A stretch of 61,422 nt of DNA, the filler included, from Platydemus manokwari (Eukaryota), in the NCBI GenBank assembly GCA_037951405.1. It is 5 parts of 5 records of this genome, joined end to end, with 100 filler letters (N's around TTAATTAATTAA, not from the genome) between each part and the next. Parts side by side here need not be neighbours in the genome. Positions count along the whole stretch, not along the records: positions 10,718 to 22,415 come from JBBMOY010513331.1; 4 more parts are not named here. One strand, 5' to 3'. Below are positions 1-61,422 of this stretch, piece by piece. Under the pieces are notes generated by a model. That model was not told where the DNA came from, searched no databases, and saw nothing but the letters and a program-made list of their open reading frames with translations. How positions within the stretch are numbered: the first letter of the stretch is position 1; the number at the start of each line of letters is the position of its first letter. Made by a program: the position numbers and the translations under genes.

Positions 1-11
1 GGACAAGCAGT

Positions 12-325
12 GGCTTACAAAACTGGTAATGGCTTACAAAAGTGGTAATATCTTACAAAAGTGGTAATATCTTACAAAACTGGTAATATCTTACAAAACT
101 GGTAAAGACTTACAAAACTGGTAATAGCTTACAAAACTGGTTATAGCTTATAAAACTGGTAATGGCTTACAAAAATGGTACTGGCTTACAATACTGGTAA
201 TGACTTACAAAACTGGTAATGGCTTACATAACTATTAATAGCCATCAAATTTAATAATGATTCACAAAACTGGCAATGACTCACAAAACTGGTAATGACT
301 CACAAACTGGTAATGGCTCACAAAG
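12..325. repeat. 19-bp minisatellite, about 16 degenerate copies, consensus GGCTTACAAAACTGGTAAT
   Basis: Directly visible tandem units with 19-bp period, degenerating toward the right end. Confidence 0.95.
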
Positions 326-594
326 CTAGCGGGTAGATTACTTTAATGATAACATAAAAGAATGGACTTGTGTTAGTATGTTCACACTGGTACGTGATAC
401 TGATAATTATTCATTGACCTGTACATTAATGGACTGGTATAACATTGATAATATTACTAAAGTTGATAGTGATAGTAATCCAGTTTATAGTGAATTTCAT
501 GGTTTCTAAGATGGATGAAGTAATTTAGGTTTTTCTAAAATTTTTGATCTAAAAATGAGGGAAGTCTTAATAGATGAGGGGTTGTTTCATTTTG

Positions 595-850
595 TCTTCA
601 ACATTCACTGCTGTACCGTTTACACTGGTAACTTTAGTACTGGATGCATATGTCTTTGCATCAACCAGTTTCTCTGCAAACTCCACTAATAACGTTTTGA
701 TCCGCACTAGTGTCGAACATTACCTTTACCGTCTGATTATGTTCATTGCGCTCTATGAGAGAGTTGTTTTGCTTTTTCAGATCTTTGCTCTGAAATCGCG
801 GTACTTTCAATTTGTAGCAACTATTTATTCGATTTTTCCCCAAGTATGTT
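595..850 (-). mobile_element. Decayed LTR-retrotransposon aspartic protease fragment
   Basis: Minus strand reads VKVMFDTSADQNVIS (cf. retropepsin hhDTGAxxxhIS), then after a frameshift TKVTSVNGTAVNV (flap-like motif). Confidence 0.55.
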
Positions 851-1075
851 TATATATTGATGGTATTTTGTACCATTATCGGTTTTGGTTTGAAATTTGA
901 TGGACAGGTTTGCTACCATGTTAATTTCACAAATATTCACAGATTTCTACATCACTGTTTGATATATGATCCAAATTCATAGTCAAATTCGTGACAACAT
1001 AGATATAGAGGCAAGAAAGTTTAACATGAATATGTCAGCACAGATTGTACAACAATAATTCATGTTTGTGAATTG

Positions 1076-1302
1076 TGAAATTATGGCACAGTATATTCGA
1101 ATTTGTGCAAAATATTTTAGCTAGATGTGGCCCAATTTGATTGGCTCGTGTATTTGATATCATACCGAATATTTTTCCAATTATGTTTATCAGTTTAAGA
1201 ATCATGAAGAAATATAATTATATGGTCAACCCAACCTATGATGAAATAATGACACAGAATATTCGAATTTGTTGCAAAATCTCTGAACTAGATGTGACCG
1301 CA
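1076..1302. repeat. Diverged direct repeat of about 60 bp (1076-1133 and 1242-1302)
   Basis: tgaaattatggcacagtatattcgaatttg-tgcaaaat...ctagatgtg versus tgaaataatgacacagaatattcgaatttgttgcaaaat...ctagatgtg. Confidence 0.7.
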
Positions 1303-4300
1303 TCATTGAATCTAAATAAGGGTATCAGGAATATCAGAACTTTTAATATTGTGTAGAGTGAATATAATGAAGTTATTGTTCTCAAGAATCTGAAGTTATC
1401 AGAAGCGGTGTGAATATTTTGTAAAGATAGTTATTCGAGCCAAATTGTTATTCAATCGAGAAAAGAACGTGAATCGAACTCAAGAATAGTAAATTTCATT
1501 AGTATAAATAATCTGAATAATTGGTATTGTGATGAAATTCGGTTCAGAATTTAAATTACAACTAAAATTTTTGTTTTCTTACAATTTTTGTTGGCAGCCT
1601 AATATTGAATCTAAAATTTCTGTTTGAGTTATAAAATATAAAGTTGTGTTTGAAAAATACCGAGTAAAGTGTTCAACTAATAATAATCGTTGTTATCTCT
1701 AAACTATTTTAATCATCTGTTGTTATCTTATTTATTTATAGTATATGCATTTATAAAGTGGAATATTTTAGCATTCTGCTCGAATTGCTTTCACCTTCAA
1801 TCTTTGGAATCAAATAGTATATTGCTAACCTCAAGCAAAAATTAACAATCATATCTTATTATTTGAAAACTTATTATTATGTTTTATATCAAGATATAAC
1901 ATTCCATTTTGGTAAAAATAAAATTGAATTTTCTGTCATGTTATTTAGTGATTTAATACGAGCAACCTACAATGTGTGATGGGCATCCGATAAATGATAG
2001 AGCTCAACAATATTCTCATTCTTTGTATTGCAATCAATTTGTGTCAAACAATATTAGCAAAACCATGTAAAGTATTCGGACCAATAACCATTTATTTTTC
2101 ACATTTATCATTTCAGATTTTATTCCAAAACAACTTATTTGAAGCAGCACCTTTAGTAAATTTGTTTGTAAACTCCATTTAAGTTAGTTGAAACAGATAA
2201 TTCATCATGTTGTCCATCGGGTTATCATGAATTTACAATAATGGCTAATATAATGAAGATCATTATAATGAACACATAACTGACGTAATGCAGACCTTTG
2301 AAACGAATCCACAAATGAAGATGGAAACCATTTTTATTAAATTATTTATTTGCTTTTGTTGTTTCTTGCAATAACATTTGTTATTACTTTTTCATTATTA
2401 CCTATTCTACATTGATTAATTTAGTGCTTTTGTTTTATTGGCCAAGCTGACTTTATGAGTATTTTTCAGTTCAAATTACAAAAAAATATATAGTTATATT
2501 ATTAATTTTTAATGAAAGTTGTTGTAATACAGCACTAAAAGAAATTTTTCAATCAGAATGTGTTAACATGTCCATTCCTTTAAATTCCTGTAGATTCATA
2601 TCAATTGAAGAATAAACCATCGTGTACCCAAAAATACTATAAAAAAATTTGTGAAATTAACTTCACAAATTATATGTATATACATGCAAGCGATACTTTG
2701 ATTGCCCTAAAGATTCTTAATTCAACCTAGAATGTAGATTATTCCTCATCATCATAATTAATATCACTTATCGATAGTTCTATCAAAATAATTCATAATC
2801 TATAGCACAGAGTGTTATCATCTTAATAAATTACCCATGGCATCTGTTATTATAAGCAATATTATCAAATTTTTATTTAAGAACTATTTCAGACACAATT
2901 TTTATCTCTGCAACAATAACTCTTCAGTTCATTCATCGATCTTTATCATCTACCACTAGATTCCATGATTAAGACGCCATATTTGTACTGAATAATTATG
3001 TTGACAAATTGTTTGGAAAAAGGATCCTTCGACTCATGTTATATCAAAAAATTTTTATAATGATAGTTCTATTTTTATTTAAAATTCGATTTTAGATGAA
3101 AAAGAACAAAAACAGCTATATTCTATCCTCCAAAACATCAATTGCAATGATTCTCGGTGCCATGTTGAATAACTTAAGTTTGAAATTAATTTGTAAGACC
3201 TTTGATAAAACTTAAGTGATTGATCTGGCTTCAGCCCATCATCGATTAAATACTTTAAATGTTATTTTTGTTTACTTTAGGATTGTCACAACTCGACCTT
3301 GAAATAGAAAAAAGAAGAAATCAAAAAATCATCAAATTTGATATTAAAATAGATTGGTTTTATTTTTGAGGTTTTCATCAATTTGTGGAAGTTGATTGAT
3401 TTATTTAGTTCAGCTGATATCTCACATTTTATGATGTCGAGTAGCAACTAAATAGAATTGTGAGCAAATATCATATAATCACAATACTTCCACATGATAT
3501 TTAATTTTAAAATTTTTAATTATAAATCGACTTAGTAAGCTCGTAACGTGTTTAATAAGCTAATATTACCTGTTTTTTTAATAAAATAATTATAAAAAAT
3601 TGAGAGTAAAAATTTGGTTCTAATGTTAATAAAGGGTCCTGGCTAATTTTCAATAAATTACAATTTGATTCAGTTTGACCCATTTTTAAAATAATCGATT
3701 TTTACAAAATCGTGAGCTCTAGTCTATTTAACATTTGATTTAAAAGAACTATAAATCTTCTTAATTACTTCACTAAAAATTCAAAATGTTTTTAAATATT
3801 ATTTTTAAATGTTATTAAATAAACTAGTTGGATTTTTACTCTGGTTAACTTTAACCAATGATCCATCTCAAATAAAAAATAAACAGCATCATTGATGTTA
3901 ACAAATTGAAGAAAGCAATTATAACTTCTGTTTTGCAGCATATAATGAAAGATCAATAATTCAATAAAAACAAATCTATTTTACCATTAGCAACTCGAAT
4001 AAACGTTATATTACTTCAACTCTTTAAAAATTGTTTCAAAAAAACGGATAAAAAATAATGAAACGATTTAATCTCAAATTGAAAAATTTGCTGAAATCTA
4101 CCATTTGTGATGATTTTTTCATAAATTTCAAAGCTGATTTTATGATTATGAAATTATTATTTTAATGAAAAAAAAATATTCACCATAATTCTAGTTCGTC
4201 ACAAAGTTTTTCATTAATATTTTATATATTATTTTGAAATATAAAATTAGTAATAAGAAAATTATTTTAGAAGCGTGTAGTAATTATTTTTAATTTATTT

Positions 4301-4524
4301 TAATATTCAATAATTTTTCTATAATTTTTGATAATATTCACAATAAAAGGCTAGTTTTAATTGATTGGTGATTACATAATCGACTTCAACGAGTAAAAAT
4401 TGCATGGGTTTCATTGATATGATGTCATGTTCGACATATTTAATCGACGATCTCATGCATTTCAATACAATTTTGGTTTCATTCTTGATTTTATTGTTCT
4501 ATTTTTCTTTTAGACAATTGATTT

Positions 4525-5892
4525 ATGGTAGCCCAGGATTTCATGAGTTTGGTGGAGAAATTCCAACTCACTAATTATTGTGGGTTGGAAGATTTCTCCG
4601 ATAAATTGAGCTTCCTCGTCACCGTTGTATTCTTGCTGCTATCAACGATATTCGTCACGTCCAAGACGTACATCATGTCGCCATTATCGTGTTACATTCC
4701 AGTCGTGCCATCTGGCTCGAAATTTGATGATTATGTTGAAAACTATTGCTGGGTGACAGGAAGCTATGCTATTTTACCCAATGAATCTCTTCCGACCAAC
4801 AGTGCCCAATGGAAATCGATCGAACATTTGAAAATCGGTTAGGATATGGTGAAAATACTTTTAATCATTACCCTTTAACATTCAGATTATTACCAATGGA
4901 TACCATTCGTATTGGGTATCATGTGTGTGTTTTTCTACTTGCCTCGAGTTCTTTGGCAATCATTCTGCTACAGGAAACTTGGTGTTGATTTGGAAAATCT
5001 TATTCAAAAAGCCAATAAAATCCGATATGAAAACAATTGTAAAAAGGATTCGAAACCAATTGCGGAAAAGATAGAATCTATTCTCTACTGTCATCGTGAT
5101 TATCGTCAAGGAAAAATCTCCAATTTACGTCGTTATTTCAATGATATATTTGGTGTCTTGATTGCAAGCAAAAGATTGGGAACTTGGCTCTCATTCTGGT
5201 ATTTTGTCATGAAGATCGCTTACTTGATAAATGCTATTTGTCAATTGATCTTCATATCCAAGCTTTTCAATGCTCAAAAGAATGTTTTAGCTTTCAGTTT
5301 GGAATTGTTCAGAAATACTGTCAATTATATTCCATGGCACGCCACCAGAGTTTTCCCCAGAGTCACTTACTGCTATGTGAACAATATCATCGTTTCGGGT
5401 CAACATGAAAATGGATACGTCGCCCAATGTTCTTTGCCACAAAATATGCTCAATGAGAAATTGTTTTTGCTTTGTTTTGGATGGATTTTATTTGTGGCTG
5501 TCGTTACAAGTTTCAGCATTCTTATTTGGATCAAACGCATGTTTTACCATTCTCGAATTCAATTCATAAAGAAATTTCTCAAGCTCGATGAAACTTACGG
5601 TATTCACAAACGAGACTCAGTTGTCAAATTCGTCTCGGAATTCCTTCAACATGACGGATACTTGATAATACAAATGATTTATCTCAACTCCGGTGATTTG
5701 ATCACAACGGCTATTGTTTCAAATCTTTTCGAAGCCTATGAATCCAAATACATGAATAAGGATCTGAGAAATCGACCATATTATTTGATATCTGAATATA
5801 CAGAAAATAACATGGCCCTTAAATTATCACCAGCAATTAGCAGTGCAAAGAAGAAGCCAACTGCTCCAATTGATAACACTGAATTTGTTTAA
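4525..5892 (+). CDS. inx: Innexin (invertebrate gap-junction protein), exons 4525-4837 and 4886-5892, 439 aa
   Basis: Removing the 48-bp GT-AG intron (4838-4885) restores DYYQWIPF, the innexin signature. Also NYCW, FPRVTYC, CSLPQNMLNEKLF and four hydrophobic segments. AATAAA follows the stop. Paralogue number not assignable. Confidence 0.97.
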
Positions 5893-6009
5893 TAAATTTT
5901 TTTATTTGGTTAATAAATTGGTGTATTTTTTATGATTTTGTGAATGAGTTTTCTCACAATAAAAGCCATAAAATGGCACTCCATTCTTGTTTTATCGCTA
6001 AAAATTTTG

Positions 6010-6016
6010 TATATAA
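6010..6016 (+). promoter_or_regulatory. Candidate TATA box of the EF-hand gene
   Basis: TATATAA 57 bp upstream of ATG 6067; the AT-rich background lowers significance. Confidence 0.4.
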
Positions 6017-6066
6017 GCGTTTCGAAATTGTCAGTGATTTTAGGGTTATTAATATAGTTTATTTCA

Positions 6067-6593
6067 ATGGTTTCTAACGAGCAATTGATTCAAAAATTCA
6101 AGGATATGGACAAAAATGGTGACAACGAGCTTTCCATTCAGGAAATATCGTTCTCATTGGAAAAATCTGGATTTGACAAGAATTTCATACAGGTTTGGCA
6201 TCAATTTATCTGTTAGCATTACTGTTTTATTATCATTTTTGTGGAGAATTTCGTGAAAGGCTTCGATGCTAATGACGATGGGAAAATAACTCTCAATGAG
6301 TATCGGGCGAAATTACAATTATATCCAGAAAACGAAAGAAGGTTCTACAATAAGTACAACGAAATAAAGATCAATGAAATTATATTTCCAGATATCAAAT
6401 GTGGCGAGACGTATTCAACAGTTTTGACAAGGATGGATCGGGAAAATTATCCACCGCTGAAATAGCGCAAATTCTCAAATCCAACAATTACGATAAAGCA
6501 ACCTTAGAGAATTGGATCAAGACGCACAATTCAAACCAATGTGGTGAAATGGATTATGACGATTTCCTGAGATTCATAAAGAATCACAAATGA
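6067..6593 (+). CDS. Four-EF-hand calmodulin-like calcium-binding protein (about 16 kDa), exons 6067-6192, 6247-6341, 6392-6593, 140 aa
   Basis: Loops DKNGDNELSIQE, DANDDGKITLNE, DKDGSGKLSTAE and degenerate NSNQCGEMDYDD. GT-AG introns of 54 and 50 bp give one continuous frame. Size and layout match flatworm 16-kDa Ca-binding proteins. Confidence 0.92.
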
Positions 6594-8879
6594 ATCTCGG
6601 ATTGTCATGGATTTGATCTAACTTGATATTGACACACAAGAATTTTGATTTGTTTACTGTGTTGCGATTAATCAGCTGAGGCATTACGTAATAGCGTTTA
6701 TTGATGATATCAGTTGAATCATTTTTTATTTCGTTAGTTAATAAATATCAACTTGCTATTATCTATTCTTTTATTGTTGTTTTAATTGGATATTTTCAGA
6801 TATATTTCGAATCCGTTCACGTGGTTCATAGGTCAATATATTATTATTAAATTCATGATTTATAAAACATTGACATTTGTGATTGGTTAATCAATCGTCC
6901 AATCATTGGTCTGTGATTTAAATGAAAATACTTAATTTAAATCATCTAATAGAGATCATATCAACTATTGCAAGAAATTTTCTATCGATTAATCAATTGA
7001 ATTTTCGAACAATTAAGCAATGAACTGCGTTTTTTATGACAAACTGTAATCGAATATTCGATATCAATAGAATTTGTAACTATTTAAATGATCTAATATC
7101 GTGAATCGTTTAATGAAATGTACGATTATCAAATTGTAATATTATTATTAACAATAATTTCCTTTGTCAGATTTATTAATCGATAAACGCAACATTCCAT
7201 CCACCATCACAACCTTAATTAATCACAATTTTTAGCTATTTTATTTTATGAAATTTCTGTGCATTCTCTTATCAAACAATATCCAATCAAATTGAGTCTC
7301 ATTGTTGTCATTGGAGCTCTATATCAGTAGCTCACACAAATATTATTAATCTCAATCTTTTTTGAAAAACCAAATGACGATTACAAGTGATATCGATAAA
7401 TATCGAGCATGTAAATATTCGAATCTATAATCTGCGTGTAGATAGATAGGCCTATTTGCAGAATTCAAGACTTATTAAATGAAATACACTGGTTACGTAA
7501 CACGTTAGAGGAATTCCATATATCTTGATTAGAAAATTTTGTTTCAAATTTTATTGTATTCGTTGCTTACATATCAATTCTAACCGATATACTGATATCG
7601 AAGAACAACGAAAACGTGTTCCAGAGAATAAACAAAGCATAAACCGAAAGAATTGTGATATTCATTGTGAATGAGTTTTCATATACAACATATACAATGA
7701 AAAGATAAATCTTTATAAAGGAGACATTTCTAAATTTAGAGGGATTTCTTGCGGGATTTAATTCCGAAAATTTGTCCTTATATCGACGATAAAATTTCTT
7801 GCTACATTGTCAAATGTGTTGACAAAATAAAACATAAAATGTTGATATTTGTGTCAATTGTGGATCACCCGAAAATCAATTAGATGATAAATATTTCCCA
7901 AACTGATCACATCATTGGAAGGAAGCAAATAAAGTTATTTAAGGTTATCAAATCATGGGTTATATCGATTTTATGGATTCTATTAATCAGCAATTAATGT
8001 ATCCAATAGCGAAGTGTGCCTGTCTACAACAATAATCAATTAATTGGCATAATTTCTGATGGAATTCATAAATAATTTATTGAATGGAATGAGACTCGAT
8101 GGAATTGTTTGTGTGCAATGTGTTATTGATTGAATACTGGATTCCCCAAATTATATTTAATAAGTTTTTATTCTTTTGTCTTTCAATTTTACGAGATGGC
8201 TACAGTAAATGGTTAACCCAATTTGCTCTGTCAATAATTTTGTAAATTTGTGAGAACAGCAAAAAAATATAAAAAATGACATTTTAAAATCACAAAATGA
8301 ATAAAAAATCATGAAACAACAAATTTGACAGCCATATATCAACATCTCTCCCGCGTACCTCATCAGTTTCTCACAGATTATCACTAAAATGCCTTGATCT
8401 TAATGGAATATAATTTATTAAACATCTAATTTATAGACATTGAATACCATGGTTGAAAATAAACACATATATTATACATATAATACGGTGCACATATAAC
8501 ATGGTGCACATTACCCCGATGATAATAAAATATTTGTTTGATGAATATCAACGGGAAAAACGTTACCTCTAGCTGTGACATAGAGGATAACAAATGAGAG
8601 AAACAAATGGAGCCATATAATGAATGGATTCAAGAATGCTGGCAAAGGACAAAAAGAGAATATGAGTTTATCGAATTGATTGAGGTATTGCTAGAAATAA
8701 TAAATCACTGCGAACAGGAAATAAATACAAAAATGAACAACAAAGGATCTAACGAGGAACTCTGAGTAAGACAATAATATAAATATTATCGTTTGAATCG
8801 AGCAAATGCTAGATTTAGAAGGAATAATAATTGCATTGTTGACAATTCGAATCCAGATGTTGTGAAGTCTTGATTTGGC

Positions 8880-9570
8880 ACTTGAATCACACTGTTTCAT
8901 CAATTTGTGATATACCATCTGCAATATTTTGGTTTTCTCTTTTTCAAATACTGCAGTTCAAAATCTTACTCAGTATCGACTGAATATCAATGAGGTTTTT
9001 CGTGTGATTTAAGAAACTCAATACATTGTAATCCGTTCCAGCGGTAAACCTTTTCCTATAAAGGATTATATGAAATGAACAACAAATTTATGAATAACCA
9101 GAAGTTCCTCTCCGTAAATTTTTGTGAATTGTCTGAAGTTGGAATCCCTAGCTTACAACACATTCATTACTCTCTTCAGTGACTTGATTAGGTATGTCTT
9201 CTATCACGCTATCATCTGAATCAATCGCAAATCTCCTGGTTCAACATGGATAATTTAAAATTGGTGCAAGGTATAGTTCATTCTTTAATGGTAAAGAACT
9301 CTCTTTACACATCATCGTTCGTTGTAGAGAGATTTCCCTCTCGAATTTGGAGTATGAAAAGGTGTTTTAATTTTGGCATAATTTTTAATAAATCTTCGAT
9401 AATAATCCGTGAGCCTCAAAAATGACTGAAATTTTGCTTCACATTGTGGTTCTACAGTTTTGAACAATTTTATCTGAATTTGCTCTGGTCCAATTCTTAC
9501 TTACTATGTGACCCAACAACTTTAATGAAACAAAATATATCTCTGGATCATTTAAATTCCTGGATTAAGA
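8880..9570 (-). mobile_element. Decayed Ty3/Gypsy pol fragment (RT C-terminus to end of RNase H)
   Basis: Minus strand with frameshifts: KLLGHIVSK...NSDKI, FQSFLRLTDYYRRFIKNYAKIKTP, DFELQYLKK..ENQNIADGISQ, matching Gypsy FLGHxVS, FLGLxxYYRRFI and YDFxIxYxxGxxNxxADxLSR in the correct order. Confidence 0.85.
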
Positions 9571-10617
9571 TATCATCAAGTATGCATAAACAGCCTAGAA
9601 AAGCAACTCTACTAATAAATTTACAACAACTTCTGAAAAGTTGCTAGACAATGACCTATTCAACTAAAAGTCTGCTGAAGAAAAACTGGCCAATTTTCCT
9701 ACTAAATATGCCCAATATTATAGAAATAATTTTTTGAAGATAAATAATCTCTATTAATCAGGCAATCCAAGAGTTAATTAATATCTAGCACAGGAAAAAG
9801 TAAACTTTGTGGTAATTGAATTTACTCCAAAATTATCAACACACAAACTAATCGGCCAGCCGATCTCGGTTGCTGTACCTAATTAGGAATTCCGAAGTCT
9901 TTAACTGAGACTTTTGACAGCTATTTTCAATAAATTAATTATTATATCATTCATTTATCTATCCAGATGCATGCACTGTCTTTTTGATTATGAGATATTA
10001 TCTCACTGTTGTTACTATATCATTGGTTACTAACGTTTTCTAACAAGATTAAATTAAGAGGAAACAAATATGCTAACCTATTTTCTTATTAATCGACCTA
10101 ATACACTATTAGGTGAACATTTGGTTATTTTAAATGGGTATTTTTTCAGTCCTAGTCTGTGTATTGTTATGATGGTTTCGATAAATCAATTCTATTCATT
10201 TCAGTTCAATTCATATTTCTTTTATTTTATTCAATTCCACCAAGAGTTGCAAATCAAGCATTTGTTTTCTGAATGGACACCGATTCCTAAAATGACTCAC
10301 CACAATAATATTCATTGAGTGGTAATCCACTGTCTCATTGTCTTCCTAATCCTAACCTCTAACTTTATTTCCTTTTGGCAAAATCTTTCGTGGAAAAAAT
10401 GGTTTTTCTTGGGTTTATGTTGAACTTCGTTTTCTGTAATTGTCTCCGGATAGAATTGTCTTGGATTATAGCTAAAGAGTTTTTTTCATTTGCCTTCTTA
10501 ATATATTAGGTTGTTGGGAAAATAATGGCCGTTTGTAAAAGTATACTTTAAAATACTATAACTCGCTTTAAAATGAACTTTATTAATCAAAATAAGCACC
10601 TTTGGCTTCAATACACT

Positions 10618-10717
10618 NNNNNNNNNNNNNNNNNNNNNNNNNNNNNNNNNNNNNNNNNNNNTTAATTAATTAANNNNNNNNNNNNNNNNNNNNNNNNNNN
10701 NNNNNNNNNNNNNNNNN
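10618..10717. other. Assembly spacer N44-TTAATTAATTAA-N44
   Basis: Exactly 100 bp with a linker giving stops in all six frames; identical at four sites. Confidence 0.99.
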
Positions 10718-10719
10718 TT

Positions 10720-11897
10720 TATTCTTATTCTACCAACAACCTCTAATCTACTGTCGTTGGCACATCGTAAACTTTCACTTGTATATTCGATTTCCACCTT
10801 TTCGAGTGTTTCCAATACCGTCTTATCCATGACACTTTCCTCGAGTCGGCGCGTTCTTTTTTGGGTGTTCTTTGTTTTATTCAGAATCCGATTCTTGTTC
10901 GAACGCCGTTATTTGTCTATTGTTTCGGTTTGCTTTTATGTGTTTTGTCCGTTGAAATTCTGCCTTCTTTCATTTGTTCTATAAGTGCTCTGTCTGTGCT
11001 CAAATTTTCGCTGGACTATTGATGTCCCTTGTTTGTAGTTGGACTTTTGTTGTCCCATTATCTCTAGGTTTGTATAACATTCACTCTCGTGATGTTCTCG
11101 GTATTGACATCAACGGCACTTTATCACATTTGTGCAATTTCTCGCCATGTGACCTATTCGGTGAAAAGCGTAACACGTCACGACCTTCTCGGTTTTATAA
11201 TTTCGTTCTATGTGCCCTGGTTTTTGGCAATTATAGCACGTCCTATTATCGACCTTTCTTTCCCAAGGCCTGAGTTTTGGTTGTGCTCTGACTACCTTGG
11301 TCTATTCCCCTGCTCCTACCGTGTTTACTTCTCTTTCTTTATTTCTTACTTCATCTAGCTTTATCTCTGTTTTCTTTATTTGATCTATTTCCTCAATATC
11401 CCTCATTTTAATTTCTTTCTCTAGCTCCATATCATCTGCACAATGCACTAAGAAGAAAGCGGTTGGCTCCTCTTTAGTTATGTTGTGAGACGATATGTCT
11501 TCCACTATTTTATCTACCTTTTAAAATAGACATGCGCTGGAGCGACCTTTCTCCTGAAACTTAGAGCCACCATCCAATTCTGGGCAAGGGATTCCTTTTG
11601 GCCAAACACCTTCCTAAGTCTGTCCTCGTACCCGATTTTGGCGTCTGTCACCTCAAATTGTTCTACTAATCCGTCGTCCAAACGTGCTAATACGATAGCG
11701 TATTGGTCGTGCTTTGGGTTTTTCCCAGCCTCGAAATATCGTTGGCACTTTTTAATGAAGTGTTTGACGTTATCCTTAAATTTAAATCTATCTGGCAACC
11801 GTGAGCTTGGGATCGCATCCAAGTGCGTAGTTGCCATGTTAGTTGCTAACACTTCGTGGCTTTTTAGATTATATTCAAAACTCATAAATAAATGCAA
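10720..11897 (-). mobile_element. LTR retrotransposon gag-protease remnant (Gypsy-like) with two zinc knuckles, cut by the gap
   Basis: Broken minus ORFs 11514-11897 and 11302-11505 (gag-like). At about 11070-11190: CYAFHRIGHMARNC and CR*CQYREHHESEC (CX2CX4HX4C, each damaged). At about 10720-10830: SLRCANDSRLEVVGRI (protease flap-like). Confidence 0.8.
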
Positions 11898-12256
11898 AAA
11901 AATATATTTTCATATTAAATATTATTTAAACAAATATTCCTTCTTTTTTTTTAAAAATTCCAATTAATACAAAAATTACTTTTTTAACCCATTTAAATTT
12001 TATAAATGATTTTTAAAAGAATTTTGAGAGGTTACAGTAACTGTCTGTGCAATATAAATATTAAATATTTGTTAATTAATTAAAAATATACTTTCTTTCC
12101 AGTTTTTAAATTTAATTTAACAAATTAAATTTAAAATAATCCAATTTAAATTTTAAACCTCACAATAATAATGATCATAATAATAAAGTAGCAGGGACTC
12201 CTGAATAAATCATGTTGTTATTAATTTGGAAAATTGCGAAAACTGTAAAACCTTTC

Positions 12257-12550
12257 AAGCCATTTCACAACAATATCGTTACTGTTATTTATTCGAAAAT
12301 AAATCGATCTACTGTTATAATTTAATGCAACTATATCATCATTATTTAAACCAGCTGTAAAACACTATCTACCTAACTTTATTTTATTCTCTATCATAAA
12401 TTTAAGCCATTTCACAACAATATCGTTACTGTTATTTATTCGAAAATAAATCGACCTACTGTTATAATTTAATGCAACTATATCATCATTATTTAAACCA
12501 GCTGTAAAATACTATCTACCTAACTTTATTTTATTCTCTATCATAAATTT
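12257..12550. repeat. Tandem duplication, 2 x 147 bp, near-identical
   Basis: aagccatttcacaac...ctatcataaattt starts at 12257 and 12404; about 2 substitutions. Confidence 0.95.
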
Positions 12551-13576
12551 ACAATGAAGTTTACAGAAGCTCTGTTGTTTTAGTACAGATTTTATTTCAT
12601 TGATGTCGATGATAATTTATATTTATTATTTCAATCAATATCAGAGTCATTATCTAAACCATATATAATGTTATTATAATAATCAAGTAATGCCTATTTA
12701 TAGTTATCATCTGAGTATCAATTAGTATTAGCTTCTCTAATTTAATCACGTATATTAACCGTAATACCATCATTTATAAATTTTACGCACCGAACACACA
12801 CGTGTACATCGAAATTCATATTCATTCTTTATCCACTCATGAGCAAATGAAATTGGTACATTAATATTTAAATATGTAGTTTCAGTACTAAATATTTATA
12901 TATGAGTCTTTGTTTATTTTAAATAACTTTCAGATATAAAATAATCTCTTGATAAATTTATCCATAAATAGGTTTTGAAAACCTTGAAAACATTTAATAT
13001 TAGATGTGATTAACATTTAATATGTAATTTTAAATATATCATCGACTAACTATTACTGAAACACATATGCCTTTATGTAATAGCTAAACCAAGTTATGGA
13101 TTCAATTTTCATTAAAATTGTAAAAAACTGTCTGTGTGATAATAATGATTCTCTTAAAATGATTAAGATTGTTCTAATTCACATCCATATAACTCATCAA
13201 TAGAGCTATAACATCTACTAAGAACTGCTATTGTTTCAAACCAACTTAGCCAATTATAAATTGAAATTAATATAAGATATTTAATTGACTGGTTTCTTCA
13301 CTGCTGTCAGGATATGTTAAGCAAATATCACAGTTCAAGACAAGGAAAACACTTGCGGTTGACATTTTCTAAAATAAAATCTTTCAAGCACTATTTTAAA
13401 ACAAATCCAGTATTAACGCAAATTATGTAGCTCGATTAGTTGTCGCTCTTTCTCATAGTAACCAGTTTAAATTTTAATTGCTACTCATAAATGGTAATTC
13501 ACGTGAAAACATCTACAATTTTATAAAGTATCATTAACAAATAAATGGATATGATGTTTGTTTTATTCACATTATT

Positions 13577-14735
13577 TTAACAAACAAAAATTTCACAATA
13601 ATCCCATCCTTTCTTATCTGAATTATAACACCAGATTCCTCCAGAATGGCCATCAGTATTTCGACAATAATTATGCGTCAACTCTTTATTATAATCATGG
13701 TTATTTGGAGTACTACCTGACCACTTTTGACAAGGCTTCCCTCTAACATTAGTTGATAATAGACCATCATATTCCCGACCAAGTTTTGTTTTCTTACATC
13801 GATAATCTAGAAATGAATATTTGTCAAATAGTTATCTCCACTATTGTATAAAATCTGAGAATAATTATTTCATAAGCAGTTCTTTAATGAAATAACTCAG
13901 ACATAGTTTGATATCTTCACCACTAAGTGGTGAGTCAAATATCACCGGTTTCTTCTTCGATTAACATATATACGATCTTTGAGTGTCGGACAGACCGTGA
14001 GAATAAGACACATCACACTTGTTAAAGATGTGTGTTTTGTGACTATTTGCACTTCTGATGTCTCATGTACTTCTTGTTCGGTTATGACAAGCTACTTGAG
14101 CAAGCTTTATTTAGGAAAAGTGTTGTAAGTCCAAAAGAAGCAGTAATAGTAGTACCAAACATCAGACCTTGGAGACTTAACCATCAACTTAATTCGTATA
14201 GATGTGAATCAATATAAATATATCTCAACCCTCTTAAATTACACGACTAAAATAATATTTAAAAGAATTCACCAACTTTTATTGACAACCATAACGATAG
14301 GGTTTTCTGAAAAGACATATTTGGTTTCAGAGGTCTTCAAACATATATTGCATGTCAGAGAGAAATTATCATAAAATAGCTGTGTACATTCCGGGTGTTT
14401 CATTTTGCACAGTTCAATACAATCTGTCATAGTTGGAACTTTATGAATATTGGTGGGGTCTTTCAAATCACAATAAGTATATGTTGGAGCAACCGCTACG
14501 TAATCATCGCTTTCTGAAATAATATAAACATGTTTATTATATTTTTAAATTACTTTATATATAATTATATTTAATAATAATTGCTAAAATAAATATTTAT
14601 TATTTATTTAAAAGAGAATTTTTAAAGTTAGTCACAAGAATGATAATAATAACCATCACTATGCTTGATTTCGGAATCAGTTACATAAAACAAACAGTAA
14701 CTCACAAAAACCGATATTAAAAATGAAGAAATCAT
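13577..14735 (-). CDS. Secreted PAN/apple + kringle protein, copy A; exons 14735-14654, 14513-14277, 13806-13577; 182 aa
   Basis: Exon 1 MISSFLISVFVSYCLFYVTDS (signal-peptide-like). Exon 2 has six Cys, C..DCIELC....ECTQLFY.....CNIC (PAN-like). Exon 3 CKKTKLGREYDG..STNVRGKPCQKW...HNYCRNTDGHSGGIWCY......WDYCEIFVC* (kringle). Both introns GT-AG, phase 1; AATAAA after the stop. Confidence 0.9.
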
Positions 14736-15799
14736 TTCGATTTTTTAATAATACGTAAAAATACCACGTTGTTTTTATTATGGACAAGACCATACGAACA
14801 AATTCTGAAATGAATAAGATATCACGAAAATTAAAATTTTTTGAAGTAGCTACTAATCTGAGGAAATCAGAAATGCAAATATAAAACACATTAATTCAGA
14901 TTAAACTTTCACATATATTTTGAAATTATTCTTCTTTATTTAAAAGTTTATTATAATTACTTTTAATATTTATATTATTAATATTAAAATTATATTTGTC
15001 TTTATTATTTGGTTAATGATATTATTTATATAATTATTCAACTTTATGTTATAATGATAAATTATTATAATTATTATTTATTTTATTTTCATAAATAATA
15101 ATTTTAATAAATACTTTATCTAGTTGTAGATAAATTTAGATAAGTACTAAGAAAGCAATAAAAGTAACAAAAATAATAGTCATATAACGGGTGCTATGGA
15201 AACAATCGACAAAATTAGATGAGAGTTCAACAATTACAACAACAGAAATTATAATAATTTCAAACCAAAACGAAATAACAATAATTGGAATTGAAAAAAT
15301 AAAAATATCGGTAAAATGGCTTTTTCAAATCACACTCGAAAGATTTGATTTTTGCTATTTTCACCACTGAAATGCCATATAATTTTATTTTACTTCTAAG
15401 TAGTGTTTACTCCTTATCATATAGTTGGAATAAGTTGTTTGTTGAAGCTATTCTTGGAGCTGTTTCTCGGTTTATTTGTTGATTCCATTATTAATGTTTT
15501 TTGTTTTATTTTAGGTTTTATTTTTATTTTGCTGTTGTGATTTGAAAAAATAGATTTGCAGGTTAGATCTGGGTATCGTGCTTAAGCTGTCAGAAATAGG
15601 TTATGTTTTTTTTGTTTTTTATGAAATTATTTTCACAATTGTTTTGCTCTTTCTATGGCCTCCGTATGGATGTAGAGATCCATTTTCAATTCCTTTGTTG
15701 AACCAGATTATTTGTTGTCTTCTGGTGAGAGAATAACTGCTTGGTATCTTTGTGTTTTGAAAAAATACATACTTAAAACATTACAAAATTGGAGATTCA

Positions 15800-16320
15800 T
15801 CAATCTAAATACCGATCATATGGTGTATTTTAGCCTACTTGGAACCAGCTGATGAAAATGTAATTAGAGCAGCAAAATCTATTATTTCTTCATCTGATTT
15901 AAATCTAAAAGGTATTGAATTTCCAATAGCTATGGAAGAAATTAGAAAGTTTAACAATCAAAGTAATATTAAATTTAATGTTTTTGAAATTGATGAAGAT
16001 CAAAACTTGTTTCATTTGCCTGTTAATCATTATAATCCTAGAGAGTGAATTTCATTATTACATTAAAATCATTATGTATTATGTAAAAATATAAATATAT
16101 TTTCAAATGAAAATTGACATCCTCAAGTCATGTGTTTGAGATCCTTAAATAGGTATTGCTTTGAAACTAATTATTATAACCATACTGATCGATTTCATAA
16201 TCATACACCTAGTAAACCAAAACTTAGAAAAGAAGAATGGTAAACGTTTAAAAAGTATAATCAAAAGAAAAAAATCTCATTTGTAATTTTGATGAATTTC
16301 GAACTTATAATGTACCTACA
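15800..16320 (+). mobile_element. Decayed Polinton/Maverick-like protein-primed DNA polymerase B N-terminal fragment
   Basis: LNLKGIEFPIAMEEIRKFNNQSNIKFNVF, then NHYVLCKNINIF..VMCLRSLN, then FKKYNQKKKISFVILMNFE. These follow the LNFxGIxFP..I.KFE..N.I.INV, HYxxIKN..CxxCL and FKN....PFVIYADFE motif order I recognise from invertebrate Maverick-type PolB. Stops present. Confidence 0.7.
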
Positions 16321-17233
16321 AAACGAACACAAGATGAAACAACTTATATTAATGAATAAAATAAATATCAGTAGGAATTTATATTAAAAGTAATTATGAC
16401 CAATCATATTGAATTATGTGGGGAAAATGTAATCCCCAATTTGTTGATATAAATGATAATGTTAATACAAAACTAGCAAGTATTTGATATAACACAGTTA
16501 AACGAAAATGGGAACAGTGATATATTGTAATGACAAAAGAAAACGAGATCTGAAAATGTATTATCAATTTGTTTATGAATTTGATTTACAATATAGAGTT
16601 AATATTCCCGAAATGAATAAATATTCTCTAGTAAAAAAATTAAATATCTTATAAAATGTTTGCTCATCAACAAAATTCGAAACCTTCTAATGATTTGACA
16701 TGATAATAAGTCTGAATACTAGGAAATAATTTATGTTTTTTTTAGATCAAAGAATGATTTTGAAAAAAAATCAAAAAAATTATTTATGAAAAGTAAATGT
16801 TAGTTAAGAGGTTATGTGGTCTTCAATATTTAATAAAGATCTATAACAAAGCATTATAAGGAAGATATTGAGATTGGAGTTTTTAAATTATTATGGAATT
16901 TATTTTATGTAAAAACAATTGAGATTCAATCCACTTTCTAAATAACTTAATAGGTATATGGGTGAAAAGACATTTATAATTTTAATATTAATAATATAAA
17001 TATTAAAAGTAATTATAATAAAATTTTAAATAAAGAAGAATAATTGCAAATTATATGTGGAAGTTTATTCTGAATTAATGTGTTTCATATTTGCATTTAG
17101 AATTTCCTTACAGCAGTAGCTACTTCAATAAATTTACATTTCGTTCATTTCTTATTCATTTCGAGACTTGTTTCTATGGTTGTTTTTCATATAAAAACCA
17201 CGTGCTATTTTTATAAATCATTAAAAAATCGAC

Positions 17234-19000
17234 ATGATTTCTTCATTGTTAATCTCGGTTTTTGTGAGTTGCTGCTTGTTGTGTGTAACTGATTCCGTAA
17301 AAACGAATAGCGATGGTTATTATTCTTGTAACTAAATTTTAAAATGATTATTTAAATAAATAAATAAATTATTTATTTTAGAAATTATTATTAAATATAA
17401 TTATATATAAATTATTTTTCAAATTTATTAACATGTCTATATCTTTTCAGAAGGCGATGATTACGTAACGGTTACCACAAACTCTACCTATTGCGATTTG
17501 GAAAACCCCACCAATGTGCATAAAGCCAAGAATTTGACAGATTGCATTGAATTGTGCAAATTGAAACATCCGGAGTGTACACAGCTATTTTATGATCAAG
17601 CCAATTTGAAATGCATTCTATGTTTGAAGATGTCTAAAAGCCAACATGTATTTTCAGAAAACCCTTTCGTTATGGTTGTCAATAAAAGTTGGGGAATTCT
17701 TTTAAAAATAATTTATTATTAAAATATTATTGAAATCATTTTAATGAAATAATTTAGGAGGGTTGAGATATATTTATATTGATTATATACATACGGTTTT
17801 ATATTAAGGCATATCGTTTAGTTGGAATTAAGTAGAAATTATTGAAAATATATGCTGATGTAGATAATATGTGATAAAATAATTAAACTATAATAATAAT
17901 TATGTGATATCTACACAGAGTTGTGGAATATTATTTAAATAGTTTCCCAATAGCCATACCAGTGAGTAGCTCGCTTCAATAACAATAATAATTATTATTA
18001 CTATAATTATTTTATCATTATTTTTATTTATTTAATAATAATATTTATTATTTTCAATATCAATATTATTGTAAATATTTTAAAATAATTTTTAAAATCA
18101 ATATATATTATAAATATAAATTATCAATATAATTTGTTGAAATAATAAATAATAATGGATGTTTAACAAAAGCCGAATTCATTATGCTGAATAATGCACG
18201 CTCATGTAGTTTGCCAACACCAGAAAAGATTATATGTGGGGTCAGCAGTGCAGAAAGCCACAAAACACATGTCTTTGCAAAGTGCGATGTGCATCACTCT
18301 CACGTTTGAAATGACACACAAAAATCGTAGATGTTTTGAGCGAATTTATCAATTTCCACACAGAAAATGAGGTCGATGTCGATAAACCTTGTCAATTTCG
18401 TATTCTAGACTACGAATTGACTTGGAAATAGTAAATTGATGGAGACAATCACATACGAAAGTATCAAGTCTAAAATATAGGTATTCTATATGCAATGGCA
18501 TTTGCAACAAAGTAAGGCATCCTTAAGACTAAGAAGCATAATATTACCAGACAACCAAGAAAATATATTGGAAAATGAATTGATATACTGTGAGGATGGC
18601 GAGTTTTTCGAAAATTTGGTTAAGAACTGCTGACAAGTAGAAGAATAAACCAATGAAAATACTATGTCTGAGTTGTTTCGTTATAATTTTGTTCATGAAA
18701 TAAAATTCTCATATTAAAAACAATAGTGGCGACATTTACTGATAACGATTTGACAAATATTCTTTTGTAGAATATCGATGTAAGAAGACAGAACTTGGTC
18801 GGGACTACGTTGGTCTATTATCAACTAATGTAAGAGGAGTGCCTTGTCAAAAGTGGTCAAGTCAAATTCCAAATAAGCATGATTTCAATCAAGACTCGAC
18901 CCATAATTATTGTCGAAATTTCGATACCCATAGTGGTGGAATCTGGTGTTATAATTCAGATACGACGGGATGGGATTATTGTGAAATTTATGTTTGTTAA
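17234..19000 (+). CDS. Secreted PAN/apple + kringle protein, copy B; exons 17234-17315, 17451-17687, 18771-19000; 182 aa
   Basis: Same exon lengths (82/237/230) and phases as copy A. MISSLLISVFVSCCLLCVTDS signal, six-Cys PAN-like exon, kringle CKKTELGRDYVG..GVPCQKW...HNYCRNFDTHSGGIWCY..WDYCEIYVC*. AATAAA about 10 bp after the stop. Confidence 0.9.
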
Positions 19001-21256
19001 AATAATGTGAATAAAGCAAACATCATTTTCATTTATTTATTAATAACGCTTTATAAAATTATAAGTGTTTTCGTGTGAATGTTTTTATTCAATTTAAATG
19101 AAGAGATTCCAATGTCCTGTTGCTCGCTCGAATCTAATATCAATGACAAAATATCGGTTATTACCACCAATTAAAATTAATAAGAGTGACATCTAATCGA
19201 GCTTCATAATTTGAGTTAAAACTGGATTTGTTTTAAAATACTGTTTAAAAAAATTTAATATTAAAAATTAATTCAACCGTATGCGTTTTCCTTCTATTGA
19301 GCTGTGGTATTTTGACGACCAGGCCATAGAAATCAATGCAATAACAGATAATCAGCAGAAGAAACAATTATTAGAGTGTTTGCCGAAATAGACACAAGAA
19401 GCGCTCAGTTATAATTTTGAAAAAAATGATGGGAGAAATTTAAACGAGGCTGCAATTTGGATGCAAGATACAGATGTGTGACTGATCAGCACATTCAATT
19501 GACTGTCTTCAGTAATTTGACTTAGAACAGCTCCGATTACACCCAAACTGGCATTAGTATCGAACATCAATATCCAGTTATCTCTTGACTATACTGTGGT
19601 ACTGGGGCATCTTGTATCAGTTTGATTTTGTCGTAACTTACCTGTACGCTCTTCTGATTCAGATATCAGCTCACAAACTGTTTCACACAGTCTCTCATGC
19701 AATCTCACAATTCATCAATCTTCAATGACGCTCAAATTACAATTTCGAATCTTATAATAATGTCCGGGATTTCGGCATTGAAATTATCTTTTTCTTTTTG
19801 ACTAACAGTCTATGCCCGAATTATTATTCGTTGTCAACAGTGCCATCTACTGTGTTGCAAGAATCTTAACAATAATTCATTTTTCACATTTGACCTCCCA
19901 AATTTTTTTGATCCGTTTGACAATCTCAAGTGTTTTAGAAATTGAAAATCTGTTCTTTGGGTGGTTTTTGTTTGAATGCAATTAATTGCCAAAACTGTGG
20001 AGATTTCAAATGAGTGAAATAAAGATTATGAAATCAGTGTGTTTATTGACATTTTGTTTTTTCTTTTTATGTATGTTTTCTGTTATTTCTTGTTTTCAGA
20101 ATGTTTATTGATTGTTTCCCTTTTTCCTTTATATATTGAGACATTTCCTGTGTGTCATTGTTGTTTCTTTAGAAAGTTTTGGGTCACAAAGCGTTTGATG
20201 TTTTTCAATAATATTTTATCTTTTTGAAATAATTTTGTGGGTTTTATTTCGTCTGTTGGCTTTGGTGTTGGTTTCTCTTTGATAGAGATTTTCATTTGTT
20301 TTTTGACTTTTTATTTGTGATTACCTGTGAAAATTACTTCAGATTATTTTATTTTATTATTATTATTGATTGACAATGATTGTTGTCTTTGTTTTGTGTT
20401 AAAAATGGTTTTAATTATAAAAAATTTTGACGTGATGTAATGAATGATTTTATCTTTTATTTATGATCTAAATGAATTCTGTATTTCTCAATTATCGGAT
20501 TATAAAATAAAATGAAGTTTTGATAACTCAGAAGCTGTACGACAGTTTATTTACAAGATTTTCTTTTCATTGAAAATTTTAACTGTACCAAGATAGCAAA
20601 ATTATTTGTGTAATAATTTGAGAATTGTTTGAATGAATCGAAATTATTGATATGGTTTGATGTATGATTTTGTTTTGATTGTTCAAAAATTTTCAAATTT
20701 TCAGTCTTTTTGAAATAGCTTTAAAGATTTTACGGATTCTGAAACTTTGTTTATTAATAACATCGTAATGGTATTTATGAGTTTTTATCGAAAATATTTT
20801 AATGTTGGAGTTATTGCGTTTAAATACCGTTTAAGAAATAAAATTATAGGGCGATTTGAGTTTAAACCGTTATGAATCATGTTGGTTTTTATATAATATA
20901 TTAAAGATTGCACATAAGGAATTTAATTTAGAGATTTAAAGTGGCAGAAAACTAATTCTTGTTTGTAAATACAATTGCAAATTTAGAAAATTGCAATTCA
21001 CATTTTATGTAATTATTTGTTTAAATACATCAATTCAAGAAACAGTATTGCAATTGAGATTTGCAATTGTATGACGTTGAAAAGAATATTATTATTTATA
21101 TTGAAAAATAAAAAATTTATTTCTTATATCTAATAATCTCAATAAATTTTTAATACTTTAATATTATTTTCGACCAATGAGGTTACAGATAAATACTATT
21201 AATTAAAAATTTTATTTTATTTAATTCATTTTAATAGATTTATTAAATAAATCAAA

Positions 21257-21853
21257 ATGGTGATTGAAAATACTAAAATCGATATCGATATCAAATTAAA
21301 AGCCATTCAAATGTTCAATGATGGAATCGATTTAGATGAAATCAGTAAACAAATCGGTTATGGACCCAATACAATACGATATTGGATTGGTCGAAGCCAG
21401 AAACATATAACAGCATCTCTAGGAGTGAAAAAATACCAAAATATATCAATTTCTAAAAAACTTGAGATTGTTCAACTGATACGAGAAGGTTCGAACATCT
21501 ATAATATTGAACGTCGATACAATATCGACAGACAAACAATCAAGCTTTGGATTAAAAAAGGAAAGAAATTAATAGAAAAGAACATGAGACCGATGAATAT
21601 CACTTCATCAGATAAAATATCTGATTGCACAGAAGAGATGAGAAATCGTTGTCAAATGAAAGATGACAGAATAGAGTCATCATCAAATGATAATATTGAT
21701 GAGAATATCAACACAAATAATCTCAATGAAAATGTCACAATGAATGATGAGCCTGAATTGTTAAATATTGATTATAATTCACTATTTGAGAATATGTCAT
21801 TGGTGGAAGATCATTTGAAGAATCTAATAAATCTTCTTCAATTCGACAATTAA
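21257..21853 (+). CDS. Intronless 198-aa protein with two tandem psq/CENP-B-N-like HTH domains and an acidic Asn-rich tail (pogo/Tigger transposase-related, no DDE domain)
   Basis: IDIDIKLKAIQMFNDG...EISKQIGYGPNTIRYW and ISISKKLEIVQLIREG...IERRYNIDRQTIKLWIK fit the xSxxxKLEII...G.S...IAxxYGIxxSTIxxW pattern. AAAATG start and AATAAA about 16 bp after the stop. Confidence 0.7.
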   Translation: MVIENTKIDIDIKLKAIQMFNDGIDLDEISKQIGYGPNTIRYWIGRSQKHITASLGVKKYQNISISKKLEIVQLIREGSNIYNIERRYNIDRQTIKLWIKKGKKLIEKNMRPMNITSSDKISDCTEEMRNRCQMKDDRIESSSNDNIDENINTNNLNENVTMNDEPELLNIDYNSLFENMSLVEDHLKNLINLLQFDN

Positions 21854-22161
21854 AATTTGTTTGAATGAAATAAACGATTTATAGAGATCACATGGAGTCC
21901 CTCATATTGATCGAGGTGAGTAGTTGGTTTTCTTGTTAATAAATCTAATTGATTTAAATATTATTTATTTAATTATCAATAGTTAATTAATAAATTAATT
22001 AAATAAATCACTGATATTGATTTAAATCGTTTAAAATATTTAAGAATTTATAAATATATTTGTTAATAATAATTATTATTATTGATTTGGTAATATTTCA
22101 TTAAATATCTATAAAACATAACAGATGAGTGTGAAACTTGTTTTAATTGATATATCAATTA

Positions 22162-22415
22162 AATGATGGAATCGATTTAGATGAAATTAGTAAACAAATC
22201 GGTTATGGACCCAATACAATACGATATTGGATTGGTCGAAGCCAGAAACATATAACAGCATCTCTAGGAGTGAAAAAATACCAAAATATATCAATTTCTA
22301 AAAAACTTGAGATTGTTCAACTGATACGAGAAGGTTCGAACATCTATAATATTGAACGTCGATACAATATCGACAGACAAACAATCAAGCTTTGGATTAA
22401 AAAAGGAAAGAAATT
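22162..22415 (+). pseudogene. 5'-truncated near-identical second copy of the twin-HTH ORF, running into the gap
   Basis: Matches about 21317-21570 with one synonymous change seen (atc/att) and lacks the first 20 codons; could be an assembly duplicate. Confidence 0.7.
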
Positions 22416-22515
22416 NNNNNNNNNNNNNNNNNNNNNNNNNNNNNNNNNNNNNNNNNNNNTTAATTAATTAANNNNNNNNNNNNNNNNNNNNNNNNNNNNN
22501 NNNNNNNNNNNNNNN
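22416..22515. other. Assembly spacer
   Basis: N44-TTAATTAATTAA-N44. Confidence 0.99.
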
Positions 22516-23409
22516 ATTCCATTTTATAATCATTCAATAATTAATGGAGAGATGGAATTGAATTACTTAAATCAATAATCTCTCATTTTTCTAACGATTA
22601 TTTTGGAATTTAATTAATGAATTTAATATGGTTGTTTCGGTTAATCGAATTATAATTATACCACGAAACAACAAAATAGTTGTCAACAATATTATCATTA
22701 TTATTATTAATATCCTATTATTGATAACAGATTATGTTAGAATATTATTATTTCGTTTTGGTTCGAGCTGTAGACAAACAGAAATTATCGCGTTATCATT
22801 ATAATTAACATAATTATTATCATTATCGAAACAATTTTCAAACAATTTTTCTCCATAAAACATTAACCATGAATCGACTTTAGTTTTTGCCGAATAACGA
22901 GATTGATTGTCTGATGAAGAAAGACAATGATTCTAATATTTGAAACGATATAATTTTTTTTTGTTTTTTCTGTCATCGCAAATATTGATCGACATTAATT
23001 GATGTATTTCCAATTATTCCATTACGAATGCGGATATCGATTCGGAAATGAATTATCATGTTGGGCAAATATTGATTTATATTTATTGACCTTTGAATAT
23101 TATATCTGGAACAAATCCAATCTAACATTTGTTCATGTTCTGTCCATGTTTTCGAAGCTCATTATAGATGGGAAATGAATACAATAATTAATTTATTCAA
23201 TATATTGTGATGGGCTATATCAAAGGTCTTTAAATCTGAAAACTTTGGTTTACTCAATTTCTAAATTAGAATAATGAACAGAATAATGTTAAATACAATT
23301 TCGAAAACCTATTTTATTTTTATTATTATTTTGATCATTATTTTTATTATTATTTTTACTATTTTATTATTATTTATTGTTTAAATATACTAAATTTAAC
23401 ATAATTAAA

Positions 23410-23869
23410 CTCGATACATTTGAAAGATCACATTGTCCTACCACTATTAGGTTTGCTTTTATATATTTTGGTTGCTGGTTGAAAAGGAATATCCTGCAAT
23501 TACTCAGAAAACGCTACGACAATCATCAAACACAAGAAATGAGTACAATTTCTGTTTGTGGACGATGAACTTCGTGTGTGTCTGTCAAAATCACGACCGA
23601 ATCTTAAAGAGTTGTGTAAGAAACATCAGTTTCAAATTTCCCACTGCGGTTTTGATAAGAATAAATTAAGTCTATTCAAGCATGTACAGTTTTGTTTTCA
23701 TTTCATCAACAAACATGTGCAATACTCTGAACATAAATACTTTTATTTCATTTTAAAAAATAAATGCTGTTTTGCTGCATAAAACAATTAAATTATTGCA
23801 CAGTGGTTCCTCGAGCCAGAGGAATGTTTCCGCGGGGTTCCTCTCCAGTAAATAGATTGAAGGCCACTG
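23410..23869 (+). mobile_element. 3' end of a hAT (Buster/Charlie-type) transposon: dimerisation-domain remnant plus right TIR
   Basis: FWLLVEKEYPAITQKTLR and DDELRVCLSKSRPNLKELCKKHQFQISH match the Buster/ZBED5-type C-terminus, with the STYLCE segment deleted. Ends in gattgaaggccactg, resembling the GGTTGAGAACCACTG terminus. Confidence 0.8.
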
Positions 23870-25593
23870 ATATAAATGATAATAATAATATTATAATAAT
23901 ATAATTATTAAAAAATATAATTATAATTTATTAATAATAAATAATAATAATAACAACTATAATGGAAATAATAATAACAATAAATATATACTACTACCAA
24001 TCTATTTTATTCTGTCCCACCTTAGTCTAGCCAATTTACTACAACGTTTATTGTGATTCCTCAACAAATATAAATAAAATATAATCCATTAAACCAATAT
24101 TTCAGTGACAACAATAAAAGAATTGAATTTTTATATGTTTTATAATAAATAATAAAAACTACGATTTAAACAAAATATTTTATAATATTTTTTCTCATGA
24201 AATATTATATAATGAAAGTATATTTCAATGAATTGTCGAGATGGTGTTGTTATCGATTATTTCTATTATTTACCATTACCTACATTTACAACAACACAGC
24301 TGCAATTTTAATTGAATTATCAGCCTTCATCCATTTGTTTATCCCATCAAATAATGGAGGGGGGTATTTAATAATAAAAATACAAGATTGATGGTTGTTT
24401 GGTTTTTTCAATTGGTTTCATCTGTCAGTCAAATCGTTCAAAAAACATTGACTAAAACGAACGATAAATGATATTTAATAAGGCTTCATTTTGTAATTTC
24501 TTTGAAGAGAAATTTGTTTAATAATTCATTTTCTAATAATTGATTTCTTCACTTTTAATAGTCTGGGGGAAAGAAGAAGAATCGATTATATAATTATTCT
24601 GAAATATGATAATGAAACTAATCAATAAATAATATATTCATAATAATATTGTAAATCATATTATTAGTATTTAATTATGATGACGATAATGTTTAACCTA
24701 AAGCTATTATATATCTCTATCTGACTCTTATCTAGATTTCATGTTCACACTGGGGGTAGTCAGCAAACTCTTCCAATTTTAAAGATTTATCTATCATAAA
24801 ACTTTATATATAAAAACTCAGTTGTGTAAAATCCATATTTTCAATAAGAATATCAAACGAGCTCAGAAACGCCTTCTGGTTGTTTAGTTAACACTCCGTG
24901 ACCGATATGGACACAAGCGCTAAATACACACCACATATATGTAGTCAAAAGTACAGTAGTCACCTTTCCGTGTTGCACCAGTTCTAAAGATAATAAATCC
25001 TAAAATACTTGCTTATTTTTTCAGTCTTCTGCTGAAATGAAATTTTGCAGAATTTAGCCACTCTTTCAATATCAGCAAGCCTACACCTCATCGACATGGT
25101 AAATCTCAAATAATCAATATTTGTAACTTATGCACGATTTGTTCCTCGTTTGAATAATTTTTGGTAAAGTAACAATTCTAATTTAATATATTGATTGATT
25201 GTTTATTGAGGAAATTTTTATGTTGACTTATATTTTTATATAATTAAGTATTACAATACAGTGAGATTAATAATTAATTTTTTTATAAAACGGTTATAAC
25301 TTTGATAATTTGATGTCATTTTCTTTTAATAAATTTTTAACAATCCATAATGATTTATCTAAATCAATGTTCAAATCAATATGCTTCTGTGACCAACAAT
25401 GGCTTCTTAATCATGCCTCTTTAATGGTAATGTTAAGTTAATATGTTCTTACGATAGCTGCTTAGATCTAAAGTCAAAAAATATTGGTATTTTTCTTATT
25501 ATTTGGCAACAATAATGACTATAATAATGATAATAATAATATGAACACGTAAATTATAAATTTTATATCACAATTATCATCATAATTATTCTA

Positions 25594-25947
25594 GGATTGG
25601 AACGAAAGTCTTGTCCGATAGAAAATAATATTTATTTAATCAATAAAGAAAATATGTAAATTGAGAAATATAAACAAAACATCATTCGTCTATAAATCTG
25701 AAATGTTGAAAATAGTCAGCTTTGAAGTCCACAAAATAATATTTTTTAAATGATAGCTATCTAAAACAATTATTTAATTATAATATAGAAATTAAACATT
25801 TAAAAGGGGTTTAATAATGCATTTAAATTAAATATTTGTTCATAAAACATTGACAATTAATGTTTTGTTTATATTTCCAGTTTACATATTGTCTTTATTG
25901 GTTAAATAAATATTACTTTCTATCGGACAAGACTTCCGTTTTAATCC
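25594..25947. mobile_element. MITE of about 354 bp with about 90-bp imperfect TIRs, flanked by TA (Tc1/mariner-pogo type)
   Basis: ta|ggattggaacgaaagtcttgtccgatagaaa...aaacaaaacat pairs with atgttttgttt...tttctatcggacaagacttccgttttaatcc|ta. Confidence 0.85.
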
Positions 25948-28900
25948 TAAATATGTCTAGAGTGAATTTAATCATGAAGAAATTTAGTCAAAATAGATAA
26001 ACATTAATACATTCAATCTTTCATTGCGAATTTAAGAATATGAGCACAATTCATGTGGCACAATAAGAGCGATATTTTTAATAATACATACACAGCCTTA
26101 TAAACTATTCTGATCATAATTTTAAGATCCAATGTGAACAGCTAAAAAATTAAGAAAACATAATATGATTGAAACAATTTCAGTCAAAGTACAAATATTG
26201 CAGTGCAAGATTTTATTGAGATATAAATATATTCTCAAATCCAATCCAAACCTTTTCTGATCAAATGTAAAACGAGATAATTTTATCATTTTAATTATGA
26301 ATTTAATAAGAAATTCTCTAAAAATCGGGACAAAAACGAATTAATTCATATTATATAATAAAAATATTCATTTTCGTTTATTTCTTTCAATGGGTGAGAA
26401 AACGTTTGAGCCGAAGTCATTTAATTGGTTTTTCGGGAAATTTTTTCCAATTTTCTTGAGGATATTTGAAAGGAAATTTTCGTTTCTGTTTTGTTGAGAT
26501 AAAATAAAAGCAAAATGTCAATTAAAGAAATTTTAAATGGCAAGAAATGAAGATTTGATCAATTTTATTGATTAATTTAATTAAATTCCATCCATTGTTT
26601 TCACAGTGTTGTCTGTGGACAAAAAAATATATAGATAGAGAGATTCAATCAAACAATGATAAGAGAAAACAATTACTAAAAGTGACAAAAAAATTTTTAA
26701 TTCCAACTAAAACCAACTCCAAAAACGATTCATTGATGGGGAATAATTGTTGTTATTATTATTTATTTTCGGTCGAATGAACCAGTGAAATATGGGATTA
26801 TATATTATGGAATTGGAATAATGTATCCATGTTATCCAACAAACACAAACCGAATTGTGATCGCAATATGATTATTATATAATTATCATATATATGTATA
26901 AAACTTCAATCCAATATTTGGGACAAAATTCGAAGTCATTCTCAGACGGGAATTATGTCAAAAGTAAGACTAGTCAATCAAGTTATGGGAATGGGAAATT
27001 GTATTTATATTTATGTTCTGACCAATCCATAACAGAAACTGAAGAAGCCGTACAGAACAATATAATCAAAGGAAATAAAGAGGAAATTTATATGGGCTTT
27101 AGCGTCGAATGATATTCCTATATTTATGATACGACAATAAATAAATTCAAAAGAAAATTATCTTTTAGATGTATTGGAGAATAAAATAAAACGAAATATC
27201 AATGGAATTTGTTTTTGATTATTTGATTAATAATATTGTATGTTGTTTGTAAATACTATTATTCTTTCGTAATCATTTCGTTGAGGTTTTATTAGAAATT
27301 TATATGATGTAATCGATTTAAAGATATTCTGTTGTGTTTATCTATTGCAGGGATTTCCAAATTGCTCTATTGTTGCTGCTTGTTTATAAGATGTTGAATG
27401 AAAATTCTAAACCATACTATGAAACCTTCGCGTTGATATTCAAACAGATATTTTATAATTTTATCAAAAATCCTTGTAGAATTGACAATACAATATTAGA
27501 AATTATTTATTGCTTTGGAATTCCATTTTTTTCATTTAGAAAGATCTTCATTTAGATTTTGAAGAAATTTTAATGACTGAAAGGCTTAAATTTTCAATAA
27601 AGAATTTGATAAATAGAATAACAAATGAGCTTTGGATTGGAAAAAATTATGACAATAATAAGATCATATATTTTCTGGTGAATAATTTAATAGCCAAACC
27701 CAATATGACGATATCTAATAAAAATGTTGCCACTATTGAAGACTTGTATGCGCAAACATTGGTAAAGTGTTGTAACGTTCGATTTATTAGATTTGTTTCA
27801 CAAAAACATATTTGTGTCGGTTTCAGATAGCATGTTGTGAGTCACTGTGTTTAAATCTATTATAAACAATAAATAAATGTTGCGTAGTAGATAAATAGGG
27901 TTGTGGTATGAAAATTGATAAAATGTATCGTTGTTGGTCTTAACAATATTATTTCTATAAAACATTTAAAATCAAAGTTTATAAAATCAATTATAGTTGT
28001 GAAGGAAAAGAAAATTTCCACTCATAAGTTTTCATAAGACTGTTGAAATTAATCTTATTCTACATTTTATGAAACAATTATTTATTTTCTAAGCGCTTCA
28101 AATTGAAGGAAATTAAATATTTCAGTGAAAAAGAAAATTGTTAATTACTCTAATATGGTTTAGAGTAGTAGTTTTGAATTAATATACGATAGTAGCATTA
28201 GTAGATAATTATTATTATATTGTTACACCTTTATTTTATTATTTAATTTATTACAGAACTATTTTAAAATTATTATTATTATTATTAAATTATTAATTAA
28301 TTTATAATAATGATTATTATTCTTATAATATTTATTATTAATTATAAAAAATTCTTGACTAAATTGCTTTCTTATAGATATTTTACGTTATAATAAAATT
28401 TTATTTTCAATCACAATATTGAATTTATTAGGAATAATAATATCATATAATAATTTTTAATAAAAAAATATTTCATATTTTCCTCTTTCATCATAAATTT
28501 TATATAATTTCAATAAATCTTCTATCATGAAAATAATGAAAAACATCTATTATAAATCCTACACATGTTCATTGAATAAAATTAAATATCTAAATCAAAG
28601 CAATCGTCAAAATAAATTGTTTGATTAGAGTTATCAGAGACAATCTTTAAACGAAAAAATAATTACGAAATTTTCCGAAAGGTGTTCCAATATTTTTTTT
28701 GTCTTTAAAATAAAACGTCAATTAATAATAATAGAACTAACTTGTCAAATTATATCTCCAGTAGCAGTTGCGCGGTTAAATTCATTTTGAGAAAAAAAAA
28801 TAATTTACATCTAACAATTTTAAAAGATGCAAAATTTTTTTTTAATATGTCTCGATTATTTCTGATTTACTCCTGCCAGAAAATAGGTGAAGTATATATT

Positions 28901-30339
28901 GCTGCTTATGACTCTATGTCTGTGTTGGTATGTGTAAATATGCTAGTCTACTAGTAGACGTAGCTGTAGATCTGATGTAGCCTTCAATCAATATCTGTCT
29001 TTCCCTGCGTTTCTGTGCGCATGCTTAAATATTATAGGAAGAGTTGGTTTGTATTAACATATCAAATCTGTAAGTAGTTTTGAATTAAAAATTTTTGAAA
29101 CGTACGTTCTTATATACATATATACATAGAAGAAATTATTGTTTTCGTGCCTTAAGCACAAATATTAAATGTAAATCGACAGATTCCGTGGAAACAAATT
29201 TCTAATAACGTTGTACTAAGATCATGATGATTGTAAATAATTTTCATTATCTAATGAAGAGATTTCTGTTCAATGTATTTGTAAGAATATAAAATATACC
29301 ATGTTGTATTTTTATACACTTTAAGCGGTGGTGGATCTCCTATCTGTGCTAATTTGTGGGTGACGATCTCCATAGAGTTGTGGCTGTATAAATAAATTTC
29401 CAACCATAGGAAGTTATTTAAAGAAAATAAGCCATTAATTATTTTCACTCGGCAATTAAGTATTGTAACGAATAATTCAAGACAACATTCTTCATTCATA
29501 CGCTAGAGATACAGAAATATAACAGTGAAAACTTTCTAACAGAAGAGAAGAAATTTTATTTCATTGACAAATTTCCTACTTTTTACAATCTGAAATGTAA
29601 GCAAAAATTTGTGGTGAAATTGAAAATTTGAATTCATCTCTCTGAATAAATGATAAAATCTTCCCAATCGATTCCATTGGTTATGTTTGAATGAATTGAA
29701 TGAAATCATCGAAGATAAAGTTATCAATTCTGTATTTTTTTTAAAGAGATCAGAAAATTAATCGGATTTTTTGTTTGTTATCTCTGATATCATTTTCGAT
29801 TGAAATCAATTGTAATATAATTGAAATTTTAATTTTAGATTTCCGAGTTCTATTTATAGAATTAATTTTCATTTGGGAAATAAAATTTCAAAAAAAAAAT
29901 ATTCATCAATTCACAAAACACATTAAGGTTGGTTTAGGATAAAATTTGTAATCGTTAATAAATTGGGAAAAATGATGAAATTATAAAAAATATCTGTTTG
30001 AGGTGATCTAATGAAATAATATTAGCAAATATCAGGTTGGTCATTCAACTAAAAGAAATTAGTTTTTTGCTGAATATTGAAGATAAAAACAAATACAAGA
30101 AAATAATGATTTGTTTCATTCATGTGAGATGTCTTTGTAAATCTCTACTTCCGTTGATAAACTGCCAGCTAAGCAGTTATTTTTTTAAAATTATAGGAAT
30201 GACAAATATGCACGGTGATTGGGATACTTTGTGGCACAGTGGTTTGGTGCTGATTTGAAATTATATTCCAGTAGAAAATATTAATCAATAACTGAGTACT
30301 TCTGGTGATTTCTACAAATTAGCATATTGAACGATCGAG

Positions 30340-30790
30340 AACATATCCATCTACAGAGCTTTTCAGCAACTTCATGGATTCAATTTTCAAATTCATTCAA
30401 TACTCAAGGACGTTTCTTATTTACGATCTCTTTTACATTGCAACAAAGAAATCGATAACTTAGCATGAAGTCGGACTATCTTGATTACCGCTTCAAAAAT
30501 TGGAAAGTTATGATTTAAATAGCTGATGACATATCTTTCTAAATGTGAAAAGACTCTATCCTGTATCTTCACAAACCGCAGGGTAGTTCATTTCTAGGAG
30601 CATGCTTGGAAGAATGACAAAAAAAATTTCTCATTGATAATTGCCCTGAAGAAGTAGTGCTTCGTAACTCTTTAATTTGAATACTCACCCGAATAGCGGA
30701 ACCATATTAAGCTCACTTTTAAAATGGGATGAACAGAAGATGCTAATAATATCGTAATTCTTAAATGCCTTTCATAAGGAGGTATTTTTC
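30340..30790 (+). mobile_element. Heavily decayed pogo/Tigger (DDE_1) transposase remnant
   Basis: KFLIDNCPEEVVLRNS..PNSGTIL resembles LLLDNCPAH....FLPPNTTS.LQ; upstream FSATSWIQ resembles FxASxGW. Many stops and frameshifts. Confidence 0.4.
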
Positions 30791-33743
30791 ATTTCATTCA
30801 CAGCATTAGCAGAGGGACTAACTTTATTGTCCTTATTATCATAGCGACGTCTGTCGTATGTTTTTTTGTCAACACTTCCGTTAGATTCGAACCGATCAAT
30901 TCAACAAGTAACTAATTTGCAATTGATGGATCAACTATAAAAATCTTCTAAAAGTGGGATGACATCGAGATAGTTTCCTGCTTTATAAAAAGTCTTTACA
31001 ACAAAGTTTATTCTTTAATTATTCGACTTCGTGTCCTGGTTGAAATTGAATTGATGCAAGCTAATCATTTAATAATTCGAAAATTGTTAAAGTTACCAGA
31101 ATTATTAGAGATAAAGCGAATGTTGTATGGAATATTCAATGAATTTGTGCGTATTTTGATTGGTGGTTGGCTGCAACCTTGAATATCGATCGACTACTTA
31201 CTGGAACCAATTATTATTATCTGCATAAATATATTTTAATTTTTAATTCCCCAATAAACCTCATATTACAATCATCACAATTTATATTCATCATCCCGTC
31301 ACAGGGATGAACATCAAGAAAAATAAATGATGATGATTAATCACAATAATTGGCGACGAATTTTTTATTGAAAACAGTTATGGTTGAATGATCATTATCG
31401 AAATGAAATAATTGTTATTTTATCTGTTCACACTGAACCGACATGTCCATGAATCTCAATTGGTCGATTAATCAAATTAATCCTTTCTTTTCGAAAGAAT
31501 CTTTTCCACACTTGAACTTTTTACAGTTGTACTTTTATCTCATAGAGTTTGTATCGGGAAAAAAATTTCGTTTTTAACAGCAAGAAAATATATGCAGATC
31601 GAAGTTTAAATTTTCTGGGTAGATCATTAACAAGATTCGAAATTTCAAGATTTAAATTTTAAATAAATCGATTAGAATTGACTGAATGATTTAGCCTAAA
31701 AGATTTAGATTTAAATAAATCGATTAGAGTTTGCAGAAGAACTGCGAACACATTCTGAGCGAAAAGAAGGTTCAGGAAGACCAATTTTATATTTAACAAT
31801 GCTTTATTCACGTTTTACTAGAAAATTGTTTCATATAATTATAATCTTCAACTTCAGTTTATTTTATTTATAAGCGGTCTTCATGAAAAGAATAATTTTT
31901 CAGTATAACTCGGTGATATCATCAACAACTGTAGCTGTAAGATGACAGTGTTTTTTCATAATACAGGAAATGTATAAAAATTCGATGAGATTTTCAAAAA
32001 ACTGTATTATCTTTCCTAATAATATTTTAGATTTTTGCTTATTTAATTCGGTGTTATAGCAGACTTATTAAAATAAGGAAATGGAACGAATATTAGGAAA
32101 ATCTAACTGAAGGTAAACTTGAACCGTTTCTAGTATTATTGTATCATTCAAACGTAATCAGAGATTTCTGAAAACTCATTCATGGATTGTGAATGATAGA
32201 TGAGTTGTTAAATCTTGTTTGAAGTGACCAGTTCAGTGTTCATTGAATTGTATGTCTTGAATGGACCAATAAAAATTGTAACCAGCAATCCATCGATGTA
32301 CTATTTTTAACTCATCAATTTCAGATAGAAACTCTAATAATTATAAAACTTAATAATTCACTTATTGGTTTATTTAAACTCAAGGTCAATTCATTGACAT
32401 CATTTTTCATTTCCACGAAGTTTTAATCGTCATTAGAATAACATTTATGGTTACCTTTCAACCAGCACACATTTATTGACTTTTTAAAACCCATTTTCTT
32501 TCGATAGATATCCTTTATTTTAGTCAATGTGATTGATGTAATCAACTAAAGACAATAAAAGGTCGAGTACCAAGCCAGACATTAGCTTTAAAACAAATAT
32601 TATTGAACGGTTGTCGTTCAATGTAAACACGAAATGATAATATTCCCAAATCATTTCGATTGTTATGTCTGTGTTGTTTGTGGAATTATTCGATATCTGG
32701 GATAAATTTACGTTGATTGGTATAATTATTTAATTCAATATTTTCATTCCGGGTGATCAATTTGATAGAATTGATATCAACCTGTCATGTCATGGAGATG
32801 GGATGAATAAAATATTATGTCAACACATTATTTTTTTAAAAATTCAATACAACACAATGTTTTTAAATTTAAAAAATTAAAATTAAAAATTTAAAAACCA
32901 ATTTTAATTTTTAAAAATTGATTAATAATATTAAAAAAATATTTTTTTCGCATTTTCATATTATTTGATGAATATATTTATTCAGAATGGTCCAAAGCTT
33001 CACAAATGCTCTTATTATACATCGCTGGAATTGAATCGTAATCCATTTCTGGTGAGTTGTTTTCATTTATTCAAACCAAATCATCTCAATCTACGCCAGA
33101 ATATCCAACAATAGAATCTCAATAAAAAAAGAATTACTCGTATTTTGGAAATTAAATTAATTTTCATCGTAATTCTCTTTTCTCCCAGCATTTGATAGAA
33201 ACACATTCACATATATGTAAATGTAGGGCAGATGTTAAGAATAGAACGACATCCTCACAATTGTTTTAATCAAACAATTCGATATAGGTCATTTCCTGGT
33301 TCTGCAAATATTGACCAAATCACGCACACACACACATTGTACAGATTCCAAACCAATTTCTTAAGACGATTCAGTAGAATTTTGATAATCGTTTCATGAA
33401 ACATAATAATTAGTTTCGATGGACGACATCGAATCAGTATATCATGATTAGTTTTTTGTCCATTCTTAGGCGTATTTGTATAAAATAACTAATAGAATTA
33501 AATTCTTGTACAAGAACCGAAAGAAAATCTGATAAATTAATTTTATTATCTAAGAAATTGTAAAAGATAATTAATCATTCTTGTGGAAATAAGGCAAAAC
33601 CAAAAGCTATTAAATATTATTGAATGTTCTTGACTTTATCCAAATTTCCCTTGATAATTGTGTTCTCTCTAGCAATGCAGTTCAAGGAGGTTTTAATTAG
33701 CCATCATACGATATCGTCTGAGAAATGTAAATAATAATCATGA

Positions 33744-33744
<1 letters not shown>

Positions 33745-33779
<35 letters not shown>

Positions 33780-33819
33780 CATAATAAGTATAATAATAAT
33801 ATTAATCATGATAATAATA
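33745..33819. repeat. (AAT)n microsatellite at contig end
   Basis: Direct. Confidence 0.9.
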
Positions 33820-33919
33820 NNNNNNNNNNNNNNNNNNNNNNNNNNNNNNNNNNNNNNNNNNNNTTAATTAATTAANNNNNNNNNNNNNNNNNNNNNNNNN
33901 NNNNNNNNNNNNNNNNNNN
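33820..33919. other. Assembly spacer
   Basis: N44-TTAATTAATTAA-N44. Confidence 0.99.
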
Positions 33920-35633
33920 ATAAACTCTACAGGAATAAAAACGTGATAAAATAATAACGACTTTATTAAGAATTCACCATGATAACCAATTGAAATAATT
34001 AGGTGAACTAATTCGATTCAAATCAACAATTTAATACGAATGATTTATATTGTTAATAATTTGACATAGTTGTTATGTTTGGGGCTTGCTAATTTTATTT
34101 TATCAACCTTTTCAGTCAATTGTTGTTGAATTGTTACATTGTATTGATATTGCACGGAGTCATTTTCCTCAAATCTCTATTATAGTTATAAATTTAATTG
34201 ATGATCTCACCAAAATTCTCACAACGAACAGATGTGTGTAATCTTGTAACTGGATAACGTACAAAGTGTTATGACTCCAAGATAAATGAAAATCGACGGA
34301 GGCAACTAATTTCTGAACTGCGTTGATGTTAAAGAAAGGAAATGATTCAGTTTCCAACAAATTCTTTTGTACTTTATGGAAACTTGATTTGAAAAATTAT
34401 AATTAATCTCCTTTCGGATAGTGATTTAGTCCGTGCGATAAAGAAATATTTCTCCTTATTGGATTGAAGATGAGTCTTGTAATAGTAGAGATTTAAATAA
34501 GAAATATATGAAGCGTTAATAGATTTTGTATTGGTAATGTTGTTTACTCTGGATCAGTTGAAGTTAATATCTAGTATTTGGTGGGGCCTAGTGAGTCTAT
34601 GTCGAGATATTAACGACTCTTAGCTGTTCCGAAGCTTAGGTCACGTGTACAGACAAATATTGATATTAAATTTAAAATATGATTTGATAAAACACAGTTT
34701 AATCTAATTAATGATTTTTTGTGTATCCATGTAATGCTTGAAAGAAACTAAACAACTAGTGTTGAGAACTATTACTATCCAACTCTAGAGGAAAAAGTAG
34801 GTCATGGAACAGTTATTATAGAAAGTAGTCGAATTTTCCCAGGAAAATTCAACGCTTTCAATGATTAATTAATAATCCGCTTTCGGGGATTATCGATGTG
34901 ATTATTGATTGATTATAAATGCTAATCTCGCCCATGGCTAATTCGTATTGAATAATTTCCTTCGAGGCTGGGAAAATTTTTTGAAATGTATCTTGACATT
35001 GTTAGAGGCCGTTGACCGTGACTGTGATTAGCCTTAACAATTTTCTATTTTATTTCTATGTTACCTAGGCGAGGCAAACTGTCATGGCAAAATGTATTTT
35101 ATTTATATGTGGTCATGTTGGCATACGTGCTTCTCTAAATTTATTTTTTAATTTTGTATTTTTTATAAAAGCATTGCGAACATTTTATTTTATTAATCTT
35201 CAAAAGTGTAAGTACTGTATGGGTTTATTGCTAATAATTGCTTATAATTGTTTGGCTGTTATAACCGCTTATGACTGCATTGTTGATGTTTAATTTACTT
35301 TTAACAACTGGACATAAACAGAATGACAATGTTCGCAAGAAATGCTGGAGTTTCGACAATATCATGTGAGCCAATATACATATGATAATCTATTAGTGAT
35401 TTGCACTTTAAACTGCAAAATTATATTTAATCAATAAGATGAAAATAATCAATAAATAAAATCAATTAATTCATATCTGAGGTTCCAATCAAAGAATATT
35501 TCAATTTTTTCAATACAAAACATGCCCATCCTTCAATCGAGAAATAATTTATTTTGTTTATTCGAATCATTTTAATATTATTTTTGACCGAATTTTTGAT
35601 TATTTTTTTATATTATTGAAAAAATCACGTTGG

Positions 35634-38600
35634 ATGTTCGCCAAATACCTACCGAGCACAAGGGTTCTAGCGTTCATCGCGACAACATTTGCCTATGCCT
35701 TGATGCATAACATTTTTAGCTTTTACTATGTGAAGATATTCTTAAATTTCTATCGGGTCAGTGCATGGTGGTTCCAATTCAGCCAGGTGCTGTTCATGAT
35801 ATGGAACACCATTAATGATCCATTATTTGGCTATTTTCAAGTGAGTTAGTCGAGTTTATCCAGTGCATTACCATTTACAACTTGAAATTTTCCAGGATAA
35901 TTCTAATTGGCGAATCTTTAAAAATCGCAGATATTCAATATTGTTTGGAGCTCCATTCTATGGAATGAGTTTTCTCGTAGCTTGGTTTCCTTTTGGTAAT
36001 TATCAAGATACAACACCTCCTTGGGTGATTGGCATTCATCTGATCAGCGCCTTGTGTTTGTACGACACAATGTTTTCATTTGTGCTGCTCGCACATTGCA
36101 GCCTGTTTGCAGAGATGAACAATGATTATAAAAATAGGCTCGACATGAAATGGTAACTTTTAATTTAATATGTACGACAAGATAGGTATTGTTTTACGAG
36201 ATTTTGTTTTTATTTTTAATTCTTCTTATCGATTTTTTCAACTTTTGTTATAACGAATTTTATCTCTAATTTTTTTCTTCTTATTTTTACTTCCTTTAAA
36301 TTTCGTTATTTTTCTTTGGTTAAAATTTTTGTGTACTTTTTTGCTCACTTTATTTTGTGTGTAATTTATCGATTTTATTTATTTATTCTTTCAATTATTT
36401 TTCTGATTTTATATTAAATATTATTTTTCAGTATTTTTATTTTTTAAAATTATTTTTATTTTTGTTGTGATTTATATTTGTGTTTTTTATTTGTTTTCGA
36501 TGATTGAGTAATTTTATTCCTTCATTTCTTATCAATATTAATCAATATATTCTCATTTCATTCCATCGATTCCAGCTGAGATAAATGTTTTGAGATAGTG
36601 CTCCGATTTGTTTACTGACTCAAATAGGTCACAAAATCGATTCGTCATTTGATTTGATGTTGTGCACACACACACACACACATTTTCGATGACCACAACT
36701 CACAGCCTTGCACACAGCATGTTTTGAAGTGAGCAGAAAAATCTGTCAAACTCGTCTCTTATTCGATTGTGATGATTAAAGCTTTTGTGTAAAATTAGTT
36801 TGATCTTCAGATTTTCGATATTTCTTGTGATTGGAGATGATAATGATTCTTTATTGAAAATATATCTGATGGTCAACAAGACACTGATAGTGATGATAAT
36901 ATGTATTAACTGAGTTGATACAATCAAAGGATTTTTATGGGTAAACCTTTCATTTCATTGGGATAATATTTGGATTGTATTTATTGATTATTTTTCTGTA
37001 ATTGTGCTGTTATTGACTTGTATTTTTTAAAAGTAATATTTACTGATTGATTTCAATTCTATTGATTGATCCAGTCACAAGAATGGCACAGGAAATACAT
37101 TATTAAAGATATCAATAATAATAATAATTATTATTATTATTAAAACTGATTATTTTCATATATAGGTGGAGTGTTATAGCTTACCTTTGTGCCGGTGTCT
37201 CAGTACCTTTGGCTAATCACACTTCTGATAATCTCGCCTGTCTATCCTGTTTTCGGGTGACATGTGTCTGTGTGGCGATAATTTCATCATTTGCGATGAT
37301 CTTCACTGGTCTTCGAGCGAATACAATCTATGAGGACAATGCTGGTTCGAAACGATTGGATAAGATAAGTCAAGGTTAGTAATGGCAATCCATTGGTGGA
37401 CATTACATTCACCTCACAGGTGGTAGATTAATATTGATTTGTCTATTATTGAACAGATTAATGACAGTATTTGTTTGAACGTGGAAATAATTAGCTTTTC
37501 TCGCTTTAAACAGTTAGGAAAATCGTTGGGTATATTGAGTATGTTAGGTGTGTTGGGTATATTGAGTATGTCAGGTGTGTTGAGTATGTTAGGTGTGTTG
37601 GGTATATTGAGTACGTTAGGTGTGTTGGATATATTGAGTATATTAGGTGTGTTGGATATATTGAGTATATTAGGTGTGTTGGATATATTGAGTATGTTAG
37701 GTGTGTTGAGCCCGACGGTTGTGTGTATGATGAGTATGTTGGGCATGTTGGTTGTTTTGAGTGCGTGGTGTATATTGGGTTTGTTGAACATGTTGTGTAT
37801 GTGCCAGCTGATAATACTAGCTTATACTAATCATTATCTAATCAGGTTTCCAATAACAATATCATAAAAGATGTAGTAGCGGCTGTTAACGATTTATTTA
37901 CAAAATTCGATCACAACACAACATAATTTACCACGCCAAACCAAGTTATTTTTGTTCAAAACAAGATAAAATCACTCAGAAAATTGATTTACTTGCTCAG
38001 CTCATAAATTTATCAGGATTGAATTTATTTTCTGTTAGGTTTTGTCGACAAACCATTGAGATTGTTTAATAAAATATTGATTGATTTTGTTAATCATTTA
38101 TTGGAAATCATTAAATCGATTCCAAGCCAAATGATAAATGTTGAAAGTGAAAGTTTTAGAAAGGAAGAGCTTTATCTTATCGGCTGGTTAATTTCTTTGT
38201 CGGGAGATTCCAGTTGGAATGTTAAATGATTCGACATTTTTTATTGGTGTTCCTTTGAGTTGAAATATCGGCGTGAATCATTTTATTGGGACGCATTGAA
38301 TTTGATGTTGTTCAGTTTTATTTATTCTTGGCTCAATCGATCCTGTAATTGATCACATTACCTGACCATATAATACGGACTGTTTTAGGTAGCACATCCC
38401 TTAGAAATTTAGTGAGATTTAGATTTGATATATATTGGCGGAAAAGGTAGAGTTCAAATAATGGGTTCCGCAATCTAATTTTTTATAAATGTGCGTTCTG
38501 TGAAAATCTATATTGTTTTAATAATTAGTTTTTAATTTTATTCTTTATTTTCGTGAATTTTTAACCAATAAAAGTTTCTTTGCTTGAAATCAATTTTAAA

Positions 38601-40985
38601 AACAGTCAAAATAAGCTTTTTAAACAAAAATTTCTAAGTAGGTCAATGACCTATTTTCCAATTATAGTGATGATCTATTTATCGATATGAAACACGCATT
38701 AACATTGATCGTTATAATATATAACTCATAATTTTATATATTATTAAAAATTGTAAAAAATCATAATAAAAATAAACTTACGAAAATTAAAGAAAATAAA
38801 AAGTAGGTCATAGAAGCCCATTTCGTAACCAAAACAATTATTTCCAACAAAAATTATAAAATTTGCTAGTGAGCTGTTTTTTTAATATTTTAATCGAGAT
38901 TTCTTATTTTTGGCCACAAGTATGTCATATCGAAATGATTACTGGGCCGTTTCTATAAAGATTTTTGAAATTTACCCCACATTTTGTATTATTTTTCATT
39001 ATAAACGAGTTTAAATATCCCGATTTCTGTCATCTTTGATATTTTATTATTCCAGGCAGTATATGGAAACTTTCTAAAGATATTCTTTCCGAGAAAGATT
39101 TTCATGGATTCGTTTGGTTGAATTTCCTTCATCAAGGCCATTCTGTTTTCCAAAGTAATTTTACATCAATATTTATCGATTTTTTGGTTCCCGGTCTTAG
39201 CACACAGTTTCTCAACGTGTATTACATCATTCTCTGGACATTACCTCCAGTAAGATGATCGTTATTTGGATGAGAATTATTGATAATAATTATAGTTGAG
39301 TATTATTTTGTTTCGCCGATACATTGAAGTCATTGGTTACTATAAAATAATTAGAGCTTCCTGCATCACCAAGATCGTTTTAAGTGCATTTGTCTACTTA
39401 ATCGGACAAACGTCCTACATATTCTTGGCTTTCCTGCTATTTGATAGGTTTGTCGATTTTATTCTTAATTTGAACCTTAAATGTTTTCCTTATTGATTAT
39501 GATAGAACAATTTGTCTTTTGTAAAAGTAATAATATTAATAATAATAATGATAATAATAATAATATTAATAATAATAATATAATAATAATATAATTAATT
39601 ATAATAATTAATAGTAATAATATTAATAATAATAATTAATAATAATAATAATACTATTATTATTATATTATTATAATATTTAATCAATGGAAAGAGGAAA
39701 GTGTTTCGATATTGATTGATTGTAGAAATATGTCGGTATTGATTTAACGGTAAATGACTGCGAATCAATTCACACCAGAATTAACATAAATAGAATTAAC
39801 ATAAATAATAATTATAATTATATTGATAATATAGTAGAATAATAATTGATAAAATATGATATGTCCAGATAGAGGTTATCAAATGCGGAAAACAGAAGAG
39901 ATAATTATTGGTGAAGAGTCGACAAAGCATGACTTGATAAGCAAATGGAAATTATAAATAATAGCAACACAGCAAATGGAAATTATAAATAATAGCCACA
40001 CAGCAAATGGAAATTATAAATAATAGCCATAAAGCAAATATGATCATGAAACGCTGGTTTTTAATGCCCAACCAAATGAGAACTTTTATCTGTTTGCATT
40101 ATTTTTTATAGGTTTAGGGCTTGTAGGGGTGCTACAGTAAAACCAATGATATCGTTATATTTATAATAATATATCATTAATAAATAAATCTTATTGTTAA
40201 ATGATTGGTGCGTTAAGGGAAACAGTAATCAATAAAATGGTGTAGAAGCTGTGCGATGAACTACTAAGTACCAGTAGTGACTTCAGGTAACTTCAAATAC
40301 TGTTTATTCCTTGATTGTTTAAGGGCTCTTTAATATGAATGCAATTGGTTTTGATTTGCAGTCACATAGGAATTACTTGAGGGCTTATCATTGAATGATG
40401 AGCAATAATAAATAATGATTATCATCATTGACAAATATATAATGAAAATATGATATTATTATTATTATTATTATTGTATCTGATAATGCTAATTGGTGTA
40501 AGTGATAATTAATGCAGTCATTATACAGCTTTCTAGTTCATTCCGTCATAAATCTCTATGACATTGTTCTAGCAGATATTGTAGACAATGATTGCAAAAT
40601 CCATAACAGAAAGTGAGATAGATAGATATATATTAGATCCACTCTGATAATCAATATCATCCATTATAGACAACCAATATCTTCAATGATATTTGGTACA
40701 AATGCCCTTATTACTAAACCTGCAATCAGTTTGAGCCCAATGATCATTGTAGCTATTCTCAATTATAATGGCTACCAAGGTGCTATCAAAAATTTATCCA
40801 CGACAAAGGGTTTTCAAATCGAGAATATTCAAATATCTGGAGTTATTTTCAATTTAGCATGTGGTGTTCCTTTCATTATCGGTGTTTTACAAACAATATC
40901 TTGGTCTTTCTTTACTATAAGAAGTAGCCATCAACGAATCACACATACCCATTCAAGTGAATGTGATATTCTATTAGATGAATAA
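35634..40985 (+). CDS. MFSD13A: MFS-type membrane protein, MFSD13A/TMEM180-like; exons 35634-35840, 35896-36152, 37166-37374, 39056-39249, 39296-39447, 40529-40612, 40670-40985; 472 aa
   Basis: FYYVKIFL, FMIWNTINDPLFGYFQD, RRYSILFGAPFY..FLVAWFP, LCLYDTMFSFVLLAHCSLFAEM, LADIVDND..HNRK, MIFGTNALITKPAISLSPM. All six introns are GT-AG and phase-compatible. Confidence 0.88.
37525..37795. repeat. 27-bp minisatellite built of 9-bp subunits (GTTGGGTATATTGAGTATGTTAGGTGT) in intron 3 of the MFS gene
   Basis: About 7 clear copies then decay; explains the repetitive ORFs on both strands. Confidence 0.93.
39525..39680. repeat. Interrupted (AAT)n/(ATT)n microsatellite, intronic
   Basis: Direct. Confidence 0.9.
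39940..40039. repeat. 31-bp tandem repeat x3 (AGCAAATGGAAATTATAAATAATAGCMACAC), intronic
   Basis: Units start at 39940, 39971 and 40002. Confidence 0.9.
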
Positions 40986-41937
40986 ATGGAGTATATATTT
41001 ATTACATTATTATTTGATTTGATTTATTATTTACCATTTATCATTAGATCTATTATTTCCACAATAATATTTCTACACATCTAGCACCTTCACAAATTTT
41101 GAGGCTCATTTCGATTTTTAGATAAAATATAAGAGCTCTTCAATCGAATATTTCAAGCTCATTGTTTATTTATTAAATGGTCCAGCGTCATGATTTAAAC
41201 AACTGTGTCATACTGTCGACTTTATTGAAATATTGTTGATAATCAATACTGACATCAATTTGATTATCACCATATTTTAACATGTCGATTTTTCATGAGA
41301 AATTATGTTTAATATATTGATATCTGGACTCGAGCCTTACAAAATCAAGGGAAAATAAAGCTCGTTAAGTAATTAGAAGTCTCATACCTGTTAGGTATGT
41401 GTTATTGATGTTAGATAAATCAATATCTTCTCCCAAAATAACTGTAAATAAATGTTGTTGTTTCATTGAATTGAATTTTTAAAATTATTAATGAAAAAAT
41501 GTAATTTTCTGCTAGAACTTTAGTAAACCAATTTTTATGCGTTTACTTATGTAATCTTTTAGATGATATTTTAGCTAAACCGTATTGAATTGAGGGAGTT
41601 GATTGACATCGAATGAATTGGTAGTTATGTTACGTTTGGGCCTTATTGATTTATTTGTTTTATTAAGCTTAATCCTATTTGATACCACTACTGTCTTAAT
41701 CAGTCTCTAAGAATTCTTGATCAAGGCCAGAGGTGAAATCTATCTTATATTGTTGTTCTTTCACCTCGCACAGCCTTATTGTGTGATGACAATATGTGTG
41801 GCAGTAGCGATATATTTTACTTATCCTAATTATCAATCTTAAAACTACAAATTCTATTTTAAACTGTTAACTATGCTGATTACCACAATTACAAATAATG
41901 ACTTATGATTTTTATATGAATGAAAACTAAAACGTGT

Positions 41938-42600
41938 TGTTACAAATATTTATTAATAAGACACCAATACACAAGGGCTATTTAAACAATAAAATAAAAT
42001 AAAATTACAAATGAGTTTAGAACTACAATATGCATCAAATTACACTAATAAGAAAAACCTACAACTTCCAGAATTAAGACGGTTAACAAACTCCCCCTCT
42101 CGGAGCCGAGCGGTTACCATCAAGATTTTTGAGCAACAAACTCTATAATATGAGATACAGTATATAATATAGATCCGTATTTTACAAACACGGTCTTACT
42201 TTGAATCTTCCATCAAGTGCCGGGCATATACAGGAAAATTGATCTTCAGCTCCAGTTGATCTTGAGTGCGTCGAATGATGGGAGCTCTTCAATTGATGTA
42301 ACCTCAAACAGCGATAATGACGGCAGTAACAGAATTTGTTTAAAACTTTCCGTGATGATTGAAATCACTACCTTATATAGGCAGTGAATCACTCACAAAT
42401 ATTGTCTGCGATTAAATTTAATGGGAGTGAATTTATTCACTGGTGAGAGAAATTTTCTCTGAATAAATTTATTAGGTAGAGAAAATATCTCTCGATTAAA
42501 TTTAATCAAGTGATATATTTTATTCTACTATAGAATTTTCATGCGCAGAAACAGATGGTAATTTATTTGTCGCTGTTAGTGCGCGATAACTTATTACGTA
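41938..42600 (-). mobile_element. Possible solo LTR
   Basis: On the minus strand GCCTATATAAG (about 42372-42382) precedes AATAAA...TGTAACA ending at 41938, and GC content is raised. No clean 5' TG or TSD found. Confidence 0.3.
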
Positions 42601-45600
42601 TTGATATTTTATAAATTAACTTATTATTTTTAAGGAAAATCGATGGATTTGATATTGGTAATTTTATTAGTATTATAATTTTACATATATATAAATAATA
42701 ATTATTATAAATATCAATATTTCAGAATAGTTGTTGCTCAAAAATCTAAGAGTTGAAAATCATAAAAATACATGCTGATTAAATAAAAATTAATACACAT
42801 TTTATACTTACTGTCATACAAATGTTATACACATATTTTTCAACGTAAATTAATTGTTTTAAGCAGCTAGTTGGGCCAGATTCACAACATATTCAATAAA
42901 ATATTTAAAAACAAATTAAAAGATTAACAAATATATGTCACAACGCTTAAGTAGATTTAATTAATTAACTCCATTTTACCGATTTATTTTGCCCGTTTTT
43001 CTTCTCACCCATATAATATGACCTTCATAAATGACATGCGAATCAAAAGCAATTTTAATAAAATAGTAGACATATCCAAAATAATTTGCTTTCAAAAATT
43101 ACCACAGTTACACTTTCAGTGCATATTTTCAGTGCTGAATGTTTACTGAAAAATAGCTACCGCATGTAGATGATAGAAAATAATCATTATATGTGCGCCA
43201 AGCATAAAATAAAATGATTGAGTTTCCTGATAGAGTCTTGAGGGTTTGTTATTCATATTACGATATCAGAGCAAATAAAATTACAATCGAATTCTTGGAA
43301 ATGCTTTGCCATTTTAGATTTATATTTTATTTTTGATTTACAAACACCAGTCAGTGGTACTTAAATTTTTTCAAGTATGTTGTTTAAGTTGAATTATATT
43401 GAATTAATTATAAATTTATTTTATTCATAACGTATCAATGGTTTTAAAATTAATTCTTACATTAAATATATGTTGTAATTGGATATCTTGTGTTAGCTCT
43501 CTATGGTCCCAGAGTCTTTCAGTAGCTTGTACAGGATTATGTTACCAGAGTAATAACCTTATCTAAATGTAATTTAAATATTCGAATAGATTACAACAAG
43601 ATTTTAATTCCTGTTTCAAACAAGGCTGAGCTTAATATTGTTAAACCGAAATAAATTGTGGTTATTTGTGTTCGTTAAATGAATCTATTTTTATCCTAAT
43701 CAGAAAGCAATGATAGATTGATAATATTTATTTAAGAAAAGTAAGTTAATCAGTGATAACAACAAAAAGATTTTCTCAAAATGCGTAGTCCATTGCGTGA
43801 GTGGTTACCCATGAAATAGCCATTGATAGATCTTGACATTTCTTACCATTTTTACTATGTGCTGTCAATTATTGAATTCTAAATATGGATTGATATATAG
43901 AAGGAATTTGGTTACCTAGTGGCATATGGGATTATCGAATCGCTGTGTATCAACACATTGATGGTTATTTCCATGGTTTTAGTGAATATTTCTGGCTGTT
44001 TAGTGACTTGAAAAACATATAGATATAATTGTAATTGCGAAGGCGATTTTAAGAAAATAATTTAGAAAAAATTATAATAAAATATTTAAATAAAGGGTTA
44101 CTTAAACCCATTTTTAGAATTTTGGGTTAAGTGTAAGCGTAATGCAAATTTATAGTATCAATACTATAAATCTAATAATAAATCTAATATAACATATAGC
44201 TATACAGTCAAAAAATTATCAAGACTTATATGAAACTTGAAAAAATAATCCAAACTGAAACTCATTTAATAAATTAACAATCATATCTAACCTGAGGTAT
44301 ATTAAAATAATAATACTGACAAAGCCGGAGATGACTTTTCTTCTAAGAATGAAATAAATTTCGAAAATAATTTTAGTATTTAATGTCAAACTTCCTTTTA
44401 TGATTTCAACAATAAATTAAATTCTTGTCCATAAAAATTTTAAAAAATTTCATTTCATTTTTCACAATAAAATATCTTCAAATTTTTTCGCTCACATGAA
44501 AAAAATCATTTATTTAAATTAAATATGAAAACCAGATTCAATGCAAAAAACGATTAATTAATATGATAGAAGACATTCACTTTTTTTAATAATAGTTCTA
44601 CTTTGTTTATATGCTTCAATAAATTGAAATCCTTTTAAAAATATTAGATTGAATTTAAATTAACACAATTCAGATATTAACATAAAAAAAATTAAAATAT
44701 CCTTAAATAAATTTTTACATCTTTAGGCAGGATTTCTAGATCAAATCAATAAAATACGTACAGCTTAAATAATAATCTCAAATCAAAATCTATCTGCATA
44801 TGTGAGTTTTCTGATATCAATAGCAGTATAACTCAGTTTATTTTCCATATGTAGTCGAGTTAACATAATACTCATTCCACTAATATAAAGTGCTGAATAA
44901 TTGATTCTAAAAATAGTGTTCTAATTCCAAGAAATATTTTCCATAGACAACATTTTATTTGAACCAATTCAGTTTTATCAGAACTGCATTTTAAAGAGAA
45001 AACAAAACGTTCTTATATCAAAACCAAACAAATACATTTGTTTCTATTTATCAAAAGAAATAAAAGAAAATTAACCACGAAAACAAGACGGACTGGTTTC
45101 AATTTATCAAATTAAACAAACTGTTGAGAAAAATAGATAGACACACTGACCAAACCAACTGTGATATACTAGAGATATTTAGCACGTACTAATTGAATTT
45201 CATCTCAAGAAGACCAATTCGGAGAAAAGCACCGAACAAAAAACATTAAATTGCAATTCCAATGATGCAATGTTGTCATTTTAAATCAATGCTCTATTCA
45301 GATTGAAATTAAACTTAATGAATAGTGTTTGAAGTTGTTCAATATATATGTGATGACATAGAATAAAATAGAACAATATTTTATTTGGTACAAGAACATT
45401 AGAATCAATAAAAACAATTCACGGAAACAATTAACTACATCTACTCTTCTTCGACTAAATTATCATTGGTTGGTCATTTAAACTGTTCGTTTCAATGGAG
45501 CTAAACCACATGCAAGTGTACTGACAAGATGACCACTGATGACATCTTTACTGCAGCATGGTTGAGATCCTGACATCCAGACTTTGGTCGGGGGATTGGT

Positions 45601-45936
45601 TTTACTTATGGTAGAACGTTTGGAATTGCCTGAGTGAATTTCATGGGATTTATTCCCTAATCCAGACTGCTCTTCCTTATGAATTTGCTGATAAATCAGT
45701 GCTAACAGTTGTTTATCCTGAAATGTAATATCTATTTATCTACGCCATATTTGTATATTTATCAAATGCATTTTATAAAATCAATTTTCAGACCAAGTTT
45801 ATATTATAAAGTAATTATTAAATTTACATTGATAATACATTATATAATTTGGGTTTTATCTTCTTTATTTATATTAAAAGATTATGTGCATTGAAAATTT
45901 TATTTCAAATAAAATTCTTTGTTCAACATTAACTTT

Positions 45937-46036
45937 NNNNNNNNNNNNNNNNNNNNNNNNNNNNNNNNNNNNNNNNNNNNTTAATTAATTAANNNNNNNN
46001 NNNNNNNNNNNNNNNNNNNNNNNNNNNNNNNNNNNN
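45937..46036. other. Assembly spacer
   Basis: N44-TTAATTAATTAA-N44. Confidence 0.99.
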
Positions 46037-46808
46037 GGGTTCTACTAAACGTCTACGATATAGAAAATTCCGATTGTATTTCTCATCTTCTACTTTTCTA
46101 CTGAAAAAAGTTGTGTCATAAAAAATTATAATGTAGTCTTTATATTCATTTTGATTAACATATAAAAATTATTATAGATTGTGATGCAGAAAACAATAAA
46201 TAATAAAATAGAGAGTCTATGAATTTGGCCTTCGTTATGTATTTGCTATGTTTAACTTTTGAAGAAACATTAATATTATCCGTTAAGTTTGCATAAATTA
46301 TGGAATACTTTTATATATTATAAAAATTATTTACAAAAATTGTACATTAGGTAATAATCCTCATGGTAGAGATCAAGAAGGTAGTAAACATAGATAAATA
46401 GTTATATCATTCATAAAGTATCAAGTTTCATAAAAATTTACAATTTCCATGTAATTTTTTAACAAATTTATTTCTTAATATGTGTAGCTTATTTGTGTTA
46501 TTTAGGGAGTATGAGATGTTTATTTAATTATATGAATATTTAAATTCTAGAATTTAAATAATTGGAAAAAATTTCAAAATATTAATATTGCTAATATAGA
46601 TTTTTTTTCTGAAAAATTAAATCAATAAATTTATCTGGTGATTATTTGATATTCAATATTTATCATTTAATTTTCATTTATTATCACCTATTTTCCTTAC
46701 AAAAAATTAAATATCATTTTGGATTCACTAATCGATATTTTCTAGTTTTTGAATCGATAGAAAGCATTGACCGCTTACTACTTATCTGGGATTCAACCAA
46801 TCCATAAA

Positions 46809-46827
46809 CCACTTGAGTCGCAAGTGG
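46809..46827. promoter_or_regulatory. Inverted pair of NK2-class homeodomain sites CCACTTG-agtcg-CAAGTGG, about 590 bp upstream of the NK2.1 ATG
   Basis: Perfect 7-bp inverted repeat of the CAAGTG core, flanked by CCAAT motifs (about 46797 and 46843). Confidence 0.5.
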
Positions 46828-47414
46828 CTCTTCTGCATTTTAATTGGACTACAAGGCAGCAGTAATTATTATGTACTACATTCCCAAATTTGATTCATTA
46901 TTAATTTATTTGAAAATTATTCCTTAGACAACAGTAGATATGCATGAAAGACAAAATAATACCTGTGACAAAATGATTGTATGTGGGTAGAAATTTTAAA
47001 GTATGCTAACCGATGAAATTACAACTTGGTTACGGACTTTCATGGTAAAAGCTGTAAATAAATCTTGTGTATGTCTCCGTAGAAGTAAGTATGCAATGAG
47101 AAGACACACAAACCTAAGTAACTAGTGAGTTGAAAAAAATACAAATAATCAGTCAAGCACGATAAAATCAGCACCAATAAATGCAACCAGATAACACTTG
47201 GTACTTAATAACTCAACTCAGGACTAGATAGTTATTAATTCAGCTTTGCCTTTAAAGTTGCTACTCAAGTATCTGCGATAGGTATTCACAATCATCTATT
47301 TGAATACCACTTAACACACTCTGTGAGAACCTTCATTATCTAAACTGGTACTAGGAGAAGTACTACTTGAAGACTACTCAATCTACTGAGACACCCATCA
47401 TTCACAAAGCTGTC

Positions 47415-48605
47415 ATGAGTGGTATTCCAGGACTTGCTGGAATGTCCTCAATGTCACCATATTCTGCTTATGCTGCATTAACTCAACACACTGGAGTTAG
47501 CTCGGGCTCCTCACCTTTTGGATCCCAATATTGTTCTAGTGTTAATGATTTCAATCCATATTCCGACCCAAGAGGGAGTAACACATGGTATGGTATGGCG
47601 GCTTCAGCGAATTCAAGTAATGATCCCCGTATGGCGAGTATGTCAGTAAAGTAATATTTAAAATTTATTTTATATATAGTGTCTCGATTAATGGGCTCTG
47701 CGGCAGCTGCCGCAACGAATAGTATGTCAGCTTATTCCGGGATATCAGCAAATTTTCATCAAGGTATGCATTCTGCTATGGGAATGGCATCACTAGGAGC
47801 AAATAATTATGATCACCAGAAAGCTGCAATGCAATTCACTAATATATCACAACGTCGAAAAAGAAGAATTCTATTTAGTCAAGCTCAAATCTATGAGCTA
47901 GAACGTAGATTTAAGCAGCAAAAATATCTGTCAGCACCTGAAAGAGAACATCTAGCTAATTTAATAAATCTTACACCGACTCAAGTAATAGCATTATTAA
48001 TAAAATCATATCATAGATAATTTTTACTTCAGGTAAAAATTTGGTTTCAAAATCATCGTTATAAATGCAAACGATCTCAAAAAGATAAAGAAAAGGAGCA
48101 ACAAAAAGAAAAATCATCTTCGTATCATCAGAAAAAACCCATTATTGACGAAAAAGAGCGATCTCCCAACAAGCAAACGTGTAATGATTCTTGTTCTCCT
48201 GATCGTAGTACACCAGAAGACAATTTAATAAAATCTAAAGAAAGTGGATTGGATTTTAGTAATCACAAGATTGATAATCTTAATTTGAAAACCGAAGCTG
48301 ACCTAGAACCTAAATCATCTTTATACCCAATCCTACCGTCATATTTGTCTAATTCGTATCCGCAACAAAGCCAGACAGATACTCAAGCATCTCCTGCAAT
48401 CAATAGCGTCCTTGGGCCTAATCTTTTCCCTGAAAGAAAATCAACACCTTTAATGGGGCCATTAAGTAGCTATTCATTCGGTCAATCAATGGATTCAATT
48501 TCAAGCTTCTATTCACCTGATTTTTCATTATATAATTGTGCCCACCCTTATATGGCCGCCAGTTCTTCGTACTTTATGAATGCAGCAGCAAGACCTTGGA
48601 ATTAA
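47415..48605 (+). CDS. nkx2.1: NK2.1-class homeobox transcription factor (Nkx2.1/TTF-1/scarecrow orthologue; planarian Dth-2-like); exons 47415-47637, 47680-47984, 48033-48605; 366 aa
   Basis: Homeodomain [44 protein letters not shown]|[14 protein letters not shown] (Tyr54) split by a 48-bp intron. The NK2.1-type WYG....NDPR..(M)SRLMG motif spans a 42-bp intron. Trp near the C-terminus. Confidence 0.95.
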
Positions 48606-51600
48606 AAATGTAGTCACTGAGAATATTTAAAATTCATTTATTGTTAAATTTTTGTGCAAATAGATTTAATTTCTTTTAAATTTTCTCGGAGGATAAATAA
48701 AGTGTTTAAATTTTCATTAATAAATGAGTGGTAGTTTTTAATGTTCATTTTTATTTTTAATAAATTAATGTTATAAACGTATTTTAAAGTGTGTTTTCAT
48801 TACATAATTTTTCATTTTTACTAAAAATTGCGTATGTATAATATAAGAATATCCCGATACTGTTACTCTTAATGTCACTTAACGGTTAAAAAAGAAATTA
48901 TTAATTGTGTTGTAAGTTACAATACATTTTTCCTGGCAGACGTTTTGCACACATCAATGTCATCATTGGCGCCGATACGCTTAGTGATTTTTAAAGATGA
49001 TGCAGCAGACTTTGTAATACAAATCAATTAACAATAAGATACACCAACACTCCTAAAACTTTGAACCTGCTACATACAGAGATTTTTAATATGCCAATTA
49101 TAAAGTAAGAGACCATGAATGCATCACTTATTCTCACGCTTAACTTCAGTGCTTAAATATGTCTTCGCTTTGTAATAAATTTTTATTTGTTTAAGGTTGA
49201 CCATAATATTAAAGTTTTATTCAATTCCATATTACAGGTGAAATATCCAAATGTTTTTGGAATGTTAAGAAAATATTTAAATTATAAAACTTAATACATG
49301 GAGAAGCATTGCAAGGTATTTTTTTTTAAAAGATTTAAGACCTAAGATTGAGTTATGTTAACGTGGTCAAAATCACATATTTTTTTTCGAAAGGAACAAA
49401 ATGACATATTGTGCTAGAAGATGGGACGTTTGAGTTCTGTACAAATTCTTAATTTTATGGTTTAAAAATCATAGCAAATATTGATTGTCCATACAATCTA
49501 TTAAAAAAATACACAGCATCATCCAAAAAATACAGTTTATTTTAAATTGACAAGTACTTTTTTCAATAAAAGCAAGCATGGCGACCGTTTTTCTCTAACG
49601 AAAAAGATTTGATAATTATATACATAATAATACTCAATCAAGTTCCGATGATTGTTATTAATAAATGATTAATAACTCATATTCTAAAGTTTAAAGTATA
49701 AAAGTATACCTTGCCCAATGTTTTCTAATTGTTCTTTTGGTTTTTAGTTTCTAAATATATCCATTTACATGGTTAAGTAAATAAGGATTCATTAAATAAC
49801 TCCTGCTTCCAAAAATGTATTTATTAATTTATCAGGTAATCATTAAAAATGTATTTCGATCGAAAGAATTCTTGTGCCAATAAATTATTTTAGCTTATTT
49901 CAATTTGCGAAAATTTAATATTTTATGCTTTATTTTGAGTTCCAATAGATTTAATTCATTTATAATTTTGTTTTCAGAATTAATTGCGTAAATTGACATA
50001 GATTTGACAAAATTATTATCGTTATTTTTAAGAGTTTAGTGGTTAATACCCATTATTTCTATTAACAGTCTTGTAGAAATCACTGAAATTTTATAATAAA
50101 ATTTAATAATTAAAATTAATCGATGTCAAAAACATTTTTGAAAATAAGGTAAAATATACTATAAAATTATTGTTACATAAAACAGTGTTATAATCAAAAG
50201 CTATTCCAAATTTTTAAATCAAATTCAATGTTGAAAATTTTTAAACTAAGTTCTAAATCAATAATACAACGTTAAATTTATTTAATATTGACTACGAAAT
50301 ATATTACGAAGACTTACTAACCAATTTAAATAACAAGAATTAGTTGAAGAGTGTTGTAATATTAATATAAAATCAAAGAAACAATTTCAAAATTACTTCA
50401 GTTTTTATGTGAAGCTCTTAAAATATTAAAATATTGAATAAATTACTACTTTTGAAAGAAAAAAATAAAATATTTTGAGAAAGTAGCAAAGTCAAGTATT
50501 GTTAATTGTGATTACCGAGATCAAAACATAAATCACATTTTATATTTATTCCATTGATTTTACTACTACAGTATTTAAAGTTGCACCTTCAAATTACATT
50601 AGTGAAATTGATCCAAAAATCTTCAATAATTTTCTGTTTTGCTTTAAATGACTTTATTATATAAAAATTGTTTTTATTTTAACAGTCTAAGTATCAGACC
50701 ATCTCAGTATTTTATAAATTGACAGGTGATAAAATTTAAAATAAGTGTGTTACTTGGTCTAATTTAGAATCATATAAAGTGTGTAGTAATTTTGCTTCTA
50801 ATACGGGCTATGAGAGTACTTGAAATCATATGGAAACAGCTGATTCCCTCATTTGTCAAGACACACCCGTAGCTTTTTAAGAGAATGGAAAATCAAAAGG
50901 GCTTACAAAATATATAATTAATTAACGTAGTAATTTTCGATATTTCGTTTAAATGTTTTTAAAGAAATCAATAATTTTTGAAAATTATGATAACGAATTA
51001 ATATTTGAATTTATTGTTGTTTTTTGGTGAAAATGTAACATGATAATAATAAATTGACTAATAAATTACCGTACACATATTTAAAGTTGAACAATAAACA
51101 TTGTTCGGGTATCATAAATCATTGAACATAATAAAAGATATTTTGATTAAAATTAATTGAATAACTTGAAATGAAAAAAATAATTCAGAAAACCTTGCCA
51201 GTGGATAAATTATGAGCACATGTATGTTTAATAACAAGACCACTATAATTCGATATTGCTTAAGATATTTGACTGACATTCATTTCTGTATTCTATCTAT
51301 ATTCACACTAACCAGGCTAATTAGGCAATCAATTTATTTAATGAGAATTATAATCAATACTAAAAGCATAAAATGATTGATTTGTAAATTGAAACAAGAA
51401 ACATAATTTTGCTAAAGATAGAAATTTTTACTCAGAAAAGGGCAGAAATACATTAAGATGTTAAAATATACATCTTTGCATCATATTTATCTCAATTTTA
51501 GTTGATCAAACATACATTGTCGTAATTTCATTATATGGTATTTTAATCAATACAGTACACAGATGGATATAACTTCGTTAATTTATCACTTTCAATCAAC

Positions 51601-54600
51601 ATTTAGTATTAAATTTGTTTCTTTATGTAAGACTGTTTAATTATAATAATAGTTGGTTCTTAAATAGATCGACACTTGACTTCTATCAGAGTCCCAATCA
51701 AAAGCAGGATTATCAAGTAGATCATTAAATGACGTTGTTCTTTAGAGCATGATTTACCTTTCGATTATTGATAATTTGATTTTAAAGTAACTAAATCACA
51801 ATTTTGAATATTCCGGGATAATAGAGATCTGACACTCAGTTTACAAGTTCCTTTGAATTACTATGTCTTCTACATTGCTACTAGAGGATGATTTTATAAG
51901 TTACTTTACAAGTGACATTAACACTCAAGTCTATTTAAAAGCAATGGTTTATCAATAAATTAATTTTAAACAAATATCAATAAAATTATCATGCACTTTA
52001 CTACCACAAATTTACGTATGCTATTGTAACTAAGAATTAAATAAAAAAACTGATTTGCTAATTTCCCTGGGTGACAAAATATCAACTCCTGGTCTCCTTT
52101 TCTTAATGTAATTCTTTTTAATTTTATTGTAAATTTTAATGTAAAGATTACTCAAATTTACTTATTTTTCCTACGATTATTTCCCTAGATTTATTTTGTC
52201 ATATTTTCATCAATTAGCTAATTTATTATTATTATTTTAATATTTTTTATTAAATTTAGCAAACAACCAACGCCTTACCACTGATATAAACCATTTTTGC
52301 TATTATAATTATATTCTTTACTTTTAATATAAAATAATAATAATTAACAATTTTTATGAAAATAATTTACAAATAATTAAATTTTGTTTTTAAACATAAC
52401 TTAACAATTTTAAAATAACATTTTTATGAGGTCACTCAAAAGGAGTTCACACTTGTAGATGAGACAACACCGATTAAAGATCAAATGGTTAATTTAATGT
52501 CAATATAAGAAAATTAAAATTTTCAATTATAAAATCAATTGTTATGGTTTGTAGGTTTTTAAGATGTTCCTACATCTTACTGTTTCTCAAAAGAAAAACA
52601 AATCCTGAAAATTATTATCAAAAGGTAATTTAAATTAAAAATGTTTAGCTACATTAAACTATGATGATATTGACAATTGGAGAGCTTTAAGGGACTTACA
52701 GTTCCCCAATATGTTCACAGAAAATAAATTTCCCAAGCTTTGATCGGGAAGATGTAGAGATGTTTTCTCAAAACATTCAGTCCTGATAGGAAAGTCTTCA
52801 ATTCAGGTTGTCCTGACAATGGATCGAGAAGAAAATTAATTTTTAATATGATACATTTAATTTCAACAAATGAATGCCAAGGCATTTTTAGTATTATGAA
52901 TTACTTTTTGAGATCCAATGTGATTGAATAAAATAAAATGGGTTTAATATTTAATTTTTTTAATAAATTTAAAACTTTTTAAGAATATTTATAAGATTCA
53001 TAATTAACAATAACCATAATATAGTGTGTCTGAACACGTATTAATGTAAGTGTTTAATTAAATTAGTGATACTTGATCTAATTTAAAATAATTTAAAGTG
53101 TAAAGATTATTTGAAAATTAATTTTTTTATAATATTTATTTGTTTCTCTAAATTAATTTTAATTATAGCAACGATATATAAATTTTTGTTAAGATCAAAG
53201 AAAAAATCTCAATTTTAAAAGTTAAATGGTTTTTGACATTAAGGACTAAATATTCTTAATACAATGTATCATATTCTTATAAATCTAAACCTTCCTATTA
53301 ATAATTTGAACTTAAACACAATCAACCAGATACTAACTACTTAGAAGTTCAGGAACAGTGAGGCATTAGATAGTTTAAACACATTATTTTAGTGGTTTAT
53401 TAATATAAACAAAAATCTATCATTATATTCTCAAATCAAAATTTACCATGTATTTGATATTATATAAATGATGCCATGTTTTTTTAATGATTGTATTTTA
53501 ATAAGTAATTCCAGAAGATTCGTTTATGTGTACAATAATTGTTACTTTGTTTATATATGATTAAATATCGTTGTGCCCTGAGGACATTTAATGGCAAAAC
53601 ATTTTCATTCTGATTTGAAAATTATCATGCTATTCTTTATATTCATCAAAGCCAAAAATTATTATGAAAACGAATTAAATTAATTTATGTTAAGATCAAG
53701 CTTTAAAATATGGCATAATTTATTATTGCTTATCGTGGTTCGGTTTATGGACTTCAATCTTTTTATTGTTGTGTTTGGGATCTATATTGATTTTTATTAT
53801 TACAACAATCACTATTATTTTTGGAATATTTGAGCAATGTCCGAGTCTTATCAGTACTCTGGAATTCTAAAGACTCACGGATTAAAGTGGACCTGATATT
53901 ATGATGTTCTTTCCCCTCGATCAATTCCAATCCATGTATGAAGACAAAATGAGTGGCTCTAGACAGTGCTTTATTGAAATTATTATTATTTATCAAACCT
54001 TTAACTCCTAACTTTCTCTACAGTTCTTTACCAAACAATGAGATGATTCTGAAAGTGATCTTATCTAATGAAATGATGTGAGACCTTAAATCACTTGTCA
54101 ATTGCATTAGTAAACCAATGATATGTTTTGAATACATGTTTATTATTATGAGATCAATTACAAATTTAAAATTGTACTTTTTACAAATAGTTGTATATAC
54201 TTAAGCGGACAGAATAGTTATACAACTTCTGGAAAAGCCAATGATCAAACCCTATAAATAGAAATAAATTCGATTAATAATGTAAATTGTTGATGATTTT
54301 ACACTTAACAAATCTTACTAATCTTCCTATTGTGATGAACTTGAAATCTTCACGAACTATATCAAAATTAATCGTTATCTTTCAGTTAAACTACTGGGCA
54401 TATAATTTTCGAAGATTCGAAGAAAAGGCTGGCCGATCAAATTATGGGCTTCGGTTTATGTAATTTCGAAATTAAGACAAGGCTACTCTGTGCTGAGTCC
54501 ATCTACCATTTAATGGTATTTTCTATATTAATAGGGGCGTATTATTTTATTTCAATTTTATTGTATAAAAATATGGGGGTTTCAATTGAAATTATATTTA

Positions 54601-55955
54601 TTATTGGTATTTTTAGCAAGGGTTATTATTTAATTTTAAGATAATTAATCCAAATTTATTATAATTATCTATTCACTGGAAATTTATTGTTTGGGTAAAA
54701 TTAATTTTGATAAAAGAAATGTTATCAGTTACTAGGTCTGACAGGATACGAGCTATTTTAATTATAATGATGAATTTCCTATTTGTTGAGATTTTTATTT
54801 TGATTACTGTCTAGTTCTTTCTTTTTGAATTTATTTATTGTTAAGGCTATACTTTATTATTGCAATGATTATCATAATAATAATAATAATTTTTATAATT
54901 TATTCTTCCTGGTATTTAACAAGACCTAATTAGCTCTCCAGTTTGAAAAAATGTATTTATGCTGAAATACAAAATGCGATAAAAACACATTAATACAATC
55001 ATAACATAAAAATTGTGGTATTTACACAAGAAAAGATTGAATCATGCAAATTTTTAGATCAGTGCAATTTTGACAAAACTTCGTTTATTATGATTTTGAG
55101 CTATTGGAACAAAACTGAAAGTTAGATGTCTATTTAAGCCATCATTTATCCTTAAGCTAAAATTCAGATTAATTTAGCAGCTAACTAATAATAGTGACAA
55201 GGTGCCTACGGTAAGAAAGATGTCTTTAAATCAATTAAAAATGAAGATATCTATTTGAATAATATTATCTAAATACCAAATAATCCTGGTTAAAGTAAAC
55301 TATTAATCTATTGAAATTTGAATAAAAAATTGTATTTTTGAAACAATAACGAAGCCCAAAAATCTTGGCCCAAATATGCTTTGTACCACTAGATTTAAGG
55401 AATACCGTTGATACCCGAGATTACCGAAAAAATCAGGTAAAAATGTGAATGAATATAAATATATGACTATCCATTAATAGTTACAACGGATAAACTATTG
55501 TTGGAAAATTTCGCAGAACCAATGCTAATCTCTTGAAATGAAACTAAAGTCCACTCTTCCACATACCAGATTGAATGAGTATTAATATTGAATGGGCTAC
55601 ATAATATCCACTCTAGGTTGAAATGTGTCTAGCTTGTTTATCTTCCATCATTACGCCATTATATATGTATTTTCCTGTGAGTTTTGAGCAGTTTCAAATT
55701 AAATTATAATTGTTTGATCCACCGGTTATCTTGTTTTGAAATGTTATTATTTATTTCATGCACTTTAGTATGCTTTTCCTTTATTTGCATAATTTTATTT
55801 TAATATAATGTTTATCTCATTACTATTTTTCTTATATTACCGCTTTTTGAGGATCAAATTATTTTATTGCTATCATAATTACAATTGTCATTGTTATTCT
55901 TGGCACTTTTGAGTAATGACTGAGAATTATAAATTCTCCAGAATTCTGATGACCC

Positions 55956-56137
55956 ATTGGGAGTAATTAACCTTATATTATGATGTTTATGCGTTTCAAT
56001 CACTTCTAATCCTCATAAGACAAGATGGGGGGCTCTAGACATTACACAATTTGTCTAGAGCCGCCCATCTTGTCTTATGAGAATTAGAAGTGATTGAAAC
56101 GCATAAACATCATAATATAAGGTTAATTACTCCCAAT
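55956..56137. repeat. Near-perfect 182-bp palindrome/hairpin (86-bp arms, 10-nt loop, 2 mismatches)
   Basis: Left arm 55956-56041, loop ttacacaatt, right arm 56052-56137. Confidence 0.97.
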
Positions 56138-59100
56138 TTACAGTTACACAAAAAAATATCAAAATACACAAAACGAAGAGTTTAATTTACAAATTCTCGA
56201 AAGTGGATAATTAATAAACTCCAAAGAGGAGTAAAATCAGTATTCAAGGTGATTGGGATTAACTCGATAAATAGGAAGAGTATACGATGTTGATGTTAAT
56301 TGTAAGATGATTTTATATATAGGATATCTTAAATTCCTTTCGACCCTTGACTTGATCTGATCAAGAAAATCTTCATAAAATTTCAACAAAGTTGATCTTC
56401 CAGTATGTATACTGGGCACATGCAATGAATTGAAGATTGTTGGTAAAAGGCTGGCTTTATGGCTTGAACAATCGGGCGCTTCTTAGTCTTTGAATGATGA
56501 GCTCTGGTAGGTTTTTGTTATGAGGGTTAAACTGTTCTTCATCTATTAACAAGTTTTTATTATTTTATCGTACTAAATTATATTATACACAAAAGGATTT
56601 TTTAAAAATAATTATTGTTTATTCATGATCTTATTTTTATATTAACAAAAGCTATTATATTTACTTCGAGAAGTTATTTAATTCAAGTTAGAATTAAATA
56701 ACATTGTTTGTTACTACGTGAGTTTGGGGTTTATATAGATGTGACTTAAATAAAAGTAATTTATTTTATATGGGCGATTCATCATTTTTATACGGGTAAT
56801 TTTTAGTTGTTAAGGCAATACTGGTTAACGTACTTACTAAATATTGTTATTAAATGTTTATAATTTATTTAAATTTTTCTCAAGATTTTCAATTGTCATC
56901 AACTTTTCAGATAAAACTATATTAATAATATAAAATTTTAAAATAGTAACGTAAAAATTTACCATTTCATCTCAAAACAAGGCAAGCTTCTTACATACGG
57001 TTAAGAAAGATTTTCACATCAATTCATCTCAATATTTCATGAAATTATCAATTACAATTCAGAGTCATTTTCTCAAAACCCCACAATTTCATTCATCGTA
57101 TTATTCCTTTATCTATACTTTAATGGCCTTGTTTATTATTGTTATCATATCTAATCCACCTTTTGCTTTTACCAAAAAATTATTTTGTAATTAAAAACAA
57201 AAATCAGATATAAACTACCAATTTTGGGAGGTAGACATGAGCAAAAATTCAGACCTATCTCAAATAAATATTAAAAACATAGTAGAGCAATATTCGTGAC
57301 CTATTTAGATCTAATCTGTAGTGAGTTTAAAAATTACAAATTAATATTGAATATTCAAGAATAAGTTACTAATTTAAAAGTGATGTTCCGGAATTATTAC
57401 AAATAAATTATAAGCAATGTAAATAAACAACTTAAAAAAAAACTAGTTGGAATGTTTCCAAAAAATATCAGAATAATAGAGAAAATGAATTGGTGATAAC
57501 GGGTAACTATTATGGCGATTTTCAATAATTGGTAATTTTGAATGGTCAGAGAAAGATGATAAAAAGTGCATAATATTGTGCAAAAAAATTAGTATATAAA
57601 CAGCTTCAATTTAGTATATGGTCATCAATAAAAGAAATCCAAAAAGACAAAACGATTAATAGGTTTAGATTAAACAAATAATATTAATAAATTATCTCAA
57701 CTTTTTGATACGTTATTTTTGAAATTTGTGAAACTGGTTTTGTTAATATTATGAAATTTTAAACCTGAAATTTCAAAATCATTAACATATTACTTAATCA
57801 TTGAAGATGAAATCTGAGATTCTGATTGACGAAAGTAAAAGTTAATATTGATTTTATATACATTTTTACGAAATCCGTTATTTAAAATCTATAATAATTC
57901 ATAAGAAACTTTGACAATCAGCCTAAACGTCTTTTTTGAAAAAAATTAATTGTTTTATATTTGAATTGGGGGTATTCGTGCTTAATATATTATTTTAATT
58001 AATTTGTGTTGCTTTTTTCCTTATATTACACATACGAATAGCCTATATTTAATTACGGATTGAACCTATCAGTTGGAAAAAGAACTGCAAATATTTTACA
58101 AACATCGCCAATACTTTAACACTAAAAATTTATTATACTATCGCTCATGATTTGAAGGAAATGGTTGGGTACCAGACCCAATCACAGATAGAAATAATAA
58201 TTAATATATATTTTTTTCAGAATATATCAAAAAATAAATTAATAAATAATAAAACACAAAGTGATAATAACTAATAATAGCAACACAAAATAAAAAATAA
58301 TATAATTAGAAAATGTAAAATAGAAAAATAGAAACACGGGCAATATAAAAGAGAAAAATAAGATAAATAGACCATAAAAACATCACACAATGCCTTTAAT
58401 AATGAACAGCCTTGAAATTATAAAAGGTGTACAAAATTATACTTAGTATAATTCATCTGAGGAAAATACCTGAACTATTAGAAAATCCTGGATCGTGGAA
58501 AATAAATTATTGAAACTATAAATATAGAACAATCTTAAGCAGTAGAAGAAGAATTTCATCACTAATATTATTTTGAGCATTATTGTTTGATACATTTAAT
58601 ATTGAACTTTAATTACGTCATCATCAAATTAAATGGATTGAGCCCAATCCAAAAACATTCTATTAATTGAATTAAATCTCATCATAAAATCATTAACAGA
58701 CAAGATGGGTTGATGGCACTCATAGGCTCAATCCTCAATACCCTAATGAGGAACTAGGGCCCTTGCGGCATAAATACGGGAGACTCAAAATAGTTTTTAT
58801 AGAAAACAATAGAGTCCTTTACCAAAAAACTAAAGAATACCTGGTTATTGTTTCAGCTAATTTACGATATATTATTTTACCATTGCTGTCTATATTTAAA
58901 TTGTAATTCTATATATTATTTTGTATTTCTGTTAATAATAATTAAACAGCATCTGTTATTTCATTTGAAGTCAGATATTGAATTTATAATTGAATTTGTA
59001 GTTTTAATTGATTTACATATTTCTTGGTTATCTCAATACGTGTTATATTAAATTTAAAAAATAATATTTTCTAAAACCACAAAGAAGCCAGAAAATGAAG

Positions 59101-61422
59101 CAAATATAAATTGCACAAATCGAATAAATAAAAATGACAGTCATAAAAATAAATAAAAGTTAACATTCATAAATAAATTTGTTATAAGCACTGTAAGTTA
59201 AAGTATTGTTTTTCAAATTGATCTTCTGATTGATGATGTTTGTACTGATTTACTGAAACAACGTGTCAGCATTAAAATGGACCCAGTAATAGACTGGGAC
59301 TAGTTGACTTTTGGTGTATTGATTTTCCAAGTTATTTTTATTGAAATATTCAGAAATCGATGTAGGCAATTGGGATTGATGAATGGATTATGGATGATGT
59401 AGTTATTGGTAGGGAGCAGTTAATTGTTGATGGAAATTACTATTTATGTTAGATGTCGCATAGTGGCTATTTTTTAAGTTATCAATAGACCTGGAGCCCA
59501 ACAAAATTTTAAAAATATATAATAGTTTTGAATTTAAAGGTTAAAATGACAACTTTTAATTTTGCATTAATAATAATTTTTTTTTAAAATGTACATTACC
59601 AACTGAAATCTTATATCTATCAAGTTGAATTACTGAAAAATATTTAAAACTGATTACCAAATACTAACCTAACAAGTATAAATATACTCAAAACTTTAAA
59701 CAAATATGTATGAATGAAAAACTTGTTTAAAAAAATCATAAGATTAAATTTTCATTTCCTTGACTAATAGGACTATTTTTGTATAATGTTTGGTATGAAT
59801 GAAAAATCCTATTTTAATTGTGTAACAAGTTGTATAACTTAAAACAAATCCTGGTTCTAAGTGTTACACAAGATTTAAGCTAAGTGTAAATAATGTGGAT
59901 ATAAATTAAAGCTTATTTTATTTATATGTGATGTAAATTAAATGTCGAATAAGTTTTACAAGAATTCGTTAAGATTGTGTATTACTTCAATGTCATTGGA
60001 ATCTTCCATTCAATGACAAGCCACAATAAGAAAAGTAAAATAAACACGGTCATCGACCCTAATTTTGTCCATGTCAGAAATATAGTTAAGAAAGGATAAA
60101 AATAAATATACACTACGAAATAAATGTAAATAGATAGGTAAAAATCTTTAGCTGACTTATTGTTATAATATTAGTTTTACCTTAATAATTTTGGTCTAAT
60201 ATCCATGAAAAACAAAAACTTTTATTAATAGAAAACACAAATTCCTAAATAATTGGAGACAGATCAAGAACTTTAACTTTAACAGGAAAATACTGATGAA
60301 TTGTGAAAGTTAATTTTTTAATAAATATTTTATAATTTGAAAGTTCTCGAAAATTTCTAATAATCTCGAATATATATAAAATAGTGTGCATTACCGAGAG
60401 ACTACTTTAAATTATTGAGATACTTGAAATAAAATTCTTTCGTGGCACAAACTTAAACTTATACGGTTTATGATTGTATAGAAATTGATATTATCAACAT
60501 CTTTCTTTCACATTATCTTTAGCATAAATTGAAGCCTGTGTTTGGTTTTTAATTATTTTTGAATTTTTGTCAATTGTATGAAGAAACCATTAAAAATTAG
60601 AGCTGCTTCTACAGCTTTCTTAATAATTATTTAAAATCCAATAATTTGAATAAAATTTTTTATTATAAATAAATTCAATTTTTCATTTTTGATTTCTTTC
60701 TTCTTATATAAATCAAATTCTTCTCCCAAAATAAAGTAGTAGCAATTGAAAATTTTCAACTATGTGCATAAAACAAGAACTCAAATAATATAAAAGCAAA
60801 TTATTTCCGAATCTTGTTTAAGAATCAATTATTGAACTAAATTATTTTAAAATTTAAATTTTCACTTCATCACAACATGATGTTCACAGTATGAAGGGTT
60901 ATTACGATGTGGTGATCGAATCTTTGATAATTTCTAACGATTAGTATTGAAGATGATATTGAGTCGACCATTTTATGATTTGTTTGTTGTTAAATTCTAA
61001 AGTACCCGACTTTATTCAAATTCACTAGGCAGTCGTCACAACGCCATAATCCCTTCTTAAAGAAGACTATTCTTATTATTCAATTTTATTTACCCTGTAG
61101 TCTCCTCTTTACTGTAAGGGGTCGGGTTTTGTTCGTTTCTACCTAGTCATGACCACCATATTACAAATGCTGCTTCTTTCGAAATGAAACACAACTTACA
61201 TGTAATGAAAACTGTGCATAGATAACAACATTCACAAGGGTAGAGTTTATTCATTTTTCGAAATTTCGGAAAAATCCTGAAGAATATTTAAGCTTATTTC
61301 TACAAAAGATCAATTAATAATTTATCCATTGTTTTAATTAAATTACAATTAATTGACAATATACGAGGCTATTAAATAATTTTGAGAATGTATTTTAAGA
61401 AATTACTGGAATAAATATAACA

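What the first reader, a model, noticed from the sequence alone, without database searches (positions are those of the whole stretch)
13577..19000. Head-to-head pair of stand-alone secreted PAN+kringle mini-proteins with the HGF-NK1 architecture
Seen: two intact 3-exon genes, one module per exon (signal peptide | PAN-like six-Cys domain | kringle), with phase-1 introns and a stop right after the last kringle Cys followed by AATAAA. The ORF track shows only the middle exon. Established: PAN followed by kringle is the N-terminus of plasminogen, HGF and MSP, and NK1 (PAN + kringle 1) is a natural HGF splice form that binds MET; in vertebrates it is not a separate gene. Inference: these are protease-less secreted ligands or binding proteins, either a minimal HGF-like signalling module in a regenerating flatworm or a convergent exon-shuffled product (mucus, defence or prey handling). 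I cannot tell from sequence whether they are already described; they may be loosely annotated as plasminogen-like.
Basis: partly seen in the sequence, partly recalled or inferred. Interest (0 to 1): 0.85.

Follow-up and report, generated by a model that had tools for sequence, protein, structure and literature searches.

The report
Paired secreted PAN-plus-kringle mini-protein genes
Two neighbouring mirror-image gene copies each encode a small secreted protein made of one PAN/apple domain and one kringle domain, the same layout as the start of plasminogen and HGF, but they look like fast-evolving lineage-specific binding proteins, not a growth factor, and no RNA data were available to confirm the splicing.

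Summary
Each encodes 182 aa: a hydrophobic signal-like N-terminus, a six-Cys module and a kringle. TAA follows directly after the last kringle Cys, and AATAAA lies 10 nt further on. The two genes are the arms of an inverted duplication.

The kringle is certain (Pfam 54-56 bits, cut-off 34.3). The middle exon falls just under the Pfam PAN_1 cut-off. It nevertheless models as a PAN/apple fold, and all 24 best matches in an exhaustive PDB comparison are PAN/apple-type domains, led by plasminogen PAp, leech antiplatelet protein and HGF N.

Keeping both frames open and all 12 mature Cys through 90 substitutions is very unlikely under neutral change (simulated P about 5e-5), so these are selected genes. 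Constraint is weak, though: dN/dS is 0.59 and changes fall evenly across codon positions.

Nothing links them specifically to HGF or plasminogen. The PAN module's only sequence-level affinities are weak hits to apicomplexan apple domains, and three of the four charged lysine-site residues of the kringle are replaced.

One unnamed database protein has the same PAN-kringle layout and ends one residue after the last kringle Cys. Another is PAN-PAN. No RNA data were available, so splicing is untested by transcripts.

The parts
14654..14735 (-). Gene A exon 1: ATG plus a hydrophobic signal-peptide-like segment (27 codons + 1 nt)
   Evidence: GT donor after 14654. In-frame TAA four codons upstream of the ATG. 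Kyte-Doolittle means of 1.9-2.4 over the first 17 or so residues.
14277..14513 (-). Gene A exon 2: PAN/apple-like six-Cys module, a phase 1-1 exon of 237 nt
   Evidence: Pfam PAN_1 20.7 bits (cut-off 21.4). 67% aa identity to the gene B exon, whose model has a PAN fold.
13577..13806 (-). Gene A exon 3: kringle, with TAA directly after the last Cys
   Evidence: Pfam Kringle 56 bits (cut-off 34.3). Frame confirmed.
13562..13567 (-). Gene A AATAAA, 10 nt after the stop
17234..17315 (+). Gene B exon 1: ATG plus a signal-peptide-like segment
   Evidence: TATAAAA at 17190-17196 upstream (read).
17451..17687 (+). Gene B exon 2: PAN/apple-like six-Cys module, a phase 1-1 exon of 237 nt
   Evidence: Pfam PAN_1 19.7 bits. 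AF2 model with pLDDT 77. Best structural matches: plasminogen PAp Z 7.8, LAPP Z 7.1, HGF N Z 7.0, with the first unrelated fold at Z 3.6. Language-model neighbours are PAN clusters at 0.94.
18771..19000 (+). Gene B exon 3: kringle, with TAA directly after the last Cys
   Evidence: Pfam Kringle 54 bits. phmmer against PDB: plasminogen K1 1.2e-12, HGF K1 about 2e-11.
19010..19015 (+). Gene B AATAAA, 10 nt after the stop
13364..15003 (-). Left arm of the inverted duplication: gene A with introns, about 270 nt upstream and about 210 nt downstream
   Evidence: repeats I1-I9, 71-88% complementary.
16966..19268 (+). Right arm of the inverted duplication: gene B. Its intron 2 is 1083 nt against 470 nt in gene A and includes an AT-rich repeat.

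Best explanation
Two real, divergently transcribed paralogous genes, the arms of an inverted duplication. Each encodes a secreted protein of about 161 aa after signal cleavage, made of one PAN/apple module and one kringle and nothing else. Shown: intact three-exon frames with one module per exon; the kringle family; the PAN fold; and selection for an open frame and for all disulfide cysteines. Inferred: they act outside the cell as non-catalytic binding proteins for carbohydrate or protein ligands, in mucus, matrix, adhesion or defence. They belong to a small, fast-evolving, lineage-restricted family built by shuffling phase-1 PAN and kringle exons. The kringle keeps its aromatic groove and one Asp but has lost the charge pairs of the classical lysine-binding site, so its ligand is probably not a C-terminal lysine. 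The resemblance to HGF NK1 is one of architecture, not a demonstrated orthology.
For: Splice sites, phases and frames come. Pfam gives kringle at 54-56 bits and PAN_1 at 19.7-20.7 bits. The PAN fold rests: all matches with Z of 3.8 or more are PAN/apple/WSC/MANEC/AMA1-type, and the best covers 75 of 78 residues. Atlas features agree. The inverted duplication includes introns and flanks. In a neutral simulation, P(no stop and all 12 mature Cys kept after 90 substitutions) is 5e-5. P(no indel in 549 nt) is 0.03, taken from the indel rate of the aligned non-coding parts. dN/dS is 0.59, dS is 0.28, and differences by codon position are 29/28/33. P0003, an independent database protein of 171 aa, is 39% identical to gene B over 148 aa. 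It has the same PAN-to-kringle junction and ends one residue after the last kringle Cys. P0001 is signal + PAN + PAN. No kringle or protease was found in other ORFs of the piece. From the alignment to plasminogen K1, with the lysine-site positions taken from memory: D55 is kept, D57 is H, R35 is D and R71 is G in both copies.
Against: There is no transcript evidence at all. PAN_1 is below Pfam's curated cut-off. The structural Z scores of 7-8 are middling in absolute terms. The signal peptide is judged by eye and hydropathy only. The function is inferred from domain content and evolutionary rate alone. Weak constraint (dN/dS 0.59) is also compatible with recently relaxed selection on one copy. 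The organism is not disclosed, and the databases hold almost no relatives, so family size and distribution are unknown.
Confidence: 0.7

Rival explanations
1. They are protostome descendants of the ancestral plasminogen/HGF PAN-kringle unit. They act like NK1, as a dimerising ligand for a Sema/PSI-type receptor (MET- or plexin-like), for example in wound signalling.
For: Same module order, with an equally short PAN-to-kringle linker. Model residues 1-78 align to plasminogen 1-79, and the first kringle Cys follows 4 residues later. The best single matches for both modules are plasminogen PAp (Z 7.8) and plasminogen K1. The nearest named Atlas clusters for the relative P0003 are chordate Kringle/PAN, plasminogen and a 174-aa HGF cluster (0.91-0.93). 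A planarian gene named plasminogen-1 is wound-induced (PMC10560571, PMC8602322), but I could not link it to this locus.
Against: The PAN exon has no sequence-level hit to HGF or plasminogen. Its weak hits are to apicomplexan MIC4/SML-2 apple domains. Structural scores for plasminogen, LAPP, HGF, plant SRK and MIC4 are tied within 1 Z unit. Kringle scores for plasminogen, apo(a), HGF and ROR2 lie within about 8 bits of each other. dN/dS is 0.59 with evenly spread changes, and a PAN-PAN relative exists. No MET orthologue is known to me in protostomes (from memory, not tested).
Confidence: 0.1
2. One or both copies are untranscribed or decaying duplicates (young pseudogenes) that still look intact.
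For: No RNA evidence. Exon nucleotide identity (84%) is no higher than in intron 1 or the promoter region (80-84%). Codon-position differences are 29/28/33. The genes are surrounded by transposon remnants.
Against: Both frames are open and indel-free, and all 12 mature Cys are kept: simulated P is 5e-5, times 0.03 for indels. Splice sites, start context, stop and AATAAA are retained in both copies. pN (0.148) is below pS (0.234).
Confidence: 0.08
3. The three exons are part of a larger gene, with further PAN, kringle or protease exons outside the piece or missed in it.
For: The relative P0001 has two PAN modules, and its second PAN is 88% identical to the PAN of P0003. A signal-PAN-PAN-kringle form may therefore exist in the family. 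The piece is only 11.7 kb.
Against: An in-frame TAA lies four codons upstream of each ATG, with no AG in between. TAA directly after the kringle, followed by AATAAA, is conserved in both copies despite 16% divergence. tblastn finds no further PAN or kringle copy in the piece. Pfam finds nothing relevant in the other ORFs. The genes point away from each other, so neither can continue into the other.
Confidence: 0.07

Closest known systems
HGF/SF NK1 (N domain + kringle 1; PDB 1NK1, 1BHT, 7MOB)
   Same: Signal peptide, one PAN-type domain, a short linker and one kringle, with similar size (182-aa precursor). The PAN model aligns to HGF residues 40-123 with Z 7.0-7.4. The kringle scores 2e-11 against NK1 chains.
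   Different: NK1 is a splice form of a six-domain gene; here it is a whole gene with one module per exon. There is no sequence-level PAN similarity to HGF. The PAN module has six Cys with a C-x2-C pair. The kringle is about 6 residues shorter. The genes evolve fast. No receptor is known.
Plasminogen PAp domain + kringle 1 (PDB 4A5T, 4DUR)
   Same: Best structural match of the PAN exon: Z 7.8, 75 residues, model 1-78 to plasminogen 1-79. Best sequence match of the kringle: K1, 51 bits as a single domain. The first 162 plasminogen residues are almost collinear with the mature protein here.
   Different: There are no further kringles and no protease. Lysine-site residues D57, R35 and R71 are replaced by H, D and G. 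16% identity in the PAN module.
Invertebrate and protist stand-alone PAN/apple proteins (leech antiplatelet protein 1I8N; Sarcocystis SML-2 2YIL; Toxoplasma MIC4 apple domains)
   Same: Small secreted PAN modules used as binding domains for collagen or galactose. LAPP gives Z 7.1, SML-2 Z 6.5 and MIC4-A5 Z 6.7. The only sequence-level PDB hits of the PAN profile are MIC4 (E 0.034) and SML-2 (E 0.71).
   Different: None of them carries a kringle. The similarity is at fold or motif level only.
Flatworm kringle protein Tmed-krg1 (PMC9229212)
   Same: A flatworm extracellular kringle protein proposed to bind lysine-rich adhesive proteins. It shows that kringles are used for adhesion in flatworms.
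   Different: 1367 aa, membrane-bound, six kringles, no PAN. No sequence was compared here.

Membership tests
Kringle domain (Pfam PF00051) | Profile score above the curated cut-off | tested here: met
   54.0 and 56.0 bits against a cut-off of 34.3, covering profile positions 4-79 of 79.
Kringle domain (Pfam PF00051) | Six cysteines in the canonical kringle positions | tested here: met
   Precursor Cys 110, 132, 154, 166, 177 and 182. In the plasminogen K1 alignment, which starts just after the first Cys (C84), the other five align with C105, C133, C145, C157 and C162.
Kringle domain (Pfam PF00051) | Classical lysine-binding site (two Asp, two basic residues, aromatic groove) | tested here: not met
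   From the alignment: D55, W62 and Y64 are kept and Y72 is W, but D57 is H, R35 is D and R71 is G in both copies. The residue roles are recalled from the plasminogen literature.
PAN/apple domain (Pfam PF00024 PAN_1) | Profile score above the curated cut-off | tested here: not met
   19.7 and 20.7 bits against a cut-off of 21.4; E 4e-4 to 8e-4.
PAN/apple domain (Pfam PF00024 PAN_1) | PAN fold: a central helix packed on a curved antiparallel sheet | tested here: met
   Model with pLDDT 77, one helix (28-38) and seven strands. In an exhaustive comparison with 48,161 chains, ranks 1-24 are all PAN/apple-type (Z 7.8 down to 3.8), and the first unrelated fold is at Z 3.6.
PAN/apple domain (Pfam PF00024 PAN_1) | Core four-Cys pattern C-x3-C-x6-C-x11-C | tested here: met
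   Exon-2 residues C31, C35, C42 and C54 are invariant in all five family modules, with two extra Cys (C14, C57). The disulfide pairing itself was not tested.
Plasminogen-related growth factors (plasminogen, HGF, MSP) | N-terminal PAN directly followed by a kringle | tested here: met
Plasminogen-related growth factors (plasminogen, HGF, MSP) | Four or five kringles and a C-terminal serine-protease(-like) domain | tested here: not met
   The stop follows the single kringle in both copies. No other kringle or protease ORF lies in the piece.
Plasminogen-related growth factors (plasminogen, HGF, MSP) | Both modules group with the family in a phylogeny (orthology) | not tested
Score ranking alone does not discriminate.
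HGF NK1-type MET ligand | Binds and activates a MET-type receptor; heparin-dependent dimer | not testable with these tools
   No receptor candidate from this genome was available.

The most novel reading that the evidence does not exclude
The PAN-kringle pair is an ancient bilaterian unit. These stand-alone genes would then be the protostome counterpart of the plasminogen/HGF N-terminus, working as an NK1-like secreted ligand, possibly wound-induced, for a Sema/PSI-domain receptor. That would place the origin of HGF-type signalling before vertebrates.
Probability: 0.08. Interest if true: 0.85.

Novelty: new variant of a known kind. Interest (0 to 1): 0.5.

Why it matters
PAN followed by kringle is the hallmark of the plasminogen/HGF/MSP family. 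In the large Atlas clusters searched here, that combination appeared only in chordates. A stand-alone PAN + one-kringle gene in an invertebrate, present as a selected and duplicated family, bears on how that family was assembled. It is either an independent exon-shuffling event that reached the same design, or a relic of the ancestral unit. It also offers a compact, disulfide-rich two-module scaffold with an altered kringle pocket whose ligand is unknown. If the animal is a planarian, expression and knock-down tests are routine.

Tried and rejected
- The RNA search found no RNA run. The single holder, X1, is genomic contigs that run through the introns and show no joints at the splice sites.
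- The word-index protein search with the PAN exon found nothing.
- The exhaustive HMMER search of 1.84 billion representatives with the PAN profile gave one true relative, P0001, and one spurious repeat protein, P0002.
- Searches with P0001 and P0003 returned only each other.
- P0001 has no encoding contig on record. Cluster look-ups gave only unnamed UniParc ids, so the source organism of the relatives is unknown.
- The two-domain AF2 model of P0003 failed (pLDDT 41) and was not used. The PAN-kringle interdomain geometry therefore could not be compared with NK1.
- The metagenome scan with PAN patterns found no relative.
- Literature searches found no paper on PAN-kringle mini-proteins in flatworms. 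The paper that first named planarian plasminogen-1 is not held.
- The full 182-aa spliced proteins could not be passed to the search and fold tools, because they have no single reference. The domains were analysed exon by exon.
- I could not verify that the organism is a flatworm.
Full report
**What is there.**
- Gene A lies on the minus strand, with exons 14735-14654, 14513-14277 and 13806-13577.
- Gene B lies on the plus strand, with exons 17234-17315, 17451-17687 and 18771-19000.
- Every intron begins with GT and ends with AG.
- Both joined sequences are 549 nt and read 182 codons plus TAA.
- Exon lengths are 82, 237 and 230 nt in both genes. Both introns are therefore phase 1, and the middle exon is a symmetric 1-1 exon.
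- The stop follows the last kringle Cys at once, and AATAAA starts 10 nt later in both genes (19010; 13567 on the minus strand).
- Four codons upstream of each ATG there is an in-frame TAA with no AG in between. Gene B has TATAAAA at 17190-17196 (read).
- The ATGs are 2.5 kb apart and the genes point away from each other.

**The duplication.** The two genes are the arms of an inverted duplication, roughly 13364-15003 and 16966-19268. It includes about 270 nt upstream, both introns and the 3' flanks, at 71-88% identity. Intron 2 is 470 nt in gene A and 1083 nt in gene B.

**Are they genes or chance frames?**
- The copies differ at 90 of 549 coding positions and 51 of 182 residues.
- The aligned non-coding parts differ at 16% and carry 3 indel events in 481 nt. 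The coding parts carry none.
- I placed 90 substitutions at random on gene A, using the non-coding substitution spectrum. The frame stayed open in 0.6% of trials, all 12 mature Cys were kept in 0.3%, and both held in 0.005%. The indel-free probability is a further 0.03.
- So selection has kept both copies intact for most of their divergence.
- Constraint is weak otherwise. dN/dS is 0.59 and dS is 0.28, with similar values in the signal, PAN and kringle parts. Differences are spread 29/28/33 over the three codon positions.

**No transcript evidence.** The run search listed no RNA run. The single holder is genomic: its contigs cross exon-intron borders without change (for example 17461-17752 and 18568-18797), and no joint sits at a splice site.

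**The modules.**
- Exon 3 is a kringle. Pfam gives 54 and 56 bits against a cut-off of 34.3.
- Among solved structures, single-domain chains score 51 bits for plasminogen K1, 48 for K5, 47.5 for apo(a) KIV, 47 for HGF K1 and 43 for ROR2. The kringle is therefore typical but not assignable to one lineage.
- In the alignment to plasminogen K1, a six-residue loop segment is absent. Of the lysine-site residues, whose roles I recall from the literature, D55, W62 and Y64 are kept and Y72 is W. D57 is H, R35 is D and R71 is G in both copies.
- Exon 2 scores 19.7 and 20.7 bits for PAN_1, just under the 21.4 cut-off. It has no significant sequence hit in the PDB.
- A five-sequence family profile hits only apicomplexan apple domains weakly: MIC4 at E 0.034 and SML-2 at E 0.71.
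- The AlphaFold2 model of gene B's exon 2 has pLDDT 77 and pTM 0.66.
- Foldseek returns PAN/apple domains almost throughout, at TM 0.57-0.67 for the closest.
- The exhaustive VIA comparison with 48,161 chains puts plasminogen PAp first (Z 7.8, 75 residues, 3.2 A, model 1-78 on plasminogen 1-79). Next come leech antiplatelet protein (7.1), HGF N (7.0), a plant receptor complex chain (PDB 5GYY; I take it to be an S-locus receptor kinase PAN domain) (6.9), MIC4-A5 (6.7), SML-2 (6.5) and factor XI/kallikrein apple domains (6.0-6.3).
- In that comparison, ranks 1-24 are all PAN/apple/WSC/MANEC/AMA1-type, and the first unrelated fold has Z 3.6.
- Language-model and shape searches of the ESM Atlas agree on PAN.
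- The four core Cys (C31, C35, C42, C54 of the exon) fit the PAN pattern. Two more (C14, C57) are invariant in the family.
- The N-terminal exon is hydrophobic and ends in T-D-S. I read this as a signal peptide, by eye and hydropathy only.

**Relatives.** The exhaustive profile search of 1.84 billion representatives gave one true relative, P0001 (184 aa: signal, PAN, PAN). Through it I found P0003, a 171-aa fragment with PAN plus kringle.
- P0003 is 39% identical to gene B over 148 residues.
- It has the same PAN-to-kringle junction.
- It ends one residue after the last kringle Cys.

Both are unnamed UniParc entries. The second PAN of P0001 is 88% identical to the PAN of P0003, so the family contains different module combinations. 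For P0003, the nearest named Atlas clusters are chordate Kringle/PAN, plasminogen and a 174-aa HGF cluster (0.91-0.93). That is a resemblance of architecture.

**Interpretation.** The most economical reading is a small, fast-evolving, lineage-restricted family of secreted non-catalytic binding proteins, built from phase-1 PAN and kringle exons. Precedents:
- PAN modules fused to C-type lectins and ficolins in molluscs.
- The PAN-only leech antiplatelet protein.
- A kringle joined to a MACPF domain in an annelid (PMC2762978).
- A six-kringle adhesion protein in a flatworm (PMC9229212).

The HGF-like signalling reading is not excluded but has no specific support. It remains attractive for two reasons. 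The mature protein is nearly collinear with plasminogen residues 1-162. Planarians also have a wound-induced gene called plasminogen-1 (PMC10560571, PMC8602322), whose sequence I could not compare.

**Limits.**
- There is no RNA evidence.
- The organism was not disclosed.
- The full-length proteins could not be submitted to the fold or search tools.
- The two-domain model of P0003 failed (pLDDT 41).
- No phylogeny was built.

Noticed in passing
window 21257-21853 (+) and 22147-22415 (+): A 198-aa ORF with two helix-turn-helix domains (HTH_23 3.9e-09, HTH_28, CENP-B_N), like the DNA-binding end of a Tc1/mariner/pogo-type transposase, with no catalytic domain in the ORF. A near-identical second copy starts about 890 nt downstream and is cut by the edge of the piece.
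   Followed up: partly
window 19412-19570 (-): A short ORF with a weak RT_RNaseH_2 match (E 0.028, below the cut-off). It is probably a decayed retroelement remnant just downstream of gene B.
   Followed up: partly
window 17862-18055: An AT-rich low-complexity stretch inside intron 2 of gene B has a very high word depth in the DNA run (9393, against about 50-200 nearby), with many loose ends. Such repeat insertions account for part of the intron size difference, 1083 against 470 nt.
   Followed up: no
window 15340-16503: Three bins of the spacer between the two genes have word depths of 836-1400, which suggests interspersed repeats. A 69-aa ORF at 15839-16048 has no Pfam match.
   Followed up: no
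window 13499/19103 and 13838/18730: Contigs of the DNA run join the two arms on opposite strands. This is probably assembly-graph switching between the inverted paralogues, or possibly a further arrangement or copy.
   Followed up: no
P0001 and P0003 (database proteins, not in the window): P0001 (signal-PAN-PAN) and P0003 (PAN-kringle fragment) share an 88% identical PAN module. They may be close paralogues or partial models of a signal-PAN-PAN-kringle gene. All family PAN modules share an invariant C-x2-C-L motif.
   Followed up: partly
gene B residues 38 and 55; gene A residue 77: The N-glycosylation sequons differ between the copies: two in gene B's PAN module, and one at a different place in gene A.
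   Followed up: no
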